In this document: piece by piece, positions 1-64,000 of the stretch | Layout of the letters: every line of letters starts with the position of its first letter | How positions within the stretch are numbered: the stretch's first letter is position 1 | IMG/VR virus record: IMGVR_UViG_2918843722_000002 | Location: 4,720 to 68,719 of that record | DNA length: 64,000 nucleotides | Source of the DNA: a virus | Taxonomy: Duplodnaviria > Caudoviricetes | Reading direction: 5' to 3' (one strand) | Program-made: the position numbers and the translations under genes | Notes under the pieces: model-generated | The model's input: the letters and a program-made list of their open reading frames with translations, nothing else | Told to the model about the DNA's origin: nothing | Database searches by the model: none

Positions 1-206
1 TGTATTTCGTCTTCATCGCATGTCACGTCGCATGGCTTTCCCGAAACAGCGTCCAGTAATAGCCATGCTGAAGCCTTTGGTAGTACGGCCATCGGAGCGG
101 CGGATTGCTCGGCGAGAGATTCCAGAGCAGAAAGGCGCCGGTCCAGATCATCCAGAATGTTTTGCGGGAACATGCGGCCGCCTCGGTAGTTCAATGGATT
201 TGTCAT
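1..206 (-). CDS. Hypothetical early protein, runs off the window start
   Basis: ATG at 206 overlaps the stop of the upstream HNH gene (ATGA); frame stays open to position 1 (MTNPLNYRGGRMFPQNILDD...). Confidence 0.5.
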   Translation of the reverse strand, partial: MTNPLNYRGGRMFPQNILDDLDRRLSALESLAEQSAAPMAVLPKASAWLLLDAVSGKPCDVTCDEDEI

Positions 207-700
207 GACTGATCCTTCAAGGGCGTCGATTTACCGAAGTTCGCAAACTCGCCGTACAGTTCCGTCGCTGCTCGGCAGTAAGCGGCATGTGCTTCCTCTG
301 CTGTATCGAAGTAGCCGAGGTGGATTCGTTTGCCGTGAACGACAATCTTCGATTGGTATCTGCCGCGCAACTTGTTCAGCACAACTCCTTTGAAGCCGCA
401 TTTGTTGCGCGATGAAATACCCATGTTTCGGCAGTTCTCAACGCGCGTACAGATTCGCAAATTCGCTTTACGGTTGTCGAGCGGGTTCCCGTTGATGTGA
501 TCCACTTCTCTCGGGTCGCCCTTCATGAGACCGAGGATGAATCTGTGCATGAGCGCGGTATAACCCCATCCTTCCGGCGTCTTATGAACATGACCATGTG
601 CGCGGCCACCCGGCGTCAGATGCCACTTGATCTTGCTGAGACGTTCATAGTCTTCAGCATCAACGATCGCCACTCCACCGCCGCCTAACTTAATCTCCAT
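203..700 (-). CDS. HNH endonuclease with C-terminal AP2 domain
   Basis: VDHINGNPLDNRKANLR HNH motif, then GFKGV...YQSKI...HLGYF.TAEEAHAAY AP2 pattern. Confidence 0.9.
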   Translation of the reverse strand: MEIKLGGGGVAIVDAEDYERLSKIKWHLTPGGRAHGHVHKTPEGWGYTALMHRFILGLMKGDPREVDHINGNPLDNRKANLRICTRVENCRNMGISSRNKCGFKGVVLNKLRGRYQSKIVVHGKRIHLGYFDTAEEAHAAYCRAATELYGEFANFGKSTPLKDQS

Positions 701-1736
701 CGCGCTCTCCAGCCGCAGCGAGTAGGGCGCGGGCGAATTTCTCCAGTCCGAAAATCTCGCCGTCGTCGCCTGCTACAAGATGCGTTCGCGCCAGTTCATT
801 TATCCGCTCATCCGTCAGCCCTTGCGGTGCTGCCGTGGCAGTGGATGCGGCGCTGGCTTGCATCCACTCGCATGCTGCAAGCCATGCCCTTTTCGTTATG
901 GCGTTATTCCAGATTCCTGCCGTGCTGAACCAGCCTTTGAACGCCGCCACTCTTTCTGCGTGCTCGTCCTGCTCGACCGAGGGCGCGGCAAGGGACGCGG
1001 CACATGGCCCTTCATGCCCCTTGGTGCGGGAGCACGTCCATCCCGCTGGCGGTTTGTCGCATGGCTCGATCGGTGAGAGGATTTCCCCAGCGCAAATCTT
1101 CACCCCGCTGCGGAACAGCGAATTCTTGCTTTGGGCGAGAACCCGGTCACGCGCATGCTCAATCTCCGCTCGCGTAGCGACCGGCTCTTGCGCTCCGCCA
1201 GCAGCTATCGCGGCGTCTTCGAGCGCAGCGCCAAGGCGAACGCACATTTCCTCGTTGAGCATTAAAAATTTGCCCTTGTGATTCACCACTACTTCGGCCT
1301 CGTTGGCGATGCAGCGCCACTGCCAGAGTGGGTCACGCTCCAGATCAGGACGCGGAATCAGTCCGTCATCGCGCGGCGCGGCGTCTGCCTGCTGGGCGGG
1401 AGTGGCTTCAGCGCGCTCCAAGCGCTCGATCAGAGCGAGCACGGTGGCGGGCTTTGCCGCACGGAAGTACGCCTCGGCCAAGGCATGCGCGTTGCCGATG
1501 CCGTAGAACTGAACACCCAGCGCCTCGCCGTCGTAATTGCAGAAGTCGGTGTTTAGTTCGACATACCCTTCGCCGCCGCAGGCGGGGCATAAGATTTGAC
1601 TTCCGTCTTCGTAACGATCGATGCGTTGCGCTCCATCGATGTCCTGCGGCGTCGCGGCCAGTGCGGCAGCTTTCAGTGCTTCGATCTGCTCATCGCTCAG
1701 ACTCGCTGCGCCTGTATTCATAGTGGTGTTTGTCAT
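690..1736 (-). CDS. Ead/Ea22-like early protein with zinc-finger-like motifs
   Basis: LKAAALAATP...AKPATVLALIERLE pattern; CPACGGEG and CSRTKGHEGPC motifs. Confidence 0.55.
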   Translation of the reverse strand: MTNTTMNTGAASLSDEQIEALKAAALAATPQDIDGAQRIDRYEDGSQILCPACGGEGYVELNTDFCNYDGEALGVQFYGIGNAHALAEAYFRAAKPATVLALIERLERAEATPAQQADAAPRDDGLIPRPDLERDPLWQWRCIANEAEVVVNHKGKFLMLNEEMCVRLGAALEDAAIAAGGAQEPVATRAEIEHARDRVLAQSKNSLFRSGVKICAGEILSPIEPCDKPPAGWTCSRTKGHEGPCAASLAAPSVEQDEHAERVAAFKGWFSTAGIWNNAITKRAWLAACEWMQASAASTATAAPQGLTDERINELARTHLVAGDDGEIFGLEKFARALLAAAGERDGD

Positions 1737-1746
1737 GATGGGCGTC

Positions 1747-2034
1747 CTAGATTCGCCGGCCGCGCGTGCCGCGTTCTTCGTTGATCGCCATCTTTCGCAA
1801 AATGGCCGCTTCCAGGTCGATTCCCTGCCACTTCGCCAGATCGAAAGTGCGCAGCAGAATGTCTGCTAATTCTTCGCCGAATGCGTCGGTGGGCTCTTCG
1901 CCGCGGCATTCGTTGACTGCTTCGCCGACTTCGGATGCGATCAGAGCAAGCGCTTCGAGCACGGTCTTGTTGTGCCAGCCCATGCGCTCTACCCAGTCGT
2001 ATTGGCGGTCGCAAAGTTCATTGATGGTGGTCAT
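1747..2034 (-). CDS. mazG: MazG-like nucleotide pyrophosphohydrolase
   Basis: LIASEVGEAVNE...EELADILLR helical EXXE/EXXD metal-binding motif. Confidence 0.85.
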   Translation of the reverse strand: MTTINELCDRQYDWVERMGWHNKTVLEALALIASEVGEAVNECRGEEPTDAFGEELADILLRTFDLAKWQGIDLEAAILRKMAINEERGTRGRRI

Positions 2035-2046
2035 AATTGGTCTCGG

Positions 2047-2310
2047 TTAGGGTTTGACGCTGCCGGTTTTCACCCAGCGCGCAATGCCAAGCTCGCATGC
2101 GGTTGTGAGCGCAACGCCGTTCGCCTTTCCTGCATGCGTCCGGGGATTGCCGCAGCCGCACCAACAGGTTTTGCGGCGTCCAGGGCGCTTCGGTAGAGGC
2201 TCGCTGTATCGAACATGGTCAGCAGACGATCCCCATTCTCCCCATCCTTCTGTACCCCCGCGCATGGCTGCGGATAGTGCTTGGCGGCTGAGTTTGTTCA
2301 GGTCGGTCAT
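2047..2310 (-). CDS. Hypothetical protein with Cys cluster
   Basis: 87 aa ORF in the operon, CWCGC...THAG...C motif. Confidence 0.65.
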   Translation of the reverse strand: MTDLNKLSRQALSAAMRGGTEGWGEWGSSADHVRYSEPLPKRPGRRKTCWCGCGNPRTHAGKANGVALTTACELGIARWVKTGSVKP

Positions 2311-2333
2311 GTCTATGCCGGTAACGTAGTGGG

Positions 2334-2975
2334 TCAGGCGGACTTCCTGAATCGGTAGATAGTCTTCGGATGAACGTCGTAGATCTCCGCCAGAGTTCTG
2401 TTGGATAGGTTGCTTGCCCTTACCTCATCAATCTGCTCAGTGGTGAGTGATGTTTTTGGCTTCCTGTTTCTGCAGACGATCTCAGTCACACCGCACACCG
2501 GATTCAAAACGGCAAACTCGCCAAATTGGGCAATGGCAGCCTTGTTGTACGCATGAGCCGCAGCCATCGGATCGGAGAACATGCCGATAGTTACGTCACG
2601 CCCATCAATCTTCATAGCAGCCGCCCAGCGATTATTTCTTTTCACAAAATACACGCCTTTCAATCCAGTTGTGCTTTGCCTATTCAGACGTTGGTTCCAC
2701 TGATTCTGCTGGCTATTGCATAAACGGAGATTCTCAAGTTTATTATTCAGCCTGTCGCCATCGATATGATCGACTTGCCGCCTATCTCCGAATTCAAGCC
2801 CCATAATTCGTCGATGAATTAACAAGAGGGTCCTTTTACCAGGCTTCAGGGGATGATCTACATTTGATGCCACGTAACCGGCGCTTGTCACGTGCCACAC
2901 ATAAGCACAAAGATCATCAACTTTGCTATCGTCTAGTTGGATCGCGTGGCCTTTCGCGGTATATATCGTTGTCAT
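2334..2975 (-). CDS. HNH-AP2 endonuclease with C-terminal HTH
   Basis: VDHIDGDRLNNKLENLR; GLKGVYF...WAAAM AP2; terminal SNRTLAEIYDVHPKTIYR HTH. Confidence 0.9.
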   Translation of the reverse strand: MTTIYTAKGHAIQLDDSKVDDLCAYVWHVTSAGYVASNVDHPLKPGKRTLLLIHRRIMGLEFGDRRQVDHIDGDRLNNKLENLRLCNSQQNQWNQRLNRQSTTGLKGVYFVKRNNRWAAAMKIDGRDVTIGMFSDPMAAAHAYNKAAIAQFGEFAVLNPVCGVTEIVCRNRKPKTSLTTEQIDEVRASNLSNRTLAEIYDVHPKTIYRFRKSA

Positions 2976-3125
2976 TTGGCACCTTCAAAAAGAGCGGCCG
3001 AGTTGCACCGCTAAGCACGCCCCACGGGGCGGGGACCGTTAGGCTCGTGGTTCTGGAGTTGGGTGCCGCTGCGTGGCTTACCGGGAATGCGCCGTAGCCA
3101 ATCCGTGCGCGCTGCGGCGGTAGAG

Positions 3126-3782
3126 TTAGGCGGCTTGCTGGCGAAGCATTTGTTCGTAAGCCGTTACGCGCTTTTCGAACTGCAACAGCTTGGCGACCAT
3201 GTCGTCGATGAACTCTTCGTTGCGCTCGATCCGCTTGATGTACAAGTCGCGCCCGACAGATTCGAGCGCCGGCACGTACTGGATAAAGTCGCAGTAAGCG
3301 CGGCCCGTCAGGAAGAGTCCAAACTGGATCTGATGGTCATATTCCGACGTGTCGCCGGTCATCAGCATATGCATGATCTTGACGGTATCGACAGGGCATT
3401 TTATTTCGATGATGCCGTGATCGTCGTTTAGAAATCCGTCGCTTGAATATCCGAATTTTCGGTCGTCGGACAGGACGATGCCAGACTCCATCGCGAGGTT
3501 GCCGGTCCGCTCCTCGTACAGCATCCGCGCGACAGGCTCCAGAGCATGCCCGCGCTCAAGCGTGTACGCCTTGATCGGCGCAGCGTACGGGACGCCGCTA
3601 ATGCGCTCGAATGCGACCTCGTAAGCGTACTTGTCGGATGCGTCGGTCGGATCACCTGGATTCCTCGATCCAGACTTGCGCTGGAGAACGGAAATCGCAT
3701 CCGAGACGCGCGACGCGGTAATCGCGCCACTTCGGGCTTGTAGCCATTCTTGACTGCCCTGCACTGCTTCGATGAGCAACAT
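3126..3782 (-). CDS. YqaJ/lambda-Exo-type recombination exonuclease
   Basis: QGSQEWLQARSGAITAS, RGHALEP, SSDG...EIKCP, QIQFGL motifs; next to RecT. Confidence 0.92.
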   Translation of the reverse strand: MLLIEAVQGSQEWLQARSGAITASRVSDAISVLQRKSGSRNPGDPTDASDKYAYEVAFERISGVPYAAPIKAYTLERGHALEPVARMLYEERTGNLAMESGIVLSDDRKFGYSSDGFLNDDHGIIEIKCPVDTVKIMHMLMTGDTSEYDHQIQFGLFLTGRAYCDFIQYVPALESVGRDLYIKRIERNEEFIDDMVAKLLQFEKRVTAYEQMLRQQAA

Positions 3783-3783
3783 T

Positions 3784-4422
3784 TCAATCTCCTGTTGCGT
3801 AAAGTGTTCCGTTGACTTTCTTCGGCTCCGAGATGGCGCGCTCGAATGTCCACCCTAAAGTCTTGATGCGGTCGCGGATTCGGTTGTAGTTCAGGCCTAG
3901 CTGCTTACATGCGACCGAAAGAGACATCTCTTTTCCACCCAGAACGACGCGAACAGTTCTTCGCTTGTTGTTGGCCTGATCGCTCAGTGGCATCCACTCG
4001 CAGTTGCCAGGCTCGTAGTCGCCGTCTACGTCACGGCGCTCGATACTCATGCCTTGGGGGCGCGCGCCCATATCTGCATAGAAATTCGCAAATTCGAGCC
4101 ACCGCTCACAAACCTTGATGCCACGACCGCCGTAATGCTTGTATGCGTCCGACCGTGGGTTTGTGCAGCGCTTTATCATGTCGCTCCAACTGAGCCACGC
4201 TCCCGTGCCATGCATTCCATGCTTGACGCCCGAAGTCGCCAATACTTTCCGCCTAAAACACCCGCATGAACGAGTTTGACCTTTGGTGAGCGCGGCAGAC
4301 GTCACAACCTTTTCGCTCCCGCAATCACAAATGCATTTCCACTTGATCGGGGCACGAGCAACCTGCTCCACAACAAGCAAATTCCCGAATCTGTGCCCGG
4401 CCAAGTCAATTCTGGCCGTCAT
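3784..4422 (-). CDS. HNH-type homing endonuclease-like protein
   Basis: DLAGHRFGNLLV...WKCICDCG...SCGC, WSDMIKRC..YGGRGIKVCERW, SIERRDVDGDYEPGNCEW. Confidence 0.85.
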   Translation of the reverse strand: MTARIDLAGHRFGNLLVVEQVARAPIKWKCICDCGSEKVVTSAALTKGQTRSCGCFRRKVLATSGVKHGMHGTGAWLSWSDMIKRCTNPRSDAYKHYGGRGIKVCERWLEFANFYADMGARPQGMSIERRDVDGDYEPGNCEWMPLSDQANNKRRTVRVVLGGKEMSLSVACKQLGLNYNRIRDRIKTLGWTFERAISEPKKVNGTLYATGD

Positions 4423-5432
4423 TGCGTCGCTCCTTCCTTCGCCATCTGGCGCTGAAAGTCTGCTTGCAGGTCCGCGTCATCAGAGCCAGGCTCGCGGCTC
4501 ACTTCCTTGGCCTGCACGTCGATCGTGTTGGCGTCCGCAGGCTTCTGCTTAAGCTCTGTGCCGCGCGCCGACACTGTTTCCTTGAACGTGTTGTAGGCGC
4601 GCATGTCCTTGGTCGGCTTGATGACTGCAAGACCATCCGTCCAGACCTTGCTGAGTGCGTCAGCGTTGGGCGCTGTCTTAGCCTTATCGCACCAGGCGGT
4701 GAGAAGGTCAGCAGGACATTCGTTGCGCTGCTGGATCGGCTCCACGCCCTCCCCGCCTTCGGTGTCCAGAAAGTGGATCGCCTTGTTTAGCCGGTCTGTC
4801 TTCGGCCAGTATTTGTACGCCTGCTTCACGCACGTTTTCTTGATCATTTCTCCGGGGTCGGTTTCCCATGGACCGCGCTTACCCGGCGCGTTGCGCTTCC
4901 ACGATTCCGACCTGTCGCGAATCGCGTAGGCTGCGTCGATGTCCATCGTGTGCGTCAGGTACTCGCCATCAGCCGTTTTAACGACCACATAGACGCCAAC
5001 GATCTCGCCGCGGTCCTTCGAGAACGGGTTGAACTGGTGCAGAGGCATCTTGTCCATGCCGTTCAGCGCAAACGTGTCATTCGCGTGGACGATTTGCGCC
5101 TGCGCCCATTTGATCCCGCCGTCCTGAATGGCGAGGTCGATCAGACCCATGTAGCTGATGTCTAGACAGATCTTCCCCTTGCGCGGGACAAGATAGGCCT
5201 GCTTCTTGGCGGGATTCAAGCTGATGCCGATCGCGGCCACATTGGTCACTGCGTCGATGACAGACTGCTTGTTGTTCATCGCCTGCGTGAGCGCGTAGTC
5301 GTTTCCAGAAATCATCTGGATCGCAAACCCGGCCTCGCGCTCGAAGTTGATCGAGCGGTCTACAGACACTGCTTCGAAACCGGCTCGAACGCCGTAGATT
5401 TCGTTTGTGATGACCTGAAGCGCGTTGCTCAT
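4419..5432 (-). CDS. recT: RecT-family single-strand annealing protein
   Basis: [37 protein letters not shown] motifs; start placed at the ATGA overlap (5432). Confidence 0.9.
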
Positions 5433-6604
5433 GCGGCCTTCTCCATCTGTGCCCACATGTGACGGCCAAGCCACGCGCGCGTCACGTCAGGACTTACTTC
5501 GTAGTGGTCGGCCAGTACCGCAACCATCTCGTCAGCATCTGGCCCGTTCTTTTCAAACTCAACGCGTTGGCGCCGTTGACGTTCTGCCTCGGCGGCTTCG
5601 GAGGCAATACGTTGCGCTTCCTGTTCCGCAAAGATCCGGTCAGCTTCCTCTTGGGCAATTCGCGCAGACTCCGCCTCGGCCGCCTCACGTTTAGCGCGCT
5701 CCTCGGCCTCAATCGCCGCCTGACGCTCGCGTTCGATCCGCTCCTGCTCTGCCCTTGCCGCGGCAATCTCCGCCTGCTGACGATCGATCTCGGCCTGTTG
5801 CGCCGCCATGCGTGCTTCGTGCTCAGCTTGCTGCTGGCGCATCGCTTCAGCAGCGCGCTCCTGTGCTGCCCGCTGCTCGGCCTCGACGCGTTCGCGTTCG
5901 GCCCTGTCCTTTGCTTCCTGCTCTGCTCGAGCGGCTGCCGCCTTACGCTCCTGCTCGGCGAGTTCGGCACGTTGCCGCTCAAGCGCCTCGCGCTCTGCTG
6001 CGAGTCGTGCCTGTTCCGCCTCGTGGGCTTGCTGTGCAGCTAGGGCGTCCTGCAACTTCGCCAGCGCCGCCACCTTTGCCATCTCAGCTTCGCCAGCCAG
6101 TTCCATGAACTCTTCGAGCGTGATCTGGTGGGCAGTCATTGTGTCGATGGCGGCTTGGATCTCTGCCGCAGAGCGTCCGACGCATTCAGCCGGGCAAGTT
6201 TTGATCTCGTCGATGAGATTGCGAATTCCGTCGACTCGCGCTTTCTCCGCCGCAGCCTTGGCCTGTTTCTCACGCTCGCGCTCGGCGTCGAACTCATCCC
6301 GCAGAACCTGCAGACGCGCTTCCTCGTCTGTCGTGATGGACGTCAGGCGCTTGACTTCTTCGATCACGGCTTTCTGGAACGCGTTTGCGTCCTCGCGAGC
6401 ATCCTTGCCGGCCTTCTCGATGGCGACGCGGGCATTCTTCAGTTCCATGTAGCCGGCGTGGACCTGATCACGTCCAGCGACGTTGGCGATCCTGGTGATG
6501 TCGCTGTACTTCTTCGCCAGCGTCATCAGGTGCTTTTCGTGCTCCGCGGCGCCGACTGCGATTGCGGCGCGCTCAGGCACGGTCAGTTGTTTGGACTCGC
6601 TCAT
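5429..6604 (-). CDS. Long coiled-coil early protein
   Basis: 391 aa, A/E/R/Q-rich heptad pattern, coupled to recT. Confidence 0.8.
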   Translation of the reverse strand: MSESKQLTVPERAAIAVGAAEHEKHLMTLAKKYSDITRIANVAGRDQVHAGYMELKNARVAIEKAGKDAREDANAFQKAVIEEVKRLTSITTDEEARLQVLRDEFDAEREREKQAKAAAEKARVDGIRNLIDEIKTCPAECVGRSAAEIQAAIDTMTAHQITLEEFMELAGEAEMAKVAALAKLQDALAAQQAHEAEQARLAAEREALERQRAELAEQERKAAAARAEQEAKDRAERERVEAEQRAAQERAAEAMRQQQAEHEARMAAQQAEIDRQQAEIAAARAEQERIERERQAAIEAEERAKREAAEAESARIAQEEADRIFAEQEAQRIASEAAEAERQRRQRVEFEKNGPDADEMVAVLADHYEVSPDVTRAWLGRHMWAQMEKAA

Positions 6605-6966
6605 GCGAACTCCTCTTCTTTGGGTGCGCCCTTGTATTGGGGCTTAGGGGGGTAAGCTGGCGGCTCAATCACATTCGCGAGCAGCAACTTCCAGTTAGCG
6701 GCAGTATTTAGAAACGCCGGGCCATCCGGCCCATCGAACTGATCGCGGGGAGTCGTCGTGACCGTCCGTGAATCAATGACTTCGCACGGGACGGCGATGC
6801 TGCACCCTGAGTTGTAGTACCCGAGATGCGCGCGAACGGTCTCTTCCGGATACCTCCCCGCATTTGGCGTCCTGAAGCAATAGCCCCTGTCGTTCGGTTT
6901 CCAGAGGGTGACGTACCGGTCAGTGCGCCGCGTGTGTTTCAGGCTGATCACGTAGTAGTCGCTCAT
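6601..6966 (-). CDS. Hypothetical protein
   Basis: MSDYYVISLKHT...YVTLWKPNDRGY; ATGA-coupled at both ends. Confidence 0.7.
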   Translation of the reverse strand: MSDYYVISLKHTRRTDRYVTLWKPNDRGYCFRTPNAGRYPEETVRAHLGYYNSGCSIAVPCEVIDSRTVTTTPRDQFDGPDGPAFLNTAANWKLLLANVIEPPAYPPKPQYKGAPKEEEFA

Positions 6967-7163
6967 GCCGCCTCCGCGAGTTTGCTGACGGGCCATTGCC
7001 TAACGGTCTGAACGGCGCCCGCCCACCGCGCGTCCTCATAACCACGTTCGAATGCCCGGATGGCCCACATCGGCACGTTGGAATCGATTCGGCAGCCATG
7101 GTGATTGACGAACATGCGCCACCCTAGTGAGTAGAACCAGCGCTTGCCAGCGAGCGGTTTCAT
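6963..7163 (-). CDS. Hypothetical protein
   Basis: Coupled small ORF ending in the typical ...EAA. Confidence 0.6.
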   Translation of the reverse strand: MKPLAGKRWFYSLGWRMFVNHHGCRIDSNVPMWAIRAFERGYEDARWAGAVQTVRQWPVSKLAEAA

Positions 7164-7477
7164 GCCAACTCCTTCAATTCGATCTCGAAGTCGTCAAACT
7201 CAAAGTCATCGAAGCTGATGATCGTGATTCCGGCGCTCCCGTCCATCTTTGGATAACCCTCCTCGGTCCCTTCACGCAGGCCTTTCAGGGCACTCCATGT
7301 CGCAATGCTGTCGTGCAGCGCCACCCGGTAAACCATCTTCAGCCACCCTTTGAGCGTGGGCTGATTCGACCAGAAGTCGCTGCATTCCTTGAAATGCGCC
7401 TCGGTGAAAACGGCGTGATCGATCTCGACGACCATGCGCGCATCGCCCGAGTACTCCAACTGGTAGCGCTTCTTCAT
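7160..7477 (-). CDS. Hypothetical protein, DUF2528-like
   Basis: VEIDH...FWS...EG.PKMDGS.GI.I pattern recalled for DUF2528. Confidence 0.55.
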   Translation of the reverse strand: MKKRYQLEYSGDARMVVEIDHAVFTEAHFKECSDFWSNQPTLKGWLKMVYRVALHDSIATWSALKGLREGTEEGYPKMDGSAGITIISFDDFEFDDFEIELKELA

Positions 7478-7665
7478 GCCGCCACCTTCGGACTCAGTTC
7501 CGGCCGATAGTGACCGTCGTAATCCTTCGCCAGCAGCCAGCGGCTACCGAGCGCGCGGATCGCCTGCAGGCGCTTCGATTCGTTGATCGCGGCGAGGCGT
7601 TCGTCAGGCGCAAGCGCGGTATGGATGTGGCGAAGGTCCGTCATCTTCTGTGGTGTGCGGAACAT
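7474..7665 (-). CDS. Hypothetical protein
   Basis: Coupled small ORF in the early operon. Confidence 0.6.
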   Translation of the reverse strand: MFRTPQKMTDLRHIHTALAPDERLAAINESKRLQAIRALGSRWLLAKDYDGHYRPELSPKVAA

Positions 7666-7667
7666 GT

Positions 7668-7889
7668 TCAGGCTCCAAGAATTTTCGTAACAACCAGCGC
7701 GCCGAAAGTCACTACAAGGCCGATTGAGGCACCAATAAGAATCGCCGTGTGTACGCCGACTACGCCGTCCATGCGTTGGTCAGCGGCGAGGCGGGCCCGG
7801 TCGTCGGCGTACGCCGCATGACCCTTGTCGCTGATATGGACGACAACACCTTCGCTGTCGTCTACGATTTCCCATGTGGTCATTTCCAC
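7668..7889 (-). CDS. Small membrane protein
   Basis: C-terminal hydrophobic helix VGVHTAILIGASIGLVVTFGALVV. Confidence 0.6.
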   Translation of the reverse strand: MEMTTWEIVDDSEGVVVHISDKGHAAYADDRARLAADQRMDGVVGVHTAILIGASIGLVVTFGALVVTKILGA

Positions 7890-8065
7890 TCTCCCACTCC
7901 CATCAACCTTGCCTCGGCATCAATGCGGTCCCAATATTGGCGATCCCATTCGGCGGCCCGTTCGGCTTCAGTCTGCGGCTGCTCGTCCTCGAACGATTGA
8001 TCTTGTCTTTGGCGGTCAAGGCGCTCGAACTCTGCCCAAGCGCGGGCGTTTGCGTGCTGTCCCAT
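7880..8065 (-). CDS. Hypothetical protein
   Basis: AGGAG RBS before ATG at 8065. Confidence 0.6.
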   Translation of the reverse strand: MGQHANARAWAEFERLDRQRQDQSFEDEQPQTEAERAAEWDRQYWDRIDAEARLMGVGEWK

Positions 8066-8213
8066 ATGGACTCCTACGTATATAAGAGGGTTACTTCGCT
8101 ACGTCAGACCGACACCCAAGTTGTTCCGCCTACGGCTAGCGGCGTAATAACGGCTTGGGATTGGGCTGCATCCGCTTTCACCCTGGCGAATCAAACGATT
8201 CACGCTGGATTCG

Positions 8214-8621
8214 TCAGGGCGCCGTCTCTCTGACTGAGTTGTTCGGGGGCATTGCACGTTGCCGACGCTTGCTATCGCGAACGCAAGTCCTGCAGTATCT
8301 GCCTCCACCGTTTCTTGTCCTGACGCCATCCAATGGATGGCCTTTGCTGCATGTCATGGCTTGGATGCGAGATTGATAGACCGGGCTCCGAAGCATGTTC
8401 TCCATATGTGTAACTGGTTCCATATGCTCCGGATTGACGCACGCCCTGTTTCTGCAAAGGTGATCTAGTTCCAGCCCCGCTGGAATCTCACCTTTGATGA
8501 GAATGAAAACGTATCGATGAGCGGCTTGACAGCTTCTACCGACGCGTTGCACGCCATATCCATTCTTTGCGATGCGACCATTCCAGTTCCAGCACTGCGT
8601 TTCCTGATCAACCGTGTACAT
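8214..8621 (-). CDS. HNH endonuclease
   Basis: CWNWNG...GYG...AHR...LDHLCRNRACVNPEH; C-terminal CSKGH..C..C; GAGG RBS before 8621. Confidence 0.9.
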   Translation of the reverse strand: MYTVDQETQCWNWNGRIAKNGYGVQRVGRSCQAAHRYVFILIKGEIPAGLELDHLCRNRACVNPEHMEPVTHMENMLRSPVYQSRIQAMTCSKGHPLDGVRTRNGGGRYCRTCVRDSKRRQRAMPPNNSVRETAP

Positions 8622-8774
8622 AGCATCCTCGTCAATAAGCTGGGTTCCTCTCCACCCATAAAGTCGCACCACTCCTTGCGCCCACTACAGGCCCGGCAGG
8701 TGTCGCGTTGAGTTCTTGCCCGCTTCTCACGGGCTGCGGCTTATAGAAGCTAAGAGCGGCCGTCGCTTGGGTAT

Positions 8775-8906
8775 TCAATCCAGCGGCCCAAGCAGCCTCT
8801 GCATGAACCGAGAAAACGCCGCCTCATCCCTCTCCCGCTGCTGCCGCATCTGCTCATCGACCCATGCGCGGGTGAATTCAACCCAGTCGTCGAGGGCGGT
8901 TTTCAT
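8775..8906 (-). CDS. Small hypothetical protein (43 aa)
   Basis: ATGA overlap with the ACP stop; [15 protein letters not shown]... Confidence 0.45.
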
Positions 8907-9148
8907 GACGCCACCTTAGCCGTCACGCATTCAATGATCTGCTGGACCGTAGCGATCTTCTCGCCTTCGTCGTTACTGATCTTGATGCCGAATTCATCTT
9001 CAATTGCCATCACCAGTTCAACCGCATCCAGAGAATCGGCGCCGAGGTCGCTATAGATGTTCGATTCCATCCGGATGTCTTCTACTGACAGGCACATTTG
9101 CTGTGCCACCTCTTTCTTGACTCTTTCTTCGATGTTCGCCTGGGTCAT
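8903..9148 (-). CDS. acpP: Acyl carrier protein
   Basis: [24 protein letters not shown]...IATVQQII: intact phosphopantetheine-attachment DSL motif, acidic 81 aa. Confidence 0.95.
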
Positions 9149-9273
9149 TGCTCACACTCCCTGTGTTGAATTTCGGTGCTTTCCGGACCGGTCGCGCCGC
9201 GGATGAACGCCACGGCGCACAGTGCTGTGATCAGCCAGACGAACAAGCCTGCGGCGATTTGCGTGGTTGTCAT
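9145..9273 (-). CDS. Small membrane peptide (42 aa)
   Basis: GAGG RBS, one hydrophobic helix, stop overlaps the ACP start. Confidence 0.5.
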
Positions 9274-9280
9274 GTGTCCC

Positions 9281-9487
9281 TCAGCAATAGGTCACGTTGA
9301 ATTCCGCCGCTGCCTCGCGTTTCGCTGACTCGAAGCAAGACAGACACGATTTCAGACTGATCTCGAACGTCGGCCAGTAGCTCTTGTGCTCGCGCTTTTC
9401 AACGCCCTCTTTCAGCGTGTTGCACCGCTCACAAAGCTCGAGCGTCCGCACGGTCATCGGCCGCGAGCGCCATGCGTCAATGTTCAC
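9281..9487 (-). CDS. Hypothetical zinc-ribbon protein
   Basis: CERC...CLSC motifs. Confidence 0.6.
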   Translation of the reverse strand: MNIDAWRSRPMTVRTLELCERCNTLKEGVEKREHKSYWPTFEISLKSCLSCFESAKREAAAEFNVTYC

Positions 9488-9610
9488 GATTCACTCCTTC
9501 TGCGATCAGGTCAGCCGCGATACACAGCAGCAGATGCGCTATCAGCGAGCCGCCAGCTACTTTGGATAGGCGCTGCAGCTCGAACAGGGAGACGGCTTCG
9601 GCGCTCATGG

Positions 9611-9808
9611 CTATGCCTCGTCAGCGTCAATCGCCGCCAGAAGATCAATGTCTGACTCAGCCAGCGCCGGCCCGAAGTAAGGCTGCATCGGGTTGCGCAT
9701 GATCTGGATTCCGCCGAGGGCCCGTTCATGGCTGCTGAAACTACCCAGCCAACGGTCTCCGGCGTAGAGTCTGCCGTCAATGACGGTCATATCTCGGTTC
9801 CAATTCAT
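9611..9808 (-). CDS. Hypothetical protein
   Basis: GGAG RBS, in operon. Confidence 0.65.
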   Translation of the reverse strand: MNWNRDMTVIDGRLYAGDRWLGSFSSHERALGGIQIMRNPMQPYFGPALAESDIDLLAAIDADEA

Positions 9809-9817
9809 GATTGGCTC

Positions 9818-10750
9818 CTAGTCTGCTTCGACGATTTCGCCGGCAGAATTCAGCGAGTAAAAGACCATCGGTTTCGTTCCCTCCTGACCTACGATCACCG
9901 CCTTGGCATGCACGATTCGGCCGTATTCGTCGCCGTCTGAATCGCTATCCCGATAAACCAGAAATAGCGCGGTACCTTCTACGCCGCGAGCCTTCCCGTA
10001 GAAACCAGATGCCATTGCGGCAGAGTGGCGACCCTCTGCCGTGGCTGCACCGCGGGTGCCGCTTGCCGTGGCTGCACCGCCGGTGCCGCTTGCCGTGGCT
10101 GCACCGCTGTAGCCGCTTGCCGTGGCTGCACCGCTGTAGCCGCTTGCCGTGGCTGCACCGCCGGTGCCGCTTGCCGTGGCTGCACCGCGGGTGCCGCTTG
10201 CCGTGGCTGCACCGCTGTAGCCGCTTGCCGTGGCTGCACCGCCGGTGCCGCTTGCCGTGGCTGCACCGCTGTAGCCGCTTGCCGTGGCTGCACCGCGGGT
10301 GCCGCTTGCCGTGGCTGCACCGCTGTCGCCGCTTGCCGTGGCTGCACCGCCGGTGCCGCTTGCCGTGGCTAGGCCATTTTCTTCAGTGGAGTACGCAGGA
10401 GACTCGGGGTCAATCGGCTTGCAACGAGACATCGTGTATTCGACGGCCGCCTTAATCAGGCCCGCAAGATTCAATTCGACGCCGATCTTGATCTTCGAAC
10501 TGGCAATTTTCGAATCATCGCCGTGACGGCTGATTTGGCCAGATTGTTCAACGGTGAAAAAGCGGCTGCTTGCTGGCGGGTAGTAGCGCAGCACGTCTAG
10601 TGGATATTCACACGCATGGAAACCGCCGGCGCAAGCCTCAACTTTTCCCTTATGCTCAAACGTCTCGCCGGGCGCATATTGAAACCCTCTGCATTGCAGG
10701 TTCGCATCGAAACCCTTGTACGACAGAACCGGTTTTTGATCGTCGCTCAC
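9818..10750 (-). CDS. Phage protein with ATASGxxGA tandem repeats
   Basis: N-terminal SYKGFD..LQCRGFQY...GFHACEYPLDVL domain followed by 12 nine-residue repeats; GTG start with AGGGG RBS. Confidence 0.85.
   Translation of the reverse strand: MSDDQKPVLSYKGFDANLQCRGFQYAPGETFEHKGKVEACAGGFHACEYPLDVLRYYPPASSRFFTVEQSGQISRHGDDSKIASSKIKIGVELNLAGLIKAAVEYTMSRCKPIDPESPAYSTEENGLATASGTGGAATASGDSGAATASGTRGAATASGYSGAATASGTGGAATASGYSGAATASGTRGAATASGTGGAATASGYSGAATASGYSGAATASGTGGAATASGTRGAATAEGRHSAAMASGFYGKARGVEGTALFLVYRDSDSDGDEYGRIVHAKAVIVGQEGTKPMVFYSLNSAGEIVEAD
10037..10370. repeat. 27-bp coding tandem repeat, 12 full units plus a partial unit
   Basis: TGCCGTGGCTGCACCG-N5-GCCGCT unit at an exact 27-bp period from 10037 to 10361. 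Confidence 0.97.
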
Positions 10751-11311
10751 TTTGATCCCCTTTCTTTCTTACGCCGTAGCGCATAGTTGTCCTAACAGGC
10801 TTCCGCACGACGCGGCACGCGGGTTGTTTGATCAGCCGCCTAGCGGGCGGCATCCCCTTTCGCTATGGCCAAACGGCCAGTGAAATGCCCCATATCCAGG
10901 GGCGGGAGTTCAGTGCTCAGAAGAACGCACTACGCTATGCATGGAAGCTCTCTACTGGTGTTTCCTGCCGTAAGAACCGGGGCTAAGATCCACCGGGCCA
11001 GCAGGCCTTACGCCGAGTTACTTTGCAGGGAATGCAATGCGCTCATCTGAAGACTGCTATCCACGCCGGCCGCTGCTACACCCTTGTTATCGGCTCAGGG
11101 TCCGGCGTGGTTTGATCCGTCTCGCAGCGTTCCTCAGATTTCTGTCCGGTAGCCATACTTCGGCCTAGCGCGGTTCGTCTGTGCTGCGTATCGCCCGACA
11201 TTCGATCGGGGCGCCGGAGCGGGTCCACAAGGGAGGCTCCGGTTCTTCGGTTGTTAATGAACAAACCGCGGTCCAACTCTGTTGGGGCGGGTACTTCTAC
11301 TGCTACTGCTT

Positions 11312-11422
11312 TGGTGGAATCGGGCCGGAGGTGAATAACCCGGCTTGTGGTCCGCGACCCGGAAGACACCACGCTCTCCGCATCTCTTCGTTGCGCAGTC
11401 ACCACCTGCGCATTCCGATTCC
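11312..11422 (-). ncRNA. tRNA-like cloverleaf RNA ending in ACCA, no canonical anticodon loop
   Basis: GGAATCGG/CCGATTCC 8-bp acceptor plus ACCA; GCGCAG/CTGCGC arm; GAAGA/TCTTC arm; GGTC/GACC arm; GCCGG/CCGGC T-position arm. Confidence 0.7.
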
Positions 11423-11423
11423 A

Positions 11424-11612
11424 TCAAAACAGTTCCAGAATCCTTTTTGCGTTAGCTATCGCTATCTCTATCGCCTCAAAATCTGCTTCTCTTACTGCGT
11501 CTTCTTTCGCCTTATCTGCCAGCCACTCAAGTGTGTGAATCGCTGTTCGGCGGTCATTGGGAAAGTGGTGCCGTACCTCGTGGCACCACCGCAAACAAAG
11601 CGTTGCGTTCAC
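11424..11612 (-). CDS. Hypothetical early protein
   Basis: Coupled to the upstream ORF by a GTGA/ATG overlap. Confidence 0.6.
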   Translation of the reverse strand: MNATLCLRWCHEVRHHFPNDRRTAIHTLEWLADKAKEDAVREADFEAIEIAIANAKRILELF

Positions 11613-11764
11613 GCCGCTGCTTTGGCGCGCAGAGCGTCATACAGCTCGCCAGCGATCTTCAGGTAGGCACCTTCGCCGAACACCGCGTCAATCGCTTGAT
11701 CGATGGTCTTGCCTTTTGCGACTTCGGCCAGGATGCGTGCGCTGATGATTTGGTTCTTGCTCAT
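11609..11764 (-). CDS. First gene of the leftward early operon (51 aa)
   Basis: AAGGGG RBS; MSKNQIISARILAEVAKGKTIDQAIDAVFGEGAY... Confidence 0.65.
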   Translation of the reverse strand: MSKNQIISARILAEVAKGKTIDQAIDAVFGEGAYLKIAGELYDALRAKAAA

Positions 11765-11825
11765 CTCGTCCCCCTTCGTCCGGTGGTGAGTGGTGGTGCG
11801 GTGGTGCTTGGTATGGAGAGAATCA

Positions 11826-11864
11826 TAGACCTTTTTGGTCTACGCTGCACACCTTTTTGATGTG
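11826..11864 (-). promoter_or_regulatory. OL/PL: two 17-bp operators overlapping the leftward promoter
   Basis: TAGACC-TTTTT-GGTCTA (11826-11842) and variant CACACC-TTTTT-GATGTG (11848-11864); -10 TATGAT on the minus strand. Confidence 0.8.
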
Positions 11865-11927
11865 TGACCAATGAAAAAGATATTTATCGAGGATGCGTGT
11901 TTGATAGCACGAATCGAAACGGACGAG

Positions 11928-11951
11928 AAAAAGCCCGCGCGCGGCGGGCTT
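11928..11951 (-). terminator. Rho-independent terminator of the cI transcript
   Basis: AAGCCCGC/GCGGGCTT hairpin followed by a T-run on the minus strand. Confidence 0.75.
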
Positions 11952-11973
11952 GGCATGGGACGGAAACGTTTGC

Positions 11974-12147
11974 TTATTTGTTCGAATAAGCAGCTATCGC
12001 TCTGCCTGCCATGAGTAGGTGGTACGAGATTGTATCGAGCAGATGGTCCGGGATCGGCTGCTGCACTGGTTTTGATTGCTTCTCGGCGGATCGAGTTCTG
12101 TACTTTGACATGTCGATGACCGCGCTACTTCCTGTTCTTTCGTTCAC
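11974..12147 (-). CDS. Small protein downstream of and overlapping cI
   Basis: GTG start inside the cI 3' end with GAGG RBS. Confidence 0.5.
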   Translation of the reverse strand: MNERTGSSAVIDMSKYRTRSAEKQSKPVQQPIPDHLLDTISYHLLMAGRAIAAYSNK

Positions 12148-12619
12148 TGTTGGCCCCCGAGGTATCGGAATGCGCGGGACCAAGATGTTGCTCTAGTTCT
12201 GCCAGCATTTGGGACCGCACGGAGCCAGTCTGCAACTCAGCGGCTGCGGAGGAAAGTAAGAGTAAACCCTGATGTAAGGCAAATGTCTTGCGGGCCAGAT
12301 CCCCAAGTCCGTCCAGGCGCTCGACACACAGAATCAAACTTTTTGCTTCATCGCTCAGAGGGGTGAAATCCTCTTTGATCGAAGATTTAACAATGTGCTC
12401 ATGATCGAGCCACCCCTCCTCTTTGCCATACGCCTGCTCTATTCGGCGAGCTATCTCATCCCCAATTCCTCGGACCGCGTTAGGTCCGATGATCGAGTTC
12501 ACCTGCTGGTTGGACATCGGTTTTTCCGACACCTCGCTGATTTTGCGAGCGAACTCAGCCGGCCCGTCGGACGCTAGCGCGCGGGCGTTTTCATATCGTA
12601 TTTGCCTGCACGTTTTCAT
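12125..12619 (-). CDS. cI: CI-like repressor (HTH, no S24 peptidase domain)
   Basis: IRYENARAL...AEFARKI...QQVNSII...IGDEIARRIE...GWLD XRE pattern; divergent from cro; probably leaderless (TTTATC-17-TAACTT ends 6 nt before ATG). Confidence 0.8.
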   Translation of the reverse strand: MKTCRQIRYENARALASDGPAEFARKISEVSEKPMSNQQVNSIIGPNAVRGIGDEIARRIEQAYGKEEGWLDHEHIVKSSIKEDFTPLSDEAKSLILCVERLDGLGDLARKTFALHQGLLLLSSAAAELQTGSVRSQMLAELEQHLGPAHSDTSGANSERKNRK

Positions 12620-12653
12620 GCCCCGAAGTTACCCGCATGGAACAAATTGATAA

Positions 12654-12696
12654 ACATCCAAAAAGGTTTGCTGCGTAGACCTTTTTGGTCTATCAT
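12654..12696 (+). promoter_or_regulatory. OR/PR: two operators and the rightward promoter
   Basis: TAGACCTTTTTGGTCTA at 12676-12692, identical to OL; variant at 12654-12670; TTGCTG-17-TATCAT. Confidence 0.8.
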
Positions 12697-12729
12697 GAAA
12701 CCACGATCAAAACACTTACCGGTAGCCAC

Positions 12730-13020
12730 ATGGACCTTCGCACCTACTTTTTGCAAACCAAGCCGGCTGAGCGCAAGGCGTTCGCCGAGAAGCTCGGTGT
12801 GCACATTGACTACCTGTATCACTGCTCGCGCGGCGAACGCAAGCCGGGAAACAAGCTCTGCAAATTGATCGTGGAACTGGATCCTCGCTTCACGCTTGCG
12901 GAACTCCGCCCTGACATCTGGGGAAACGGTATCGAGGCCGTCGCGGCACGAGATGACGCCCAGCCGAACCCGGGCGGCACTTCGAGCCGAAAGACGAAAC
13001 AAGCCAAAAGAAAGCTGTAA
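12730..13020 (+). CDS. cro: Cro/YdaS-like regulator
   Basis: MDLRTY...RKAFAEKLGVHIDYLY...GERKP...AELRPDIW. Confidence 0.85.
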   Translation: MDLRTYFLQTKPAERKAFAEKLGVHIDYLYHCSRGERKPGNKLCKLIVELDPRFTLAELRPDIWGNGIEAVAARDDAQPNPGGTSSRKTKQAKRKL

Positions 13021-13134
13021 GGGGTGCATAAATTTTTGCTGCAAAGGGATGAGCGAATCATCCCTTTTTTGGAGCCACAAGGGATAGTCAACCGATGGCA
13101 ACGAGCAGCAAACGTTCGCAAAAGGACCATTGCA

Positions 13135-13494
13135 ATGCAGCGAGAAATGCCGTTCCTGACACAGATAAAAGACATGGAAAACGCACCTGACGAGCTCATT
13201 AAGAAGTGTCGCCACGGACTAGATGCCATCCGGCTCTGTATCCAGCTATCCGGCCACACGCACGAATTCTTGTGCGACGAGTTGAACATAGACAAGGGTC
13301 ACTTCAGCCGAATCATGCAGGGCAAAGCATGGTTTCCGGACACGAAGCGGATCGAGCTTATGAATCTTTGCGGAAACCGTGCGCCCGCCCAGTTCGACGC
13401 GCTGATGACTGGCTGCGAGCTAGTCGAACTTTCCAAGGACGCAAAGATTCGTGAACTTGAGGCGCAATTGGCTGCGCTGAGGACGGCGGCATGA
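13135..13494 (+). CDS. CII-like/XRE transcriptional regulator
   Basis: LCDELNIDKGHFSRIMQG HTH; position after cro; AAAGGA upstream. Confidence 0.7.
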   Translation: MQREMPFLTQIKDMENAPDELIKKCRHGLDAIRLCIQLSGHTHEFLCDELNIDKGHFSRIMQGKAWFPDTKRIELMNLCGNRAPAQFDALMTGCELVELSKDAKIRELEAQLAALRTAA

Positions 13495-14285
13495 AACGAA
13501 TCGTCATGCAGCCAGGCGAGGTTTGGGGCCGACTGACTGTGATCCGTGAAGAAGGCAAGCGCGCGCTTTGCCGTTGCGTGTGCGGAGCGGAAGGCTGGTT
13601 CCAGCGCGTCCACTTGCGAAGTGGGCACACGCAAAGCTGCGGTTGTTATCACCGCGAGCGTATGCGCATCAGCAAAAACAAGAAACATGGCATGTCGGGA
13701 AGGCCCACCTATATATCGTGGAGCAGCGCGAAGGGGCGCTGTACCAATCCGTTCGATAAGTGCTATGCGGAATATGGCGGTCGCGGCATCGTCATGTGTG
13801 ACCGCTGGATCAATTCATTTGAGAACTTTCTCTCTGATATGGGAGAGAAGCCGGCCGGCATGACGCTCGAGCGACGGGATGTTAACGGCCCCTACTCGCC
13901 TGAGAACTGCGAATGGGCCACGCCGCTTGAGCAGACTCGGAATCGCCGAATCACGATCAGCGTTGAGTATCGGGGAGTCTCAAAGACGCTTGGCGAATGG
14001 TGTGATGAGCTTGGTCTGGTCTACATCAGTGCACATCAAATGCTCAGATTCGGCAAGTCAGTCGAATACGCGTTCGCCAATGCAAGACGCCGCGGCGAAA
14101 CGGGCAAGCGACCGAATTACAACGCGCTTATCACGGCGGAAACCGCGTATGCCATTTTTGCGGATACGCGCCGAAACTTCGAAATCGCTATCGCCTACGG
14201 CGTTTCTCAAGCGACGGTGTGGAACATAAAGGCTGGCCGGAGCTGGCGAAATTCAATTGAACGTTACATGCGAGAAGCAGCATGA
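13491..14285 (+). CDS. HNH-type endonuclease-like protein, paralogous to 3784-4422
   Basis: WGRLTV...CRCVCG...SCGC, RC.NP....Y..YGGRGI.MCDRW, TLERRDVNGPYSPENCEWAT. Confidence 0.85.
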   Translation: MKRIVMQPGEVWGRLTVIREEGKRALCRCVCGAEGWFQRVHLRSGHTQSCGCYHRERMRISKNKKHGMSGRPTYISWSSAKGRCTNPFDKCYAEYGGRGIVMCDRWINSFENFLSDMGEKPAGMTLERRDVNGPYSPENCEWATPLEQTRNRRITISVEYRGVSKTLGEWCDELGLVYISAHQMLRFGKSVEYAFANARRRGETGKRPNYNALITAETAYAIFADTRRNFEIAIAYGVSQATVWNIKAGRSWRNSIERYMREAA

Positions 14286-14452
14286 ACCTCCACCAACACG
14301 ACGAATACCAGCAAGCCCAATGGGACGCGTATCAGGCCCGCCAGAACGTTTCCCTGAAGGATCGTGTTGTGGCATCGCCCGTCACGTTCGGGATCTGTCT
14401 GGCGGTGCTGTGTGCGCTGCCGGTGGTGATTCTTTGGGTGAAGTTCGCATGA
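14282..14452 (+). CDS. Small membrane protein (56 aa)
   Basis: ATGA-coupled at both ends; C-terminal hydrophobic helix. Confidence 0.5.
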   Translation: MNLHQHDEYQQAQWDAYQARQNVSLKDRVVASPVTFGICLAVLCALPVVILWVKFA

Positions 14453-14670
14453 AGCGATTCTCCAAGGCAGAGATGAGTCTCTCGCGGGCGATTGCCGCGA
14501 TCAAGGTGCCCGCCGACGTATTTCCGATCGCCGATCGGGACCTCGCTGCGCTATCCGAGTTGCTGCACCGTATGACGCTGTGTCAGGAAGACACGCCGGC
14601 AACGCGCATGGCCGGCGAGGCTATTCGGAGACTCCGGGCTTATTTGCTGAAGGTTGGTGCTCAAAGATGA
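14449..14670 (+). CDS. Hypothetical protein
   Basis: ATGA-coupled. Confidence 0.55.
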   Translation: MKRFSKAEMSLSRAIAAIKVPADVFPIADRDLAALSELLHRMTLCQEDTPATRMAGEAIRRLRAYLLKVGAQR

Positions 14671-14774
14671 GAACGGCGCTCAAGCGATCACTGATGTGGC
14701 TTGTGTGCCGCGCTATATGGCTCAAGCCGGTGGTCGACTGGGCTTTTAAGTTGTTTGACCTGAAGGGGCTGTGA
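14667..14774 (+). CDS. Small hypothetical peptide
   Basis: ATGA-coupled; ends immediately before the initiator gene. Confidence 0.4.
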   Translation: MRTALKRSLMWLVCRAIWLKPVVDWAFKLFDLKGL

Positions 14775-15467
14775 GTGGCCGGGGATTGGATCAAGATGAG
14801 AATTGCTTTGGCGGATGACCCCGCAGTCATTTCTATTGCTGCGCGTCTGTCGGTTGACGAGTTCACCGTGGTGGGCATGTTGCATCACCTCTGGGGATGG
14901 GCTGATACGCAGTCACGCGATGGTCACGCCCCCGGCGTGACAAATGTCTGGATAGATCGGTACGTTCGTCACGTCGGATTCGCCGAAGCGATGGTTTCCG
15001 TTGGATGGCTGGAGATAGACGAGTCCGGCGTGACATTCCCGAACTTTGACAGACACAACGGCGAAAGCGCCAAGGCGCGGGGCTTAGCGGCGGAAAGAAA
15101 GAGAAACCAGAGAAGCAGAGTCACGGAAGATGATGGACAAATGTCACGGTCTGAGCGTGACAAAAGCGTGACCAGAGAAGAGAAGAGAAGAGAAGAAGAT
15201 AAAGAAAGCACTCCGAACGCTTCGCGTCCGAAATCTCGCAAGACTGCGATGCCCGAAGACTTTAGCGTCAGCGATCGCGTCGAGTCATGGGCAGTCGAGA
15301 ACGGCTACGAATTTCTTGACGAGCATCTGGCGTCATTCAGACGGAAGGTCGCAGCGAACGGTTACAAGTACGTCGATTGGGATTCTGCGTTCATGGAAGC
15401 GATACGCGGAGATTGGGCAAAAATCAACGGCAGGCCGAAAGGCAATACTCCGGGGTTGGTACTGTGA
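14775..15467 (+). CDS. Replication initiator (lambda O-like)
   Basis: MAGDWIKMR...VVGMLHHLWGWAD winged-helix N-terminus; internal iteron/A-rich tract; position before the helicase. Confidence 0.8.
   Translation: MAGDWIKMRIALADDPAVISIAARLSVDEFTVVGMLHHLWGWADTQSRDGHAPGVTNVWIDRYVRHVGFAEAMVSVGWLEIDESGVTFPNFDRHNGESAKARGLAAERKRNQRSRVTEDDGQMSRSERDKSVTREEKRREEDKESTPNASRPKSRKTAMPEDFSVSDRVESWAVENGYEFLDEHLASFRRKVAANGYKYVDWDSAFMEAIRGDWAKINGRPKGNTPGLVL
14911..15210. repeat. Putative origin: GTCACG/CGTGAC iterons and AGAAG purine tract inside the initiator gene
   Basis: At least 8 GTCACG or CGTGAC hexamers between 14911 and 15173, followed by an AGAAG-repeat tract. Confidence 0.6.
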
Positions 15468-17197
15468 AAACATTCATAGATTTCGGAATCGATTTGGGCA
15501 GCAAAAGCGGCGTCGAAGTTAAAACGACGTGCCCGCAATGCTCGTCAGGCCGGAAGAAAAAGAACTATCCATGCCTAAACGTCAACACGGAACAAGGCGT
15601 TTGGAACTGCTGGCATTGCGGCTGGAGCGGTACTCTGAAGGGCGGCGAATGGCAAAAACCAGAAGTGCGTAAGGTCTACACGAGACCTGCATTTGCTGCG
15701 CCAGCTCAAGTTCCTGACGGAACCGTCGCATGGTTCAAGACACGTGGCATCGATGCTGCGGCGCTTGAGCGGAACAAGATCGCTAAGGGTTTGACTTACT
15801 TTCCCCAAGTCGAGGAAGAGCGGGACTGCATCATGTTCCCGTACTACCGCGGCGAAGAAGTCGTCAACATAAAGTACCGCAGCAAAGACAAGATGTTCCG
15901 CATGGCATCCGGCGCCGAGCGCATCCTATACGGAATCAATGACATCGATCCCGAAGGACTGATCTGGGTCGAGGGCGAAATCGACAAGCTGTCGGTCGAG
16001 ATGGCCGGCCTGACGAGTTGCGTGTCTGTGCCAGATGGTGCCCCGGCCGCCGACTCGAAGTCGTACAGCAACAAATTCGACTTTCTCGCAGAGAAGGCTC
16101 TCGAGGATGTGAAGGTGCACATCATCGCTGTCGACAACGACGAGCCCGGTGTTCGCCTTCAGGAAGAATTGGTGCGCCGCCTCGGTCGCGAGAAATGCCT
16201 GATCGTCGTGTGGCCTGAACACTGCAAAGACGCCAACGAGGTTTTGCTGACGCATGGCCCAGACGTCCTGCTCGACTGCATCAAGAACGCCCGTGCGTTG
16301 CCGATTGAAGGCACATACAGCGTCAACGACATTATCGAATCGATCTTCAACGACTACGAATACGGCCCCGAATGCGGCGTGTCGACAAGCTGGGCAGAAA
16401 TGGACGACACGTATCGCGTCATGACCGGCGAATGGACGCTCGTAACGGGCATCCCTGGGCATGGCAAATCGGAGTGGTTGGACGCCCTAGCCCTGAATCT
16501 GGCGAACCACTACGGCTGGAATTTTGGGATTTTCTCGCCGGAAAATCAGCCGCTCAAGTACCACGTCGAGAAGATGGCGGAAAAGTTCGTCGGCAAGCCA
16601 TTCATGGAAGGGTTCACGGATCGTATGTCGTTCAAGGAGATGAGCGAAGCGCTGAAGTTCATCAACGATCACTTCCATTTCATGCTGCCCGACTATCCGA
16701 CCGTCGACGGCTTGCTCGAGATATCTCAACAACTGGTCTTTCGCCACGGTATCCGGGGTTTGATTATCGACCCATGGAACGAGATAAACCCGGCCCGCGA
16801 TGGCAACGTCACTGAGACGGACTACATCAGCCAGGCTCTGACGAAGATCCGTACATTCGCGCGCCGCAATCAGGTTCACGTATGGCTAGTCGCTCACCCA
16901 ACGAAGCTGCAGAAGGATAAGACGACCGGCGCCTATCCGGTTCCGACGCCGTATGACGTCAGCGGATCGGCTCACTGGCGAAACAAGGCGGACAACTGCA
17001 TCACCGTCTATCGAGATGTTGTGCAGGCTGGCTCGCCCGTGCAGGTTCATGTTCAGAAGGTCCGGAAAAAGACAAACGGCAAGGTCGGCATGGTCGAGTT
17101 CGACTACGACCATATCTGCGGCAGATATAAGCCATACAAGAAGAGCGTCCTACCGAACACGTATTCGATGCATCACCGTAAGAAGGAGGCCGCATGA
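15464..17197 (+). CDS. Bifunctional primase-helicase (T7 gp4/Twinkle-like)
   Basis: CPQC...C..CG zinc finger, TOPRIM WVEGEIDKLS and AVDNDEPG, Walker A GIPGHGKS, LIIDPWN, VAHPTK. Confidence 0.92.
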   Translation: MKTFIDFGIDLGSKSGVEVKTTCPQCSSGRKKKNYPCLNVNTEQGVWNCWHCGWSGTLKGGEWQKPEVRKVYTRPAFAAPAQVPDGTVAWFKTRGIDAAALERNKIAKGLTYFPQVEEERDCIMFPYYRGEEVVNIKYRSKDKMFRMASGAERILYGINDIDPEGLIWVEGEIDKLSVEMAGLTSCVSVPDGAPAADSKSYSNKFDFLAEKALEDVKVHIIAVDNDEPGVRLQEELVRRLGREKCLIVVWPEHCKDANEVLLTHGPDVLLDCIKNARALPIEGTYSVNDIIESIFNDYEYGPECGVSTSWAEMDDTYRVMTGEWTLVTGIPGHGKSEWLDALALNLANHYGWNFGIFSPENQPLKYHVEKMAEKFVGKPFMEGFTDRMSFKEMSEALKFINDHFHFMLPDYPTVDGLLEISQQLVFRHGIRGLIIDPWNEINPARDGNVTETDYISQALTKIRTFARRNQVHVWLVAHPTKLQKDKTTGAYPVPTPYDVSGSAHWRNKADNCITVYRDVVQAGSPVQVHVQKVRKKTNGKVGMVEFDYDHICGRYKPYKKSVLPNTYSMHHRKKEAA

Positions 17198-17565
17198 GCA
17201 TTGACGATCTGATCGCAGACATTCGAGCCACTTTTCCGGGGGTCAAGGCGATGAAGCGGGAATCATGTACTGGAGGCGAACGCTGGATGATTGGCGCTGA
17301 ACAGGCGACGTCATTTCCAGACGGTTTGTCGGTGTTCTGCGACTGCGCCGGATGCTTCGAATCCGGCACCCACGACGGCGGCGTTCACTTGGCTTTTGCT
17401 GCTTGGATTGAAAACCGCGGCTTCTATCTAGAGCGTGAGGACGAGTTCTGGTTTGTGCCGACGGGTATGCCTATCGCAGAAGAGATAGCTGAGTGGCACG
17501 CGGCATATGCAATCGCACACGTTAGGCAGGCGGCCGATCCCAACGATGACGGGTTGCCCTTCTGA
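17194..17565 (+). CDS. Hypothetical protein
   Basis: ATGA-coupled with AAGGAGG RBS. Confidence 0.7.
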   Translation: MSIDDLIADIRATFPGVKAMKRESCTGGERWMIGAEQATSFPDGLSVFCDCAGCFESGTHDGGVHLAFAAWIENRGFYLEREDEFWFVPTGMPIAEEIAEWHAAYAIAHVRQAADPNDDGLPF

Positions 17566-17743
17566 TGATCAACGATCCGCAGAGACTTCGAGAGGTTATC
17601 GAGGAGATTTCAGAGTGGCCGCTGGACAGACGAAGACGGTACATCGCCAGCATCGGGCAGGCATTCGGCGAAGCGGCAGCGCAGCAGATACGGGACGGGC
17701 TCACGCGATTGTGGGCTGAGAGAAACAAGTAAGGGGTGATGGG

Positions 17744-18169
17744 ATGAACCAGATAGCAAATAGCGCGCTTAGTAGTGCGAATGGCAGGCAGGAGGGCAAC
17801 ACCAGAGGCCCGGCGTCAAAAGCAAACGAACGCATCGAAGCCATTGCAGCGGCGATGCAACAACACGGGCCGCTGTCCGTTCCGCGCCTCGTCGCATTGA
17901 CCGGCTGGAGCCGTCAGACCATCGCCACGCAACTCGTCAAGTCGACCGACCGCTTCGAAAAGATCAGCGAGCACTGCTTCTCTGTAGGTGCATCTATCCC
18001 GGCGACATATTACCTGGCGGGAAAGCTTGCGGGCGAGGACGAGGAAGCACTTGACCGTATTGAAGACGAAAGATGTCGCAGTTTTGAGGGTTGGCCGAAA
18101 GCCGACGACCTGGTTATCTCAACCATTAACGCAATGATCAAATCAGGAGCACAAGCATGGCAGCGGTGA
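17744..18169 (+). CDS. Putative winged-HTH protein
   Basis: [25 protein letters not shown]-like segment. Confidence 0.55.
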
Positions 18170-18603
18170 ACAAAGTAATTCTTCTCGGCAACCTCGGCGC
18201 CGATCCCGAAGTCCGTTACCTGCCCAGTGGTGACGCAGTAGCGAATATTCGCCTCGCAACGACGGATCGCTACAAGGACAAGCAGAGCGGCGAAATGAAG
18301 GAAGCAACTGAATGGCATCGCGTGTCGTTCTTCGGCCGCCTCGCCGAGATTGTCTCCGAATACTTGAAGAAGGGCTCGACGGTCTACATCGAAGGAAAGA
18401 TCCGCACGCGCAAGTATCAGGCGCAGGACGGCACCGACCGGTATTCCACGGACATCGTCGCGGACCAGATGCAGATGCTTAGCGGCAAGTCGGAAGGCGG
18501 CGAACGCCCGCAACAACGCCGTCAGGAGTCCGCCAAGCCCGCTCAAAACAATGCGCCGTCTGGCGGCGGGTTCGATGAGATGGATTCCGATATTCCTTTT
18601 TGA
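18157..18603 (+). CDS. ssb: Single-stranded DNA-binding protein
   Basis: [18 protein letters not shown]...TEWHRV...MDSDIPF tail. Confidence 0.97.
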
Positions 18604-18616
18604 CGAGACCTAGCTC

Positions 18617-18919
18617 ATGCCATTTGCAGACTACGAATTTGGGTTGGCGCATCGACGCGCATACCAGCGAACCGAGGAAGGTAAAGCCAGACATGCCGAA
18701 GCCAACAAGGCATGGCGGCAGCGCAACAAAAAGAAGATAGCTGCTCACAACGCTATTTCGAAGGCGATTTTACGCGGGCACATAGAGGCGCAGCCGTGCT
18801 TTGTCTGCGGGGAGAAGGCTGAGGCACATCACCCTAACTACGACGCACCGCTTGACGTGGTTTGGCTTTGCCCGCCACACCACAAGCAGGCGCACGCGCT
18901 TGTGAAGAAAGCCGCTTAA
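18617..18919 (+). CDS. Small HNH-like protein
   Basis: PCFVCG..AEAHHPNYD.PLDVVWLCPPHHKQAH. Confidence 0.75.
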   Translation: MPFADYEFGLAHRRAYQRTEEGKARHAEANKAWRQRNKKKIAAHNAISKAILRGHIEAQPCFVCGEKAEAHHPNYDAPLDVVWLCPPHHKQAHALVKKAA

Positions 18920-18928
18920 GGAGACCCT

Positions 18929-19267
18929 ATGCCACGCGCACGCATGTTCACTGAGTTCTCGCCAGAAGGAATCCTGACCGTCATGGAACCTGGTCGAGAG
19001 TACAGAACCGGATTGATAGCGCAATCACTGCGCGCCAGCAATGTCGAGGTTCGATTGATGTTGGATCAGATGGTTGCTGACGGTCGTCTCAGCAAGCGCT
19101 TCGATGAACGGGGCAAAGAGTTTCGCTTCCATCTGACGCCCGGGCAGACGCCGCAGGTCGCTCAGCGTCGGTCGCTTGGAGATGTCTTGAGCCGCGTCAT
19201 GACCGGATATGAGGATGAAATGCGGCAGCGGGCTTCGCTTTGCATGGTTATGCGGAGGTACGCATGA
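18929..19267 (+). CDS. Hypothetical (winged-helix-like) protein
   Basis: AAGGAG RBS, 112 aa. Confidence 0.65.
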   Translation: MPRARMFTEFSPEGILTVMEPGREYRTGLIAQSLRASNVEVRLMLDQMVADGRLSKRFDERGKEFRFHLTPGQTPQVAQRRSLGDVLSRVMTGYEDEMRQRASLCMVMRRYA

Positions 19268-19443
19268 CCACCCTACCCGAACCCACGCAGCTAGTCGCCG
19301 GCATGAGCCACAAGGAAATGCTCGAGATTATGGCCGCGAACAACATTTTCTGCGGGCATGACCGCTTTGCCCGGATTCTGATGGACGCACAGCGCCGCGC
19401 TCTGGCGGCACAGAACGAAGTGAACAAGGAGAAATCAGCGTGA
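19264..19443 (+). CDS. Hypothetical protein
   Basis: GGAGG RBS, coupled. Confidence 0.55.
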   Translation: MTTLPEPTQLVAGMSHKEMLEIMAANNIFCGHDRFARILMDAQRRALAAQNEVNKEKSA

Positions 19444-19772
19444 CCATGCTCAAAGAAGTGAAGAGGCTTTACCTGTCGGGGAAGATGTCTGGCCTAAGCG
19501 ATCTCGGTTTTGGCCTGTTCAATCGCACTGCTGCTCAACTTCGCGCCATCGGTTACGAGGTTGTTAACCCTGCAGAAATAAACAGTGACCCCGCCGCTGA
19601 CTGGCTCGAATGTATCAAAGTCGATCTTGACTATCTCGCGACGTGCGACGGCATCGCCCTGCTCCCGAACTGGAGCGATTCGTTTGGCGCAAAGATCGAG
19701 CACCTTGCGGCACAGAAACTCGGGCTGGCTGTGCTGAACGTCGAAGACCTTGTGACGCTGGAGGCTGCATGA
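19440..19772 (+). CDS. DUF4406 (nucleoside deoxyribosyltransferase-like fold) protein
   Basis: LYLSGKMSG...F...A..LR..GYEVVNPA...CDGIALLPNWSDS.GA.IEH. Confidence 0.85.
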   Translation: MTMLKEVKRLYLSGKMSGLSDLGFGLFNRTAAQLRAIGYEVVNPAEINSDPAADWLECIKVDLDYLATCDGIALLPNWSDSFGAKIEHLAAQKLGLAVLNVEDLVTLEAA

Positions 19773-19963
19773 CCTACACATCCACAACCGCGTCCGAGTT
19801 GGTCGTCCGCGTTCGCCAGCTCGCGCAGCAGATCGAAGAGGCTTCGGCAAAGGGCTTCAAGGACGGTGCGGTAATCCGTTTGATCTACGAACTCGGCCAC
19901 AAGGTCGAGGAACTGGAAAACGAGGCTACGCGCGAATACATGGACAAGAAGGAGGCCGCGTGA
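19769..19963 (+). CDS. Hypothetical coiled-coil protein
   Basis: GGAGG RBS, coupled. Confidence 0.6.
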   Translation: MTYTSTTASELVVRVRQLAQQIEEASAKGFKDGAVIRLIYELGHKVEELENEATREYMDKKEAA

Positions 19964-20556
19964 GAGAGCATTGGCAAAAGGACGGTATCGGTGACGTGCA
20001 TTCGAACGCTCGCGGCTCCGGCGCTCGCTACAACACCGGCAAGGTGGCAATAGAGCTCATCCCACTGCGCCTGATCGCAGAACAATTCGAACTCGTCACG
20101 GCTGAAGACGATCCCGCTAACGCGATGATCGGCGCTCTATGGAATCTGGCACTGTTCCAGGAGGGTGGCGACGCGGCATATCTTCGCAAGGCGGTTGAAC
20201 TGGTCGGCGCTGCATGGAACGAATGTGCCGCCGTCTTCGACTACGGACGTCGCAAGTATGCCGAATGGAACTGGGCCAAGGGAATGGCGTGGAGCGTCCC
20301 CCTCGCCTGCGCTGCCCGTCACCTGATCTTCGGCATGATGGCCGGCGAGGAACTGGATCCGGAGTCGAAGCTGGCTCACCGCGGACACTTCCTTTGCAAC
20401 ATCGTCATGCTGCTGACGTTCATCCGGACATACCCGGAGGGCGACGATCGGCCGTCGCAGTGGCTGCGCGACGCCGCCATGACCGAGCACGCCGCACGCG
20501 AGGAAGACGCACGTTTGAGCAACGCTGAGTATCTGGCTAGTGAGGTGAAGGCGTGA
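19960..20556 (+). CDS. DUF5664 dATP/dGTP diphosphohydrolase-domain protein
   Basis: RYNTGK...LIP; V..YG.RKY..WNW.KG...AARH...DPESKL.H..H..CNI.ML. Confidence 0.8.
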   Translation: MREHWQKDGIGDVHSNARGSGARYNTGKVAIELIPLRLIAEQFELVTAEDDPANAMIGALWNLALFQEGGDAAYLRKAVELVGAAWNECAAVFDYGRRKYAEWNWAKGMAWSVPLACAARHLIFGMMAGEELDPESKLAHRGHFLCNIVMLLTFIRTYPEGDDRPSQWLRDAAMTEHAAREEDARLSNAEYLASEVKA

Positions 20557-20897
20557 GCGACGAAGGCGAAATCAACATCTTCCGCGCCTTGGACTTCATC
20601 AGAGATAACGCGCCGGCCTACGCCCAAGCAAAGGCCCAGCGCGTTTATCTGGAGAACTTCCGCAAGAGCAAGAAGGCATTGCTGATGCGCGCTGCGGAAA
20701 TCCGAGGGCACAAGACGGCGGCTATTCAGGAGCGCGAGGCGTACGCCGACGACGGCTATGTCGAGATACTGGCTGCGCTCCAAGCGGCAACCGAGGAAGA
20801 AGAGCGGCTGCGCTGGATGATCGTAGCCGCTGAGGCCAAGATCGAATGCTGGAGAACCATTGAGGCCAATCGTCGCGCCGAAGCGAGGGCTTTGTGA
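20553..20897 (+). CDS. Helical phage protein (UvsY-like size and pattern)
   Basis: YAQAKAQRVYLE...EREAYAD...IECWRT.EAN.R. Confidence 0.6.
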   Translation: MSDEGEINIFRALDFIRDNAPAYAQAKAQRVYLENFRKSKKALLMRAAEIRGHKTAAIQEREAYADDGYVEILAALQAATEEEERLRWMIVAAEAKIECWRTIEANRRAEARAL

Positions 20898-21025
20898 AAC
20901 AGAGCCAACTATACGCAATTCTGCTGGCGATCATGGTTTCGCCCCACATGTCCGCGCCATTTGCCTTGGGCAGCGCCGTCATCTATCTCGTCTGTATGTT
21001 TGCGGCGATGTGGAGGGAAGCTTGA
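20894..21025 (+). CDS. Small membrane peptide (43 aa)
   Basis: Coupled at both ends, hydrophobic. Confidence 0.45.
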   Translation: MKQSQLYAILLAIMVSPHMSAPFALGSAVIYLVCMFAAMWREA

Positions 21026-21633
21026 TCCGTACTTCCCTGCCCGTAAAGAAGGCATTGAAGCCGCGCCGTTGCCGGTCGTGCGGGAACCCCTATGTTCCGA
21101 TCAGCAGCATGGCCAAAGCGTGCTCGGTCCCCTGCGCCCTCGATCTGGTCCGTCAGGCCAACGCTCGCAAGGAAGCCAGAGCCAAGCGCGAGGAACGTGC
21201 GGCTACTCGGGTGGCGAAGGAGAAGCTGAAGAGTCGCGCCGATTACTTGAGGGAGGCGCAGACCGCGGTAAATGCCTACGTTCGACTCCGGGACGCCAAT
21301 GAACCGTGCATATCGTGCGATCGGCCGGCGACCTGGGGCGGCCAATGGCATGCGAGTCACTACCGCTCTGTTGGATCGAACCCTGGCTGGCGCTTCAACG
21401 TTCTGAATATTCACCGCGCCTGCAGTATCTGCAACGCGTGGAAAAGCGGGAATCTCACGGAATATCGGCCAAGGCTTATCACAAAGATCGGCTTGGAGCG
21501 AGTCGAGTTACTGGAGCAGGAAAGCCCGGTCAGGAAATACGACATTGAGTACCTGAAGCGGCTCAAGAAGGTGATGAACAAAAAGGCACGCCGGCTGGAG
21601 CGGCGGATTGAACAACGAAAGGAGGCGGCGTAA
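21022..21633 (+). CDS. ninG: NinG/Rap-family recombination nuclease
   Basis: RRCRSC...CSVPCA, YVRLRDANEPCISC, WHASHYRSVG, NIHRACSICN..KSGN..EYR; TTG start with GGAGG. Confidence 0.9.
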   Translation: MIRTSLPVKKALKPRRCRSCGNPYVPISSMAKACSVPCALDLVRQANARKEARAKREERAATRVAKEKLKSRADYLREAQTAVNAYVRLRDANEPCISCDRPATWGGQWHASHYRSVGSNPGWRFNVLNIHRACSICNAWKSGNLTEYRPRLITKIGLERVELLEQESPVRKYDIEYLKRLKKVMNKKARRLERRIEQRKEAA

Positions 21634-21860
21634 TGGTTAAGCGCTACGGCACAAGCAGCATGGAATGCGAGAACGGCATCTACGTCTTGCACGCGGAGTA
21701 TGAAAAGGTTCTCGCGGAGTGTGAGAGGTTGCGGGCCGATGCGGCTCGCTTCCGCTGGCTGAACAGCCAACGTGAGAATGTGTGGCATGAGTTCGCGTCG
21801 ATGCCGATGAATCGGACATGCGAAGTGATTGACCAGGAAATCGCGAAGGAGCAGTCATGA
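21633..21860 (+). CDS. Hypothetical protein
   Basis: TAATG coupling; DAARFRWL motif. Confidence 0.65.
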   Translation: MVKRYGTSSMECENGIYVLHAEYEKVLAECERLRADAARFRWLNSQRENVWHEFASMPMNRTCEVIDQEIAKEQS

Positions 21861-22171
21861 TCGACATCGACGAAATCGAGCGCATCGCCAAGGCGGGTGA
21901 TCCGTGGGGATATGCCGCTACTCCGGCCAATGTCCTCGCCCTTATCGCAGAGGTGCGAGCGTTGCGGGCGAAGCTGGAGACACCGGTTTTCACCGCCGGC
22001 CCATATGGCGAGGGCCTTCTCGGTTTAGAAGGGGCTAATCCCATCACTGCGACACAGGTCTTCATGCATACCCCATGGCCCGTCACAGTTTTCTATGGCG
22101 ACAAGAAAATTTACACGAGCATGGCGGCGTTCCTAGAAGCGCATCCGGAGAAACAACCATGGTCCGCATAA
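21857..22171 (+). CDS. Hypothetical (Ead-like N-terminus) protein
   Basis: ATPANVLALIAEVRALR. Confidence 0.55.
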   Translation: MIDIDEIERIAKAGDPWGYAATPANVLALIAEVRALRAKLETPVFTAGPYGEGLLGLEGANPITATQVFMHTPWPVTVFYGDKKIYTSMAAFLEAHPEKQPWSA

Positions 22172-22473
22172 GCACCCTATTGCAATGGGTATTCATGGCG
22201 GCTGCGAGTTGCGGCCTTCTCTACGGTTGCTTCTTTTCGGACTGGGCGAAACGTGACATGGAGAAGCGCGAGGCTCAGGAGCGCGCTGATGCAACGCCGC
22301 ACATCATCCGAGAGGCGGACGGCTGCAAGGTCTACGCGTTCAAGTCAGGAGACTGGCATTACTTCACACGCTGCGACGATGGCACTGTCACGACGGAGCG
22401 TAACTACACCGAGCGCCATGGCAAGACTACCGTCCATAAATCCGAAACCATCGTTACCCAAGGGAACAGCTGA
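22159..22473 (+). CDS. Membrane-anchored hypothetical protein
   Basis: N-terminal hydrophobic helix, then DGCKVYAF...YFTRC. Confidence 0.65.
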   Translation: MVRISTLLQWVFMAAASCGLLYGCFFSDWAKRDMEKREAQERADATPHIIREADGCKVYAFKSGDWHYFTRCDDGTVTTERNYTERHGKTTVHKSETIVTQGNS

Positions 22474-22474
22474 C

Positions 22475-22684
22475 ATGAGCGCATTCGTTCCAGGCTTGAT
22501 AGTCGGCTACGCCCTCGGTGTCGCCTCAATGTGCGGACTGGTTGGTCTCTACCTCCTCCACCGTCCGCGGTATGTGGCGCCGACGATGCATAACAGGAAG
22601 TGGAGGGGTGCGCCGGTTGTCGAGAAGGCGCAGGTTCCTGACGAGCCGATCTATATGTACGGCGTTACCGGAGAGGAGCGATGA
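22475..22684 (+). CDS. Small membrane protein
   Basis: N-terminal TM helix FVPGLIVGYALGVASMCGLVGLYLL. Confidence 0.55.
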   Translation: MSAFVPGLIVGYALGVASMCGLVGLYLLHRPRYVAPTMHNRKWRGAPVVEKAQVPDEPIYMYGVTGEER

Positions 22685-23028
22685 AAGTGATTGTCTGTGG
22701 TGGGCGTGATTATGCGAATGTGGAAATGCTCAACCTTGTGCTGGATGAACTTCATGCCAAGACCCCTATCAGCGTGCTTATCCAAGGTGGCGCGGCAGGC
22801 GCAGACGAACTTGCTTTCCGATGGTTCGCAACGAAGCCAGGCATGCATGGCATCACCCACTATGCGGACTGGAAAAAGCATGGGCGAGCCGCAGGTCCAA
22901 TTCGAAATGCGCGGATGTTAGAAGAGGCGCCGGACGTGGTCGTAGCATTTCCAGGTGGGCGCGGAACAGCAAACATGATCAAGCAGGCAAAAGCGGCCGG
23001 CGTCCCCGTAATTGAGGTCGAAGAATAA
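22681..23028 (+). CDS. YspA-like SLOG (DUF2493) protein
   Basis: VIVCGGRDY, QGGAAGAD, W.KHGRAAGPIRN..M, AFPGG.GT..M. Confidence 0.9.
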   Translation: MKVIVCGGRDYANVEMLNLVLDELHAKTPISVLIQGGAAGADELAFRWFATKPGMHGITHYADWKKHGRAAGPIRNARMLEEAPDVVVAFPGGRGTANMIKQAKAAGVPVIEVEE

Positions 23029-23043
23029 TCGCAAAACGGGTGA

Positions 23044-23113
23044 TTGACAGCGCTTCAAATAAGGACTACGAAGCGCTTTTCTGCTAAAATGTCGATCAGT
23101 AATTCAAGCGCTT
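23044..23113 (+). promoter_or_regulatory. Promoter region upstream of the Q-like gene
   Basis: TTGACA at 23044, TGC-TAAAAT at 23082-23090, three AGCGCTT boxes. Confidence 0.55.
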
Positions 23114-23150
23114 TTCAACTACATTTTGTGTCTCAAGTGCGGGGTTCCGA

Positions 23151-23660
23151 ATGTTCAAAGACAAGTACGCAAGCGACGTCAGAAGTTCGAATCTCGCATG
23201 GAACGAGCGGGAAGAGAAGTCGATTGATCGACTCACGGCAATGGGCCTTTCTGACCCGCTCGGCGCCGCCTTATTCCGGTTCAAGTTCGCATCGGATGCT
23301 GCATCGGGAAAGCGCGCGATTCATCTTCTGGCGCACAAGGCGAAGTGCAATCTCGGCGTCGAGCTCAGCTACGCAACGAAACTGGCGACGGCTTGCATCA
23401 GGGAATTCGTGCTGGACAACTGCGTGCCGTGCAACGGCGCCGGCCTGATTCTCAATGGCTCGCGTTACGACAAATGCACGAAGTGCGACGGCTCCGGCGT
23501 CAAGCGTCACTCGGATAGCGAGCGCGCATTGGCTGCGGGCCTGCCGGTCGAATCCTGGCCGAAGCATCAGAAGAACTTCGATCGCACGATGGTATGCCTG
23601 ACTGGTTCGGTGGCAGCGGCTGGTGGAAAGGTGCGCGAACTGCTCCGAGAGGCGGCATGA
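23151..23660 (+). CDS. Q-like late antiterminator
   Basis: CVPCNGAG...CTKCDGSG zinc finger; position upstream of a promoter-terminator pair. Confidence 0.7.
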   Translation: MFKDKYASDVRSSNLAWNEREEKSIDRLTAMGLSDPLGAALFRFKFASDAASGKRAIHLLAHKAKCNLGVELSYATKLATACIREFVLDNCVPCNGAGLILNGSRYDKCTKCDGSGVKRHSDSERALAAGLPVESWPKHQKNFDRTMVCLTGSVAAAGGKVRELLREAA

Positions 23661-24139
23661 GCGCACCGAGCAAAGTTCTGTTTCTGGATATTGACGGCGT
23701 TCTGAATAGCCGCCGCACCGTTACTGCGACCGGGACGTTTCCGCACGGCTTCGAAGACAAACAGAAACCCCACTTCGATTGGGTAGCTGTCGGGATGATT
23801 CGGAAGTTGTGCGAGGTAACGGGCGCTTCGATTGTCTTGTCCTCTTCGTGGCGCATCATTCATAGCGTCGACGACTGCGCCAACGGGCTTGATCTGCCGA
23901 TCTTTGATCGAACTCCAAGCCTGAATTGGAGTGGGCGAGTCCGTGGCGACGAGATCGCGGAATGGCTTAAAGTCCATCCCGAGGTGGCGCGTTATGCGAT
24001 CGTTGATGACGACTCGGACATGTTGGAAGCCCAAAAGCCTTACTTCGTCCAGACGGATTTTCAGGAGGGGTTGCGGTACCAGGACTATGACTCCTTGGCG
24101 GAAATCCTCGGTGTCGCAATTGAAAACAACAAAATCTAG
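23657..24139 (+). CDS. HAD-superfamily phosphatase (Swiss-Army-Knife RNA-repair-like type)
   Basis: VLFLDIDGVLNS, IVLSSSWR, RGDEI..WL, YAIVDD. Confidence 0.85.
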   Translation: MSAPSKVLFLDIDGVLNSRRTVTATGTFPHGFEDKQKPHFDWVAVGMIRKLCEVTGASIVLSSSWRIIHSVDDCANGLDLPIFDRTPSLNWSGRVRGDEIAEWLKVHPEVARYAIVDDDSDMLEAQKPYFVQTDFQEGLRYQDYDSLAEILGVAIENNKI

Positions 24140-24149
24140 AAAAAAGTTG

Positions 24150-24177
24150 TTGCACGCCACCATATCTGGTATATACT
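24150..24177 (+). promoter_or_regulatory. pR'-like late promoter
   Basis: TTGCAC-16-TATACT, followed by a -10-like TACTGT in the early transcript. Confidence 0.7.
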
Positions 24178-24293
24178 GTGCTCGTACTGTTCAGTAGTGG
24201 TTCTCTAGCCCTACAGGCTTTTGAATCGAACGGTAGGGCCGAAAGGCTCACCCAAAACCCCAGCGAGTGGGTAAACTCGTCCCAGAATTTCCT

Positions 24294-24330
24294 AAGCCCT
24301 GCCCAGTCGAAAGACGCGCGGGGCTTTTTC
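24294..24330 (+). terminator. tR'-like terminator
   Basis: AAGCCC...GGGCTTTTT with an inner GTC-GAAA-GAC hairpin. Confidence 0.7.
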
Positions 24331-24343
24331 ATTTGGCCGTCAA

Positions 24344-24541
24344 ATGCGCTTCCCTCTCCCTCTCGAATCCCGCATGTACGGGAACCCCGAGCGTGTGCTT
24401 GAGGAAAAGCAGGCGCAACAGGCCAACGAACAGAAGCGCGCCGAGAAGCGGAGAACGCTGACGGTTAAGCCCGGCTGGTCGGAGGCGCGCAAAGCCGCTG
24501 AAGCACTATTCACCCCGCCGCAGCCCGTTCGTGAGCTGTAA
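24344..24541 (+). CDS. Hypothetical protein
   Basis: 65 aa ORF after tR'. Confidence 0.55.
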   Translation: MRFPLPLESRMYGNPERVLEEKQAQQANEQKRAEKRRTLTVKPGWSEARKAAEALFTPPQPVREL

Positions 24542-24602
24542 CCCGCCCGCAGACATGCAACGTGTCTCTTGCCGGTTATCCGGCCAGAATTCTGGAGTCT
24601 GA

Positions 24603-24833
24603 ATGGTCACCTACTACCTCGCGCAGGCCGACGATGGCCGGGTCACGCTCGACCGCGAATGCCACGGCTCATTGCTGAAGGCGATCACGGTTAGCGATCC
24701 GGAAGTTATCCGCCGCGAAGTCGAAGGCGAGATGGTGGACGTGCCGCAATACTGGCAGAGCTACGCCAATGCGCGTGTACAGGTGGATGAAGGTGAGTTT
24801 CGGCATGTGCGCGGCGAAGGATATTTCGCATGA
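24603..24833 (+). CDS. Hypothetical protein
   Basis: GGAG RBS. Confidence 0.65.
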   Translation: MVTYYLAQADDGRVTLDRECHGSLLKAITVSDPEVIRREVEGEMVDVPQYWQSYANARVQVDEGEFRHVRGEGYFA

Positions 24834-24955
24834 ATCCGGTGACGGCATTCTGGATCCTCTGCGCAACCTGGAACATTGGGATGACGCAGATCATGATCGA
24901 CCTGGCGGAAGGCTGGGACGGCCGACTCGCTGCTGGTGGTGTGCTCGAGAGTTGA
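24830..24955 (+). CDS. Small hypothetical peptide (41 aa)
   Basis: ATGA-coupled MNPVTAFWILCATW... Confidence 0.4.
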   Translation: MNPVTAFWILCATWNIGMTQIMIDLAEGWDGRLAAGGVLES

Positions 24956-25070
24956 TTGACGGCCGGCAGTGTTGCAGGCCGGAAGACAGATTGGATTGAT
25001 CCCCTGCTCCGCCGCCAGCCGGTAGGCCCGGCAGCTTGATACGGGCGGTGGGGCGCCAATTATCGTTTAT

Positions 25071-25183
25071 GGGGCGCCGAATCTGGCCCGCACGCGATGC
25101 TAGCGATAGCGGCGTGGCTGGTGAGTAGGACAGCAGGAAAGCGCTTTGGCGTGAGCAGGGTTCGAATCCCTGCCGCCCCTCCA
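25071..25183 (+). ncRNA. tRNA-like element with canonical T-loop and encoded CCA but no anticodon loop
   Basis: GGGGCG/CGCCCC-T-CCA; GCAGGG-TTCGAAT-CCCTGC; GCTG/CAGC arm; CACGC..GCGA..GCGTG arm. Confidence 0.65.
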
Positions 25184-25574
25184 GAGTACCCGTCATGGGC
25201 TTGAGTCTGGGTCCGCGAAAACGTTGACTCAGCGAAATCGACCGGAAGATAGGCCGGATGCACGAACCCGTAACGTGCGACAGACAATCCGTTGCCGTGG
25301 CGGCCCATCATTGGGATAGCGCGGACAGCGCCAGCGGGCGGTGTGCTGAACATGAAAACACCCGCAGCACAGCACGCCCTGCCTCGACCGGCGAAACCGG
25401 TCCAAAAGTTCAGGGCGGGGCTGTACGCGATTCGCGCGAGACCGGTGCAGATGAGGTCGCGTGACTGGCATCCCCCAAGCGTTCCAGCGCTTTGCCGGCC
25501 ACATGCCTTGACGCTCGACGGTGCCGGCGCGCGATGATCGTTAGCCGCCTGACCGGCGCAACCGGTCCTTTCAC

Positions 25575-25652
25575 GCATGGCGTAGCTCAGAGACTGAGAG
25601 AGCATGGGGCTAAAACCCCAGCGGGATGGAGATAGCAGCCCCATCCGCCAGC
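25575..25652 (+). ncRNA. Degenerate tRNA-like cloverleaf
   Basis: TGGCG/CGCCA acceptor; TA-GCTC...GAGC D-arm; TGGGG-CTAAAA-CCCCA (6-nt loop); GATGG/CCATC with an 11-nt loop. Confidence 0.6.
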
Positions 25653-25770
25653 CGTGAAGGCGAATATCGTCGGTCGCGCGAGTCGATAGACTGCCAAGGC
25701 GCCATGTGGGCCGCGACTAGTAGCTTTCACCCAGTCTCCTCTTTCAGGCGCACTCCCCTGAGCGTCTGAA

Positions 25771-25796
25771 TTGCCGCTTTCGGGCGGCTTTTTCAT
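25771..25796 (+). terminator. Rho-independent terminator ending the structured RNA region
   Basis: GCCGC/GCGGC hairpin plus TTTTT. Confidence 0.7.
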
Positions 25797-25809
25797 TTCT
25801 GGATCTCCG

Positions 25810-26025
25810 ATGGCAGCTCGCAAGACAGTAAAAGTCGTCGCTGAGCGCACGGAGATCTGTAAGAACTGTCGCCACGCATCAGTAAAGCGCGGCGAAGAAA
25901 TCCAGTGCCGCAGATTCCCGCCTCAGTTCGTGTACGACTCGTCAAGTGGTTGCACAGGCGTAACGCATCCCCCGGTCGATGCCGACCATTGGTGCGGGGA
26001 ATTCGGCGCATATCTAAATTCGTAA
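25810..26025 (+). CDS. Small Cys-rich phage protein
   Basis: CKNCRH...CRRFPP...V..DHWCGEF. Confidence 0.75.
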   Translation: MAARKTVKVVAERTEICKNCRHASVKRGEEIQCRRFPPQFVYDSSSGCTGVTHPPVDADHWCGEFGAYLNS

Positions 26026-26035
26026 AGGGGAAACC

Positions 26036-27220
26036 GTGGCACGACAATACGACCCGCGATTGCGAGAATTTGCCGATGCCCGGGAAATTTCCTTCCTCGA
26101 AGCGATCGAGAAGCACGGCAAGCCCACGCACGCAGCAAAGGCGCTAGGTCTGCATCACAGCGTCGTAATCCGCGCTCTGGACAACCTGGAGCGGCGGGCG
26201 GCGAAGATGGGGTACTCGCCGGCGCACGATATGACGCATACCGTGCCGGATGGGTTTCGGGTCAAGGGTACGTCGACGCTGTATGACGAGGATGGTAAGC
26301 CTCGCATGCAGTGGGTGAAATCCACGGTCGATCACGATCGCATGGAAGTCATCATGCGCGAGGCCGCGGCTGCGATGGCGGAAAGCCTGCCGCGCGTGCG
26401 CCCTGTTGCCGTCCCGGCAAAGACCGACGCTGCCCTGTGCAACGTCTACACGCTGACCGACAGCCACGTCGGAATGCTCGCGTCCGCGAAAGAAACTCTC
26501 GACGCGGATTGGGATCTGAAAATTGCCGAGCGCACGCTGACGGCTGCGTTTTGCCATATGGTGAATGCGGCGCCGAAGGCGTCCGTTGGTATGGTCGCGC
26601 AACTCGGAGACTGGCTGCATTCCGATGGTTCCGGCGGCCTTTTGCCAATTACGCCCCAACATGGTCACGTTTTGGACCAGGATGGGCGGTTCTCGAAGAT
26701 CGTCTCCACGTCGATCCGCATCCTTCGCCGCATCGTGGATTTCGCGCTTGAGCGGCACGACAAGGTTGTAGTCCTGTTGGCGGAAGGCAATCACGATATG
26801 GCGTCGAGCATCTGGCTTCGCGCCATGTTCGCCGCACTGTATGAGAATGAGCCGCGGGTTCAGGTGATCGATTCGGCGCTTCCCTATTACGTCTATCAGC
26901 ACGGCAAGACGATGCTCGCGTTCCATCACGGGCATATGAAGAAGAATTCGGATCTACCGCTTTTGTTCGCCAGCCAGTTTCCGAAGGTCTGGGGCGACAC
27001 GACGAAGCGGTATTGCTCGACGGGACACAGGCATCACGTCGAAGAGAAAGAACACTCCGGAATGACGGTGATCCAGCACCCGACGCTTGCCGCTCGCGAC
27101 GCTTACGCCGCACGCGGAGGGTGGCTCTCCGAGCGGTCGGCTACGGCAATCACATACCACTCGCAATACGGCCAAGTGGCGCGCAATACGGTGGTGCCTG
27201 AGATGTTCGAAGCCGCCTAA
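26036..27220 (+). CDS. HTH plus calcineurin-like metallophosphoesterase
   Basis: TDSHVG, GDWLH, EGNHD, FHHGH, TGHRHH motifs; N-terminal AAKALGLHHSVV HTH. Confidence 0.88.
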   Translation: MARQYDPRLREFADAREISFLEAIEKHGKPTHAAKALGLHHSVVIRALDNLERRAAKMGYSPAHDMTHTVPDGFRVKGTSTLYDEDGKPRMQWVKSTVDHDRMEVIMREAAAAMAESLPRVRPVAVPAKTDAALCNVYTLTDSHVGMLASAKETLDADWDLKIAERTLTAAFCHMVNAAPKASVGMVAQLGDWLHSDGSGGLLPITPQHGHVLDQDGRFSKIVSTSIRILRRIVDFALERHDKVVVLLAEGNHDMASSIWLRAMFAALYENEPRVQVIDSALPYYVYQHGKTMLAFHHGHMKKNSDLPLLFASQFPKVWGDTTKRYCSTGHRHHVEEKEHSGMTVIQHPTLAARDAYAARGGWLSERSATAITYHSQYGQVARNTVVPEMFEAA

Positions 27221-27284
27221 TTTATACCTCACCACGACATCGCGGGGTATAGCCGAGAGATCGGCATCAACTTCTGAGTAGACG

Positions 27285-27638
27285 ATGACCTACCCGAATG
27301 ACCAAGGAAATCCCGCCGGGGCAATTCCCGTCTACATCACTTCTGGCTCTGGAAGTAGTGGCGGCGTAGCAGGCCCATCGAAAGCCGGTGTCAGCGCATC
27401 AAATAGCGTAGGCACGACCTCGGCACCGCTCATTGCGGCCGGCACGTATAAAGGTTGGGTAACGGTGCAAAACACCCACGCAAGCCAGATCCTGTATGTG
27501 TCCTTTGCCGCGACCGCCACGACCTCGGATTTTGCCATCGCTCCAGGTGCTGCTCTGTCGCTGCCGTTCGGGCCAACGAACGCCCTGAATGGAGTCGGAT
27601 CGGGTGCGGGAACGACTTTCGCCGTTGTGGGGTATTGA
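27285..27638 (+). CDS. Small beta-sandwich virion/decoration-like protein
   Basis: G/S/T/A-rich; KGWVTVQNT motif shared with 59766-60083. Confidence 0.65.
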   Translation: MTYPNDQGNPAGAIPVYITSGSGSSGGVAGPSKAGVSASNSVGTTSAPLIAAGTYKGWVTVQNTHASQILYVSFAATATTSDFAIAPGAALSLPFGPTNALNGVGSGAGTTFAVVGY

Positions 27639-28355
27639 ATGCGCAAGTTCGCACTCGTTCTTTTGTTGCTGCCTGCGTTGGCACACGCGCAGTACTTCGG
27701 CGGTTATCTGCCCAAGTCGGGCGGCACAATAGCCGGTACTCTGGGCGTGACAGGCAACGTCAACGTTCAGGGAAGCCTTAACTCCACAAACAACACCCAG
27801 GCTGCGGGCCCGACCAACTCTGGCGTCGCTCTGGGCGGCGGACCTAACTTCGCTAGCGCGACCTTCTTCGACCAGACGCTGACGGCGAACAATCGCACGT
27901 CCGACGCAGTATTTATCACCGGCTGTATGCGGTTCCGGTTCAAGAATGACGCCGGAGATACTGCTCTTCCCTGGCTGTCGGCATGCGGAGGGCAAGCTGG
28001 CGGCATCGCGGCTATCACGTCCAACAGCGGCACGGGAAGCTGGACTCATACCGGCAACATGGCTGTATCGGGCGCGCTGATAGCAGGTAGCGGCACGCTG
28101 AACGTTTATTCAGCCAACGGCACTGCGGTTACAACGCCACACATAGTGACCGGCACCGTGACTCTCGCGTCCGGAACGGGAACAGCGACCTTTACCGGTA
28201 GCGCTGTATTTAGCAACACGACTTCCTACGTGTGCACGGCGACGAATACATCCACGAATAGCGCGGTGCGTGCCACAAATGCTTCGGCATCGTCCGTGAC
28301 GTTCAACTCCGGCGCCACTACTGACGTGATCGCGTATCAGTGTGTAGGAAATTGA
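27639..28355 (+). CDS. Fibre-like protein with an N-terminal signal peptide
   Basis: MRKFALVLLLLPALAHA signal; YLPKSGGTIAGTL fibre motif; beta-rich C-terminal domain. Confidence 0.7.
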   Translation: MRKFALVLLLLPALAHAQYFGGYLPKSGGTIAGTLGVTGNVNVQGSLNSTNNTQAAGPTNSGVALGGGPNFASATFFDQTLTANNRTSDAVFITGCMRFRFKNDAGDTALPWLSACGGQAGGIAAITSNSGTGSWTHTGNMAVSGALIAGSGTLNVYSANGTAVTTPHIVTGTVTLASGTGTATFTGSAVFSNTTSYVCTATNTSTNSAVRATNASASSVTFNSGATTDVIAYQCVGN

Positions 28356-28419
28356 TCCGAACCACGAAGCGCTCTGAACGAGTGGATTCTTCGAGAGCGC
28401 CACGAGCGGATAAAAACGA

Positions 28420-29076
28420 ATGGCACGCAAGAAGGCGGATCCCGAGATAAAAGCTTTCGCTGAGCGCCCTCGGCCTCCCGCATCGCTGTTCGATGCCGGC
28501 AACTGGTTCAGGCGCTTCATGCCCGCCGAGGGTGTGGCCGAATGGGTATCCAGGGCGCTGCACAGCGAGCATTCTCCGCTCTACAACGCCGATCATCAGC
28601 ACCTCAGAGATGCGGACGTCGAGTTTCTTTGGGCGGCGCAAGAGAACACCAGGCAGATGCGCCGGGTAGTTGGCCAGTGCGAGGAAGTGACGTTTCGCTG
28701 TGGCGCCTGGCAGAAGGGCAGGCAAGAGCAACAGATGCATGAGTGGTTCGGGCGAGTCCCGACCTACCTCATTACGCTCGACGCCATGTACGCCAACGAG
28801 TGCTCCGACATCGAGTGGTGCGCGCTGATAGAACACGAGCTCTATCACATAGCGCAGAAATCCGATGAGTTCGGTGCGCCAGCATTCACGAAAGACGGCT
28901 TGCCGAAGCTGGGCATCCGATCGCACGACGTGGAAGAGTTCGTCGGAATTGTCCGGCGCTACGGTATCGGTGCAGGCGAAACGGCGAAGCTGATCGAGGC
29001 TTCCAGGCGGGCTCCCGAAGTCGGCCACATCAACATCGCTCAGGCTTGTGGCACATGCATGCTGCGGGCGGCGTAA
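28420..29076 (+). CDS. Putative phage metallopeptidase
   Basis: LIEHELYH HExxH motif and HDVEEF third-ligand motif. Confidence 0.85.
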   Translation: MARKKADPEIKAFAERPRPPASLFDAGNWFRRFMPAEGVAEWVSRALHSEHSPLYNADHQHLRDADVEFLWAAQENTRQMRRVVGQCEEVTFRCGAWQKGRQEQQMHEWFGRVPTYLITLDAMYANECSDIEWCALIEHELYHIAQKSDEFGAPAFTKDGLPKLGIRSHDVEEFVGIVRRYGIGAGETAKLIEASRRAPEVGHINIAQACGTCMLRAA

Positions 29077-29107
29077 ATATTACCCGCGCATTACAGAGAA
29101 TTGAAAA

Positions 29108-29605
29108 ATGGCAGCGCTCACAGATGACGTGAAAGCGTTCGTCGTGCAAGCGCTGGCGTGCTTTGACACTCCCACGCAGGTAGCGAACGCTGTAAAGGAA
29201 GAGTTCGGGTTAGAAATTACCCGGATGCAGGTGTCGACTTACGACCCGACGAAGTTCATGGGGCGCAACCTCAGCAAGAAGTGGCGCGAGATTTTCGAGG
29301 CGACGCGGAAGGCGTTTCTTGAGGATCAGGCTTCTATCCCGATTGCTAATCAGAACTTCCGGCTGCGTGCGCTCAACAATCTTTACCAGAACGCCGCAAC
29401 TCGCGGCAATGCTGCCCTCGCCGCTCAATTGCTCGAGCAGGCCGCCAAGGAATCTGGAGGCGTCTTCACTAACCGTCGAGAGATGACTGGCAAGGATGGC
29501 GCTCCACTGATCCAAACAAAGAGCGCCCAGGAAATGACGGATGACGAACTCGCCGCCTACATTGGAGCAAGCGGCGCAAGAACTTTGGATACGCCGCAGG
29601 GCTAG
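29108..29605 (+). CDS. terS: Terminase small subunit (DUF2280-like)
   Basis: VKAFVVQALACFDTPTQVA..VKEEFG...IPIAN..FRLRAL; directly upstream of TerL. Confidence 0.8.
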   Translation: MAALTDDVKAFVVQALACFDTPTQVANAVKEEFGLEITRMQVSTYDPTKFMGRNLSKKWREIFEATRKAFLEDQASIPIANQNFRLRALNNLYQNAATRGNAALAAQLLEQAAKESGGVFTNRREMTGKDGAPLIQTKSAQEMTDDELAAYIGASGARTLDTPQG

Positions 29606-31085
29606 AGAGGACGTCCTATCCTACGCCCAAGCTATTGAGATACCGGGCAAACCTGCCGGCGAAGATCCAGACACTGAGTTCTTCGAGCCCATCGAAACGA
29701 CGATGGCGCAGCACCACCGCCTCATTCTCGAGACGATGGAGCGGGTTAGCAAGACGCCGCACGGCCGGGCCATGTTCTTCATGCCGCCGGGTAGTGCGAA
29801 GTCGACCTACGCGTCGGTTGTGTTTCCCTCGCGGTATCTTGGCGCGGAAAAGAATCGCAAGGTCATTCTCGCCAGCTACGGCGACGACCTCGCCCGCAAG
29901 ATGGGACGCCGTACCCGCTCGATCATCAAGCAGAAGCGGTTCAAGGGGATTTACGGCTGCGAACTGACGACTGAATCGTCCGCAGCACAAGAGTTTTCGC
30001 TGACGAACGGCAGCGAATACATCGCGACTGGGATTCTGGGTGGCGTAACGGGTAACCGCGCCAACGGCATCATCATTGATGACCCGGTTAAGGGCCGCGA
30101 GCAGGCTGACTCTCCAACGATCCGTGACAAGACGTGGGATGCCTATAACGACGACCTGAAAACTCGTCTCATCCCTGGCGGCTGGGTTGTAATTATCCAG
30201 ACGCGGTGGCACGAAGACGACCTCGCCGGCCGCATCCTTCCTGAAGACTGGAAGGGCGAAAGCGGCCCGATCATGTGCCGCGACGGCAACGTCTGGGAAG
30301 TCGTCTGTCTGCAGGCGCGCTGCGAAGTCCAGAACGACCCGCTCGGTCGAAAGATCGGCGAGTACCTCTGGCCGCAATGGTTCACCGAAAAGCACTGGGC
30401 GCAGTTTCAGAACAACGTCCGCACGTGGGCGTCGCTTTATCAGCAGTTGCCCCGCCCGCTTGAGGGCACGCTGTTCAAGGTCGAGAACATGTTGGTCGAT
30501 GGCCAGCCGGTCCCGATGCCGAGACAGTGCGATTACGTGTTTGCTGTTCTGGATTCGGCACTCAAAGCTGGCGACAAGAACGACGGGACGGCGGTCACCT
30601 ACTTCGCCCGCAACAAGTACCACGGCCATCCGCTGATTATTCTCGACTGGGATATCACGCAGATCGAATCTGACCTGATAGCTGAGTGGTTTCCGTCCGT
30701 CATGTCGAGGATTGGCGAACTGGCGAGTATGACCGGCGCGAGGTTCGGTGGTATCGGCAGCTTTGTTGAAGATAAGGGGAGCGGCATCACTCTTCTGCAA
30801 CGAGCCGCGCGCAATGGCTGGCCAGCGCATGCGATTGATTCAAAGTTGACGTCTATGAGCAAGGACGCCCGAGGGACCGGCGTGTCCGACTTTGTGCATC
30901 ACGGACAGGTCAAGATCAGCGAGCACGCCTACAACAAGATCGTTGAATACAAGGGCCGTTCGCAAAACCACTTCCTCAGCCAGTTCTTCGGTTACCGGCT
31001 GGGCGTTCCTAATCAGGCAGATGACCTCTACGACACGGGGGTCTATGGCATTGCAATTGGCCTTGGAGATTCCAAGGGCATTTAA
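29541..31085 (+). CDS. terL: Terminase large subunit
   Basis: MPPGSAKS Walker A, IIIDDPVK Walker B, IQTRWHEDDL.G, LYQQ.P, DSA.K...D nuclease motifs. Confidence 0.95.
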   Translation: MTNSPPTLEQAAQELWIRRRAREDVLSYAQAIEIPGKPAGEDPDTEFFEPIETTMAQHHRLILETMERVSKTPHGRAMFFMPPGSAKSTYASVVFPSRYLGAEKNRKVILASYGDDLARKMGRRTRSIIKQKRFKGIYGCELTTESSAAQEFSLTNGSEYIATGILGGVTGNRANGIIIDDPVKGREQADSPTIRDKTWDAYNDDLKTRLIPGGWVVIIQTRWHEDDLAGRILPEDWKGESGPIMCRDGNVWEVVCLQARCEVQNDPLGRKIGEYLWPQWFTEKHWAQFQNNVRTWASLYQQLPRPLEGTLFKVENMLVDGQPVPMPRQCDYVFAVLDSALKAGDKNDGTAVTYFARNKYHGHPLIILDWDITQIESDLIAEWFPSVMSRIGELASMTGARFGGIGSFVEDKGSGITLLQRAARNGWPAHAIDSKLTSMSKDARGTGVSDFVHHGQVKISEHAYNKIVEYKGRSQNHFLSQFFGYRLGVPNQADDLYDTGVYGIAIGLGDSKGI

Positions 31086-31099
31086 CTCCGAGCATCTAA

Positions 31100-32515
31100 A
31101 TGGCCGAAATCACAATCCAGGGCTCCAAGCTGTCCTCGAGCCTGAAAGATCTGTTGATGGCTGACGATATCGTGCCCGGCGCCGCGCCATCGTATCAATT
31201 GTGCAAGACCATCTACAGTTTTCACCCGCTCGGGTCGAAGATTGTCGACCAGCCTATCAAGCTGGCGATGAGCCAGAAGCGCAAGATTTCGATTCCTGAT
31301 AGCCCCGAAGAAAGGGTGCGCGAGGCTTTTGAGCGCAAGTGGGAAGAAATCGGCGCAGACAAGTACATCGCCAACACGTGGCGGCTTGCCAAAATCTATG
31401 GTGCCGCGGCGTTGGTCTACGGCGCGAGAGGCGAAGATACCAAGCAACCCATAGCGCCAGAAGAACTGGCGAAGAAGGACCTATACTTCAATGCTCTGGA
31501 CCCGCTGAACACCGCGGGCTCGCTGGTACTTAATCAGGACCCCAACGCGCCGGACTTTCAAAAGCCGACGATCGTCACCGCAGCCGGCCAGACTTACCAT
31601 CCCTCGCGGGCGCTGGTCTTTTTCAACGAAGATCCACTGTACATCGAGTACACCAACTCGTCGTTCGGCTATACGGGCCGTTCGGTATATCAGCGTGCGT
31701 TGTATCCGCTCAAATCCTTCGTGCAGACGATGGTGGCGGACGACATGGTCAGCCGCAAGGTTGGCGTCATCGTGGCCAAGATGACGCAGGCGGGGTCAAT
31801 CGCCGACAAGGCGATGGCTGTGTTTCAGGGCCTGAAGCGGAGCGTCGTAAAGGAAGCAGAGAACGACAACGTCATCAACATCACGCCTGAAGAGTCGATA
31901 GAAACACTCAATCTTCTCAATGCTGACGGCGCGCTGACGACGGCTCGAAAGAACATTCTCGAAAATATTGCTGCCGCGGTCCCGCAGCCGGCCAAGTTGC
32001 TCAACTCCGAGTCGTACGCAGAAGGTTTCGGCGAAGGCACCGAAGACGCCAAGGACATCGTGCGTTATGTCGAGCACGAGCAGCAGATGTCGAAGCCGCT
32101 GTTTACATTCTTCGACCGGATCGTGATGCGACTGGCTTGGACGGAAGAGTTTTACGCGACTATTCAGGCAGAGGTGCCCGAATACAAGAAAGTGCCTTAC
32201 GTCAAGGCGTTCTACGACTGGGCGAATGCGTTCGAGGCTGAGTGGCCGTCATTGCTGGTCGAGCCGGAATCGAAACTCGTCGAAGTCGAGGACGTCAAGC
32301 TAAAAAGCATCATTGCGGCGCTTGAGGAACTGTTGCCAAACCTTGATCCGGATAACAAGACACTCTTGATCCGGTGGGCGGCCAGCAACATCAACGAGTC
32401 GAAGCATCTGTTTTCCAATCCTCTGGTTCTCGACTACGAGGCGCTGAAGAATTACGAGCCGCCGGCACCTCCTGAGTCTCCCGAAGCTCCGCCGCCCTTC
32501 TCCGGTCGCTCCTGA
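31100..32515 (+). CDS. Portal protein (DUF1073/anti-CBASS Acb1-annotated portal family)
   Basis: 471 aa after TerL; R.A.IYG.A, GRSV.Q, P...L motifs. Confidence 0.8.
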   Translation: MAEITIQGSKLSSSLKDLLMADDIVPGAAPSYQLCKTIYSFHPLGSKIVDQPIKLAMSQKRKISIPDSPEERVREAFERKWEEIGADKYIANTWRLAKIYGAAALVYGARGEDTKQPIAPEELAKKDLYFNALDPLNTAGSLVLNQDPNAPDFQKPTIVTAAGQTYHPSRALVFFNEDPLYIEYTNSSFGYTGRSVYQRALYPLKSFVQTMVADDMVSRKVGVIVAKMTQAGSIADKAMAVFQGLKRSVVKEAENDNVINITPEESIETLNLLNADGALTTARKNILENIAAAVPQPAKLLNSESYAEGFGEGTEDAKDIVRYVEHEQQMSKPLFTFFDRIVMRLAWTEEFYATIQAEVPEYKKVPYVKAFYDWANAFEAEWPSLLVEPESKLVEVEDVKLKSIIAALEELLPNLDPDNKTLLIRWAASNINESKHLFSNPLVLDYEALKNYEPPAPPESPEAPPPFSGRS

Positions 32516-33345
32516 TGGCAACATTTTTCGAAACCGTCACTGCTGCGATCCGGGATTTTGAGGAAAACGGTTTCGATAGCGTCGAGAGGTTGCAGTACTG
32601 GACTGACCGGATACGGCGTGCAGCCATTGAGAGCCTAACGCCGGAGCGCGTGCTGAACGAAGAGTTGACGCGCGCTCTCGGCGGCATCTACAAGCAGATG
32701 ATCGAGGATGGTCAGATCATCAAGAAACATCCGGGCGTGCCGCGCTTCACGATCGATCGTCTGAAGCCGAAGCTTCGTGGCGAACTGGATCGCCGATTGA
32801 TGGTATCGCGCAGCCTCATCAAGTTGAATCGCGAGGCGATGGTCGAAAAGACGACTCAACGGTTCGCGGGCTGGGCGTCTTCCATCCCTGCCGGCGGGAG
32901 CCGCGCGGTCGAGAAGAAGGAGGTCAAGGAAAACATCCGCAAGGCGCTCACGTCCCTGCCATTCGAGGAGCGACGGTGCGTTATCGACCAGTCCCACAAG
33001 TTCACCGCAGCGCTGAACGAAATCGTCGCGGTGGATGGCGGTGCGATCGCGGTGCGATGGAATTCTCAATGGCGACGCCCAGGCTATCAATACCGCAAGG
33101 ACCACAAGGAGCGCGACCAGAAGGTCTATCTGCTGCGCGCGAGTTGGGCCAAAGACAAAGGTCTCGTTAAGCCCGGTCCTGACGGGTATTACGACGACAT
33201 CACCAAGGTCGGCGAAGAAGTGTCCTGCTCGTGTTTTGCTACATGGCTGTACAACCTTCGAGACTTGGATGATTCGATGTTGACCCAGAAAGGCAAAGAC
33301 GAACTGGCAGCGGTCCGCGCAAAAATCGCCGCAATGAGAGCATGA
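32515..33345 (+). CDS. Head morphogenesis protein (MuF/SPP1 gp7-like)
   Basis: DQSHK...W.S......R.DH..RD.K.Y...GEE.SC.C. Confidence 0.8.
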
Positions 33346-33346
33346 G

Positions 33347-35254
33347 ATGCCATTAGAAAAAGGATCGAGCAACAAGGTCGTCGGGCAAAACATAGCCGAA
33401 TTGCGCGCGGCCGGTCACCCGGAGGGCCAGTCGATCGCTATAGCCATGAAAGAGGCCGGTCGAAGCAAGGCCGACTCAGAGACTGTCCGCGCTGCTGGCA
33501 CGCTGATCATTGCGGACGGCATGGTGCTGTTCCAGCGCCGCGGGCCTGACGCAGATCATCCGGGCGAATGGTGCATTGCTGGCGGCAAGATCGAAGACGG
33601 CGAAACTCCCGAGGAAGCCGCCCGGCGCGAAACGCTTGAGGAAGTCGGCTATGAACCCGATAAGCTGATCAAGCTCGGCACCACGAGCGATGGCGATGTC
33701 GAATTCACGACGTTCTATCACGAGTGCAAGCCATTCGATGTCGTACTGAGCGACGAGAGCACCGACTATACGTGGACTCCCTTGGGAACATGGCCAGAGC
33801 CTTTGCATCCGGGTTGCCGGTTCGTGCTTGAGTCGGACGCTTTCAAGGCAGTCCGCAAGGCGCACATGACGGAGACCGAGGTCGCCCAAGCCATGATGCT
33901 GGGCGAAATGACCTCGCCGCAGTACTGTCGCAACATGTGGCTGTTTGATATCCGCATCACTGGAACCGGCACATCGTACCGCTCCAAGGACGACGAGTAT
34001 GTCTACCGGCCGCCCGAGCATTATCTCAACGATGAATTTCTGGCGCGCTGCAATGGTCTGCCGGTCATCGTCGACCATCCCGAGAAAGCCACTCTCGACT
34101 CGAAAGAGTTCAATGATCGTATCGTGGGATCTGTCCTGCTTCCCTACATCAAGGGAGACGAGGTATGGGCGATCGCGCGGATCTATGACGAAGCGACGGC
34201 AACACTGATGTCGAAGGAACAGTTGTCGACATCTCCGTCTGTCGTATTTCGCAACCCTGCAGTAGAGAATTCCACCGCCACTCTTGACGGTGGGCAGACC
34301 CTCTTGATTGAGGGAAAACCGATCCTGCTCGATCACATCGCTATTTGCGAGGTGGGCGTGTGGGACAAAGGCGGCCCGCCAACCGGCGTATCCACCAACC
34401 ACGTTCAGGAACCTGAGATGACTGAAGAAGAGCGTAAGGCCAAGGCGGACGCCGAGGCGAAAGAAGAACTCGAAGCGCGTGCCAAGGCCGACGCTGAGGC
34501 AAAGGCAAAAGCCGATGCCGAAGAAGAGAAAGCCAAGGTGGATGCCGAGAAGTACGACAAGCTGATCAGCATGTGTGACTCGCTGATGAAGCGCATGGAC
34601 TCGTACGAAGGCAAGAAGGCCGACGCCATGCCGGCGGGAGAACTGCCGGTCGGCGACAAGAAGGCTGACTCCGAGAAGGAAGAAAAGGACGCCAAGGAGA
34701 AGGAAGCTGAGGCGGCCAAGCTCAAGGCAGAGGCCAAGGAAGAAGAAGCCAAGGCTGATGCGGCCAAGCGTGAAAACGCTCTGCTCGCTCGCGTTGGCGA
34801 ACTAGAAAAGATGCTGGCAATGACGGCATCGCTCACGCCGAAGCCCCTTACGGATGCTGATCACGCAGCGATGGCCGACGCGCAGGCGAAAGCCGACAGC
34901 GTCTATTCGGCTCACGGCAAGTCCGCCCCCCGCGCTCTGAATGGCGAAGATTTGCTTGCATACCGCAAGCGTCTTGCCGCACCGATGAAGACCCACAGCA
35001 AGGAATGGCAAAGCATCGACCTCGCCAAGCTTGATGCGGCGACGTTCAGCGTGATCGAGCCCAAGATCTACGCTGACGCGATGGAAGCAGCATTGCACCC
35101 GACTGATCTGGAAGACGGCAGCCTGCGCGCTGTGCCGAAGAACACCGGCACGGGCCACGTGATCACCAACTTCTATGGCAGCTCGCCGCGTGCATGGATG
35201 GGAGACTTCCGCATCCCCAGCAAGAAGAGCCGCATCCATCAACCCAAGCATTAA
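33347..35254 (+). CDS. Nudix hydrolase fused to DUF2213 head maturation protease and scaffold
   Basis: Nudix box [23 protein letters not shown]; [18 protein letters not shown] protease motifs; charged C-terminal coiled coil. Confidence 0.88.
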
Positions 35255-35304
35255 GCATCGAGGTCGACTCCGACACTGTTCGTAGTCGCTCACCACCTTT
35301 GAAG

Positions 35305-35328
35305 AACCCCGCTCCGGCGGGGTTTTTT
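35305..35328 (+). terminator. Rho-independent terminator
   Basis: AACCCCGC-TCCG-GCGGGGTT plus T-run. Confidence 0.8.
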
Positions 35329-35347
35329 ATTTTCTGGATAGGAAATC

Positions 35348-36229
35348 ATGGCATTGAATACGCCTTTCTACCCGTACGCGACTACGAATGCGGCGGGTTC
35401 GTTCTCGGCTCAGTCTGCTGGACTGATCCAGGGTACGGCTTACAACGATCCTGCAGCCCGCTTCGCACTGTCGATCGGCACGCTTTCGGCATCGGCCACT
35501 GGCCCGATCTGGGGCGGCGTCGCAATCTCGGAAAGCATTGCGGCAGCCACTTCGGACAGCTCCGAAGGTGGTTCGATCGTCCAGGCCACGTCGGTCTCCA
35601 ACATCACCGGTTTCTCGGTGTTCGATCAGGCATATAGTTGGGTGTCGTCCCCGCAAAGCCGCGCTCCGAGCGCAGGCTCGGCTGGCGCAACGGTTCCGTT
35701 CTACCGCCTCGGCTCGGGTGCTCGCATCGCTGTGGCAATGGACCCGTCGCTTGCCTCGCTCGACGGCGGCCTGATCACGCAGCAAGTCTCATACGACTTC
35801 AACAACAACATCCTCGTTCCATACAACGCGTCGACTGGCTCGATCAGCGTGACATCGATTACCTCGTCGTTCGCCAACGGCGTCTACACCTTCGCGGTTG
35901 TGACTGCAGCCGCTGCGAACGTTGCAGCGGTGGGTGACGAAATCTTCGTTGCTGGCGTTACCGGCACGGGTGCTTCGCTTGTCAATGGCACGCAGACCAT
36001 CACGTCGTTCACCGACAACCAGCACTTCAGCTTCCAGGTGACGGCGGCTTCGGGCGCCATTGCTACGGGTGCGCTGGCCGGCACGATCACGCTCGTTCAG
36101 GGCACTGGCGCATTGCCGGTCAAGGTTCTCCAGACGAACGTCGGTAACTCGATGACCGTTTCCTACAACCCCAACACTGGCGCAGTCAACTGGAATCGTA
36201 ACGGTTCGGCGGCCATCATTCTTCTCTAA
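35348..36229 (+). CDS. Capsid decoration/cement protein
   Basis: Between the protease and the major capsid gene; GF.VF.QA, V.FYR.GSGARI.V; contains a beta-domain insertion. Confidence 0.7.
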   Translation: MALNTPFYPYATTNAAGSFSAQSAGLIQGTAYNDPAARFALSIGTLSASATGPIWGGVAISESIAAATSDSSEGGSIVQATSVSNITGFSVFDQAYSWVSSPQSRAPSAGSAGATVPFYRLGSGARIAVAMDPSLASLDGGLITQQVSYDFNNNILVPYNASTGSISVTSITSSFANGVYTFAVVTAAAANVAAVGDEIFVAGVTGTGASLVNGTQTITSFTDNQHFSFQVTAASGAIATGALAGTITLVQGTGALPVKVLQTNVGNSMTVSYNPNTGAVNWNRNGSAAIILL

Positions 36230-36238
36230 GGATAAAAC

Positions 36239-37261
36239 ATGGCTAACGTTATTCCAGCAGTCATCCGGGTGAATCCGAGCTATTTCATGCCGGAAAAGAT
36301 CCTGCAGTACCAGCAGGCATCCGGCGCATTTGACACGCTCGCAACCGGTGATCCGCTTGTGCGTCTTGGCGAGGGTGATCTGGCTGTGTATATCGGTCGT
36401 CTCGATGTGCGCACCCAGGTTCAGACCGGCCAGTTCGCCGCGAACCAGTTGCCGAGCTGCGGCATCGAGTACGAAGAAATCAGCACGCCGACTTACCTTC
36501 TGCGTACGCGCGCTGAGTACGATCACCACGATACGGCTGCTTTCGGTCGCACCGGCTCGTCGATCGTTGAGGCGCAACGTCTGGCGATGCGCCAGGGCAT
36601 CTTCCAGCAGATGCGCAACCTACTGCTCTACGGCGCAAACCCGCTGAACGGCGAAGGTCTGCTCAATACCAACGGCGCTACCTCTGTCAACCTGCCGGCA
36701 GACCCGAACGGCAACACGACGATCCAGACGTACGACAACGGCGCACTCGCCTTTTTCCTGCTGCAGCAGATCGGCGCCATCAAGGTCCGCATGATGCAGA
36801 TCGGCATGGGTGCCCGCGTGACCGTGCTGACGACTCAGCGCGTTCTTGAGGCTCTCAGCTATCAGGGCATTGTGCAACTGACGCAGTTCCAGCGCGAAGG
36901 TGCCGGTTCGAAGTCGGTCCGCGGCCTCGTCGACGACGTGCTGGCATGGAACGACGATGAAGTCGTGTGGGCGTGCGACGACACGCTGCTCGGCAAGGGT
37001 GCTGGCGGCACGGACCCGATCATCATCACCATCCCGGAGATCAAGAAGCCGGAAGGCGGCAAGATCAACACGAACGAGTTTGCCCGCCTCACCCCGGGCC
37101 TTGACGCAACCACGCTGCAGCTCATCGACATGGTCGCCCCGCGCGAAATCACGTCGCCGCTCGCCGGCGGTGCTGTTGATGTCGTGTCGGAGTTGCGTTC
37201 GACGTCGGGCTGGGCTGTTCGTCCGGAAGCCCTCTGCGTCATCTCCGCGCAGTACCAGTAA
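36239..37261 (+). CDS. Major capsid protein
   Basis: 340 aa; YG...G.GLLN pattern typical of HK97-fold capsids; synteny. Confidence 0.8.
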   Translation: MANVIPAVIRVNPSYFMPEKILQYQQASGAFDTLATGDPLVRLGEGDLAVYIGRLDVRTQVQTGQFAANQLPSCGIEYEEISTPTYLLRTRAEYDHHDTAAFGRTGSSIVEAQRLAMRQGIFQQMRNLLLYGANPLNGEGLLNTNGATSVNLPADPNGNTTIQTYDNGALAFFLLQQIGAIKVRMMQIGMGARVTVLTTQRVLEALSYQGIVQLTQFQREGAGSKSVRGLVDDVLAWNDDEVVWACDDTLLGKGAGGTDPIIITIPEIKKPEGGKINTNEFARLTPGLDATTLQLIDMVAPREITSPLAGGAVDVVSELRSTSGWAVRPEALCVISAQYQ

Positions 37262-37270
37262 GACCGCTTA

Positions 37271-37327
37271 GCCCGCGCCTAGGATGGCGCATCCGAAAAT
37301 CCGTTCCCTGTACGGATCGGCGCGGGC
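37271..37327 (+). ncRNA. C4-like cis-acting RNA element 1
   Basis: GCCCGCGCC/GGCGCGGGC closing stem, TAGG-hairpin-CC-GAAA, ATCCGT/ACGGAT hairpin. Confidence 0.55.
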
Positions 37328-37358
37328 ACCTTAACAGGGGATCTATACAGGAAAGATC

Positions 37359-37859
37359 ATGCCACTCTACATCTCGAATACCAGCAAGAACCACCAGGAA
37401 ATCAACTTCCGCATCCCCGGTAACAACCGCCACTTCACGGCGAAAATTGCTCCGGGACGTCAGGAGTTGATCTACAAGGAAGGAACCCGCGACGATCATG
37501 TCTCCATCGTTGAGCAGTTGAAGCCGTATGGCTTGCGCTCCGTGGACGAGATTGATCGCTCCAAGGAGTTCGTCGGGCTCTGCTATCAGTTCGATAAGCC
37601 CATCCCTGCTGAAAAGCTGCTTCCGGTCTTCAGTCACAACGACGCTGTGATCATGAAAGAGGCGCAGGAGCGCCGTCAGGAGGCAGCCATTGCGATGGAT
37701 GATGCCTTGAGCCGAAATGCTCAGGAGACTGGCGCAAAGTTCAACGGCCTCGAGGTCGGGATCGAAGAACAGGAACAGAAAGGCGTTGACACAAAAATCA
37801 ACGAGGCGATCGAGGTCGAGAATCCGGCCCGCGGTCGCGGTCGTCGGCGCCGCCCCTAA
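37359..37859 (+). CDS. Head-associated hypothetical protein
   Basis: 166 aa after the major capsid gene, RBS AGGAAAG. Confidence 0.75.
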   Translation: MPLYISNTSKNHQEINFRIPGNNRHFTAKIAPGRQELIYKEGTRDDHVSIVEQLKPYGLRSVDEIDRSKEFVGLCYQFDKPIPAEKLLPVFSHNDAVIMKEAQERRQEAAIAMDDALSRNAQETGAKFNGLEVGIEEQEQKGVDTKINEAIEVENPARGRGRRRRP

Positions 37860-37868
37860 AGAGGAAAT

Positions 37869-38372
37869 ATGTGCACGCCCTGCTTTCCGCCGCCGCCTGG
37901 TATGGGCGTGCTCGCCCCGTGGCAAACACAGGCGGCTCCTAATGCCGCAGACCTGTACACATTCTTGACGACCGTCGCCGGCATCCCGGCTACTGATCTG
38001 CCGTCAAATAGCCCGTATGTCACGTGGGCGCTCAGCTACGCTGAAGAGAAAACGCTGATGGTGTTGTATGCCATCGGTCAGGACTATTACTGCTTCGCCG
38101 TCTACTGTCTCGCCACATCGTTCCTGCTGAACTGGTGCCCCGATCAGTCAGGTCAGACGTTCTTCGCCCAGACCCGTGCAGACATGAAGTTGACCAGCTT
38201 TACGCCGGGCGTGGTGAACTCGGCGGCAGATCAAGGCACGTCCGATTCCCTCCTTTCTCCGGACTTCCTGAAGGGATTGACGCTGGGGCAGTTGCAGGCC
38301 TTGCGCGATCCTTACGGAAGGCAATGGCTATCCATGCAGCAGGACGTCGGAAATGTGTGGGGCTTGTCTTGA
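37869..38372 (+). CDS. Head-tail adaptor (DUF4054-like)
   Basis: GVVNSAADQGTS...L..PYGRQWL motif; synteny. Confidence 0.7.
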   Translation: MCTPCFPPPPGMGVLAPWQTQAAPNAADLYTFLTTVAGIPATDLPSNSPYVTWALSYAEEKTLMVLYAIGQDYYCFAVYCLATSFLLNWCPDQSGQTFFAQTRADMKLTSFTPGVVNSAADQGTSDSLLSPDFLKGLTLGQLQALRDPYGRQWLSMQQDVGNVWGLS

Positions 38373-38380
38373 GGTGAATC

Positions 38381-38932
38381 ATGGCGGCAAAAGACTTCGG
38401 CGTGCCGATGGCGGAAGGCGGCGGAAGCTATTCCCCCGTCCACGTCGGCACCACGACTGCGCCGCCGGGCCGCATCACATTGCATCTCGGCGTGATCGAT
38501 GTTCCGTATGTAGATGGCGGATCGAAGGGAAAGAAAGGCAAGAAAAGCGCGGCCACGAAGACAACTGGCGAGGTCGCCGAAATCCTCGAAGAAAAATACG
38601 GTGTGCTCGATACGTTCGCTTTCGCGCGTCTCCCCGACATCGCCAAGGCGCTTGAGGAATCTATCGCCGGACAACTCGAAAACATGTTGATGGGCGGTCG
38701 TCCTTCAGGCAATCCGTTCGCTAGCGCCGAATCGTCCATCACGACGATGATGAAGAACTTCATCTCGTCTCAGCAGATTGAGCACATGGGCATTGAAGGC
38801 GTCCCGACTCAGGCTGCTTTGAACGGCGTCAATCATCGCCTGAAGCATCCATATGCGAAGGGAAACCCTCGCCGTCCATCGTTCATTGACACATCGCTTT
38901 ACTGGTCTACGCTAACCGCATGGGTTGATTAA
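38381..38932 (+). CDS. Neck/tail completion protein
   Basis: P.RPSFIDT..Y C-terminal motif; synteny. Confidence 0.65.
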   Translation: MAAKDFGVPMAEGGGSYSPVHVGTTTAPPGRITLHLGVIDVPYVDGGSKGKKGKKSAATKTTGEVAEILEEKYGVLDTFAFARLPDIAKALEESIAGQLENMLMGGRPSGNPFASAESSITTMMKNFISSQQIEHMGIEGVPTQAALNGVNHRLKHPYAKGNPRRPSFIDTSLYWSTLTAWVD

Positions 38933-39879
38933 TGCCATCTATCGCTGAATCGCTAGGCACGCAAAGCCAACTGGCAAGCACGCTTGCGGCCGGCGTTGAT
39001 CAGATCTCGCAAAGCCAGGAAATCACTTTCACGAGGTATAGTCAGTCGGTCTTAGCTGCTGACGGGTATGTATTTTGGGTGAATACCGGGCAAACGCAAA
39101 CGGTCAAAGGCTCGTTACACCAGGTAACCGATCAACAGCAGAACGAAGACGAGACGATCGACGTCAACCGCATCGTTTTTACGGCTCTGAGCCAGATCGA
39201 TGTTTTTAACGCCGCGTCTCCTACCGATCTTTTTATCGGCGTGATCGACGGCGTCCGGTTCTCGTTCAATGCTCGAGGCGCGCTCTACCGGCAAGCCAAC
39301 CTGTATCACTACGTTGGGAATGCGGTCTATCCGGCACTTGCCTCGCAACTGATCGACAGTGAAGCCGATCTTCCAACCGGGCCGATAGTCTCTAACAGTC
39401 TGCCTATATGGCTGGCACAAAGCACGCCGCAGTTGCCTGTTTATCCGTCGTATCTGGTCCCCGCTAACGTCGTGCCGCCCTATATCGTGGCCCACGTCGA
39501 ACCGGATGCAACAGAGGCACCATCCTTCCCGATCTATGTCTGGCCGGGAACTGTCGTGCCAAATTCTGGTGCTTCGCCGTTGCATAACTTGCCTAGCTCG
39601 CAGCTCGCCAAAGACAAGGTCCGGTTGACCATGTACGGCCTGACCAACCAGCAGGCCACACAGTTCTACGCGAGCCTGATCGACTATTCGCTGAACACGG
39701 ACAACTTCGGATTTGGCAATTCTCCGGCGATCAAAGACGCCAAGCGCACGCAATCTGAACTCAATGTGATTGCCATGAAAAAGACGCTTGACATCGAGGC
39801 TTGGTATTTCCAGACGACCTCAGACGCGATTGCCCGACGATTAATTCTCTCCGCTGGTTTTTCTTCCATCAACACCTGA
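38932..39879 (+). CDS. Head closure/tail terminator-type structural protein
   Basis: TAATG coupling; DGYVFWV motif; synteny. Confidence 0.6.
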   Translation: MPSIAESLGTQSQLASTLAAGVDQISQSQEITFTRYSQSVLAADGYVFWVNTGQTQTVKGSLHQVTDQQQNEDETIDVNRIVFTALSQIDVFNAASPTDLFIGVIDGVRFSFNARGALYRQANLYHYVGNAVYPALASQLIDSEADLPTGPIVSNSLPIWLAQSTPQLPVYPSYLVPANVVPPYIVAHVEPDATEAPSFPIYVWPGTVVPNSGASPLHNLPSSQLAKDKVRLTMYGLTNQQATQFYASLIDYSLNTDNFGFGNSPAIKDAKRTQSELNVIAMKKTLDIEAWYFQTTSDAIARRLILSAGFSSINT

Positions 39880-39902
39880 CAGACGTTAGGTGATCCACAC
39901 AG

Positions 39903-39930
39903 ACCCCGCCTCGGCGGGGTTTTTCTTTTT
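39903..39930 (+). terminator. Rho-independent terminator
   Basis: ACCCCGCC-TC-GGCGGGGT plus T-run. Confidence 0.8.
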
Positions 39931-39942
39931 CAGGAGCGTGAC

Positions 39943-40308
39943 ATGCCCCAAGCACCTTTGAATGCAGCAACCGCCGTCAATCCGTCCGGCAAATTTGTGA
40001 TGAACCAGGTCGATGCTCAAGGCAATGAGTTCATCGCCTCGGGCAAGACTGGCGTCTACAACATCACCGCAGCTACTGCTGTTAAAGCCAGCGCTGGCCG
40101 TCTTGTGCGGATCGTCGTCACCAGCACGATCACCGGGAGTCTGACTGCGAACGACGCCGCTACAACCGGCGCAGCCGCAGCAGCAAACCTCATCTTCTCG
40201 GCAGCGACTCCGGCGGCCGGCACCGTCTACACCCTTGACTGGCCTTGCGCGAACGGCATCGTCGTGACTCCCGGAACGGCTGGCTCCGTCGCAGTTTCGT
40301 ACATCTAA
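39943..40308 (+). CDS. Small beta-sandwich virion protein
   Basis: AGGAG RBS; A/T/G-rich, GIVVTPG..V.VSY. Confidence 0.7.
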   Translation: MPQAPLNAATAVNPSGKFVMNQVDAQGNEFIASGKTGVYNITAATAVKASAGRLVRIVVTSTITGSLTANDAATTGAAAAANLIFSAATPAAGTVYTLDWPCANGIVVTPGTAGSVAVSYI

Positions 40309-40326
40309 TAGCTGGAGACCGCCCAC

Positions 40327-41652
40327 ATGGCGACCACAATCACACCGACGATCGTAACGGTCAATACGACCGTCACGCGCGCGCCGACCGTCTCGCAGCT
40401 TCAGCAAAGCGGCGCGATTGTGTCTGCGGGCGGTACGACGCTTACTGCTGGTACCTACCAGTATTGCGGAACGCTCTCCGCAGTTCAGGCGCTTCTAGCG
40501 ACGCCTTTGGCTTTGACTGGCATGGTCTGGTCGACCGGCACTGTCACGGCAACTACTGCCGCGGCCATCGGGCTTTCGACGGGGCAGACGTTCACCACGA
40601 CCATTGCTGGCGCGACGCCGGCTGGCTATAACGGCACGTACGTCGCAACGGTTACGGGCGCCAACACCTTCACGTTCGCGCTTGCGACGAACCCCGGCAC
40701 CGAAACTGTCCCAGGCACGTACCTGCCGTCGAACGCTGGCTTTATCAGCAATTCGGCAACTACGTTCTTCGCACAGGGTAATTCTGTCGGCGTCTACGTG
40801 CTCGAGTTGGGCGCACAGACCACGGCGGCCTCGGCAATCACTGCCTTGCAAACGTGGATCACTGCGAACAGTAATCCGCAAGTGTTCTATGCCTATCTGT
40901 TGCCGACGTCGTGGGATACGGCCTCGTCTGCCGCATTGAACACGATGACGGCGAACTACGACAGCCCGAGCGGCCAGACGTACTTCTTCGTTACGACCAC
41001 CGTCGCGAACCTCCCGAACTATGCCAATAACAAGGCTGTTTATGCGCAGGTTCCCAGCCCGACGAAGGCGTCAACCGAACATCAGTTGGCGGTTGACTTT
41101 TATAACTGGCTCGTGAACAAGCCGGGATCGTCGAACCCGTTGGCGCCGATGTCGTATCGCTATGCATATGGCGTCACGCCCTGGTCGCAAAACGGCAACC
41201 AGACCAATATCAACACGGTTCTGACCAACTACGGCAACCTGATTTTGACTGGTGCCGAGGGCGGCATTTCCACCGCGTGCGTTTTCAAGGGCACGACGAT
41301 GGATGGCGAACAGGCCGCCTGGTGGTATGGCATCGACTGGTTCCGCATTCAGGTCAAGCAGGCGCTCGCCGCGGCAATCATCAACGGCTCGAACAGCAAT
41401 CCGCCGCTGCTCTATGACCAGAACGGAATCAACACGCTGCTCGCCGTTGCGCAAAACGTGGCTAACTCCGCGGTCAAGTTCGGTTGCGCGTTGAGCGCAG
41501 TCGTCACTGCCGTGCCGTTTTCGACGTATACGACGGAAAACCCGAACGACTACAACGCAGGCATCTACAACGGCTTCGCGGCGACAGTGGTTGGTCAGAA
41601 TGCGTTTTTGACCCTGACTTTCAATCTTGACGCTACGCAGTTCGTTGCTTAA
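40327..41652 (+). CDS. Tail sheath protein
   Basis: 441 aa; WYGIDWF...L...IING.N....L.YDQ.GI sheath C-terminal pattern. Confidence 0.8.
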   Translation: MATTITPTIVTVNTTVTRAPTVSQLQQSGAIVSAGGTTLTAGTYQYCGTLSAVQALLATPLALTGMVWSTGTVTATTAAAIGLSTGQTFTTTIAGATPAGYNGTYVATVTGANTFTFALATNPGTETVPGTYLPSNAGFISNSATTFFAQGNSVGVYVLELGAQTTAASAITALQTWITANSNPQVFYAYLLPTSWDTASSAALNTMTANYDSPSGQTYFFVTTTVANLPNYANNKAVYAQVPSPTKASTEHQLAVDFYNWLVNKPGSSNPLAPMSYRYAYGVTPWSQNGNQTNINTVLTNYGNLILTGAEGGISTACVFKGTTMDGEQAAWWYGIDWFRIQVKQALAAAIINGSNSNPPLLYDQNGINTLLAVAQNVANSAVKFGCALSAVVTAVPFSTYTTENPNDYNAGIYNGFAATVVGQNAFLTLTFNLDATQFVA

Positions 41653-41661
41653 GGACGCACC

Positions 41662-42105
41662 ATGGCAAATCCCTATCTCAATGCGGGTCCGCTAAACCGC
41701 GTCCGATGCTCCGTCGTAGTGGCGGCCTTCCCCACGCTGAACATCACGGCCCAGTATATGGGCAAGAGTTTTGCGAGAATCGAACTGGAGGGAGACTTCG
41801 TCCAACAGATCGAAACAGCAACCGGCGTCGTGAATTCTCCGGAGCCGTATGTCATGGCCTCAATCACCATTGGGCTGCTTCGCTCACAAGCCCTTGCCGC
41901 GAATTGGCTTGCCCAGGCCCAAGACACTGGCATACTTGGTGATGTGACCATTCACAGCGACACTTCGGCCTTCCCGGCCATCACATTGTCAGACACGGCG
42001 ATTCGGAGCTTGGACCCGGGCGCTTACGATGGAACTGATCCTGTCGTCAGACTTGTGCTGCGCGGGACGACGAATATCAATTCGTCAATGTGGTCGTTCA
42101 CCTGA
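41662..42105 (+). CDS. Tail tube protein
   Basis: 147 aa after the sheath; V.SPEPY motif. Confidence 0.75.
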   Translation: MANPYLNAGPLNRVRCSVVVAAFPTLNITAQYMGKSFARIELEGDFVQQIETATGVVNSPEPYVMASITIGLLRSQALAANWLAQAQDTGILGDVTIHSDTSAFPAITLSDTAIRSLDPGAYDGTDPVVRLVLRGTTNINSSMWSFT

Positions 42106-42119
42106 CATATAATGTCAGA

Positions 42120-42172
42120 GCGCGGATAGGGTAGCTCCCGACACGGTTGGTTTGACCGCCAATCTTCCGCGC
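42120..42172 (+). ncRNA. C4-like cis-acting RNA element 2
   Basis: GCGCGGA/TCCGCGC closing stem, TAGGG-TAGCT-CCC-GACA, GGTTGG/CCAATC hairpin. Confidence 0.55.
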
Positions 42173-42204
42173 CTTCCAATGGTCTCCTCTAGTCAAGGAA
42201 CAGC

Positions 42205-43170
42205 ATGAATTTCGATTGCGGAATTTATAGCATCGTCGGGCCCGGCGGGAAAATGTACATTGGGCAAACTCAAAGCTTCAAGACCAGGTGGCTGACACAT
42301 CGAACTAGGCTTCGCAGCGGATTGCATCATTGCAAACCTCTGCAGAACGCATGGAACAAATATGGCGAGAGTTCATTCATTTTCGCCAAGATCGCCATTG
42401 TTCCGAAAGATGAGCTTACTCTCAGAGAGCAAGAGCAGATTGATTCCTACATAAATGCGGGCGAGCGGCGAAAGTTATACAACACATCTCTGTATGTAGC
42501 GAAGCCCATGCGCGGCATTAAAGGCATCGACCATCCTGCATCACTCCCGGTTTTGTGCATCACAACCCAAAAGGTGTTTATAAACGGATTGGCTGCTGCT
42601 CAATGGCTACGGGAAAATGGGCATCCGAAAGCGGATAATTCGACCATTAGTGCGGCCTGTTCCGGACGTCGCCTGAGAACGGCATACGGATTCCGGTGGG
42701 GGCGCCCCGGAGACGAGGATAAGCCGCAAGCAATAACTATCAAAAATGTGCGCCGCGGTGCCACCCATTATGCTGCACGATCTGTTGTATGCATTCAAAC
42801 CGGAATGCAGTTCGGTACGGTTAGCGAAGCCGCCCAGTGGCTAAGAAATCATGGATTCCCAACGGCGTCGCACAGACATATCTCGGCGCTGTGCAATGGC
42901 CGCCGCGGACAGACTGCGTATGGTTATCAATGGAAGTACGCAGGCGATCCCGACCCGGGCCCAGTAAAAGGGAGGCCGCGAGGAGCGGATAATCACAAGT
43001 CGCGGTCCATTCTTTGCATCGAGGAAGGAATCCGATTTGATCTCATGAGTGATGCCGCAGAATGGCTCAAAAATAAAGGCTTCGCCAAGGCCGCGCTTTC
43101 TTCGCTAAGCCTAGCCTGCTCGGGAAAACTGAAATCCGCCTACGGTTTCCACTGGAAGTACGCAGACTAA
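42205..43170 (+). CDS. GIY-YIG homing endonuclease with three NUMOD1-like repeats
   Basis: GIYSI...MYIGQT...RW..H; three V.CI.TG..F....AA.WL...IS..C.G....AYG..W repeats. Confidence 0.92.
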   Translation: MNFDCGIYSIVGPGGKMYIGQTQSFKTRWLTHRTRLRSGLHHCKPLQNAWNKYGESSFIFAKIAIVPKDELTLREQEQIDSYINAGERRKLYNTSLYVAKPMRGIKGIDHPASLPVLCITTQKVFINGLAAAQWLRENGHPKADNSTISAACSGRRLRTAYGFRWGRPGDEDKPQAITIKNVRRGATHYAARSVVCIQTGMQFGTVSEAAQWLRNHGFPTASHRHISALCNGRRGQTAYGYQWKYAGDPDPGPVKGRPRGADNHKSRSILCIEEGIRFDLMSDAAEWLKNKGFAKAALSSLSLACSGKLKSAYGFHWKYAD

Positions 43171-43190
43171 ACGAATCATCAAACATCACT

Positions 43191-43216
43191 AAGCCGCCCA
43201 TTGAGGCGGCTTTTTG
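43191..43216 (+). terminator. Rho-independent terminator
   Basis: AAGCCGCC/GGCGGCTT plus T-run. Confidence 0.75.
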
Positions 43217-43220
43217 CTTT

Positions 43221-43272
43221 GCCACGGCTAGGGACGCGACCTGAACGCCGGCACCTTACTGGTTGCCGTGGC
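43221..43272 (+). ncRNA. C4-like cis-acting RNA element 3
   Basis: GCCACGGC/GCCGTGGC closing stem, TAGGG-ACGCGA-CCT-GAAC, GCCGG/CTGGT hairpin. Confidence 0.55.
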
Positions 43273-43302
43273 ACCTCATAAGGCTCAGTTAAAGGGATTG
43301 AG

Positions 43303-43965
43303 ATGAAGATCGACGAACGGCGGAATCTGGTTCTGCCCGTCGTGACAGATAAGGTCACGAAGAAAGTCATAAAGCAGATCGACGGAAAAGACGTGCCGGC
43401 TGAAATCACCGAAGATGTGGTGCGGATCTATGCTTTTCACACTCCGGTCTCTCGCGCCATCTTCGAGCAGCACTACCGCGTTCTGGCCGCCACCAAGGCT
43501 TCCCTGTCGAGCAAGGGCGCCCACTACTTGATGGGCGCTGGCCCGCGAATCGCAGCGTTGACTCTGAAAGACGAAGGTCGGAAAGAGGCTGCTAGTTTAG
43601 GCATGGTTGACGAGCTCGGCAATATTCACGATGAGGCGACTGACGCACTCTTCGCCGAGTTCAAACGTCTCACGACCATCCTTTGCCCGGGCCCGAACGG
43701 CTGGGACATGCTACCCGTAGAGACCGCCATCTCGAGCGGAAAGATCGACGCTGAGGATTGGGAGGAAACGGTCGCCGCCGTCACTTTTTTTACCTGTCAC
43801 TATGCGATGGCGAAAAAGGCGGATCGCGAGACGGCGGCGAAGGGAACTGCATCCTTTCTGGGTGCGTCGATCACATCATCCACGCCTATGGAATTCATCG
43901 CCTCTTTGCCGACATTGACGCAGGACGCGCCTACGACAAAGACACCATCGTCGATTCCATCCTGA
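43303..43965 (+). CDS. Tail assembly chaperone
   Basis: Between tube and tape measure; slippery T-TTT-TTT at 43785-43791. Confidence 0.75.
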   Translation: MKIDERRNLVLPVVTDKVTKKVIKQIDGKDVPAEITEDVVRIYAFHTPVSRAIFEQHYRVLAATKASLSSKGAHYLMGAGPRIAALTLKDEGRKEAASLGMVDELGNIHDEATDALFAEFKRLTTILCPGPNGWDMLPVETAISSGKIDAEDWEETVAAVTFFTCHYAMAKKADRETAAKGTASFLGASITSSTPMEFIASLPTLTQDAPTTKTPSSIPS

Positions 43966-44081
43966 ACTACATCGCCACCGAGGGATTCGGCGAGGTGTTT
44001 GAGCGGTACGACAGCCCGTATCGAACAGCGCAGCAGTTCCGTCATCGGTATCTGATCGAGGCGCTTAAGAGGCCAGCATGA
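43791..44081 (+). CDS. -1 frameshift extension of the tail assembly chaperone (GT-like)
   Basis: -1 frame open from the slippery site to TGA at 44081, which overlaps the tape-measure ATG; no good independent start. Confidence 0.65.
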   Translation, partial: YLSLCDGEKGGSRDGGEGNCILSGCVDHIIHAYGIHRLFADIDAGRAYDKDTIVDSILNYIATEGFGEVFERYDSPYRTAQQFRHRYLIEALKRPA

Positions 44082-45697
44082 CGCAAAAAGCAATCGTCGA
44101 TATTGAGCTTAATGACTCGCAGTTTCGCGAGTTTCACGCCCTCTTTACCGACTACCAGAAGAAGCTGGAATCGATGCCCGAGGACTGGGCAAAGGTCACC
44201 GGCTCGATCGACGATGCCGGCGCGGGGATGGCGGACTTCTCCAAGTCGTCGAAGCTCTCGAAAGAATTCCTGATGATTGCAGCCATTCAGGCGAACGCAA
44301 TCACTCAAGGCCTACAAAAGGCAACCGGCGCGCAGGACAAGTTCAACACCAAGACGAAAGACGGCGCCCTCCAGATGGGCCGCATGGCCAAGTTCTCGAA
44401 AGAAGTCCATAAAGACATCTCCAAGATGAGCGGCGTCCTCCTGAAACTGGGGGCTATCGGCGGGTCGCTGCTGTCATTTCCGGCCGCCGTCTTTGCGTCG
44501 ACCAATGCGCTCGCGGGGCAAAACCTTCAGGCCCGTGGGCTTGGCCTGAGAATCGGCCAGACACAGGCGTTTGGCGCGAATTTTGAAAAGTTTGGCCTCG
44601 GCTCGTCAGACCTCGGGAATGTTTCGAATGCCCAAGGCGACGTCAGCAAATGGCGCGCTTTCATGGCTGCCGGCCTGACACCGGATCAGATTCAGAACGA
44701 GGATGCGGAGCAACTCACCTATGACTTCGCCCGGGCGGCCAGCGGAAAATTTCGTGAGTGGCAAAAATCTGGCATGCCGGCCGCATCCATGGCTCAGGCA
44801 TACGGCTTCACCGACCTGCTCTCGCTTCAGCAACTTCGTACCGGCGCCAGTTACAGCGACTCAGACTGGATGAAGGCGCAGCAGAAGGAAATTGCCGATG
44901 CGAAGCGCAACGAGATCGACCAGGGCACCGCAGATCAGGCATCTGACGTAAAGGCCGCGCTGAAGTCGGATTGGGCTCAGGTAATGAATGAGTTCAACGG
45001 ACAGTTAGCTCAGATGGCGCCTGAATTGAAGACAATGGGCGACGCTGCCGCTGCAGCAGCCGTCAACCTTCTGAAGGTCGCCGGTCCGGAGGCGAAAGCG
45101 GTTATTGATGCTCTGCAGGGGCCGCCGGTATCTCGCGACGCTGCCGCGAAGGGCGGCGTTGTGGGAGGACTCGCGACGGCAGGTTATTGGTTGCGCGACA
45201 AGATTCCCGGGCTGCGGAATGCCTTCTCAGGTTCGGGATCGGACTCTTTCGGGACGTTAGGCGCACCGACGATGGCGGGCATCATCGATGCCCAGTACAC
45301 GGTTGAGTCTGCGCGCGGCAAGAAATTGCTGTCGCCCAAAGGTGCAATGGGGCCGATGCAGTTCATGCCCGACACCTGGAAGCAATGGGGCCATGGCGAC
45401 GTCAACAATCTCAAGGATTCCCAGGACGCCGCGCAACGATATGATGCATTCCTCCTGAAACGCTACGGCGGAGATGTGAGGAAAGCGCTCGCTGCCTATA
45501 ACTGGGGGATGGGTAACCTGGACAAGGATGTCGCGAAGAACGGAGAAAACTGGGAATCGCATGCGCCGCGCGAGACTCGCGACTATATCGCCAAAATCAC
45601 GCAACTGATGCTTCGACAAGGCCAGAACGTCAACATCAACATCACCAACTCGACGCCCGCCCGTGTCGCGACATCAATGAACGCAGCGCAGCACTGA
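44078..45697 (+). CDS. Tape measure protein with C-terminal lytic transglycosylase (SLT) domain
   Basis: Helical N-terminus; VES, SPKGAMGPMQFMPDT, ALAAYNWG, ETRDY. Confidence 0.9.
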   Translation: MTQKAIVDIELNDSQFREFHALFTDYQKKLESMPEDWAKVTGSIDDAGAGMADFSKSSKLSKEFLMIAAIQANAITQGLQKATGAQDKFNTKTKDGALQMGRMAKFSKEVHKDISKMSGVLLKLGAIGGSLLSFPAAVFASTNALAGQNLQARGLGLRIGQTQAFGANFEKFGLGSSDLGNVSNAQGDVSKWRAFMAAGLTPDQIQNEDAEQLTYDFARAASGKFREWQKSGMPAASMAQAYGFTDLLSLQQLRTGASYSDSDWMKAQQKEIADAKRNEIDQGTADQASDVKAALKSDWAQVMNEFNGQLAQMAPELKTMGDAAAAAAVNLLKVAGPEAKAVIDALQGPPVSRDAAAKGGVVGGLATAGYWLRDKIPGLRNAFSGSGSDSFGTLGAPTMAGIIDAQYTVESARGKKLLSPKGAMGPMQFMPDTWKQWGHGDVNNLKDSQDAAQRYDAFLLKRYGGDVRKALAAYNWGMGNLDKDVAKNGENWESHAPRETRDYIAKITQLMLRQGQNVNINITNSTPARVATSMNAAQH

Positions 45698-45698
45698 T

Positions 45699-46442
45699 AT
45701 GAGCACACTAACCGACGCGTTCCGGTCCACGTACGATCTCGCCTTTCAGAAAAGCCCCATCATTCTGGTTGGCGGGATCGCGTCGAATACTCTCGGCGGC
45801 ATGCTACCGATCATTGCGTTGGGCGGCCAGGCTCTAGGCGCGGTGCAGGGCGCGTTGACAAGTGGCAGCCTCTCTACAGACGACTTTTTCGCAACCTATG
45901 TGCCGATTCCTGGCTCGACGCTGATCAGCCAGCAGATTGCGACGTATCCATTTGCCAATCAGGCGGTGGCGGCGAATTCAACGATCCAGCAGCCGTTGAC
46001 AATCTCGCTAAGAATGATCGCACCGGTGAAGGACACCGCGGGCTACCTGACGAAACTTGCGATCTGGACGTCGCTGCAGAGTTCGCTGGTAGCGCACAAC
46101 GCAGCCGGCGGCCGGTATCACGTCGCAACGCCATGGCGCATCTACACCGATTGTCTGTTGCAAAGCATTGCGGACACGACAGGTGGAGATGGAAAGCAGC
46201 AGCAGATCATGGCTCAGTGGGATTTTGTGCAGCCGCTCGTCACGCAGATGCAGGCCGGAAGCGCGTACAACTCGCTGATGAGCAAACTGTCTTCAGGAGC
46301 GCAAATTACGCCGCCTACCACTGCCGGGTCGTCGATCTGGTCTAGCGCGGCGACAGCGGTAGGCACTGCCGCACAAAACGCAGTGTCCAACGTCACCAAT
46401 CTGACGGGCGTAGTCAATCAATATCTCTCGGCGCCGCTATGA
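45699..46442 (+). CDS. Tail tube initiator/baseplate protein
   Basis: YPFANQ.VAAN..I.QPL motif; synteny. Confidence 0.65.
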   Translation: MSTLTDAFRSTYDLAFQKSPIILVGGIASNTLGGMLPIIALGGQALGAVQGALTSGSLSTDDFFATYVPIPGSTLISQQIATYPFANQAVAANSTIQQPLTISLRMIAPVKDTAGYLTKLAIWTSLQSSLVAHNAAGGRYHVATPWRIYTDCLLQSIADTTGGDGKQQQIMAQWDFVQPLVTQMQAGSAYNSLMSKLSSGAQITPPTTAGSSIWSSAATAVGTAAQNAVSNVTNLTGVVNQYLSAPL

Positions 46443-46720
46443 GCACTACGCTGATCGCATTCTCGCCGAACAACTCGGCGTCGCCGCCCTTCTCTAGCAC
46501 TGTCACGCTCGACAACGTCAGCTATCAGCTCGTCGTAACCTGGAACATTGCCGGCCAGCGTTGGTTTGCTTCATTGCTGGATCAATCCGGGGCTGCGATA
46601 TGGTCGGGCGCATTGGTAGGTTCGCCGCTCGGCTTCGACATCCTGTTGGCGCCGGGTATCTTCACGTCAAGCACGCTGCTATACCGGGCGGACACCGGGA
46701 ACTTCGAGGTTAGTTCGTGA
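46439..46720 (+). CDS. Small baseplate protein
   Basis: TLD...Y.L..TWN..GQRW; synteny. Confidence 0.7.
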   Translation: MSTTLIAFSPNNSASPPFSSTVTLDNVSYQLVVTWNIAGQRWFASLLDQSGAAIWSGALVGSPLGFDILLAPGIFTSSTLLYRADTGNFEVSS

Positions 46721-47676
46721 GTCGATACTATTCCCTGACGATCACTCCGACAGGCAGCACGACGCCGTTCAGGACGTACACCTCACATCCCAACAATATT
46801 TACGATCCCGCATCACTGAACATAGAGTACGACGCACTGGTAGGTCCGTATGGAACTCCGAGCGGCGCGTCAACCGTTACGGTCTACGGCATCCCTCTGC
46901 AGGATCTGACGCAGGCTCAGCAATTCGCTGGCATGACACTCGAGCTTAAGGCGGGCATGCGCGCTGGTCTGCCGCTGGTCAACCCTGCTCAGGCCGGCAC
47001 GATTCTCAAGGGATCGATCTTCCAGTCATTCGGTAACTGGGAGGGGGTGGACCAGACGCTCGACTTCGTCGTGATACCCGGCACCTACACGGTCGACAAT
47101 CCCGGAAATATCCTGCTTGACTGGACTGCCGGCATGTCGCTCGCCGATGCTCTGAGGCAGACGTTTTCGGTTGCCTATCCGGGATTCAATGTCTCGATCA
47201 ACATCAGCGACGACCTCGTCCAGAACCACGACGAGCCGCACATATGCGGTACGCTGGATCAGCTCGCTCAGGTTGTGGGCGACATTACAGAGGGCGTATT
47301 TGATAACCGGGTGACGATCGGCATTCAGGCCGGGAAAATTGTTGTCTACGACAGCACATATAAGCCCAGCCCGATCCAGTTGAATTTCAACGATTTCGTC
47401 GGGCAGCCGACATGGATTGGCATCAACACGATCCAGACGAAAATGGTCGCGCGAGCCGATCTGCAAATGGGCGCCATCGTCAAGATGCCACAGGGACTGC
47501 AGAATGCCCCCGGGTACATCAAGACTAGCACCAGCGCCTATCCGTCGAGCATCAAGTATCAGACGACGTTCCAGAACGATTTCATCATCAATGAGTTGCG
47601 TCAGATCGGTAATTTCCGGTCACCAGATGCGGCGCAATGGTCCACGATAGCAAACTGCGTGATCGTACCCGGCTAA
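46717..47676 (+). CDS. Baseplate hub protein
   Basis: 319 aa; D..GQPTWI motif; synteny. Confidence 0.7.
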   Translation: MSRYYSLTITPTGSTTPFRTYTSHPNNIYDPASLNIEYDALVGPYGTPSGASTVTVYGIPLQDLTQAQQFAGMTLELKAGMRAGLPLVNPAQAGTILKGSIFQSFGNWEGVDQTLDFVVIPGTYTVDNPGNILLDWTAGMSLADALRQTFSVAYPGFNVSINISDDLVQNHDEPHICGTLDQLAQVVGDITEGVFDNRVTIGIQAGKIVVYDSTYKPSPIQLNFNDFVGQPTWIGINTIQTKMVARADLQMGAIVKMPQGLQNAPGYIKTSTSAYPSSIKYQTTFQNDFIINELRQIGNFRSPDAAQWSTIANCVIVPG

Positions 47677-47679
47677 GCG

Positions 47680-48357
47680 ATGTCAGAAAACTACGCAAAA
47701 CTCTGGGTCCAGCGCAGCGCTAACCAGACGGCTATCAACCGTGCGCAGCAGGCAATCGAAAACCTCGGTCGCGCGCTTCCCTGTCGCGTCGTGAAGGTCT
47801 CTGGCGCCATCGTAACGGTAGCGTTTGAGGTAAATGCGGCGCCGTACACGCTACCGAACATCACGATACCGAAGGCTGAAAGCCCGTGGATCAGGATGCC
47901 TACGCAGGTTGGCGACAAGGGCGTCACGATGCCGGCGGATGCCTATCTCGGTGGAGTGTCGGGCTTGGGCGGTGGCGTGGCAACACTGACGCGGCCGGGC
48001 AATTTGAGCGCCCTCGTTTTCGTGCCGGTTAGCAACTCTGGTTCCGGTCCCGACGACCCGAACGCTGCCCAGGTTTGCGGACCGAATGGCGCGATCATCC
48101 GAACGACGACCGGAACGGCGTCTTCAATTGTGACGAACGACGAAGGTACAACGATCACATTTGGCGCGACGACGCTGGTAATTAACGCCGCAGGAATAAC
48201 GATGACCGCCAACGGTGAGACGTTCACATGGGGAGGCACACAGGCAGTATCGACGATGCCGATTCAGGCTCCCGATGTAATACTGCCGAATGGCGCAGTC
48301 AATCCACACGTCCACAGCGATCCGCAGGGCGGAACGACTGGGCCCATGACCGGTTAA
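47680..48357 (+). CDS. Baseplate central spike
   Basis: LPCRVVKV OB-fold start, P.QVGDKG, C-terminal H.HSDPQGG.TGP metal-binding apex. Confidence 0.8.
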   Translation: MSENYAKLWVQRSANQTAINRAQQAIENLGRALPCRVVKVSGAIVTVAFEVNAAPYTLPNITIPKAESPWIRMPTQVGDKGVTMPADAYLGGVSGLGGGVATLTRPGNLSALVFVPVSNSGSGPDDPNAAQVCGPNGAIIRTTTGTASSIVTNDEGTTITFGATTLVINAAGITMTANGETFTWGGTQAVSTMPIQAPDVILPNGAVNPHVHSDPQGGTTGPMTG

Positions 48358-48689
48358 TGCGGCGAGTAGCTGCCTTGAAGACTGCCATACCGGTCCTGCC
48401 ACAGGCTGAACTTGTGCATGTAATCGACCGTGCCGTTGCTCCAATGCACCGTGACATAGCAGTCGATCCGGTAGAGGCCTGGATAGTACTCATAAGCCGG
48501 AGTGCCGGCGGCCGTCTCAATAGACTTGATTCGGGCAGCATTCGGGCCGAGATCCAGAAGATAAGGGATATTCGTCATCTCCATGTCGTGCGCAAGCGGA
48601 GCCTGGCAGTTCTGCGGAATTCCAGACAGATCGACAGCATGCGCCGTGGTCGCCGCAAGAAATACCATTAGGACGATAGATCGATTCAT
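48354..48689 (-). CDS. Moron: secreted/periplasmic protein
   Basis: MNRSIVLMVFLAATTAHA signal peptide; antisense to the late operon. Confidence 0.7.
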   Translation of the reverse strand: MNRSIVLMVFLAATTAHAVDLSGIPQNCQAPLAHDMEMTNIPYLLDLGPNAARIKSIETAAGTPAYEYYPGLYRIDCYVTVHWSNGTVDYMHKFSLWQDRYGSLQGSYSPH

Positions 48690-49342
48690 TTCTTTTCCTT
48701 GTTATGCATGGATGTGAAGCCAAAATCGTTCGGTTCAAACCGTGGACAGAGGTCGCAATAGCGCTGCACGCCTTCTGCCTGTATCTGATCGGCAACGCTT
48801 GCCGGATGATTCTTCTGAGCCCTGAACCATTGCAGCATGTGCCTGCATGGGAAGACGTATGCGGCGCCCTCTGACGCTATCTGGTGGACGCGGAAATATA
48901 GCGCAATGTGATCCAGGTTTCGATACGTACTCGAATAGCTAAACGGGTCATCGATGAGCCTCCAGCAATGGGCTCGATAGTCCCTTGCTGCACAGGAATC
49001 AGCAAAGCATTTTAGGACCGCTTCGATCTGGAAAGCGGGCTCTGTGTCTCCAATCACCATGCGCCCTCGCGCATAAAAATGCGTGCCTCGCCATCCGCGA
49101 ACGTAGTGAATCAGGCGCATCGCAGCATTAGCTCCGTCAAACGTGGCCGCAAAGCCGGCAATGTGGACTTTCAGTGATTCGAGGTTGCGCTCAGCAAATA
49201 GCGGAGCGTGCCTCGCTACATCGTCGGCCAGCGCAAACGCCTCCGATCGGCTTTTCAGGAAAACGACGATCAGCAAATGATCGTGTGATAGCCGTAGCAG
49301 ATTTTCATGAGTGAAGAAGCCGGGCTGATACGTCTCGGGCAT
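48686..49342 (-). CDS. Moron: Cys/His-rich protein of unknown function
   Basis: 218 aa; C..SC, HC, FPC, CDLCP motifs; ATGA-coupled to the next gene. Confidence 0.7.
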   Translation of the reverse strand: MPETYQPGFFTHENLLRLSHDHLLIVVFLKSRSEAFALADDVARHAPLFAERNLESLKVHIAGFAATFDGANAAMRLIHYVRGWRGTHFYARGRMVIGDTEPAFQIEAVLKCFADSCAARDYRAHCWRLIDDPFSYSSTYRNLDHIALYFRVHQIASEGAAYVFPCRHMLQWFRAQKNHPASVADQIQAEGVQRYCDLCPRFEPNDFGFTSMHNKEKK

Positions 49343-49364
49343 TTCGGAAATTCCAGGATAAACG

Positions 49365-49712
49365 ATGAGGACTTACGGGCGCATCACGAACGAAGACGGT
49401 TCGAAAACTTGGGTCGTCGTTGAAACGGATGCCAACGGTTATTCAGACAATGTTTATCTCACCACGCTTGTCCAGTGCCTCAAGTTGAATCTGGGCGAGT
49501 CGCCGATCTACGCGAACTACGGCATTCCTCAGTACCAGACAATCGTGACTCAGGTCTTGCCGGACTACTACGTCATGCAGATTCAGACGCAGTTTTCACA
49601 GTATTTCGCCTCTCTCACCATTAGCCGGGTACAGGGATCATTCCCTCCCGTCTACCAGGTCAATGCTACGTGCCATAACGGCGCCATCATCAATTCAACC
49701 ATCGCGACATGA
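49365..49712 (+). CDS. Baseplate wedge protein (gp25-like)
   Basis: MRTYGR...LKLNLGESP.YANYGIP; synteny. Confidence 0.7.
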   Translation: MRTYGRITNEDGSKTWVVVETDANGYSDNVYLTTLVQCLKLNLGESPIYANYGIPQYQTIVTQVLPDYYVMQIQTQFSQYFASLTISRVQGSFPPVYQVNATCHNGAIINSTIAT

Positions 49713-51130
49713 CCACCTCCTCCACGTCTATTCCGGTGGTAATGACCGCGTCCGGTCCTCAGACCACGCCTGTCGCCACGCTGTACGAGGCGCTGATTAC
49801 CTATGTTGCAAATCAGGTCCCAGGATACACCGCGAACCTTCCGGGAGCACTGATTGATGATGTGGCAGGCACCGATACTGGAGCGCTGGTTGCGATCGAT
49901 CAGGCGCGGGTAGACGCCATCAATAGCGTAACGCCATACGGAGCGAATGCCTTCATTCTCGCCCAGTTGGGTGAGCAATTTGGCGTCCCGCAGGGCACCG
50001 CCGCAAATGGCAGCGTCTACGTTCAGTTTTCCGGTCCCGCTGGATACGTTCTTCCGAAAGGCTTCGTCGTTGGCGACGGAAGCAACCAGTATGCGCTTCA
50101 GGATGGCGGCGTCATCGAAACGGGAGGCACGAGTCCGCAACTGTACGCCGTTGCCACGACAAGCGGAACGTTCGCCATTCCGGCCGACACCGTCAACCAA
50201 CTCGTGACGTCGGTTCCTAGCGCCTATGCCGTCACCGTCACCAATCCCGAGGCAGGCATTCCGGCAACGTCGGCGGAAAGCGTGCAGGATTATCGGGCTC
50301 GGGTGCTGCAGGCGGGAATCGTTGCCTCTACCGGAACACCGGCATATGTGAAGACTCTACTCGAGAAAATCACTGGCGTTCAGGCTCGGCTCGTTTCGAT
50401 CAATCAACTATCCGGTGGATGGCAAATTGTGTGTGGCGGCGGCGACGTCTATTCCGTAGCCACTGCAATTCTTCAGGGCGTTCCTGACATCGCGGTTCTG
50501 CAAGGCTCGCAACTCGCCATCACGGGTATGACGGCCGCCAATCCGGTCGTCATCACGACGAACCTCAATCATGGCTTTCAGGTTGGCCAAACCGTAACTG
50601 TCACTGGCGCTACGCCGAGCGGGTATAACCGGTCCTACACCGTAGCGTCCGTGACAGCGACGACTATCACGACGACCACGAACGGAAGCGGGTTCGGTGC
50701 CTATACAAGCGGCGCGACTCTGAATCCCAATCCGCGGAATGTCTCGGTTTCGCTGTTCCAGAATCCCAACACGTACTCCATCAAGTTCGTCAATCCGCCT
50801 CAGCAGGTCGTTGCGATCGCGGTGACATGGAATACGACGCTGCCGAGCTTTACGGCTGGAATGTCTGTGGCGCAGCTCGCGGCACCTGCTCTTCAGTCGT
50901 ACATCAACTCAGTCCCGGTCGGACAGCCGATCAACGAACTGGAGATGACTGCGGTTTTCCAGAATGCTGTTTCATCGGTTATTGCGCCTCAGAACGTGAC
51001 TACGTTGCAGTTCGCTGTGACGATCAACGGCGTGTCAGCTTCGCCATCGGCTGGGACCAGCATCATCGCCAGCGACCCAGAATCGTATTTCTTCGCTTCA
51101 GCATCGGCGATCACCATCACACAGGGCTAA
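49709..51130 (+). CDS. Baseplate J-like protein with inserted beta-domain
   Basis: LAQLG...GV...A.G.V.FSG..GYV.P.G..V, ES..DYR.RV motifs. Confidence 0.85.
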   Translation: MTTSSTSIPVVMTASGPQTTPVATLYEALITYVANQVPGYTANLPGALIDDVAGTDTGALVAIDQARVDAINSVTPYGANAFILAQLGEQFGVPQGTAANGSVYVQFSGPAGYVLPKGFVVGDGSNQYALQDGGVIETGGTSPQLYAVATTSGTFAIPADTVNQLVTSVPSAYAVTVTNPEAGIPATSAESVQDYRARVLQAGIVASTGTPAYVKTLLEKITGVQARLVSINQLSGGWQIVCGGGDVYSVATAILQGVPDIAVLQGSQLAITGMTAANPVVITTNLNHGFQVGQTVTVTGATPSGYNRSYTVASVTATTITTTTNGSGFGAYTSGATLNPNPRNVSVSLFQNPNTYSIKFVNPPQQVVAIAVTWNTTLPSFTAGMSVAQLAAPALQSYINSVPVGQPINELEMTAVFQNAVSSVIAPQNVTTLQFAVTINGVSASPSAGTSIIASDPESYFFASASAITITQG

Positions 51131-51133
51131 AGC

Positions 51134-52033
51134 ATGCAGATCGAAAGCTTTTCGACTGTGCCCCTGCAGCAGAACATTCCGAGCTACCTGTATGCCGAGT
51201 ACAGCGACGATGAGGATCTGCAAGCTTTCGTTGACGCCTTCAATTCGTTGGCGCAGGGCTATCTGGACTGGTTCAATCAGTCGCCGCTCGGTCTTTACAC
51301 ATCGCCATTCATAAACGGCCCGCTACTCGACTGGATCGGACAGGGAGTCTACGGCATTAGCCGACCCGTGCTCGCGACAACGTCAACGACGCGCCGAGCC
51401 GGGTACAACGCCAACGCGTACGACACGATTCCCTACAACGGGCAGTTTTACTCGTCGACGCAGACCGCTTCTATAGCTACCGATGACATCTACAAGCGGG
51501 TGATGACGTGGCACCTGTACCGAGGCGATGGCCAGCAGTTCAGCATGCAGTGGCTCAAGAACCGGATCAGCCGTTTCGTCAACGGTGCGAACGGAAGTGA
51601 CTGGCCGGTGCTTAATCAGCCTCCGTCTATCACTGTGTCGGGCACTGTTTTCACGGTGACCGAATACGACAGCGCAGCATTCGAAGCTCTCCGGGAGTGC
51701 TATGCAAACTCGGTCCTTCAGTTCCCCTTTCAATACACCCTCAGTTTCATCGCCAACAGCTTTGCAAGCGATGGCGGAGTTTTGACGCTTCCCTATGCGT
51801 TGACATACCCGCAAAGTCCGCTCGGTCTCTCTGCGGGAGCGGTCTGGTGGAATGGCGGCGTGATATGCGTTGTTCCCGGTCACACGCCAGACCCATCTGC
51901 TCCACCGATGTACTTTCAATACACCTTCCCCGCCCAGCTACTCGCATCGGGCGGCGGAAATCTTCCGCTTTCCAATCCCGGCGTCGGCTCGGGGCAACTC
52001 TGGAATAACGGCGGCGTAGTCTGCATCGCCTAA
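51134..52033 (+). CDS. Baseplate wedge/tail-fibre attachment protein
   Basis: G.LLDWIG..VYG..R, DD.YKR motifs typical of gp48/DUF2612-like proteins. Confidence 0.7.
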   Translation: MQIESFSTVPLQQNIPSYLYAEYSDDEDLQAFVDAFNSLAQGYLDWFNQSPLGLYTSPFINGPLLDWIGQGVYGISRPVLATTSTTRRAGYNANAYDTIPYNGQFYSSTQTASIATDDIYKRVMTWHLYRGDGQQFSMQWLKNRISRFVNGANGSDWPVLNQPPSITVSGTVFTVTEYDSAAFEALRECYANSVLQFPFQYTLSFIANSFASDGGVLTLPYALTYPQSPLGLSAGAVWWNGGVICVVPGHTPDPSAPPMYFQYTFPAQLLASGGGNLPLSNPGVGSGQLWNNGGVVCIA

Positions 52034-52039
52034 AAGCCT

Positions 52040-52987
52040 ATGACTATTTTTGTCTTTGCGAACAACGTCGACACGACGTTGGCGGGGAATATTTCGCCTT
52101 CCTCAACCTCGCTGACGCTGTCCAGTTCCGCGAACCTGCCCACATCAATCCCCACTGGATATGTGTTCGTCATCACATTGAATGATGTGGCCACGCGCCA
52201 GAACTTCGAAGTGATCTACGCGACCAGTGTGTCAGGGTCGACCTTGAGCGGCCTACTCCGAGGCCAGGAAGGAACGGCCGCCCTGTCATGGTCGACAGGA
52301 GATTTTGCCTATAGCGCACCGACTGCGGGACAAATGCAGAATGTGCAAACAGGGCATCTTCTGAATATCCAAAAGTTCAGCACGCCGGGCACGTTCACTT
52401 ACACGCCGACTCCCGGCATGAACACAGTCATCGCATACGTGCAGGCCGCGGGAGGCGGTAGCGACGGATTGCCCGCAACGTCTTCCACGCAATTCGCGCT
52501 GAGTGTCGCTGGATATTCGGGAGCACTTGCTGTTGGCAAATTCACAGCAGCCCAGATCGGTAGCGGCCAGACGGGGGTCGTCGGGGCCGGCGGTTCGCCG
52601 GGCGCGTCTGGCGGCGGAGTGGCTACGGCTGGAGGCAACAGTTCTTTGGGTGCCCTTGCTGTTGCTAACGGTGGTCCCGCAGGTAATGGCCATTATGGCC
52701 CTACCACATCATCGATTCTGATCGTTGGCAATGTCGCGCCCGCTCCGGCCGCGACAGGCGGAAATTTATTCAACTCTCCGGGATTGGCTGGAAGCCCAAG
52801 CATGGGGGGCTCCAACGCATCCGCCTCTGGAAGTCTTGCGGCAGTCGGAGGTGTTGGGGGTGCTTCACCATTGTCCGCGGGCGGCCCAGGAACTGGTGGC
52901 GCGGGAGCAGCCTTGGTGGGCGCGCAATCCGGGACGCCGGGTAATGCCGGCCTTGACGGCATCGTTCTAATCTACGAGTACTCCTGA
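52040..52987 (+). CDS. Tail fibre protein, Gly-rich C-terminus
   Basis: FANN..TTLAG.I...RGQEGT.A..W..GD; F.TPGTFTYTP; glycine-rich domain. Confidence 0.8.
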   Translation: MTIFVFANNVDTTLAGNISPSSTSLTLSSSANLPTSIPTGYVFVITLNDVATRQNFEVIYATSVSGSTLSGLLRGQEGTAALSWSTGDFAYSAPTAGQMQNVQTGHLLNIQKFSTPGTFTYTPTPGMNTVIAYVQAAGGGSDGLPATSSTQFALSVAGYSGALAVGKFTAAQIGSGQTGVVGAGGSPGASGGGVATAGGNSSLGALAVANGGPAGNGHYGPTTSSILIVGNVAPAPAATGGNLFNSPGLAGSPSMGGSNASASGSLAAVGGVGGASPLSAGGPGTGGAGAALVGAQSGTPGNAGLDGIVLIYEYS

Positions 52988-53211
52988 TGACGCAAATTCA
53001 CGGACTTCCCCAACCCCTCACCGGCAATGAACTGGTGACCGTCATCCAGGAGCAGAACGGTAATCAGGCCGTCTGCTCCATGCCCCTCTCAATGTTGGCT
53101 TCGATTCTGTCCACATCCTCGCCCATCTCTTGGGCAACAAGCCTCCCGACCACTGAACCCGCCACGCCAGGCGTCGTCTGGAACAACGGCGGCGTCGTCT
53201 CCATCTCGTAA
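52987..53211 (+). CDS. Small tail-associated protein
   Basis: LPT.EP..PGVVWNNGGVVSIS, motif shared with 51134-52033. Confidence 0.7.
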   Translation: MTQIHGLPQPLTGNELVTVIQEQNGNQAVCSMPLSMLASILSTSSPISWATSLPTTEPATPGVVWNNGGVVSIS

Positions 53212-53217
53212 AAATCA

Positions 53218-55200
53218 ATGAAAAAACTCCTCATTGCGGCACTTCTTGTGCCGATGGCGGCGCTCGCCCAAACGTATCCGTCGCCGACCTTCAACACGCT
53301 CACATTGCAAACCCCGCTCACTGCGGCTAACGGCGGTACGGGAGCGACTACGTCGACCGGAACCGGCTCGGTGGTCTTGTCGAACTCGCCGACTCTCACC
53401 ACGCCGAATCTCGGCACTCCGTCCGCCGCTACACTCACCAATGCAACCGGGTTGCCTATCGCTACTGGCGTCAGCGGTCTTGGAGCGGGCGTTGCATCGG
53501 GTCTTGCAAACTCTGCTACAGGTTCCGGAAGCCCTGTTCTAGCAACGTCTCCGTCGATCTCCAGTCCGTCAATTAGCGGTGGCACGATCAACAATACGTC
53601 TGTGGGAGCGACAACTGCTTCGACCGGAGCTTTTACAACGCTTTCGTCAACGGCGGCAACTGGTCTCGGCACTCCGACCAGCATCGGCACGTCGGTCTAC
53701 CCGACCATCGTTGCGCCGGTTCTCACTACCGCAACGACGACGAACGGCTCCGCAAACATCACGGTTACGAGCGCGACAGGGGTTACAGTCGGGATGGGGG
53801 TGTATGGCAGCTTCTCGCCGAACCAGTGCAGCGGCAACGAGACCGGCTTCATGGGTGTGTATGTCACGGCGGTTTCTGGCACTACGGTGACCATGAGTTG
53901 CCCGGCGAATGCGACGAATGCGACGCCTGTAGCGGTGCAGTTTGGGCAACAGCGGTATAGCCCGACCTCAACTCTGATCGCAAGCGACATCGGCGCCGAA
54001 ACCTTGAAGGTCGGCAGCGCTTCACAAGGTAATTCGGCATCTTGGCTGAATCAGATTTCGACCGGTCAAGACTATCGGCTCACGAGTGCCGCTCAAATCG
54101 TCTCGCCACCCGGTGGGGGCTACGGTATTACGGTGGCCTCTAGAACTTCCGACGCAACCGGTGGGGCCGTCGCGTTTCCGCTTCAGGCATTGTTTTTCGC
54201 TGATAGCGGCAACCCTAACGGCAGCGAAGTTGCATACTTCCAAAGCAATCTGAACCCGGCGACCGCAGGACATGGGCCGCATATTCAATTCGAGCAGACA
54301 ATCGAAAGCGGATGGGCTCCTGGACCCGAAGATCCGTACACGATCAACGCTGTCAACGCGACCATTGCGCATCGTATCGATTGCGGTTCTGGCGGCCCGG
54401 GCGGAGTCGGTCCTGCCGATCAGAGTTGTACCACTGCGATAGACATCGTTCCAAACAACCAGCCGTTCCTGAATGGCATCGTGTTTGCGAATGGATCACT
54501 CGATTCGTCTGGTGGTCTGAACGCGATGGCGATGCCTCTGAATTATGCCGCGACGTGGTTTTCTGCGGCAAACACGTATTCTGCCTTCGTGACATCGAAT
54601 GTCGCCGGAAGAATGCTGTTTGGAACACCGTCTGGAGGGCAGTACAACTTCCAAGTGAATGGCATCACAGCTGCCAATATCACGAGCACGGGATTGAACA
54701 ATACGGCTGTCGGGCAGACGACGGCGGCTGCCGGAAACTTCACCACCCTCGGCGCGTCAGGGCTGGCCACGCTCTCCGGAGGCATCGCAGGCAACACGAC
54801 CGGAACGGCCGCGTCTGCTGGCACGATCGGGGAGGTGCCGAGCGCGACGTTCTCGAGCGTCAATATGACAACGAGCGGCACTGTGCAGAACCTGACGAGC
54901 ATCAACCTGACGGCTGGTGTTTATCTGGTATGGGGATCGGCGACTTACACGGTGGGAACGGGCGCTACGATGAACATTTGGCTGGCCGGCGTAAGCCAGA
55001 CATCGGCAACCTTGCCGGCTGCGGGTACGTACTTCCAAAGCAACGGGTCAATTACCGCGACGGGCGCCGCGACGGCCAATGCTCCAATGTACCTGTTGAC
55101 TCTGTCGTCAGCGAAGACCATTTATCTGACGGGTGATGCGATCTTCAGCGGAGGCGCAGTTACTGCGACAGGGTTCCTCGCGGCACTGCGGATTCATTAA
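53218..55200 (+). CDS. Large fibre/adhesin-like protein with an N-terminal signal peptide
   Basis: MKKLLIAALLVPMAALA signal; T/S/G/A-rich beta repeats; repeated INNTSVG.TT...G.FTTL. Confidence 0.75.
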   Translation: MKKLLIAALLVPMAALAQTYPSPTFNTLTLQTPLTAANGGTGATTSTGTGSVVLSNSPTLTTPNLGTPSAATLTNATGLPIATGVSGLGAGVASGLANSATGSGSPVLATSPSISSPSISGGTINNTSVGATTASTGAFTTLSSTAATGLGTPTSIGTSVYPTIVAPVLTTATTTNGSANITVTSATGVTVGMGVYGSFSPNQCSGNETGFMGVYVTAVSGTTVTMSCPANATNATPVAVQFGQQRYSPTSTLIASDIGAETLKVGSASQGNSASWLNQISTGQDYRLTSAAQIVSPPGGGYGITVASRTSDATGGAVAFPLQALFFADSGNPNGSEVAYFQSNLNPATAGHGPHIQFEQTIESGWAPGPEDPYTINAVNATIAHRIDCGSGGPGGVGPADQSCTTAIDIVPNNQPFLNGIVFANGSLDSSGGLNAMAMPLNYAATWFSAANTYSAFVTSNVAGRMLFGTPSGGQYNFQVNGITAANITSTGLNNTAVGQTTAAAGNFTTLGASGLATLSGGIAGNTTGTAASAGTIGEVPSATFSSVNMTTSGTVQNLTSINLTAGVYLVWGSATYTVGTGATMNIWLAGVSQTSATLPAAGTYFQSNGSITATGAATANAPMYLLTLSSAKTIYLTGDAIFSGGAVTATGFLAALRIH

Positions 55201-56266
55201 CGAGTAGCTCTCGCGGACGGCGGTGCATGAACGGTTGCTCGATGAGCCGGTGCGCTGCCTCTGCCAATACCAACGTCGCGGTCGCGAAAATCAAGAACGA
55301 GACGACCGGGCGTTCGGCGAACCATCCATGCCTGAGCATGGTCCGTACGACGCTGCCATGGCACAGATACAGGGAATAACTTCTGCTGCTGAACCAGACA
55401 ATAACCCTCGATTCCCCGCCGACCTCAAGGTGTTTCCATGACTGGAAATACGCCCACACGACAATAGCCGCGAAGGATGCAGACGCGAGCGAGAAAGAGA
55501 AAGTGCGCAGGAAGAAAACCCCGACGTCAATCCTGCCCATCAGTATCTCGATGGTTACGAACACGCCAGCCGCGCCCGCAAGGCCGATCACGTTCTTCCA
55601 GTAGCGCATGCCGGTCGGAAACGTCCTGACGGCCCATATAGCCAGAATCCCGAAGGCTATCGCGTCCAGCCGCAGCGCGACAATGCGGCGCACATACAGA
55701 TCAAAGTCCGTGGTCGGATCGTAGAACCATACGCGCAGCGCGAGCGGAACGACGATGAGCGTCAAGGCGATAACCAGAATGCGCGCCCGCGCCGGCACCC
55801 CGACGAGCACCTCGAACATGGCCGGGAAGATCAGATAGAACCATTCTTCGATGGCCAGTGACCAGCTCTCGTGATACCACTGAGCCAGCATTGGCCACGC
55901 GAGGTTTTGCAGGAACAGCAGGTAAGCGAGACACTTCGCAGACCAGACCTTATCCAGCGTGAGACCGTAGATGGTGACGAACGCCGAAGCCACGAAAAAG
56001 ACGTAGTAGAGCGGCAGGGTGCGCATCCACCGGCGCACATAGAAATTGAGGCTGACGCGCCACGAAAAGCCACGCTCGAAGTCCCGCAGGATAATGCCGC
56101 CGATCAGGAACCCGCTCAGCGCGAAGAAGATCTCGACGCCCAGATCGCCGGTAACGTAGATTAGCTGCGGCGCATCCTTGAGCGCGAACGCGGAGTAGTG
56201 CACGGCGAGCACCGGCAGAATGGCGAACATGCGCACCACGTCCAGCCCGAAGTTTCGGTTTTTCAT
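55160..56266 (-). CDS. Acyltransferase-3 (OafA-like) O-acyltransferase
   Basis: GLDVVRMFAILPVLAVH, GVEIFFALSGFLI, FYVRR..R..P.Y, SWSLAIEEWFY, SYSLYL.H; about 10 TM helices. Confidence 0.93.
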   Translation of the reverse strand: MKNRNFGLDVVRMFAILPVLAVHYSAFALKDAPQLIYVTGDLGVEIFFALSGFLIGGIILRDFERGFSWRVSLNFYVRRWMRTLPLYYVFFVASAFVTIYGLTLDKVWSAKCLAYLLFLQNLAWPMLAQWYHESWSLAIEEWFYLIFPAMFEVLVGVPARARILVIALTLIVVPLALRVWFYDPTTDFDLYVRRIVALRLDAIAFGILAIWAVRTFPTGMRYWKNVIGLAGAAGVFVTIEILMGRIDVGVFFLRTFSFSLASASFAAIVVWAYFQSWKHLEVGGESRVIVWFSSRSYSLYLCHGSVVRTMLRHGWFAERPVVSFLIFATATLVLAEAAHRLIEQPFMHRRPRELLVNESAVPRGTLSQ

Positions 56267-56442
56267 TTTCGATTCCACCAGTCCCATTCGCTCGACGCCC
56301 ATATGGCAAGACCAGCCAAGTTCAGGAACAAGGTTCCTTCAGCGAACCGCATTCCTGCCAGCATCGCAATTATTGAGGCGATTGAAACTGCGCCCGCGGA
56401 CCGGACGACAATTTTGATGTAAAGGGGTGGCTGATCGTTCAT
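56263..56442 (-). CDS. Small two-TM membrane protein
   Basis: Stop overlaps the acyltransferase ATG; two hydrophobic segments. Confidence 0.6.
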   Translation of the reverse strand: MNDQPPLYIKIVVRSAGAVSIASIIAMLAGMRFAEGTLFLNLAGLAIWASSEWDWWNRK

Positions 56443-56536
56443 CGTCTGAGCTTTTTGGTATCGCGCGCAGTGTACAGGATTGGGACGGTCTTCTCGCTCC
56501 CGCCACAGGCAGCCAGGCAAACGCTCAGGGCTGCGA

Positions 56537-56818
56537 CTAATCCTGCTCGCCAGCGGGAACCTGCTTCACGTGTGCGCCGAATGTCTCCATCATTTGGAGC
56601 ACGCGTTCGAACTCTTCTTGAGTCAGCGCCATCCTTGCTGCACCGAGAAACGCCATGTGCGGACTCATTTTCCGCGGCTCCTGGCCGCCGGTGTACTTGC
56701 GCCATTGATGATCGCCGCCCAACCAGAACAGCTCGGCCATCTCCTTCCCGGTCGCATTGCGACGGCGCTTTAGCTCCGCCAGGTCTTCTGTCGATGGTTC
56801 GCTGAATTGGATTGGCAT
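56537..56818 (-). CDS. XRE/KorC-like HTH regulator
   Basis: TGKEMAELFWL....QWRKYTGG..PR.M. Confidence 0.75.
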   Translation of the reverse strand: MPIQFSEPSTEDLAELKRRRNATGKEMAELFWLGGDHQWRKYTGGQEPRKMSPHMAFLGAARMALTQEEFERVLQMMETFGAHVKQVPAGEQD

Positions 56819-56918
56819 GTCTTCTGGGTGCGCGGTCGAGGCGCGTGCTGTCGCTGATCTTCATTGGATACGTCCTTTCGGGTTGGTGGCCTGCGCGATT
56901 GCGCTAGCTCTGGGATGG

Positions 56919-56948
56919 ATATTAGACCCAATAGGTCTGAATCGTCAA
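56919..56948 (-). promoter_or_regulatory. Leftward promoter with a 17-bp palindromic operator in the spacer
   Basis: TTGACG-18-TAATAT (minus strand); TAGACC-CAATA-GGTCTG at 56923-56939. Confidence 0.65.
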
Positions 56949-56983
56949 GCGTTTTTGTGGGGACGCAACAACAAATATTGCAC

Positions 56984-57012
56984 TTGCACACCATACGCAG
57001 CTAGCGTATAGT
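56984..57012 (+). promoter_or_regulatory. higBA promoter with palindromic operator
   Basis: TTGCAC-17-TATAGT; ATACGC/GCGTAT inverted repeat at 56993-57009; ATG 7 nt after the -10. Confidence 0.75.
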
Positions 57013-57019
57013 TTTTCCT

Positions 57020-57385
57020 ATGCAAGCAACCTTCGTCGAACTCCCAACGTTCCAGAAACATCGTTCCGACTATCTATCGGATGACGAGTATCGGGCGTTG
57101 CAGGATGTGATGCTCGAAAAGCCTGATGCCGGCGACGTCATCAAAGGTACGGGCGGCTTGAGAAAGTTGCGCTTTGGCGACAAGCGGCGCGGCAAGGGAA
57201 AGCGAGGCGGATTGCGAGTCATCTACTACTATTGGGTCGAGGGGACTCAGTTCTGGTTGTTCACCATCTATGACAAGGATGAGATGGATGACCTTACCAA
57301 CGATGAGCGCAAGGCATTCGCCGGGTTGCTGGCATCTGAAATGCGAGTTAGGCACAAAGAAGCCAAAGTAAGGAGCGAATCATGA
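57020..57385 (+). CDS. higB: RelE/HigB-family toxin
   Basis: P.AGDVI.GTGGLRKLR...GKGKRGG.RVIYY...L.TIY.K.E. Confidence 0.92.
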   Translation: MQATFVELPTFQKHRSDYLSDDEYRALQDVMLEKPDAGDVIKGTGGLRKLRFGDKRRGKGKRGGLRVIYYYWVEGTQFWLFTIYDKDEMDDLTNDERKAFAGLLASEMRVRHKEAKVRSES

Positions 57386-57699
57386 AGAAGCGCCGCAGTC
57401 TGTTTGCCGAGTTGAAGGAAGGGATGGATGCCCTTGCTGCAGAGCGCGAGGGCAAAGTAACGCTGCATAAATTCACCGCGGCATCCCCTGAAGTCGTCCA
57501 GGTATCGCCAGAAGAGATCAAGGCCGTGCGCGAAGCCACGCATTCGTCGCAAGCCGTTATGGCGGCTCGTTTGCGCATCAACAAGCGAACATATGAGAAT
57601 TGGGAGCAAGGCAAAGCCAAACCCAACGCTCAAGCAGCCGTGCTTATCAAGCTCGTCGAAAAGCATCCAGAAACGCTAACGATGCTCGAAGCCCTGTAA
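57382..57699 (+). CDS. higA: HigA-family HTH antitoxin
   Basis: EEIKAVRE...SQA.MA..L.I..RTYENWEQG..KP. Confidence 0.92.
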   Translation: MKKRRSLFAELKEGMDALAAEREGKVTLHKFTAASPEVVQVSPEEIKAVREATHSSQAVMAARLRINKRTYENWEQGKAKPNAQAAVLIKLVEKHPETLTMLEAL

Positions 57700-57720
57700 C
57701 GATACAGCCAATTTCCACAC

Positions 57721-57749
57721 AAGCCGCCCACAGAGGCGGCTTTTTCTTT
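57721..57749 (+). terminator. Terminator after higBA
   Basis: AAGCCGCC/GGCGGCTT plus T-run. Confidence 0.75.
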
Positions 57750-57788
57750 TCTGCTCCCGCGCAGAATTTGCCCAACCAATCACACGAC

Positions 57789-57819
57789 CAAGCCCGCACC
57801 CGCGGGCTTTTTCTTTTTC
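57789..57819 (+). terminator. Second terminator-like hairpin
   Basis: AAGCCCGC/GCGGGCTT plus T-run. Confidence 0.65.
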
Positions 57820-57834
57820 TGAATCGGGGCCTCA

Positions 57835-58128
57835 ATGGATCTCATGTCCGCTGGCATCGGTGGCGCTGCCGCTACCGCTATTTGTTCCGTCTTCGGATGG
57901 ATGTTGAAACGCTCCATCGGACAGTTGGACAGGAAGTTAGAGGCACACGACGAAGCGCTTCAGAAGCGATCTGACGACCTGGCGGCGTTCAAGCTGCACT
58001 GTGCAGAGACTTACGCGACGCACTCCTCTGTCGAGAAGGCGATCGATGCGTTCAATCGATCAATCGATGCAGTTTTTGCGAAGCTAGATCGGATTGAGGA
58101 AAAGCTGGACAAAAAAGCTGACAAGTAA
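57835..58128 (+). CDS. Putative holin/antiholin (one TM plus coiled coil)
   Basis: N-terminal TM helix, C-terminal coiled coil, directly before the endolysin. Confidence 0.55.
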   Translation: MDLMSAGIGGAAATAICSVFGWMLKRSIGQLDRKLEAHDEALQKRSDDLAAFKLHCAETYATHSSVEKAIDAFNRSIDAVFAKLDRIEEKLDKKADK

Positions 58129-58129
58129 C

Positions 58130-58151
58130 AACCCGCTTCGGCGGGTTTTTT
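58130..58151 (+). terminator. Terminator-like hairpin before the endolysin
   Basis: AACCCGC-TTCG-GCGGGTT plus T-run. Confidence 0.7.
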
Positions 58152-58165
58152 ATTGGGCGCTCGCT

Positions 58166-58729
58166 ATGCAACTGAATGCCTCAATCATCGCCGCCGGCTG
58201 CGGCGCAACCGTGCTGCGCGCGGCCCAATGGCTGCAGCCGATTCAAGCTGCATGCGACAAATACTTGATCACCGCGCCGCTCGACGTAGCAGCATTCCTT
58301 GCGACGGTCGGCGTTGAATCGGCGCGCCTAACGCTTCTGCGCGAGTTGTGGGGGCCGACTGAAGAACAGAAGCGCTATGAGCCTCCGTCAGACAAGGCCA
58401 AGGCGCTTGGCAATACCGATCCGGGCGACGGTTTTAAGTACCGCGGCCGGGGATGCATCCAGATCACTGGCAAAGCGAACTATGCACTCTGCGGGCTCGC
58501 GCTTGACCTTGATCTCATCAACCATCCGGAATTGCTCGAGCAAACCGCCGATGCGGCGCTCTCTGCCGCCTGGTTCTGGCACAACAACAAGCTCAGCGCC
58601 CTAGCCGGTGATTTTCTCGCCGTATCCCGCGCCGTGAACCTGGGCAATCCGCACTCGAAGGCGATGCCAAACGGCTACTCGGAGCGCCTAGCCCTCTACG
58701 CCGCGGCCAAGAAAGCGCTGGGCCTCTAA
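58166..58729 (+). CDS. Endolysin, glycoside hydrolase family 19
   Basis: AAFLA..GVES, LGN..PGDG.KYRGRG.IQITGK.NY, SAAWFW, R.VN.G. Confidence 0.93.
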   Translation: MQLNASIIAAGCGATVLRAAQWLQPIQAACDKYLITAPLDVAAFLATVGVESARLTLLRELWGPTEEQKRYEPPSDKAKALGNTDPGDGFKYRGRGCIQITGKANYALCGLALDLDLINHPELLEQTADAALSAAWFWHNNKLSALAGDFLAVSRAVNLGNPHSKAMPNGYSERLALYAAAKKALGL

Positions 58730-58812
58730 ATATCCGCCCCACAGCTATTCCGCATTTATCCGCATACCGGCTAAACGCCAAATACAGCCAGTAGGCTGTT
58801 CACAGGATTCTC

Positions 58813-59232
58813 ATGGCCATCACGACAAACTCGGGCGTTGGCTCTTTCAGCTTCACGATCAAACAGGGAGGCGATTTCTCGCTGTCGCTAACCTGGCTTG
58901 ACGACAATGGCGCGCCGATGAACCTGACGGGCTATTCAATGGCCATGTCGATTGCGCGCGGTGTCGGACTCACTCCGATGCTGACCGTGTCGAGCGCGGC
59001 ATCAACGGGTAGCAGGATTGTTCTGGGCGGAACTGCGGGAACTATCGACGTCATTATCGCTGATGCTGATACCTCTTCACTCACATCGACCGGCCTGCCC
59101 TCCCTTCCAACGTTGACGAATTACCCTGTCTTCAGGCTCGGGCTCTACGACCTGAAATACACGGACCCGAGCGGGAATGTCGGCTATCTGCTTGAGGGCA
59201 TCGTTTCGCTAGACCCGAGGACCACCGCATGA
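58813..59232 (+). CDS. Tail-associated beta-sandwich (BppU-like) protein
   Basis: IKQGGDF...W.DDNG.P.NLTGY...YDL. Confidence 0.65.
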   Translation: MAITTNSGVGSFSFTIKQGGDFSLSLTWLDDNGAPMNLTGYSMAMSIARGVGLTPMLTVSSAASTGSRIVLGGTAGTIDVIIADADTSSLTSTGLPSLPTLTNYPVFRLGLYDLKYTDPSGNVGYLLEGIVSLDPRTTA

Positions 59233-59462
59233 GTTCGCTAACCATCAGCGTGAATGGCGGGTCGACGCAGGTTGTGCAGCTCGGCACGCTCAGCGCTGCT
59301 GTCAATCAGCAGATTACTCAGGCTGTCTCGGCTTCGGCCGCTAGTGCCGCTGCTGCCCAAGCCGCCGCCGCGCAAATCAATCTTTTCACGAGCGGCATCA
59401 CCGACCTCGGCTCAATCACGACCACTGTCGCGCAGACGTTCGACATGGGTTCACTTTCCTGA
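59229..59462 (+). CDS. Small tail-associated protein
   Basis: ATGA-coupled; DLGSI...DMGSL motif. Confidence 0.65.
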   Translation: MSSLTISVNGGSTQVVQLGTLSAAVNQQITQAVSASAASAAAAQAAAAQINLFTSGITDLGSITTTVAQTFDMGSLS

Positions 59463-59469
59463 CGGACAC

Positions 59470-59766
59470 ATGAGCAATCAACTTCAACTCAGGCGCGGGA
59501 CGGCTGCGCAGACGGCTTCATTCGTCGGCGCAGTTGGCGAGGTCACGGTTAGCACGGATGACCATGTCCTCCACTTACACGACGCGACGACGCCAGGCGG
59601 TTTCCCGATCGCGTTAGGCGGCGTGGTAGCCACTTTCGCCGCCCTCCCGGCAAATCCGCTGGGCTTGTACCTGGTAGTCGCCGATGAAACGAAAAGCGGC
59701 AATCCCTCGATCTACTTCTTCAATGGCGGCCATCGGTACTGGGTCGCAATGGTTCAGGACGCGTAA
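59470..59766 (+). CDS. Mtd/hyaluronidase-N-like fibre domain protein
   Basis: QLQLRRGTAAQ..F.GA.GEVTV.TD...L.LHD..T.GG. Confidence 0.75.
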   Translation: MSNQLQLRRGTAAQTASFVGAVGEVTVSTDDHVLHLHDATTPGGFPIALGGVVATFAALPANPLGLYLVVADETKSGNPSIYFFNGGHRYWVAMVQDA

Positions 59767-60083
59767 TGACGACACTCTTTCCGGTTCAGACCACGCCATC
59801 GCCCGCCACGCTGACTGACCGTAGCGGCACCATTGCGACTGGCGGAACAGCCCAGCAACTCGCCGCAGCTAATGCTTCCCGCAAGGGTTGGCGGCTGCAA
59901 AACACCTCCAACGGCGATCTCTGGTTCAACGATACGGGCGGCACCGCAAGCGCGGCTGGCGCTGGCTCTTTCAAACTTGCGTCCGGTGGTTACTACGAGA
60001 CTCCGGTTGGTGGGTCGTCGCAAACGGCTATCAGCATCTTCGGAGCCACCACGGCCCAAACCTTCAGTGCGTCGGAGTGGTAA
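59766..60083 (+). CDS. Small beta-sandwich virion protein
   Basis: RKGWRLQNTS..DLW motif, paralogous to 27285-27638. Confidence 0.7.
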   Translation: MTTLFPVQTTPSPATLTDRSGTIATGGTAQQLAAANASRKGWRLQNTSNGDLWFNDTGGTASAAGAGSFKLASGGYYETPVGGSSQTAISIFGATTAQTFSASEW

Positions 60084-60086
60084 AGC

Positions 60087-61379
60087 ATGCTCAGCAATCC
60101 GACCATAATTGCGCGCACGCATGAAAACGCGATTGCGCTGCTTGGCGATAGCCGCACCGACATGGTGTCGGACAACACATCGTCCATCACACAGTTTGCC
60201 TCGAATGGCTATTTCACATGGACCCGGTTCCTCTCGGGTCAACGCGTCTATTTCGATGACACGCTCAACTTCGGCGTATCAGGCGACACGATTGCCATGG
60301 CGTCGGCCCGCGTGCCGAACGTTATCGCATCTGGCGTAAGCCGTTGCATTGTGCTGATCGGCACTAACGATCTGGCTATCACGCCGATTGCTACGATGAT
60401 CAGCCAGTGGACGAACAACATCATCCTGCCTTTGCAACGTGGCGGGGTGCAGCCTATCGTCGTTCTGGAATATCCGCGCGTCGGTATCAGTTCGTTGGCA
60501 CTGGGCGTCAAGAACCAGTTCAACGATTACATCCGCCGTTTTGCGCAATCTCAGCACTCCGTTCCGCAGGCCGTCCGGGCAATCCTCGTAGATCCGCAGG
60601 ACTACATGGAGGACTATGCTGGAGCCGCAGGAAGTGCGCTCTCGGGTCGCCTCTATGACGGTACTCACCCGAGCATGATCGGCGCATACTGGCTCGGCAA
60701 GGCACTCGCGGATGTGATCAACCAGCTATATCCGCCTGTCCGTTGGTCGTGCAGCCCGGCTGATCTGTACGATGCGACGCTCAATCCGCGCGGCGCCCTG
60801 AACGCCAACCCGGCCTTGCTGGGAACCGCTGGCTTATTGGTGGCGAATACGGGTGTCACGCCTACTGGGCAAGTCGCAACCGGATTCAAGTTGTACCGCG
60901 GCGCAGGAACCTCAACGTCGCTCACGTTCTCTGGCGCGAAGGAAAACCCGCGAACCGATGGGCCTACTTCCGGCGAGCGCCAGCGCGTGACCGTCAGCAT
61001 TACCGGCACAGGATCAAGCACAGAAACATACATCCTGCAGCCGACCACGAACCCATCTTCGTACATCGCTGCTGGGACCACGGTCGAACTGTCCTGCCAG
61101 GTCGAATTTGCATCCGCGCCGGTCAACCTGATCGGTCTGGAGCTGCAAATGGCAGAGATCGGCCCGGCGTCACCGCGGCAGGCCGTCGATATGGTGCGGC
61201 AGACCGGTTTCCAGATGCCCTCGATTGCTGTGTCGGGAATGCTCCGGACGCCGCCATTCACCCTGCAAGCGGGCGTTACGTCGATCAGCAGCTATATCCG
61301 CATGGTGTTTGACGCCAGCAGCGGGACCGCCAGCGGCGATATCAAGGTCGGCAACTTCCAGATGCGGCCGGTTCTTTAA
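60087..61379 (+). CDS. SGNH/GDSL esterase
   Basis: LLGDSRT (block I), GVSGDT (II), LIGTND (III), DGTHP (V); C-terminal beta domain. Confidence 0.92.
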   Translation: MLSNPTIIARTHENAIALLGDSRTDMVSDNTSSITQFASNGYFTWTRFLSGQRVYFDDTLNFGVSGDTIAMASARVPNVIASGVSRCIVLIGTNDLAITPIATMISQWTNNIILPLQRGGVQPIVVLEYPRVGISSLALGVKNQFNDYIRRFAQSQHSVPQAVRAILVDPQDYMEDYAGAAGSALSGRLYDGTHPSMIGAYWLGKALADVINQLYPPVRWSCSPADLYDATLNPRGALNANPALLGTAGLLVANTGVTPTGQVATGFKLYRGAGTSTSLTFSGAKENPRTDGPTSGERQRVTVSITGTGSSTETYILQPTTNPSSYIAAGTTVELSCQVEFASAPVNLIGLELQMAEIGPASPRQAVDMVRQTGFQMPSIAVSGMLRTPPFTLQAGVTSISSYIRMVFDASSGTASGDIKVGNFQMRPVL

Positions 61380-61397
61380 GCCTCAGCACTTCCATGC

Positions 61398-61420
61398 AGC
61401 CGCCTTCGGGCGGCTTTTTT
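61398..61420 (+). terminator. Rho-independent terminator
   Basis: AGCCGCC-TTCG-GGCGGCT plus T-run. Confidence 0.75.
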
Positions 61421-61786
61421 ATGTCTATGCCAATCATCAAACACCTGGTCGATGCTGCAAAAGGAAAGCATCCGGTGACTGCCAAACGCTCGTCGCATTG
61501 GCCCACAGTACGAAAGCAGCATCTAGCGCTGCACCCGACATGCGCAGTCTGTGGCGGCACCGAAAACCTCGAAGTGCATCATCGGCGTCCTTTCCATCTG
61601 CATCCCGATCTCGAGCTAGATCCTGCCAATCTGGTGACGCTCTGCGAATCGAAAAAGAGCGGCGTGAACTGCCACCTTTGGTTCGGCCACCTCGGAAATT
61701 TCCGTAGTTTCAATGTTGACGTGTTGCTCGATGCTGCCACCTGGCTCGGCAAGCTTAAGAGCCGCCCGCTATCTGATAAGGAATGA
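61421..61786 (+). CDS. HNH endonuclease
   Basis: CAVCGG...LEVHH..PFH...NLVTLC...CH. Confidence 0.88.
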   Translation: MSMPIIKHLVDAAKGKHPVTAKRSSHWPTVRKQHLALHPTCAVCGGTENLEVHHRRPFHLHPDLELDPANLVTLCESKKSGVNCHLWFGHLGNFRSFNVDVLLDAATWLGKLKSRPLSDKE

Positions 61787-62004
61787 ACATGAATCAAACT
61801 TCAGCCGTAGTTACCGGCGGTATCGCTATCAGCACCGCTACCCTCATGCCCGCAGTCGAGTGGGCTCTTGGGCTCGCGTTCCATGTCCCGGTCCCGCCCA
61901 GCGTTTCATCGCTTGTCGCTGGCGTCCTGGTCGCTGGCGTGCATGCCGGCATCGATTTCATCAAGACCCGCGCAGCAGCCAAGGCAGCAACCCCGGCAGC
62001 CTGA
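61783..62004 (+). CDS. Putative holin (two TM helices)
   Basis: Two hydrophobic segments, basic C-tail, dual-start-like M-N-M. Confidence 0.5.
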   Translation: MNMNQTSAVVTGGIAISTATLMPAVEWALGLAFHVPVPPSVSSLVAGVLVAGVHAGIDFIKTRAAAKAATPAA

Positions 62005-62051
62005 TCCCCGCAGTTTTCAGCAGTTCTCCGTTTTCTACTGAAGGACACTCC

Positions 62052-62477
62052 ATGAAACGCCTTTCCATGCTGCTCGCGGCAGCCCTTGTCGCGCTCGTTT
62101 CCGGCTGTGCATCGACCGGCACCGTTAAGACGCCGGCTCAAATCGCCGCTCAGGTATGCCCCCCGACTCAAACCGCTATCACGTCGCTGCAAGCTGTTGT
62201 TGGCCTAAGCGACGATGCAAAGGCAAGGCTGGCTGAAGCCGCGCCGGTTGTCGCTGCGGTCTGCTCGGCAGGTTCGAGCGTAAGCGTTGTCGATCTGAAG
62301 TCGCTTGGCGCGAATGCTCTGCCGGCCGTTATGGCTGTCGTGAATGCATCGCCACTTTCCGATCAGGACAAGACGAAGATCGGCATTGACCTGACCGTTG
62401 CGCAGATTGTGCTGTCGAGCGTCCTTGCATCGTTGCCGGCCACTGCTGATCCAGCATCGGCGGCGAGCGGTGTATGA
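62052..62477 (+). CDS. Lipoprotein (possible unimolecular spanin-like)
   Basis: MKRLSMLLAAALVALVSG-C lipobox; AAGGA RBS; hydrophobic C-terminal stretch. Confidence 0.7.
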   Translation: MKRLSMLLAAALVALVSGCASTGTVKTPAQIAAQVCPPTQTAITSLQAVVGLSDDAKARLAEAAPVVAAVCSAGSSVSVVDLKSLGANALPAVMAVVNASPLSDQDKTKIGIDLTVAQIVLSSVLASLPATADPASAASGV

Positions 62478-62860
62478 GCGCGTTCGTCAAGCCCTATGAC
62501 ACGTTGGATGCGGATCTGATAAAGGACGAGCCAGCGACGTGGCGCTTAAACGAGCCGCTCGTCTATCAGTCCGACGTCGCGAAGATCACCATCACGGTTC
62601 CGGCCGGCTTCGTCACTGACCTTGCCAGCACGCCTAGAATCCCGTTTGTCTACGAGTTTGCGGGCGGCGTTGCCAACATGGCAAGCGTCATTCATGACTA
62701 CGCGTACTCAACGCATATCGTGGACCGGAAGACGGCTGACGCGATTCTGCGTGAGGCGTCGGCTGTTACCGGTGTCTCGTGGCTAACCCGCCAAGCGATG
62801 TATATCGGCGTTCGCGCCTTCGGCTGGTCGCATTGGGGCAACGGCCCCGCTGCCGCCTGA
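62474..62860 (+). CDS. DUF1353 protein
   Basis: ITVPAGFVTDLASTPR, A.VIHDY.Y, R..AD.I.REA. Confidence 0.85.
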   Translation: MSAFVKPYDTLDADLIKDEPATWRLNEPLVYQSDVAKITITVPAGFVTDLASTPRIPFVYEFAGGVANMASVIHDYAYSTHIVDRKTADAILREASAVTGVSWLTRQAMYIGVRAFGWSHWGNGPAAA

Positions 62861-62861
62861 G

Positions 62862-62890
62862 TTGTAAACCCGCCTCATTGGCGGTATGCT
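62862..62890 (+). promoter_or_regulatory. Sigma70 promoter driving a non-coding RNA
   Basis: TTGTAA-17-TATGCT, 6 nt before the RNA 5' stem. Confidence 0.75.
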
Positions 62891-62896
62891 GTATGT

Positions 62897-63061
62897 GGAG
62901 TGAATGCGCAGGTGCTGACTGCGCTAATCAGCGGAGCGAGAGCCCTGTTTGTCAGAAATCCGCGGCAGAACCTGTGACGCCCAGGCGGAGCAGGGGTGTA
63001 AAACGAGGCGTCGGGATGAACGCCTATTGCCCGCAAGCCGGAGATCAGCACCGGCCACTCC
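62897..63061 (+). ncRNA. tRNA-like RNA with an expanded central domain, paralogue of 11312-11422
   Basis: GGAGTG/CACTCC acceptor; AAT-GCGCAG-GTGCTGA-CTGCGC arm; GCCGG-AGATCAGCA-CCGGC arm; internal CCCTG/CAGGG and AGGCGT/ACGCCT stems. Confidence 0.7.
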
Positions 63062-63108
63062 CCCTTACCTCTTCCAGCGCTCTTTGAAGCGTGCTGGAAC
63101 ACCCCTCC

Positions 63109-63399
63109 CTAGCCCGCTTGCGGCGCACTGTTTCTCATCACATCAACAATGCAGTATGCCCATTTTGCACCGTAGTCGGCCGATCCCATTGCATATCGTT
63201 CAGCGCGCGCTACATCGTCCATAGTAGGAGCGCGCAAACCAAGAAAAACGGCCTGTTGAGCGGCTTCTCGGAACACCGCTTCACGCTCGCATTTTATCCA
63301 TTCATCGACGCTGCGCTCCTTGCGCCTGCCCGCTTCCTGCTGGAACGCGCGATAAATACTGCGCGCCGGTTCGTGCCTTGGTTCAAAAACATCCCTCAT
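63109..63399 (-). CDS. Hypothetical early-type protein
   Basis: GGAAGG RBS, 96 aa. Confidence 0.65.
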   Translation of the reverse strand: MRDVFEPRHEPARSIYRAFQQEAGRRKERSVDEWIKCEREAVFREAAQQAVFLGLRAPTMDDVARAERYAMGSADYGAKWAYCIVDVMRNSAPQAG

Positions 63400-63425
63400 C
63401 CCTTCCTCCCGCGCCTAAGCGCACA

Positions 63426-63746
63426 TCAACCTTCAGTTTTCATCCGGGACGGTACGTTACCAGTTGGCATCACAATAGGCGGCATAGGCGCCAGCTTTAG
63501 AAATTCGACGGCCTGATCGTGCAGCGCCATGGCGCGCTTCGTCTGGCACAGGGCCAGCGCGAGAGCGGCGTCTTGCACGGTCATCCGCCCATAGCGCACC
63601 GCATCAACCGCTTGACGGCATGCGGGATCGACCTTGGCTAGCTCCTGAATTTCGCCCCACACGTCAATGCGTTGCTCTCCTGTCCTCGACGTGTCAACAG
63701 CGCTGCCTAGCATTTCGGACGGCAATGCGTTCCATTGTTCGTTCAC
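63426..63746 (-). CDS. Hypothetical early-type protein
   Basis: GTG start overlapping the upstream stop, GGAGG RBS. Confidence 0.6.
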   Translation of the reverse strand: MNEQWNALPSEMLGSAVDTSRTGEQRIDVWGEIQELAKVDPACRQAVDAVRYGRMTVQDAALALALCQTKRAMALHDQAVEFLKLAPMPPIVMPTGNVPSRMKTEG

Positions 63747-64000
63747 ACTCCCTCCTTCCCTGCATCGCGCGGCGCGTCATCTTTCCCGCCAGCCTCCCAC
63801 AACTCCCGCCCATCCTTGGTCTCACCAGACTTCCATGCCCACGCCAGAGCCAGCTTTGCCCATGGTTCGTCTTTCGGGCAACCTGTTACGTCGCAGAAAT
63901 GGCGATAGTCATCGTCAAGCGTATGCCCCTGCTTGTTCTTCACAGACGGGTCAGGATGCACGACGGTCATAATCGCGTCAGGGTTTCGGTATTCGAACAT
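63743..64000 (-). CDS. Hypothetical protein, may extend beyond the window
   Basis: Open frame up to the window edge. Confidence 0.5.
   Translation of the reverse strand: MFEYRNPDAIMTVVHPDPSVKNKQGHTLDDDYRHFCDVTGCPKDEPWAKLALAWAWKSGETKDGRELWEAGGKDDAPRDAGKEGV

What the first reader, a model, noticed from the sequence alone, without database searches (positions are those of the whole stretch)
11312..11422. CCA-ended tRNA mimic without an anticodon, embedded in the early operon
Seen (minus strand): GGAATCGG pairs perfectly with CCGATTCC and is followed by ACCA. Inside are a 6-bp D-position arm (GCGCAG/CTGCGC), a long irregular arm where the anticodon should be (GAAGA/TCTTC), a short variable arm (GGTC/GACC) and a 5-bp T-position arm with an 11-nt non-canonical loop. 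It starts 1 nt after a stop codon. Knowledge: an 8+5 acceptor/T geometry with a 6-bp D-stem is the bacterial tRNA-Sec layout; RNase P processes tRNA-shaped phage RNAs such as P4 CI and P1 C4. Inference: this non-decoding tRNA mimic is excised from the earliest transcript. It could be an immunity/antisense RNA, a decoy for tRNA-targeting defences, or a ribosome/RelA ligand. With three further tRNA-shaped elements (25071, 25575, 62897), this is my best candidate for an undescribed system.
Basis: partly seen in the sequence, partly recalled or inferred. Interest (0 to 1): 0.85.

Follow-up and report, generated by a model that had tools for sequence, protein, structure and literature searches.

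The report
Prophage small RNA with tRNA-like fold
The flagged 111 bases are a real, conserved folded RNA, a Burkholderia-type member of a widespread but uncurated family of prophage small RNAs (E. coli sRNA-17, related to STnc100 and through it PasD) that has a tRNA-like layout held by a loop-loop "kiss", but it is not a CCA-ended tRNA mimic of a new kind.

Summary

The element belongs to a large RNA family found in over 100 viral contigs, in phage P1, Stx2 phages and mEp460, and in 1481 of 5426 complete E. coli genomes. The shared layout is: closing stem P1, then (G)AAU, hairpin P2, a variable centre, CAA, hairpin P3, and the returning P1 strand. Fourteen of 17 pairs show compensatory changes. 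The P2 and P3 loops are complementary and co-vary: GGUGA/UCACC here, GCUGA/UCAGC in the second copy at 62897-63061.

A model built without the window's sequences finds both copies and nothing else in the window.

One member is published: sRNA-17 of E. coli K1, mapped by RACE and Northern blot. Rfam's STnc100 has the same layout, and a 2026 preprint links PasD to STnc100. No Rfam family reaches threshold on this element.

The ACCA tail is not conserved in the family. There is no anticodon arm and no T-loop. The elements at 25071 and 25575 are unrelated.

Family members often sit on the same strand as tRNA genes, sometimes 0-10 nt away.

This scan met the same family before in enteric prophage leaders.

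Function is inferred: a stable scaffold carrying a variable effector domain.

The parts
11312..11422 (-). The flagged element as a whole (111 nt). The covariance-model match covers 11316-11422.
   Evidence: Sequence; MFE fold. Model R1 gives 53.4 bits. The independent model R2 gives 34.9 bits, E 1e-6.
11415..11422 (-). P1 5' strand, GGAAUCGG. Its last G is the family's invariant closing G of 'GAAU'.
   Evidence: all 7 modelled P1 pairs show compensatory change across the family.
11316..11323 (-). P1 3' strand, CCGAUUCC, directly abutting P3.
11412..11414 (-). The conserved AAU linker between P1 and P2.
   Evidence: Nearly invariant columns in alignments A2 and A5.
11393..11411 (-).
   Evidence: 4 of 5 pairs with compensatory change. 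Identical at 22 of 23 nt to 62902-62924.
11399..11403 (-). GGUGA in loop L2, proposed to pair with L3.
   Evidence: Loop-loop covariation.
11345..11392 (-). Variable central domain: a 5-bp stem with an 18-nt loop, a 4-bp hairpin, and the ACAA linker.
   Evidence: Not conserved in sequence or length across the family; whole elements span 80 to about 220 nt. A metagenome contig keeps the element's ends but replaces 76 nt of the centre with 77 other letters.
11324..11344 (-).
11330..11334 (-). UCACC in loop L3, complementary to GGUGA in L2.
11312..11315 (-). The ACCA tail. It is present here but is not a conserved family feature.
62897..63061 (+). Second family member (165 nt): P1 GGAGUG/CACUCC, L2 GUGCUGA, L3 AGAUCAGCA, and a 112-nt centre. 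It starts 36 nt after the stop of a tail-assembly-chaperone-like ORF.
   Evidence: 69.3 bits; 57.6 bits.
11424..11612 (-). 62-aa ORF whose stop codon ends one base before the element. A 71%-identical homologue exists in another provirus, where no RNA element follows it.
11931..11951 (-). Intrinsic-terminator-like hairpin plus T-run downstream of the repressor-like gene 12125-12619 (-). It marks the end of the immunity transcript and the start of the early-left unit.
11085..11260 (-). A second conserved non-coding module directly downstream. About 48 nt are nearly invariant with Burkholderia phage phi644-2 and a Shewanella phage.
   Evidence: No Rfam hit; the fold is not better than shuffles.

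Best explanation
The element is a Burkholderiales-type member of a widespread family of phage and prophage small RNAs.

Core architecture. An 8-9-bp closing stem P1 is followed by AAU and a GC-rich hairpin P2. On the 3' side, CAA and a GC-rich hairpin P3 lie flush against the returning P1 strand. The P2 and P3 loops form 5-8 Watson-Crick pairs with each other. This gives a compact, tRNA-topology junction. Between P2 and P3 sits a domain that differs freely between members.

Most likely mechanism (inferred). The conserved core acts as a folding, stability and processing scaffold. The variable centre, and in some members the 3' tail, carries the specificity of a trans-acting regulatory RNA. This is how the relatives are described: sRNA-17 changes host transcript levels, and PasD and STnc100 are described as Hfq-associated base-pairing sRNAs.

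In this prophage. The RNA lies in the leftward early operon, one base after a small ORF, with no consensus promoter or terminator of its own. It would therefore have to be cut out of the polycistronic transcript. The tRNA-like shape and the family's habit of sitting in tRNA arrays make tRNA-processing enzymes plausible agents.

Shown versus inferred. Shown: the fold, the family, the covariation, the loop-loop complementarity, the genomic contexts, and transcription of one enteric member. Inferred: excision, trans action, and the scaffold/payload division.

Confidence split: about 0.9 for identity and structure, about 0.45 for the mechanism.
For: Family and structure:
- The P2 motif finds 9 homologous elements in viral contigs. 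The P3 motif finds more than 118 contigs.
- P1 pairs in nearly all true members when anchored only on P2 and P3.
- 98.8% of cells pair, 14 of 17 pairs show compensatory change, and 0 of 500 shuffles match this; slid controls give 22-47%.
- Loop-loop complementarity averages 5.7 contiguous pairs against 3.7 for shuffled loops. The G/C swap (GGUGA:UCACC versus GCUGA:UCAGC) appears in two loop backgrounds.

Membership:
- Model R2 was built only from GGCUGA-type members and excludes the window. It finds 62895-63063 (57.6 bits) and 11316-11422 (34.9 bits, E 1e-6) as the only hits in the window.

Transcription of a member:
- The primers and alignment for sRNA-17 show that its 5' end is the first base of P1 and that its Northern probe is antisense to the core (PMC7719688).

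Relatives:
- The Rfam STnc100 consensus has the same P1-AAU-P2...P3-P1' layout, and cross-hits fall in register.
- PasD is reported as structurally homologous to STnc100 and as an Hfq RIL-seq sRNA (bioRxiv 10.64898/2026.05.13.724894).

Modularity:
- Phage P1 relative JL22 carries three tandem copies with different centres, and the window carries two.
- A metagenome contig keeps the element's ends but swaps its centre.
- Phage phi644-2 has an 80-nt minimal member.

Context:
- 13 of 79 members lie within 500 nt of a tRNA gene, all on the same strand, with gaps down to 1-10 nt. Some genome copies start 0-1 nt after a tRNA.
- Some members are followed at once by terminators.

Not coding:
- The overlapping ORFs match no PHROG or Pfam family.
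Against: - There is no expression data for this prophage. The only RNA-library material was a few short metatranscriptome contigs, which cannot show transcription.
- Neither window copy has a consensus sigma-70 promoter or an intrinsic terminator nearby. It therefore lacks the terminator/U-tail that classic Hfq sRNAs, and sRNA-17 itself, carry.
- No convincing target complementarity was found. The best matches were 12-13-mers inside ORFs.
- P2 and P3 are conserved in sequence more strongly than pairing alone requires. This hints at recognition by a specific partner, not only a passive scaffold.
- The sRNA-17 phenotypes are modest. The largest effect, on the genes just downstream, could be a cis effect of the deletion cassette.
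Confidence: 0.55

Rival explanations
1. tRNA mimic or decoy. The core imitates the acceptor/T-arm helix and elbow of a tRNA. It would be cut by RNase P and 3'-trimmed or CCA-tailed like a tRNA. It would act by occupying a tRNA-binding factor, such as a tRNA-targeting defence nuclease, a processing or modification enzyme, or a ribosome- or RelA-type site.
For: - Topology: P1 is flush with a 5-bp 3' hairpin, a 5' hairpin follows a 3-nt linker, and the loops contact each other.
- P1 is 8-9 bp in 59 of 76 members, giving a 13-14-bp P1+P3 stack.
- Members sit on the same strand as tRNA genes, often very tightly spaced.
- CCA occurs at 0-2 nt after P1 in 20 of 68 members, against about 6 of 68 in a control window, and it is present here.
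- P2 and P3 are conserved in sequence beyond what pairing needs.
Against: - ARAGORN and the Rfam tRNA, tRNA-Sec and YrlA models score nothing.
- The 3' hairpin loop is not a T-loop, and no anticodon arm is conserved.
- 43 of 68 members have no CCA near the end.
- P1 can be 12-23 bp.
- Some members run straight into terminators.
- Relatives are described as Hfq-bound base-pairing sRNAs.
Confidence: 0.2
2. A cis-acting element of the early-left transcript. It could be a processing or stability site, or a transcription attenuator or barrier, that sets how much of the downstream early genes is expressed. It would not be a free trans-acting RNA.
For: - The element recurs just downstream of the repressor and leftward-promoter region in mEp460 and Stx2 phages and in this window.
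- Deleting sRNA-17 raised the two genes immediately downstream about 17-95-fold (PMC7719688).
- Here the element starts one base after a stop codon, with no promoter or terminator of its own.
Against: - The same core occurs in unrelated contexts: after tRNAs in P1, between tail genes in IME207, after a tail-chaperone gene at 62.9 kb, and between bacterial tRNA genes.
- It has no credible match in HK022, so it is not a put-type antiterminator.
- The enteric barrier effect can be explained by the separate terminator that follows the core, which is absent here.
Confidence: 0.15
3. A chance fold or part of a protein-coding gene.
For: ORFs overlap the region on both strands (11076-11405 -, 11254-11427 -, 11181-11666 +). 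The single-sequence z-score is only -2.57.
Against: - Compensatory changes occur in three helices across dozens of sequences.
- The centre varies in length without any regard to reading frame.
- An independent covariance model hits the element.
- The overlapping ORFs match no PHROG or Pfam family.
Confidence: 0.02

Closest known systems
sRNA-17 of neonatal-meningitis E. coli K1 RS218 (Front Microbiol 2020, PMC7719688)
   Same: It has the same conserved core: P1, GAAU, the GCGCA...UGCGC hairpin, CAA, the GCCGG...CCGGC hairpin, and complementary loops. It also occupies the same place, downstream of the prophage repressor in the leftward operon. Its 5' RACE end is the first base of P1. Models built from sRNA-17-type sequences find the window element.
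   Different: - sRNA-17 is 193 nt: a 135-nt core followed by a 58-nt tail that looks like a terminator hairpin. The window element has no terminator.
- The loop pair is GCUGA/UCAGC in sRNA-17 and GGUGA/UCACC here.
- The central domains are unrelated.
- The hosts are enteric bacteria versus Burkholderiales.
- The paper gives only an Mfold structure and describes no family.
STnc100 (Rfam RF02076), with the PasD1/PasD2 sRNAs that a 2026 preprint reports as structurally homologous to it
   Same: The layout is the same: P1 of 7-8 bp ending in GGUG, then AAU, a 5-bp hairpin, a variable centre, a 5-bp hairpin flush with the P1 return strand CACC, and then a terminator. The third copy in phage JL22 scores on both models. 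R1 hits a bona fide STnc100 in register. STnc100 is also prophage-borne.
   Different: - The P2, P3 and loop sequences differ (CCCCC/GGGG and CCGGG-AGGCA-CCCGG).
- The window element gets no STnc100 hit even at E <= 10, so it fails the curated threshold.
- STnc100 and PasD are so far described only from enteric bacteria.
tRNA, in particular bacterial tRNA-Sec (8+5 acceptor/T geometry)
   Same: The order of helices matches. An 8-bp closing stem is stacked on a 5-bp 3' hairpin, there is a 6-bp 5' hairpin, and the two loops contact each other. Family members sit inside tRNA arrays.
   Different: There is no anticodon arm, no T-loop or D-loop consensus, and no conserved CCA. The loop contact is a 5-8-bp Watson-Crick kiss. 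No tRNA detector responds.
RNase P-processed phage antisense RNAs (P1/P7 C4, P4 CI; Rfam C4 RF01695)
   Same: These too are small structured RNAs in phage immunity or early regions.
   Different: No C4-family match was found at gathering or at E <= 10. The architecture is different. No paired target sites were found nearby.
Purine-riboswitch-type three-way junctions with loop-loop docking (comparison from memory, not tested)
   Same: A closing stem with two neighbouring hairpins whose loops pair.
   Different: The family has a long variable insert between the hairpins. It has no conserved junction pocket and no consistent position upstream of genes.

Membership tests
sRNA-17-type prophage RNA family (uncurated; models R1 and R2 built here) | Closing stem P1 whose sequence varies but whose pairing is kept | tested here: met
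   The 8-bp GGAAUCGG/CCGAUUCC pairing is present. Family-wide compensatory change is shown.
sRNA-17-type prophage RNA family (uncurated; models R1 and R2 built here) | Conserved (G)AAU followed by the GCGCA...UGCGC hairpin, and CAA followed by the GCCGG...CCGGC hairpin flush with the P1 3' strand | tested here: met
sRNA-17-type prophage RNA family (uncurated; models R1 and R2 built here) | Complementary P2 and P3 loops | tested here: met
   GGUGA (11403-11399) is complementary to UCACC (11334-11330). Covariation with the GCUGA/UCAGC members is shown.
sRNA-17-type prophage RNA family (uncurated; models R1 and R2 built here) | Detected by a covariance model built without it or its subtype | tested here: met
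   R2 gives 34.9 bits, E 1e-6, over the full model length. Only the two copies hit in 64 kb.
sRNA-17-type prophage RNA family (uncurated; models R1 and R2 built here) | An intrinsic terminator after the core, as in sRNA-17 | tested here: not met
   No terminator-like site lies downstream of either window copy. A strict scan also found one in only 11 of 70 members, so this is not a family-wide trait.
STnc100 (Rfam RF02076) | Score at or above the curated gathering threshold of 47 bits | tested here: not met
   No match at E <= 10 on 11100-11650 and none at gathering threshold on the whole window.
STnc100 (Rfam RF02076) | The P1-AAU-P2-centre-P3-P1' layout of model positions 31-147 | tested here: met
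   Compared by inspection of the model consensus and a 153.8-bit STnc100. R1 aligns to it in register at 14.8 bits.
tRNA / tRNA-Sec | Recognised by tRNA detectors (ARAGORN; Rfam tRNA and tRNA-Sec models) | tested here: not met
tRNA / tRNA-Sec | An anticodon stem-loop with a 7-nt loop, and T-loop and D-loop consensus | tested here: not met
   The central arm has an 18-nt loop, and the 3' hairpin loop is GUUAUUCACCU.
tRNA / tRNA-Sec | A 3' NCCA end | tested here: inconclusive
   ACCA is present here. In the family, CCA at 0-2 nt after P1 occurs in 20 of 68 members, which is enriched about three-fold, but it is absent within 8 nt in 43 of 68.
C4/CI-type phage antisense RNA (Rfam RF01695 and relatives) | Covariance-model match | tested here: not met
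YrlA / bacterial Y RNA (Rfam RF02553) | Covariance-model match | tested here: not met
HK022 put antiterminator RNA | Homology to the RNA elements of phage HK022 | tested here: not met
   R1 on the whole HK022 genome gives only one 17.5-bit hit (E 0.02) at 33582-33652, which is not a credible family member.

The most novel reading that the evidence does not exclude
The conserved core is a true functional tRNA surrogate. On this reading it is recognised and cut by the tRNA-processing machinery (RNase P at the first base of P1, then 3' trimming or CCA addition). It would serve phages as a decoy, or as a delivery scaffold, aimed at a host tRNA-binding factor such as a tRNA-targeting defence nuclease. 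The variable centre would be the bait. That would make this a widespread, unrecognised class of phage counter-defence or tRNA-scaffolded RNA present in phages of both enteric bacteria and Burkholderiales.
Probability: 0.15. Interest if true: 0.75.

Novelty: new member of a known kind. Interest (0 to 1): 0.45.

Why it matters
The element shows that a prophage small-RNA type known only from scattered enteric examples is one structural family. Those examples are sRNA-17 and STnc100; a preprint ties PasD to STnc100. The family reaches into Burkholderiales phages, phage P1 and Stx phages. It has a defined core: a tRNA-like junction locked by a co-varying loop-loop kiss, with a swappable central domain.

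The family is present in about a quarter of complete E. coli genomes, yet it is absent from Rfam and left unannotated. In phage P1 relative JL22, the record's 'plp' gene and a hypothetical ORF lie antisense to these RNAs.

A curated model would correct such annotations. It would also give a clear target for experiments on what the conserved core binds and why it travels with phage tRNA genes. For this particular window the result is a solid annotation, not a new kind of system.

Tried and rejected
- tRNA detection. ARAGORN at default settings finds nothing in the window. With lowered thresholds it returns hundreds of calls, which is noise. In intron mode it calls only 25042-25183.
- Rfam. At gathering threshold the window has only int-alpA (37272) and Proteo-phage-1 (25289). 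Nothing scores at E <= 10 on 11100-11650. No family covers the element in 11 member loci.
- Exact 30-mer of the element in viral contigs: no match.
- Neighbour-based search. The upstream 62-aa ORF has one relative (L003), but no element follows it there.
- put RNA. HK022 has no credible match.
- K-12 cryptic prophage CPS-53 lacks the element. RS218 is not in the E. coli collection.
- Literature search for the core motifs as text: no paper.
- Target search. Complementarity of the central domains to the window gave only 12-13-mers inside long ORFs, taken as chance.
- T-arm-like hairpins in the centre occur in only 5 of 76 members, so this is not a family trait.
- Public runs. Only Logan contigs were available, and the two RNA libraries held small shares. 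A few short metatranscriptome contigs touch the region but cannot show transcription, ends or strand. No use was made of uncovered parts.
- Promoter. The TTGTAA-17-TATGCT upstream of the 62.9-kb copy matches only 8 of 12 consensus positions and is not reported by the scan.
- Folding of the downstream conserved module (11085-11275) is no better than shuffles.

Full report
**What is there**

- an 8-bp closing stem, GGAAUCGG/CCGAUUCC
- a 3-nt AAU linker
- a 6-bp hairpin, GCGCAG/CUGCGC, with a 7-nt loop
- a 5-bp stem with an 18-nt loop
- a 4-bp hairpin
- a 5-bp hairpin, GCCGG/CCGGC, with an 11-nt loop, lying flush against the returning strand of the closing stem
- an ACCA tail

The stop codon of a 62-aa ORF ends one base upstream. 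RNAfold gives this cloverleaf as the MFE (-47.5 kcal/mol, z -2.57). ARAGORN finds no tRNA in the window. Rfam finds nothing here even at E <= 10. The overlapping ORFs match no PHROG or Pfam family.

**It is a member of a large RNA family**

A self-search showed that 23 nt of the 5' hairpin recur at 62902-62924. Searching viral contigs with that hairpin gave nine homologous elements. They have different closing-stem sequences that still pair, for example GGAGAG/CUCUCC, AGAGAGC/GCUCUCU and GAUGGU/ACCAUC.

The common plan is:
- P1, then (G)AAU
- P2, usually GCGCA-GGCUGA-UGCGC
- a variable centre, which gives whole elements of 80 to about 220 nt
- CAA
- P3, GCCGG-AGAUCAGCA-CCGGC
- C, then the P1 return strand

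The G of GAAU pairs with the C after P3, so P3 abuts P1 directly.

In a test anchored only on P2 and P3, the first five P1 positions pair in 60-62 of 67 rows. The non-pairing rows come mostly from spurious second 3'-hairpin matches. On a 36-sequence MAFFT alignment:
- 98.8% of cells pair, against 22-47% when partners are slid
- 14 of 17 pairs carry changes on both sides
- none of 500 shuffles reaches the observed values

A caveat applies: those 36 sequences had been picked with a 6-nt P1 complement, which is why the anchor-based test matters.

**A loop-loop kiss**

The loop of P2 is complementary to the loop of P3, and the two co-vary.
- Members with GGUG-G-UGA in L2 carry CACC or UCACC in L3. 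These are the flagged element, L004, L007, L009 and L014. A short-loop variant in L047 does the same.
- Members with G-C-UGA carry UCAGC. These are the 62.9-kb copy, the enteric majority and the Burkholderiaceae genome copies.
- Other changes are wobble-compatible or shift the register, for example GGCUGG with UCAGCC, and UGCUGA with UUAGCA.

Mean contiguous complementarity is 5.7 bp against 3.7 for shuffled loops. A few members break the rule (L069, L146, L016).

The two copies in this window display the swap themselves: GGUGA/UCACC at 11.4 kb and GCUGA/UCAGC at 62.9 kb.

**Membership tested independently**

Model R1 was built with the window sequences in its seed. It finds only two hits in the window: 11316-11422 (-) and 62895-63063 (+).

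Model R2 was built from 28 GGCUGA-type members only, excluding the window and its whole subtype. It again finds just these two, at 34.9 bits (E 1e-6) and 57.6 bits.

The first of those has a canonical T-arm plus CCA and a sub-threshold mascRNA-like score, so it is a different, tRNA-derived element.

**Where the family lives**

Near-identical enteric copies occur in 98 phage records and in 1481 of 5426 complete E. coli genomes, and none is annotated.
- In mEp460 and an Stx2a phage, the element sits in the gap downstream of the cI-like repressor, on the same strand and ahead of the early-left genes.
- In the P1 relative JL22, three tandem copies with different centres follow tRNA-Asn and tRNA-Thr on the same strand. 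They lie antisense to the annotated 'plp' gene and a hypothetical ORF.
- In IME207 the element lies between tail genes.
- Burkholderia phage phi644-2 has an 80-nt minimal member.
- The exact P2 motif of this subtype occurs in Paraburkholderia phymatum and in an Achromobacter MAG.
- R1 hits at least 11 of 151 sampled genomes of that Paraburkholderia's family, which is a floor. It gives four clear hits in 151 genomes across the phylum.

Of 79 distinct elements, 13 lie within 500 nt of a tRNA gene. All 13 are on the tRNA's strand, with gaps down to 1-10 nt. Several genome copies start 0-1 nt after a tRNA 3' end or are followed by a tRNA 9 nt later.

**What is already known**

Earlier notes of this scan had met the same family in enteric prophage leaders and named a paper. 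I checked it.

sRNA-17 of E. coli K1 RS218 is 193 nt and was mapped by RACE and Northern blot. Deleting it changes tens of host transcripts. The paper reports no Rfam homologue (PMC7719688). Its supplementary primers and alignment show three things:
- its 5' end is the first base of P1
- its body is the 135-nt core
- its last 58 nt look like a terminator hairpin, and the Northern probe is antisense to the core

So one member is an experimentally detected RNA in the orientation modelled here.

My own Rfam scan of the JL22 copies gave a sub-threshold STnc100 (RF02076) match on the third copy, at 34.4 bits against a threshold of 47. The STnc100 consensus has the same layout, with different hairpin sequences: P1 ending in GGUG, AAU, a 5-bp hairpin, a centre, CCGGG-AGGCA-CCCGG, and CACC. 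A genuine STnc100 in the Stx2a phage (153.8 bits) is aligned in register by R1, though at only 14.8 bits.

A 2026 preprint reports that the Hfq-bound PasD sRNAs are structurally homologous to STnc100. I found no description of the family-wide core, of the kiss, or of members outside the enterics. A text search for the motifs found nothing. A 2023 catalogue of about 10,000 unnamed viral RNA candidates could contain it, but I could not check that.

**The tRNA-mimic reading**

The topology is tRNA-like. P1 is 8-9 bp in 59 of 76 members, so P1 plus P3 would give a 13-14-bp stack. Together with the tRNA-array habit, this keeps co-processing by tRNA enzymes plausible.

The specific claims, however, fail at family level:
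- CCA follows P1 within 0-2 nt in 20 of 68 members. This is about three times background, but 43 of 68 have none within 8 nt.
- P1 reaches 12-23 bp in some members.
- There is no anticodon arm and no T-loop.
- All tRNA-type models are silent.
- HK022 has no credible match, so the element is not a put antiterminator.

**Context in this window**

A repressor-like gene (12125-12619, -) is followed by a strong terminator-like hairpin (11951-11931). Two small ORFs follow, then the element. Next comes a second conserved non-coding module (about 11085-11260) that is shared with phi644-2 and a Shewanella phage. After it lies a 310-aa repeat protein.

No consensus promoter or terminator flanks the element. 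The second copy starts 36 nt after a tail-assembly-chaperone-like gene, again without a consensus promoter or terminator. Both copies therefore look like 3'-UTR-type RNAs that would need processing to be released.

Public runs gave only contigs. One DNA contig keeps the element's ends but replaces the centre, 76 nt swapped for 77 others, which fits a modular centre. Nothing usable on expression was obtained.

**Verdict**

The element is a real structured RNA and a new, Burkholderiales-type member of the sRNA-17 family, which shares its layout with STnc100.

The most likely working model is a stable tRNA-topology scaffold carrying a variable effector domain, released from the early-left transcript. 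I put about 0.9 on identity and structure, and about 0.45 on the mechanism.

The decoy reading (0.2) and the cis-leader reading (0.15) remain open.

Noticed in passing
window 11085-11260 (-): A second conserved non-coding module lies directly downstream of the element. About 48 nt (CAGACGAACCGCGCUAGGCCGA...GGCUACCGGACAGAAAUCUGA) are nearly invariant with Burkholderia phage phi644-2 and Shewanella phage vB_Sb_QDWS, where it also lies in unannotated gaps. In phi644-2 the family RNA follows this module instead of preceding it. There is no Rfam hit, and the fold is no better than shuffles.
   Followed up: partly
window 25042-25183 (+): A tRNA-derived element with a canonical T-arm (GGGUUCGAAUCCC), a 6-bp acceptor-like stem and UCCA. 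ARAGORN calls it tRNA-Thr only in intron mode, and Rfam gives a sub-threshold mascRNA-like score (26.4 bits). The family models do not match it. It lies next to a Proteo-phage-1 RNA (25289-25369).
   Followed up: partly
L135 (Escherichia phage JL22, a P1 relative) 2515-3326: Three tandem family RNAs follow tRNA-Asn and tRNA-Thr on the same strand. The annotated 'plp' lipoprotein gene and a hypothetical ORF lie antisense to them. Those ORF annotations in this P1-type record may be artefacts over an RNA array.
   Followed up: partly
window 37272-37340 (+): A clear int-alpA RNA (Rfam RF02996, 52.8 bits), which suggests an integrase/AlpA module in the middle of the window.
   Followed up: no
window 9818-10750 (-): A 310-aa protein with about 14 tandem 'GAATASG'-type heptad-like repeats between conserved N- and C-terminal domains (phrog_4433, unknown function). 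It is the first large ORF downstream of the RNA modules.
   Followed up: no
Read laying on window 10900-12700, run X3 (rhizosphere DNA contigs): One related contig keeps both ends of the element (11294-11328 and 11405-11434) but carries 77 different letters in place of the 76-nt centre. Its loose end at 11434 reads as the 3' hairpin of another family member immediately upstream, which suggests tandem copies in a relative.
   Followed up: no
L165 (Burkholderia phage phi644-2) 1370-1449: An 80-nt minimal family member whose centre is a single hairpin. It is the smallest complete core seen and a good candidate for structure determination.
   Followed up: no
window 13491-14285 (+): An HNH endonuclease-like ORF (phrog_374, E 3e-58) sits at the start of the rightward genes, overlapping the divergent region.
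   Followed up: no

Follow-up and report, generated by a model that had tools for sequence, protein, structure and literature searches.

Conserved RNA modules frame a variable, non-decoding cargo in a probable tRNA-array cassette ahead of phage late genes

Our analysis shows that the gap of about 0.85 kb at 24956-25809 of the 64,000-nucleotide stretch of phage DNA under study (the window) contains conserved RNA modules, with A at the 5' edge, followed by D and then by B, P1, and E near the 3' edge, that frame a variable cargo. In the lineage as a whole this cargo consists of 0 to 8 true tRNAs or of tRNA-derived RNAs, and in this phage every position is non-decoding. We consider it probable that the gap is this lineage's tRNA-array cassette, a mosaic that is read on the + strand and that would be transcribed, processed, able to gate the late genes, and kept for a role other than decoding. 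Modules A, D, P1, and E have no match in Rfam 15 and, as judged from comparison of related sequences, constitute four well-supported RNA motifs that are new to this database.

A non-coding locus at the head of the late genes

The gap is non-coding and adjoins the prophage late genes on their 5' side. The gene order, in which NinG/Rap is followed by a Q-like gene, the cassette, and then the terminase and portal genes, is of the lambdoid type, and this synteny backs the original placement of the region at the head of the late operon. Located 1.3 kb upstream, the Q-like gene is assigned by a weak, partial PHROG match (E = 9e-6). Of the elements expected of a late leader of the pR'-tR' type we see the terminator described below, and a conserved promoter was not found. 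The first gene after the cassette (25810-26025, + strand) encodes a 71-aa Cys-rich protein and the next (26036-27220, + strand) a 394-aa HTH-metallophosphoesterase, and both genes are conserved downstream of the cassette in most relatives. The metallophosphoesterase has matches in 2062 phage records, all below 60% identity. A link between the cassette and neighbors of the RNA-repair type was considered and set aside because the HAD phosphatase has no homolog in any of the related loci retrieved and the metallophosphoesterase is common in phages that lack E.

The original prediction held that the region contains no credible ORF and is densely paired, and these two claims fared differently. GC content by frame is flat over 24950-25800, in contrast to the flanking genes, and the gap is mosaic between near relatives, which we count among the evidence against coding. 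The six longest ORFs on both strands of the gap, including a 194-aa ORF on the minus strand, gave no match to Pfam or PHROG and span mosaic joints, and we therefore rejected protein coding. By contrast, over most of the gap pairing does not exceed chance; inside it the mean folding z-score is -0.89 compared with -0.43 in the flanks (p = 0.12). The only outliers are the terminator (z = -3.7) and P1 with its cloverleaf, for which z ranges from about -3.5 to -4.2, and thermodynamic stability was dropped as evidence because it is not significant overall.

ARAGORN reported no tRNA or tmRNA in the window at default settings or in the gap down to -ps90, and the Rfam tRNA model (RF00005) had no match in 24800-25950 even at E up to 10; both do call tRNAs in the cassettes of relatives. 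At -ps80 and -ps70 ARAGORN gave marginal calls on both strands that we treat as noise, with the exception of a 73-nt alternative fold of the 3' part of the tRNA-like element (TLE), the anticodon arm of which is deleted in the relative L113. A tmRNA, for which the criterion was a tRNA-like domain with G3:U70, a tag reading frame, and pseudoknots, was likewise rejected: ARAGORN proposes a permuted candidate at -ps80 only, with a span of 690 nt across unrelated modules, and pair 3-70 of the TLE is G-C. A cmscan with all 4227 Rfam 15 families, run on the window at the gathering score and on 24800-25950 at E up to 10, returned no match to GOLLD, ROOL, or other large-RNA families even at the permissive setting, and a nucleotide search with the region found no match among cultured phages.

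Conserved modules frame variable cargo

The same slot, from the Q-like gene to the late genes, is present in related Paraburkholderia and Burkholderia prophages on 37 viral contigs and in 6 bacterial species. In these relatives it is a mosaic cassette with 0 to 8 genuine tRNAs, which ARAGORN identifies in 13 loci (the Rfam tRNA model confirms part of them), and the four non-tRNA modules A, D, P1, and E recur in it with compensatory base changes. All four behave as conserved structured RNAs, E and D against both shuffled and slid controls, and the retention of their structure in relatives is at odds with the concern, raised at the outset, that structural conservation might be absent altogether.

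Mosaic joints lie at the end of A and at the terminator. In L002, A is followed directly by B-P1-E; G051 lacks 25275-25560 and has an ORF that starts right after E; L091 carries A 1.8 kb downstream of E; and L096, L107, and L120 have tRNAs 3' of E and lack the terminator. A single RNA-library contig crosses the slot; it comes from a relative in which 374 other letters replace 25062-25797, its cargo differs from that of this phage, and it could be DNA carry-over; it is evidence for neither transcription nor transcript ends. The best-conserved parts of the cassette are the non-tRNA modules A, D, P1, and E, a point that had gone unnoticed in the original prediction.

Module A (24997-25057, + strand) consists of an 11-bp outer stem (25006-25016/25044-25054) around a 5-bp hairpin (25018-25022/25028-25032), the loop of which, U-N-G-G-N, is conserved. 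It was found by nhmmer in 21 related loci. In relatives its start coincides with the stop codon of the nearest ORF on its 5' side, and it sits at the 5' boundary of the cassette. Alignment and consensus fold reveal double changes at 5/9 pairs of the outer stem, and by eye the inner stem occurs in the alignment as six different sequences, all of which pair; this inner hairpin and hairpin 2 of module D were compared by eye because differences in loop length shift the alignment columns. A pair of promoter-like hexamers (25036-25063, + strand, 16-nt spacer) has a predicted start at about 25070-25071, coinciding with the first base of the TLE. One such site was found where 1.3 are expected by chance, its -35 part is not conserved in L002, L012, and L044, and neither a promoter scan nor the module A alignment revealed a conserved promoter in the cassette; the pair is an unproven candidate promoter.

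Module D (25184-25281, + strand) comprises four conserved hairpins: a local hairpin with a loop that varies in relatives (hairpin 1, 25189-25199), a covarying helix (hairpin 2, 25207-25213/25226-25232), a hairpin with GAUAG in its loop (hairpin 3, 25242-25245/25254-25257), and a hairpin with a conserved 9-nt loop (hairpin 4, 25260-25264/25274-25278), all on the + strand. The last of these pairs in 10/10 sequences, with four pair types at one position; its covariation score is 0.363 compared with 0.105 for shuffled alignments, and slid controls pair at 23-35%. Across the 278 nt common to this phage and G051 (24997-25274), all 11 differences lie inside module D, either in loops or in compensatory pairs. 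Three multibranch closing pairings drawn in the original prediction were not retained: in place of 25196-25201/25304-25309 relatives have the local hairpin 1, in place of 25203-25208/25227-25232 they show the covarying helix of hairpin 2, and the ACAGC pairing clashes with the Rfam fold of the Proteo-phage-1 motif discussed below.

Toward the 3' edge, hairpin B (25551-25567, + strand; 6-bp stem, 5-nt loop) lies immediately 5' of P1 and has a diverged counterpart before P1 in L002, L012, and L044. P1 (25568-25581/25647-25660, with two internal mismatches) is an extended acceptor helix formed from the leader and trailer of a tRNA. Among 31 distinct relatives a mean of 14.1/16 P1 positions are paired compared with 10.0 with mismatched partners, a count that is somewhat inflated because each partner strand was the best-matching segment inside a 400-nt range. 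Individual positions show as many as five pair types. The apical insert of P1 ranges from 6 to 95 nt in relatives and is a true tRNA-Trp in L096 and L107, while in L102 a tRNA with D and T arms and no anticodon arm sits inside P1.

Domain E (25656-25728, + strand, 73 nt) has a 6-bp outer stem (25656-25661/25723-25728) that is bordered by GAA on one strand and by AGUA on the opposite one; its inner stem bears a 4-bp hairpin (25681-25684/25689-25692). Across the 38 distinct sequences aligned, pairing is seen in 97.5% of cells, and 100 cells carry double changes compared with 30 in shuffled alignments (0 of 500 shuffles reach 100); slid controls pair at 32-49%. The search pattern fixed several positions, and invariant columns there are therefore partly an artifact. 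G.U pairs are frequent (15/38 and 21/38 at two pairs) and pair on the + strand only, which argues for an RNA signal over a DNA signal. The covariance model of E, R1, scores 80.9 bits for this phage with a single copy in the window, and its matches are confined to a close phage group; in a genome-wide scan with the E pattern, 19/25 matches were chance hits in GC-rich genomes in which the rest of E is missing. E occupies the next tRNA-sized slot: it begins 2-3 nt 3' of the tRNA-Trp enclosed by P1 in L096 and L107, the same gap follows the upstream tRNA in L120, and in tRNA-bearing relatives the next tRNA lies 5-20 nt 3' of E. Its fold is rod-like with an acceptor-like outer stem and bears no likeness to a cloverleaf, and a true N-CCA follows the outer stem in only about 4/38 sequences, so that the idea of RNase P acting on E is a guess. 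Because P1 also uses the five bases at the 5' end of E, the two helices are mutually exclusive.

Downstream of E lies a C/U-rich, G-poor spacer (25729-25742, + strand) with a run that resembles an anti-Shine-Dalgarno sequence. Similar C/U-rich runs follow E in about 21/38 members (by eye) and are absent where a tRNA or ORF directly follows E. The cassette ends with a hairpin (25743-25751/25762-25770) and an intrinsic terminator (25773-25778/25783-25788, T run 25789-25793), which together (25743-25793, + strand) have a folding z-score of -3.70; the terminator scan returned the same site, so that the terminator originally predicted was found at 25773-25788 ahead of its T run. Equivalent terminators are present in L002, L003, L012, L044, and L113, and there is none in L096 and L107, in which tRNAs reach up to the first late gene.

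tRNA look-alikes and a phage-specific insert

The TLE (25071-25183, + strand) has an acceptor stem (25071-25077/25173-25179) with 6/7 positions paired and one C.C mismatch, a T arm (25156-25172) with a 5-bp stem and a canonical 7-nt loop, a discriminator U, and CCA at 25181-25183, giving a UCCA 3' end; the original description of a tRNA-like unit with a T loop and CCA at this place was thus accurate. Between these parts, 25083-25125 forms a long irregular arm capped by a GNRA tetraloop, and there is no anticodon arm. The element shares 96% identity with its counterpart in G051/L090 and 74% with that of L113, in which two T-stem pairs are changed on both sides and 15 nt (25131-25145) are missing; it is known from only three phages, and with three sequences the covariation evidence is weak. 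The discriminator base differs between this phage and L113, and accordingly no fixed aminoacylation identity is apparent. In combining an acceptor stem and a T arm without a working anticodon arm the TLE resembles mascRNA/MEN-beta (RF01684), but the 3' 69 nt score 26.4 bits against that model, far below the cut-off of 42.5; because the mascRNA family is eukaryotic, the likeness is an analogy of shape only.

The second look-alike is the pseudo-tRNA held by P1 (25568-25660 with P1, + strand; folding z = -3.47). Its body (25582-25646) combines a D-like arm with a 5-bp stem that carries an A-rich loop of 6 nt (25605-25620); where a tRNA has its T arm, 25624-25646 forms a 6-bp arm whose 11-nt loop includes GAUAG. 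Both the fold and the relatives support the cloverleaf with a 6-nt anticodon loop inside a closing stem of about 14 bp that had been proposed, and this cloverleaf is located exactly at the tRNA-Trp site of L096 and L107. L104 (87.5%) and L106 (80%) carry this pseudo-tRNA too, altered only in loops or by compensatory exchanges, and the 6-nt loop is kept in all three phages, whose cassettes otherwise differ. With a TLE that lacks an anticodon arm and a pseudo-tRNA that has a 6-nt loop and an arm that is not a T-loop arm, neither is a tRNA; in agreement with the tRNA searches and with the position of the cloverleaf in a tRNA-Trp slot, this supports the earlier view that the tRNA-derived units are unable to decode normally. 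The GAUAG loop motif occurs five times in the gap compared with about 0.56 expected from the window-wide rate.

Between module D and hairpin B lies an insert of 265 nt (25282-25546, + strand) that is specific to this phage, with zero BLAST coverage from 56 related loci. It includes a predicted local stem (25376-25382/25411-25417, + strand) around a copy of hairpin B, which is the fourth of the closing pairings originally proposed and lies in a segment found only in this phage, and 25381-25403 matches 25547-25568 as an internal repeat. The insert also contains the Proteo-phage-1 motif (RF03044; 25289-25369, + strand), an already described small-RNA candidate with no known function. The match scores 48.1 bits against a gathering score of 42, is full-length (model positions 1-82), and forms both hairpins; membership holds for 25289-25369 only, and this identity had been missed in the original prediction. 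As in G045/L082, the copy opens a long intergenic region that is flanked by same-strand phage genes; here, however, it accounts for only 81 of about 850 nt, in a segment common to no relative. The motif scores above the cut-off in 1/50 related phage records and 1/150 Burkholderiaceae genomes and is thus rare and not syntenic. Its absence from 49/50 related records, from 5 host genomes, and from 149/150 Burkholderiaceae genomes led us to reject it as an organizing element, and it is cargo here and not the core of the locus. The flanks of two other copies were uninformative, and a literature search on the motif, with the supplements of the discovery paper outside its scope, found nothing.

Possible roles of the cassette

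In our preferred reading as a tRNA-array cassette, the region would be transcribed as a single precursor, by read-through from upstream genes or from a promoter near A, and host tRNA-maturation enzymes would cut the precursor to tRNA-sized pieces, with RNase P acting at 5' ends and an endonuclease possibly acting on the long P1 helix. Transcription would stop at the terminator (25773-25793) unless RNA polymerase were termination-resistant, and the cassette would in this way gate the late genes; because the terminator is absent in tRNA-rich relatives, gating is not a universal role. The conserved modules may function in cis in processing, stability, or read-through, and the tRNA look-alikes may be kept by selection for a non-decoding role. 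What the modules do we infer rather than show. One of the two architectures originally offered, a polycistronic array of tRNA-derived RNAs, gains support from the real tRNAs in the same slots of relatives and from differences that are compensatory rather than random.

The conserved part could instead serve the control of late transcription in cis, with A and/or P1-E modifying the polymerase or switching folds to permit terminator read-through, with HK022 put RNA or riboswitch-like attenuators as analogs. This explanation overlaps with the tRNA-array cassette and is compatible with it, and we regard it as possible, though not as the expected outcome. E lies 45-80 nt upstream of a terminator and the first late gene in most members, its first five bases have two alternative partners, the 5' strand of P1 and the 3' end of E, both of which are conserved, and in L044 the first bases of E change together with the 3' partner; the position of A at the 5' boundary, from the stop codon of the upstream gene, would also fit. 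The arrangements in L096, L107, and L120 (tRNAs after E and no terminator), in G051 (an ORF right after E), and in L091 (A far downstream of E) are difficult to reconcile with such control, and we see neither likeness to put in sequence or fold nor an invariant junction resembling a ligand pocket. It is more doubtful that the two tRNA look-alikes, and perhaps E with them, act as decoys for or inhibitors of host tRNA-cleaving defense nucleases or of enzymes that modify or charge tRNAs, the real tRNAs of relatives being replacements in the same arms race. The fast turnover of cargo between near-identical phages is as expected for an arms-race locus, and arms are kept by compensatory changes in RNAs that do not decode, as illustrated by the 6-nt loop kept in three phages, the covarying T stem of the TLE, and the L102 tRNA without an anticodon arm; the excess of GAUAG loops points in the same direction, as does the proposal that phage tRNA arrays are anti-defense systems (PMC12803027). 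No defense system or target was identified, however, and a TLE restricted to three phages with a discriminator that differs between this phage and L113 is not readily explained in this way. We tentatively extend this idea to the cassette of Paraburkholderia phages as a selected toolkit of host-processed tRNA mimics (TLE, pseudo-tRNA, and E) acting against tRNA-targeting defenses or tRNA enzymes, in which the recurring GAUAG loops could be the mark of a shared protein partner.

That the odd cloverleaves are dead tRNAs in a decaying cluster and the remainder functionless spacer would account for the lack of ARAGORN and Rfam tRNAs here next to live tRNAs in the same slots of relatives, for folding energies mostly no better than those of the flanking genes, and for a 265-nt insert without relatives. 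We find this unlikely, because the differences in D, in P1, in the pseudo-tRNA arms, and in the T stem of the TLE are compensatory or in loops, E and P1 are kept over 31-38 distinct sequences with strong covariation, and the pseudo-tRNA persists in three otherwise different cassettes. A single large RNA of the GOLLD or ROOL kind over the whole 0.85 kb, the other architecture originally offered, is highly improbable: a long non-coding prophage stretch beside tRNA-type sequences is the usual context of GOLLD and ROOL (PMC5737381), but the modules here are gained, lost, and swapped independently, as in L002 and G051, the long-range pairings are not kept in relatives, and the result is a modular mosaic without an Rfam large-RNA match and not one conserved fold. 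We give equally little credence to E as a self-cleaving ribozyme by which the tRNA on its 5' side would gain a free 3' end. HDV-like theta ribozymes hold such a position directly 3' of phage tRNAs (PMC10879173), and in L096, L107, and L120 only 2-3 nt separate E from the preceding tRNA; however, the 5' end of E pairs with its own 3' end, unlike the nested double-pseudoknot order of HDV-like ribozymes, and by our reading of the alignment the candidate internal partner of the 5' end overlaps a strongly covarying hairpin and is not conserved. The conserved positions of E also misfit, and no HDV-like, hammerhead, twister, pistol, or hatchet model matched at E up to 10.

The locus can be compared with known systems. 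Lambdoid phages carry tRNA gene clusters downstream of the Q antiterminator gene, as in 933W with three tRNA genes before the late genes. The locus studied here likewise has a nin region and a Q-like gene upstream, late genes downstream on the same strand, and a terminator nearby, and relatives of this phage hold 1-8 real tRNAs in the slot; it differs in that this phage has no decoding tRNA, and we know of no modules like A, D, P1, and E in the lambdoid clusters. The tRNA cluster of phage T4 includes two small stable RNAs (species 1 and 2), the function of which is not known. They are comparable in being tRNA-sized non-tRNA RNAs in a phage tRNA array at tRNA-like spacing, presumably freed by the same processing enzymes, which for our phage would follow if the cassette is processed as we suggest. 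Host and phage type differ, E is rod-like with an acceptor-like outer stem, and no sequence relation is expected.

Phage tRNA clusters are usually read as helpers for codon usage and recently as a counter to tRNA-cleaving defenses. Here a single locus presents, in close relatives, a series of states from full tRNAs through an anticodon-less tRNA and a pseudo-tRNA with a 6-nt loop to plain hairpins, in every case carried by one and the same conserved stalk, with a shared tRNA-sized structured domain after it, and thus offers a natural experiment on the role of the non-tRNA parts of a phage tRNA array. In addition, the orphan Proteo-phage-1 motif gains a concrete transcriptional context. If the cassette is a toolkit of tRNA mimics, E and the P1 stalk would represent a novel RNA class that travels within phage tRNA arrays. 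If the look-alikes are decoys or processing platforms, they would broaden what tRNA mimicry is known to do in phage-host conflict; if they are not, the analysis still provides a clean annotation of a region left blank by gene callers.

A non-coding slot ahead of the late genes

The source record is an IMG/VR provirus, and its genes follow a lambdoid order: a primase/helicase (15377-17197), NinG/Rap (20860-21633), a zinc-finger protein whose Q-like match is weak (23151-23660), a HAD phosphatase with small ORFs, a non-coding cassette, an HTH-metallophosphoesterase (26036-27220), the large terminase (29541-31085) and then the portal. On this synteny, the original prediction that the cassette stands at the head of the late operon is a fair reading. 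Approximately 850 nt, from the end of a run of small + strand ORFs (24955) to the start of a 71-aa Cys-rich gene at 25810, the first gene after the region, carry no coding signal. GC content by frame stays flat here, compared with between-frame differences of 0.2-0.4 in the flanking genes, and neither Pfam nor PHROGs has a match for any of the six longest ORFs, both strands considered, bearing out the earlier view that no credible ORF is present. Across the whole window ARAGORN calls neither a tRNA nor a tmRNA, and the single Rfam 15 match above gathering score in the region is Proteo-phage-1 (RF03044). The predicted terminator is real, with a GC-rich 6-bp stem (25773-25788) followed by a T run; the dense pairing ascribed to the region did not hold up, its folding energy being no better than that of the flanking genes except at the terminator and at a long closing stem (P1).

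The terminator sequence (25773-25800) recurs at 61399-61426 and 57735-57753 with 89-95% identity. An int-alpA RNA (Rfam RF02996) lies at 37272-37340 (52.8 bits, above the family cut-off), with matches also in the related loci L003 (3100-3165) and L106 (10097-10162). Relatives of the metallophosphoesterase occur in 2062 cultured phage records, all below 60% identity, from hosts including Escherichia, Klebsiella, Salmonella, Vibrio and Rhodobacter, and their annotation varies between metallophosphoesterase, exonuclease and DNA polymerase II.

Conserved RNA modules in a mosaic cassette

We fetched 80 viral loci by metallophosphoesterase homology, among which only the closest share the flanks of the cassette with the window. 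Their comparison reveals a mosaic in which module A (24997-25057) and a 3' block (~25650-25740) recur and the intervening content differs. In L002 (88% protein identity) the 3' block directly follows A, so that ~470 nt of the window are extra. A search pattern derived from the 3' block matched 37 viral contigs; in the genome collection, true copies occur only in six Paraburkholderia/Burkholderia genomes, all beside the same phage genes, and the 19 other matches were rejected as chance. In L091 (2017-2069 and 3823-3886), A lies 1.8 kb downstream of domain E rather than upstream, and module order is therefore not fixed. In L003, the cassette terminator is separated from the Cys-rich late gene by an inserted ORF (3182-3647) that by eye resembles an HNH/AP2-type homing endonuclease.

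Across 38 distinct sequences, the consensus fold of domain E (25656-25728) consists of outer and inner stems plus a hairpin, with 97.5% of cells paired compared with only 32-49% in slid controls. Double-sided changes occupy 100 cells versus 30 in shuffles, none of 500 shuffles reaching 100; covarying positions were left free by the search pattern, which partly fixed the invariant ones. E contains many G.U pairs that the other strand could not form, so the functional form is the + strand RNA. Beside the outer stem, GAA faces AGUA in the window and in most members, an arrangement reminiscent of an internal loop of the loop-E/sarcin-ricin type. Searching with the covariance model of E yields a single copy in the window and, among the 80 loci, matches in the close group only. 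Two conserved pairing partners are available to the first five bases of E, the P1 5' strand and E's own 3' end, and a change in these bases in L044 is matched by the 3' partner; this alternative pairing could act as a folding switch or set the order of processing. About half of the members have a C/U-rich run after E, whose possible roles are those of a seed region, a Rho site or an attenuator component. In L090, a relative with 96% identity, a 108-aa ORF on the minus strand (2337 down to 2011) directly follows E ahead of the terminator, indicating that E can serve as an mRNA 5' leader.

Module A is present in 21 loci, with double changes at five of the nine outer-stem pairs and six different stems for its inner hairpin. 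Module D (25184-25281) has an overall covariation of 0.363 compared with 0.105 when shuffled; its last hairpin pairs in all ten sequences and shows four pair types at a single position, and its second hairpin covaries in sequences that align in register. Over the 278 nt shared with L090, all 11 differences are confined to D, where they fall in loops or form compensatory pairs.

tRNAs and their derivatives

In relatives, the slot is a tRNA array: ARAGORN identified genuine tRNAs, from 1 to 8 per cassette, in 13 of the related loci, and Rfam supports part of these calls. P1 (25568-25581 with 25647-25660), the long closing stem of the original prediction, encloses a tRNA-Trp in L096 and L107, with E beginning 2-3 nt beyond it and the next tRNA 5-20 nt past the end of E. 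P1 is thus an acceptor helix extended by leader-trailer pairing of a tRNA, and E (73 nt in the window) fills a tRNA-sized slot. Across relatives, P1 content forms a series from the real tRNA, through a tRNA with D and T arms and no anticodon arm (L102), the pseudo-tRNA of the window (25582-25646), L104 and L106, and unrelated multi-hairpin inserts in other relatives, to plain 6-7-nt loops (L092, L112 and L119). In the oriented copy of L102, the tRNA-like RNA lies ~100 nt before E, its D and T arms are normal and only 8 nt replace the anticodon and variable arms. In 31 distinct sequences, P1 pairs at a mean of 14.1 of 16 positions versus 10.0 with partners swapped between sequences, a mean somewhat inflated by picking the partner as the best match within 400 nt; individual positions show up to five pair types, and mismatches recur at two positions.

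The features predicted for the tRNA-like element (25071-25183) are present. Three phages only carry the element; in its L113 homologue (74% identity), two T-stem pairs are changed on both sides, the outer acceptor pairs are retained, the discriminator base differs and a 15-nt stretch that makes a small hairpin in the window is absent. A sub-threshold mascRNA-like alignment (25111-25179) is the only other Rfam match in the region with E <0.01. The pseudo-tRNA keeps its 6-nt A-rich loop in all three of its carriers, with compensatory changes in the stem of that loop, the T-position arm and P1. By every test, both elements are unable to decode.

GATAG occurs on the + strand at 25105, 25248, 25315, 25631 and 25685, five times in 855 nt where ~0.56 are expected (42 in the whole 64-kb window), each in or beside a hairpin loop (the apex of the tRNA-like element, the second D hairpin, Proteo-phage-1, the pseudo-tRNA T-position arm and the E hairpin, respectively). 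In relatives, conservation extends to the D, E and pseudo-tRNA copies, and the recurrent motif may mark a shared binding partner.

The segment 25282-25546 has no relative in any locus fetched. It holds Proteo-phage-1 (25289-25369; full length, 48.1 bits versus a cut-off of 42), which is cargo given its rarity in the phage group and the host family, and a copy of the hairpin preceding P1 (25551-25567), suggestive of an insertion with local duplication. The long-range closing pairings proposed for the region fare poorly: in place of two of the four, relatives form local hairpins that covary, the third is incompatible with the fold that Rfam gives for Proteo-phage-1 and the fourth sits inside this segment.

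Alternative readings and a model for the cassette

Altogether, the cassette is a modular, non-coding, + strand element of conserved RNA structure in a tRNA slot before the late genes. Its locus identity and conserved structure are well supported, and we consider the tRNA-array reading as a whole somewhat probable. A dedicated antitermination or switch element, which overlaps with this reading, is a possibility to which we give limited weight, and tRNA decoys against host defences seem rather unlikely. Non-functional decay is improbable: the compensatory changes and kept features of the tRNA-like element and the pseudo-tRNA mark them as maintained RNAs rather than random wreckage. One large RNA, or a ribozyme, we regard as very improbable in either case.

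Both Proteo-phage-1 and tRNA clusters behind Q are already known; no Rfam family corresponds to the four covarying modules, to the P1 stalk and its exchangeable content or to the conserved tRNA derivatives that cannot decode, and our literature search found no description of them. In the tRNA-array model, the cassette would be transcribed as one precursor. Read-through from upstream is favoured because A in relatives starts at the stop codon that ends the upstream ORF; the single promoter-like site (25036-25063), with a predicted start at the first base of the tRNA-like element, is at chance level and not conserved. Host tRNA-processing enzymes would then cut the precursor into tRNA-sized RNAs, and the transcript would end at 25773-25793 unless termination is suppressed, these processing and gating steps being guesses.

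Follow-up and report, generated by a model that had tools for sequence, protein, structure and literature searches.

A 64,000-nucleotide stretch of a Burkholderia-type prophage, here called the window, carries three copies of one three-way-junction RNA, which sequence and comparative data lead us to assign to the int-alpA-type leaders. We place elements 1 and 3 (e1 and e3) among the canonical int-alpA members and element 2 (e2) in a divergent, phage-borne subfamily. The best reading of these elements, and in our judgement a probable one, is that each is a cis-acting leader that throttles translation of the next gene, with the loop of one hairpin, P3, toggling from a parking site to that gene's ribosome binding site (RBS) and back. 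Translational control would be favored because a single module has been reused, with its P3 loop able to pair with two RBS-side sites and with loops that do not cross-match.

The three elements lie on the + strand at 37271..37327 (e1), 42120..42172 (e2) and 43221..43272 (e3), and all fold alike, bearing out the common architecture proposed in a first-pass annotation. From 5' to 3', the shared fold consists of a 7-9 bp closing stem (P1), UAG, a short hairpin (P2), a GAMM junction (J2/3) and a second hairpin (P3). In e1, P1 joins 37271-37279 to 37319-37327, P2 spans 37282-37294, J2/3 reads GAAAA, and P3 (37300-37316) presents the loop UCCCUGU at 37305-37311. In e2, P1 joins 42120-42126 to 42166-42172, P2 is GGGUAGCUCCC at 42129-42139, and P3 (42145-42164) presents the loop UUGACC at 42152-42157. 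The corresponding helices of e3 are P1 at 43221-43228/43265-43272, P2 at 43231-43242 and P3 at 43247-43263, with the loop CACCUUA at 43252-43258. When the + strand was scanned with a crude pattern, exactly these three elements came up, plus two weak candidates within coding sequence. Two covariance models of our own, R1 and R2, both built without e2, recovered these three too; neither strand gave any other match above 15 bits, and with filters off no further copy appeared in the window. Scores under R1 and R2 were 58.3 and 51.7 bits for e1, 60.5 and 54.4 bits for e3, and 24.9 and 20.2 bits for e2, the third-best match in the window. Across 45 distinct sequences, 14 of 17 junction pairs are changed on both sides, and 96.8% of cells are paired, a level reached by 0 of 500 shuffles and compared with 35-48% in slid controls. 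A degenerate fourth copy had been suggested at 35256-35290. We reject it, as neither the Rfam model nor R1 or R2 matches there at E<=10, and the region holds an ordinary intrinsic terminator at 35300-35329.

Among Rfam covariance models, int-alpA (RF02996) scores e1 at 52.8 bits and e3 at 36.5 bits, both above its gathering score of 35.8. Element 2 alone falls short of that score, with no Rfam match at E<=10 in a cmscan of 34000-45000. Its place in an int-alpA-like subfamily comes from the models that excluded it, where the next match lies below 15 bits, and from a P2 and junctions that it shares with accepted members. The P2 GGGUAGCUCCC occurs in 75 phage three-way junctions and is identical in four homologues (L144, L148, L153 and L162) that are all Rfam matches, and the e2 homologue L164 scores 33.5 bits with compensatory changes. 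All three elements share the int-alpA traits of a UAG that follows P1 and a J2/3 of GAAA type. The family's conserved purine box, which lies 3' of P1 and complements the P3 loop (Rfam consensus loop CCuU, tail AgGG), is recovered here as well. The family is among the candidate RNAs of Weinberg et al. 2017 (PMC5737381) and is classed as an sRNA of unknown function. A full-text literature search found no paper discussing int-alpA.

Downstream of every P3 loop lie two sites complementary to it, which we call box 1 and box 2; this observation, made in the first-pass annotation, holds for all three elements. The e1 loop UCCCUGU faces ACAGGG (box 1, 37334..37339), forming a pseudoknot at the proposed parking site with a computed duplex energy of -11.2 kcal/mol, and UACAGG (box 2, 37346-37351), in the Shine-Dalgarno (SD) region, at -8.5 kcal/mol. 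A small GAUCU/AGAUC hairpin presents this second box, and the gene that follows (37359-37859) starts with the ATG at 37359 (hairpin through ATG, 37340..37361). The e2 loop, read as UUUGACC, faces GGUC (42181-42184) and GUCAA (42192-42196), the latter fused to the SD AAGGA (42195-42199; both boxes and SD, 42181..42199) ahead of the ATG at 42205; this leader has no small SD-presenting hairpin. The e3 loop CACCUUA faces UAAGG (43279-43283) and AAGG (43292-43295), which is both box 2 and SD and sits in the loop of a CUCAGUU/GAUUGAG hairpin (43284-43302) before the ATG at 43303 (43279..43305 with box 1). Positions relative to the ATG are uniform, at -22 to -29 for box 1 and -10 to -14 for box 2, and box 1 sits a fixed 7-10 nt from P1. 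Shuffled leaders reproduce both matches in 2/20000 cases for e1, 327/20000 for e2 and 586/20000 for e3; the e2 and e3 complementarities are modest singly and are made convincing by comparative data. In line with the proposed orthogonality of the copies, the three loops differ and none matches another's leader in a loop-by-leader matrix.

Homologues were drawn from IMG/VR and GTDB loci, while public phage genomes gave distant, partial DNA matches only. The loop/target covariation that had been set as a check is seen for box 1 and for box 2 of the e2 subfamily. Loop and box 1 covary across phage and Burkholderiales members: when pairs are counted on ungapped ends, with CC/GG anchoring the register, pairing extends to 90% of the flank positions, as against 33-64% when the register is slid, and 0/10000 shuffles do as well. 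At position 2, 18 members have G:C and 17 have U:A, and four pair types occur at position 3. For box 2, among the 48 distinct loops that accompany e2's P2, the complement is 5.0 nt long for a leader's own loop and 3.65 nt when the loop is taken from another leader (0/20000 permutations). In this subfamily GG(U) or AGG(U) lies directly 3' of box 2, 6-10 nt 5' of the start codon, and between L203 and L192 the loop and both boxes have all changed together in a compensatory way. The complement thus overlaps the SD of the putatively regulated gene, as in an RBS-sequestering leader.

These features suggest how toggling could work. The junction of P1, P2 and P3, with its conserved UAG and GAAA residues, would hold out the P3 loop, which could pair with box 1, a parking copy of the loop's complement placed 7-10 nt beyond P1, to form a pseudoknot. 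Alternatively, the loop could pair with box 2, fused to or identical with the next gene's SD. The two pairings would be mutually exclusive, and since only one could form at a time, their balance would decide how often the RBS is free and so set downstream translation in cis. What the comparisons show is the fold, the covariation that supports it and each of the two loop pairings, and the location of box 2 at the SD; that translation is affected, in either direction and with or without a trigger, is our inference.

The same comparisons also bear on a purely structural pseudoknot, acting as an mRNA stabiliser, processing signal or intercistronic insulator, in which only the pairing of loop and box 1 would matter and the likeness of box 2 would be a by-product of the SD. 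The loop:box 1 duplex is the stabler one in 3/3 window elements, on duplex energies alone, and in the set formed by e1, e3 and bacterial members the covariation of box 1 far exceeds that of box 2. There, outside the SD core that all share, the covariation of box 2 is weak (0.65 vs 0.56, p about 0.04), so the match could be an anti-SD-like loop meeting an SD. Where relatives lack the element, the corresponding junction after the capsid gene is occupied by a plain hairpin or a terminator, which would suit a structural role. The e2 subfamily argues otherwise, as even loops without anti-SD character have a covarying complement fused to the SD, and in L092 the loop UUGAACA has a 7-nt match at the SD (UGUUCAA-GGA) but 4 nt at box 1. 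We regard the structural pseudoknot as unlikely.

Gene context places these leaders in different settings. Element 1 follows the capsid gene, a position that its homologues also take in about 35 related phages, and e3 lies 5' of the gene that comes after the putative tail tube and is conserved 5' of homologues of that gene (43303-43965). The label of tail chaperone once given to 43303-43965 has no family support. The stem of the e3 SD hairpin covaries (CUCA/UGAG with CUGA/UCAG), but small SD-presenting hairpins of this kind are lineage-specific, which counts against toggling. Searches for own promoters of e1 and e3 gave no signal above background. That e1 and e3 might set stoichiometry within the structural operon is plausible.

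The same role had been proposed for e2, which came with an inserted homing-endonuclease cassette and not as part of the operon's own design. Six nucleotides 5' of its P1 lies the palindrome TGACATATAATGTCA (42103..42117), which contains a perfect TATAAT (42108-42113) and is identical in L164. Hexamers resembling a -10 box are enriched at that distance in the e2 subfamily (22 vs 3 expected), and the TATAAT is probably the -10 box of the cassette. The gene served by e2 (42205..43170) encodes a GIY-YIG homing endonuclease, by PHROG homing endonuclease families and Pfam GIY-YIG, and is missing from relatives L082-L091. An intrinsic terminator, on the + strand like the other parts of the cassette, closes it at 43191..43212. 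Element 2 belongs to an inserted unit of -10 box, leader, endonuclease gene and terminator, the first and last of these seemingly the unit's own.

Terminators elsewhere loosen a strictly cis reading and bring in a c4-like antisense RNA, in which the junction would be excised or terminated, accumulate, and act in trans to repress box 2 of other transcripts, such as those of a co-infecting relative; as in P1/P7 immunity, the loop/box pairs would define specificity. In five relatives a terminator directly follows box 1 and separates the two boxes, and in three of these the element is preceded by another terminator, an arrangement resembling a free-standing small RNA gene. Loop/box pairs vary among relatives, and RNA and target are co-transcribed with the target covering the RBS, as in P1 c4 (PMC8198154). 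The C4-type resemblance suggested in the first-pass annotation nevertheless fails as a family assignment, for C4, c4-2 and c4-a1b1 are all without a match, even at E<=10, in the cmscan of 34000-45000. Nor do the elements have the two loops (a' and b') of C4, each with its own target box: the P2 loops (GCG, UAGCU and ACGCGA), read by eye, have no complements in the leaders, and downstream complementarity is carried by the P3 loop only. A trans regulon within the window was rejected, as loop-complementary 6-mers are neither enriched there nor concentrated at its other start codons and RBSs. The fixed spacing of box 1 from P1 is also what an intramolecular pseudoknot would produce. A c4-like mode of action is, on balance, quite unlikely.

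It is also conceivable that the UAG/GAAA junction is a riboswitch-like or protein-binding aptamer, whose ligand, or phage or host protein, would choose between box 1 and the SD. The UAG and GAAA residues are nearly invariant among otherwise very different members, and a three-way junction with a pseudoknot beside the SD is a common riboswitch layout. Against this, gene context suggests no ligand or partner, and the downstream genes are a mixture of nucleases, replication genes and structural genes. Sites of CsrA/Rsm type (CANGGA) were considered and rejected as a general explanation: ACAGGGA and CAAGGA fit, but e3 box 1 (UAAGGC) and e2 box 1 (GGUC) lack GGA. We consider an aptamer very unlikely, and it would add to loop toggling, not replace it.

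If cis toggling between decoy and RBS is correct, the evidence here would give a candidate job to int-alpA, which Rfam has listed since the 2017 survey without assigning it a function. The scaffold accommodates many loop/target pairs, with 48 distinct loops in one subfamily, and these leaders suggest a means by which phages might tune gene dosage within their long late operons, and by which a selfish nuclease gene might bring its own expression control. They would also point to a naturally occurring set of orthogonal translational regulators, of which this window, with its three orthogonal copies, is a clean example. A wider proposal, which we find doubtful though worth stating, is that int-alpA-type leaders are portable, programmable translational throttles, present in many orthogonal copies per phage and travelling with homing endonucleases, in which the scaffold stays constant and specificity resides in one loop and two matching boxes. 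The freed junction might even act in trans; if so, its action on relatives sharing the boxes could produce c4-like cross-talk or exclusion between co-infecting phages.

The c4 RNA of P1/P7 is similar in working principle to the elements described here, although family membership is excluded for them. Its loop is complementary to duplicated a and b boxes, one of which covers the RBS, and the loop/box pairs set specificity, features reportedly described by Citron and Schuster in 1990. Like these elements, c4 (Rfam C4 RF01695; related c4-2 and c4-a1b1) is a small, structured RNA that is transcribed together with its target (PMC8198154). It differs in having two targeting loops, where the elements here have one, and in its immunity context, which has no counterpart here; RNase P processing of a precursor into a stable 77-nt RNA is a further feature of C4 antisense RNA. 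With int-alpA (RF02996) the elements share the three-way junction, the UAG and GAAA junctions, a CCUU-type P3 loop and the conserved 3' AgGG tail. The Rfam model ends at box 1 and is classed as 'Gene; sRNA', whereas here an SD and start codon follow at fixed distance, the elements are within a phage structural operon in three copies with different loops, and the e2 subfamily lies below the model's reach. RBS sequestration by RNA structure is an established form of control for T-even homing endonucleases, with hairpins described for the I-TevI, I-TevII, I-TevIII, segB and mobE genes (PMC2988022). In those phages too, RNA structure at the SD limits translation of a selfish nuclease in a phage operon, and a promoter adjoins the structure. 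The T-even hairpins are simple and local, and their formation depends on the transcript start site, whereas in the elements described here a separate three-way junction would supply the anti-SD loop, a decoy site would compete for it, and non-nuclease genes are served as well.

The window comes from an IMG/VR provirus whose nearest named relatives are Paraburkholderia and Caballeronia prophages, and three intergenic leader RNAs lie on the + strand of its late structural region. Element 1 (37271-37327) follows the major capsid gene (36239-37261; PHROG 6671/264, Pfam Major_capside) and directly precedes a function-unassigned gene (37359-37859). Element 2 (42120-42172) sits between a putative tail gene (41662-42105) and a GIY-YIG homing endonuclease gene (42205-43170), after which an intrinsic terminator (43191-43212) separates the endonuclease gene from element 3 (43221-43272). 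Next come a gene without family assignment (43303-43965) and a gene with an SLT domain. All three elements fold into a common three-way junction in which a closing stem (P1) leads through UAG into a short hairpin (P2), and a GAMM junction links this to a second hairpin (P3). The P3 loop is complementary to box 1, a ‘parking’ site 3' of P1, and to box 2 at the Shine-Dalgarno (SD) sequence of the next gene.

This fold is real. A pattern scan of the window's + strand recovers exactly the three elements plus two weak candidates in coding regions, bearing out the shared architecture described in the first-pass annotation. By folding alone, only element 1 is clearly better than shuffles (z = -2.5, against -1.9 for element 3 and -0.8 for element 2). 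In an alignment of 45 distinct sequences, pairing holds in 96.8% of cells, and both sides have changed in 14 of the 17 pairs; fitting this alignment to a covariance model biases it towards pairing, but the margin is nonetheless large, with none of 500 shuffles matching the observed values and slid registers giving 35-48%. Of 80 IMG/VR loci with capsid homologues, about 35 have an element 1-type RNA directly behind the capsid stop codon, and others have a plain hairpin or terminator at this place; element 3 is present at homologues of 43303-43965. No model detects the suspected fourth copy at 35256-35290, and that stretch adjoins an ordinary terminator. Strong + strand intrinsic terminators at 35300-35329 and 39901-39922, after genes 33347-35254 and 38932-39879, lie inside the structural gene block and imply read-through or antitermination for late transcription.

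The elements are new members of int-alpA (RF02996), one of them a divergent variant, in a family that is known but unexplained; a full-text literature search found no functional study of int-alpA. Rfam cmscan scores elements 1 and 3 at 52.8 and 36.5 bits against a gathering score of 35.8; no C4-type family appears even at E<=10, contrary to the C4 kinship first proposed. A covariance model built from homologues of elements 1 and 3, leaving element 2 out, was run unfiltered over both strands of the entire window; element 2 was its third match (24.9 bits, the next being 13). With a second model, from diverse bacterial members, element 2 scores 20.2 bits and anything else at most 14.7, and its P2, GGGUAGCUCCC, is identical to that of several accepted members. 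Weak GC-hairpin matches to RNA covariance models also come from a tandem array at 10037-10370 (12.4 copies of a 27-nt unit, 91% matches), which probably encodes a 9-residue peptide repeat, since its period is a multiple of three. The same prophage carries another orphan phage RNA motif, Proteo-phage-1 (RF03044; 25289-25369, + strand; 48.1 bits against a gathering score of 42).

The leaders may instead be processed antisense RNAs in the manner of c4. A terminator follows box 1 in five relatives, and in L039, L042 and L043 (about 3517-3680) an element 1-type RNA is flanked by intrinsic terminators, one behind the capsid gene and the other separating box 1 from box 2; the arrangement resembles a small RNA gene standing on its own. 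The C4 models, however, lend this reading no support, and no extra targets were found in the window.

In the int-alpA consensus the P3 loop reads CCuU and the 3' tail contains a conserved AgGG, so loop/box complementarity is built into the family. Members occur in 27 of 151 sampled Burkholderiales genomes and share the phage layout of junction, pyrimidine-rich linker, box 1, SD and start codon; a small hairpin often carries the SD in its loop. Because sites should not be chosen by their complementarity, we fixed the register by setting the loop's last CC against the leader's first GG and then asked whether the flanks pair. At this register 90% do, compared with 33-64% when slid, and none of 10000 shuffles equals it; position 2 is G:C in 18 cases and U:A in 17, and position 3 occurs as U:A, A:U, G:C and C:G. 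These comparisons are good evidence that the P3 loop and box 1 form a pseudoknot.

Each loop also matches two sites beside the next ribosome-binding site, exactly where the first-pass annotation had placed them. Leader shuffles reach both matches in 2, 327 and 586 of 20000 trials for elements 1, 2 and 3, respectively, and in a cross matrix no loop finds matches in another's leader. The element 3 loop, CACCUUA (43252-43258), resembles a shortened 16S rRNA 3' end (CACCUCCUUA), so its SD-like targets would be those that the ribosome itself recognises. In the set comprising elements 1 and 3 and the bacterial members, the SD match is partly trivial because the loops are anti-SD-like, and box 2 covariation beyond the core is weak (0.65 vs 0.56, p about 0.04); a purely structural pseudoknot would fit the data for elements 1 and 3.

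The informative cases for box 2 are loops unlike an anti-SD. A search of IMG/VR with the element 2 P2 sequence gave 119 matches, 75 of them proper three-way junctions, with 48 distinct compact loops. In the box 1 zone an element's own loop finds a complement of 5.5 nt and other loops one of 3.2 nt; in the zone after it the figures are 5.0 and 3.65 nt. In each zone the own-loop total is reached by none of 20000 permutations. The second site almost always has GG(U) or AGG(U) directly 3', 6-10 nt before the start codon, and between L203 and L192 the loop and both boxes change in matched fashion. The own-loop complements and these matched changes indicate that selection acts, in the element 2 subfamily, on pairing of the loop with the SD-adjacent site, and this box 2 covariation is at odds with a purely structural pseudoknot.

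Element 2 travels with its gene. In relatives without the endonuclease, the tail gene stop codon runs straight into element 3; in the window, element 2, endonuclease and terminator lie exactly between the two. L164 has the same arrangement with a 69% identical endonuclease, and its element 2 differs by compensatory changes in P1 and P3 while loop and both boxes are kept. A perfect TATAAT (42108-42113), within a palindrome 6 nt before P1, is identical in L164, and -10-like hexamers at this distance number 22 in 45 subfamily elements against about 3 expected, suggesting that element 2-type leaders probably begin their own transcripts. Eight of 20 sampled downstream genes encode HNH, GIY-YIG or Endonuclease VII nucleases; others are replication or regulatory genes.

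At L092 and L094 (2422-2985), an inserted AP2-HNH endonuclease gene with its own leader replaces element 3. Its loop, UUGAACA, is another that does not look like an anti-SD and so is informative for box 2; its target is UGUUCAAGG, and UGUUCAA is joined directly to AAGGA before the gene. Together, the 5' strand of P3 and the loop (CCUUGAACA) make up a 9-nt complement of the SD region, and the 3' strand of P3 mimics the SD. This leader looks like a classical alternative-pairing switch. In three relatives, L005 (~2981-3982), L007 (~3520-4524) and L012 (~3520-4435), an additional ORF-bearing stretch of ~0.9-1 kb separates the capsid stop codon from the resident element 1-type RNA, the position that the window's endonuclease cassette holds relative to element 3. 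Mobile genes may preferentially insert into DNA immediately 5' of these conserved RNA elements.

For each of the three window elements, pairing the loop with box 1 is predicted to give a somewhat stronger duplex than pairing it with the SD site (-11.2 vs -8.5, -7.7 vs -5.4 and -4.7 vs -4.3 kcal/mol for elements 1, 2 and 3). One loop cannot pair with both boxes simultaneously, and in the simplest model it would normally rest on box 1 and for part of the time on the SD, reducing initiation to a level set by the relative strengths of the two pairings and by the small SD hairpin where present. A ligand or protein acting on the conserved junction is possible and would complement this model. At most element 1- and element 3-type loci, 7-11 nt separate the upstream stop codon from P1, so a terminating ribosome would reach into P1; speculatively, this could couple the switch to upstream translation. 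A translational mechanism appears well supported; the leaders' effect on translation, its direction and any trigger are inferred. The first-pass observation stands except for the fourth copy, and its interpretation as C4-like translational attenuators is supported in part, without the C4 identity.

The documented control of T-even homing endonucleases is sequestration of the RBS by RNA structure (PMC2988022), and P1 c4 is an antisense RNA required for shut-off of the icd-ant operon (PMC8198154). Elements 1 to 3, while members of neither family, are alike in working principle to both.
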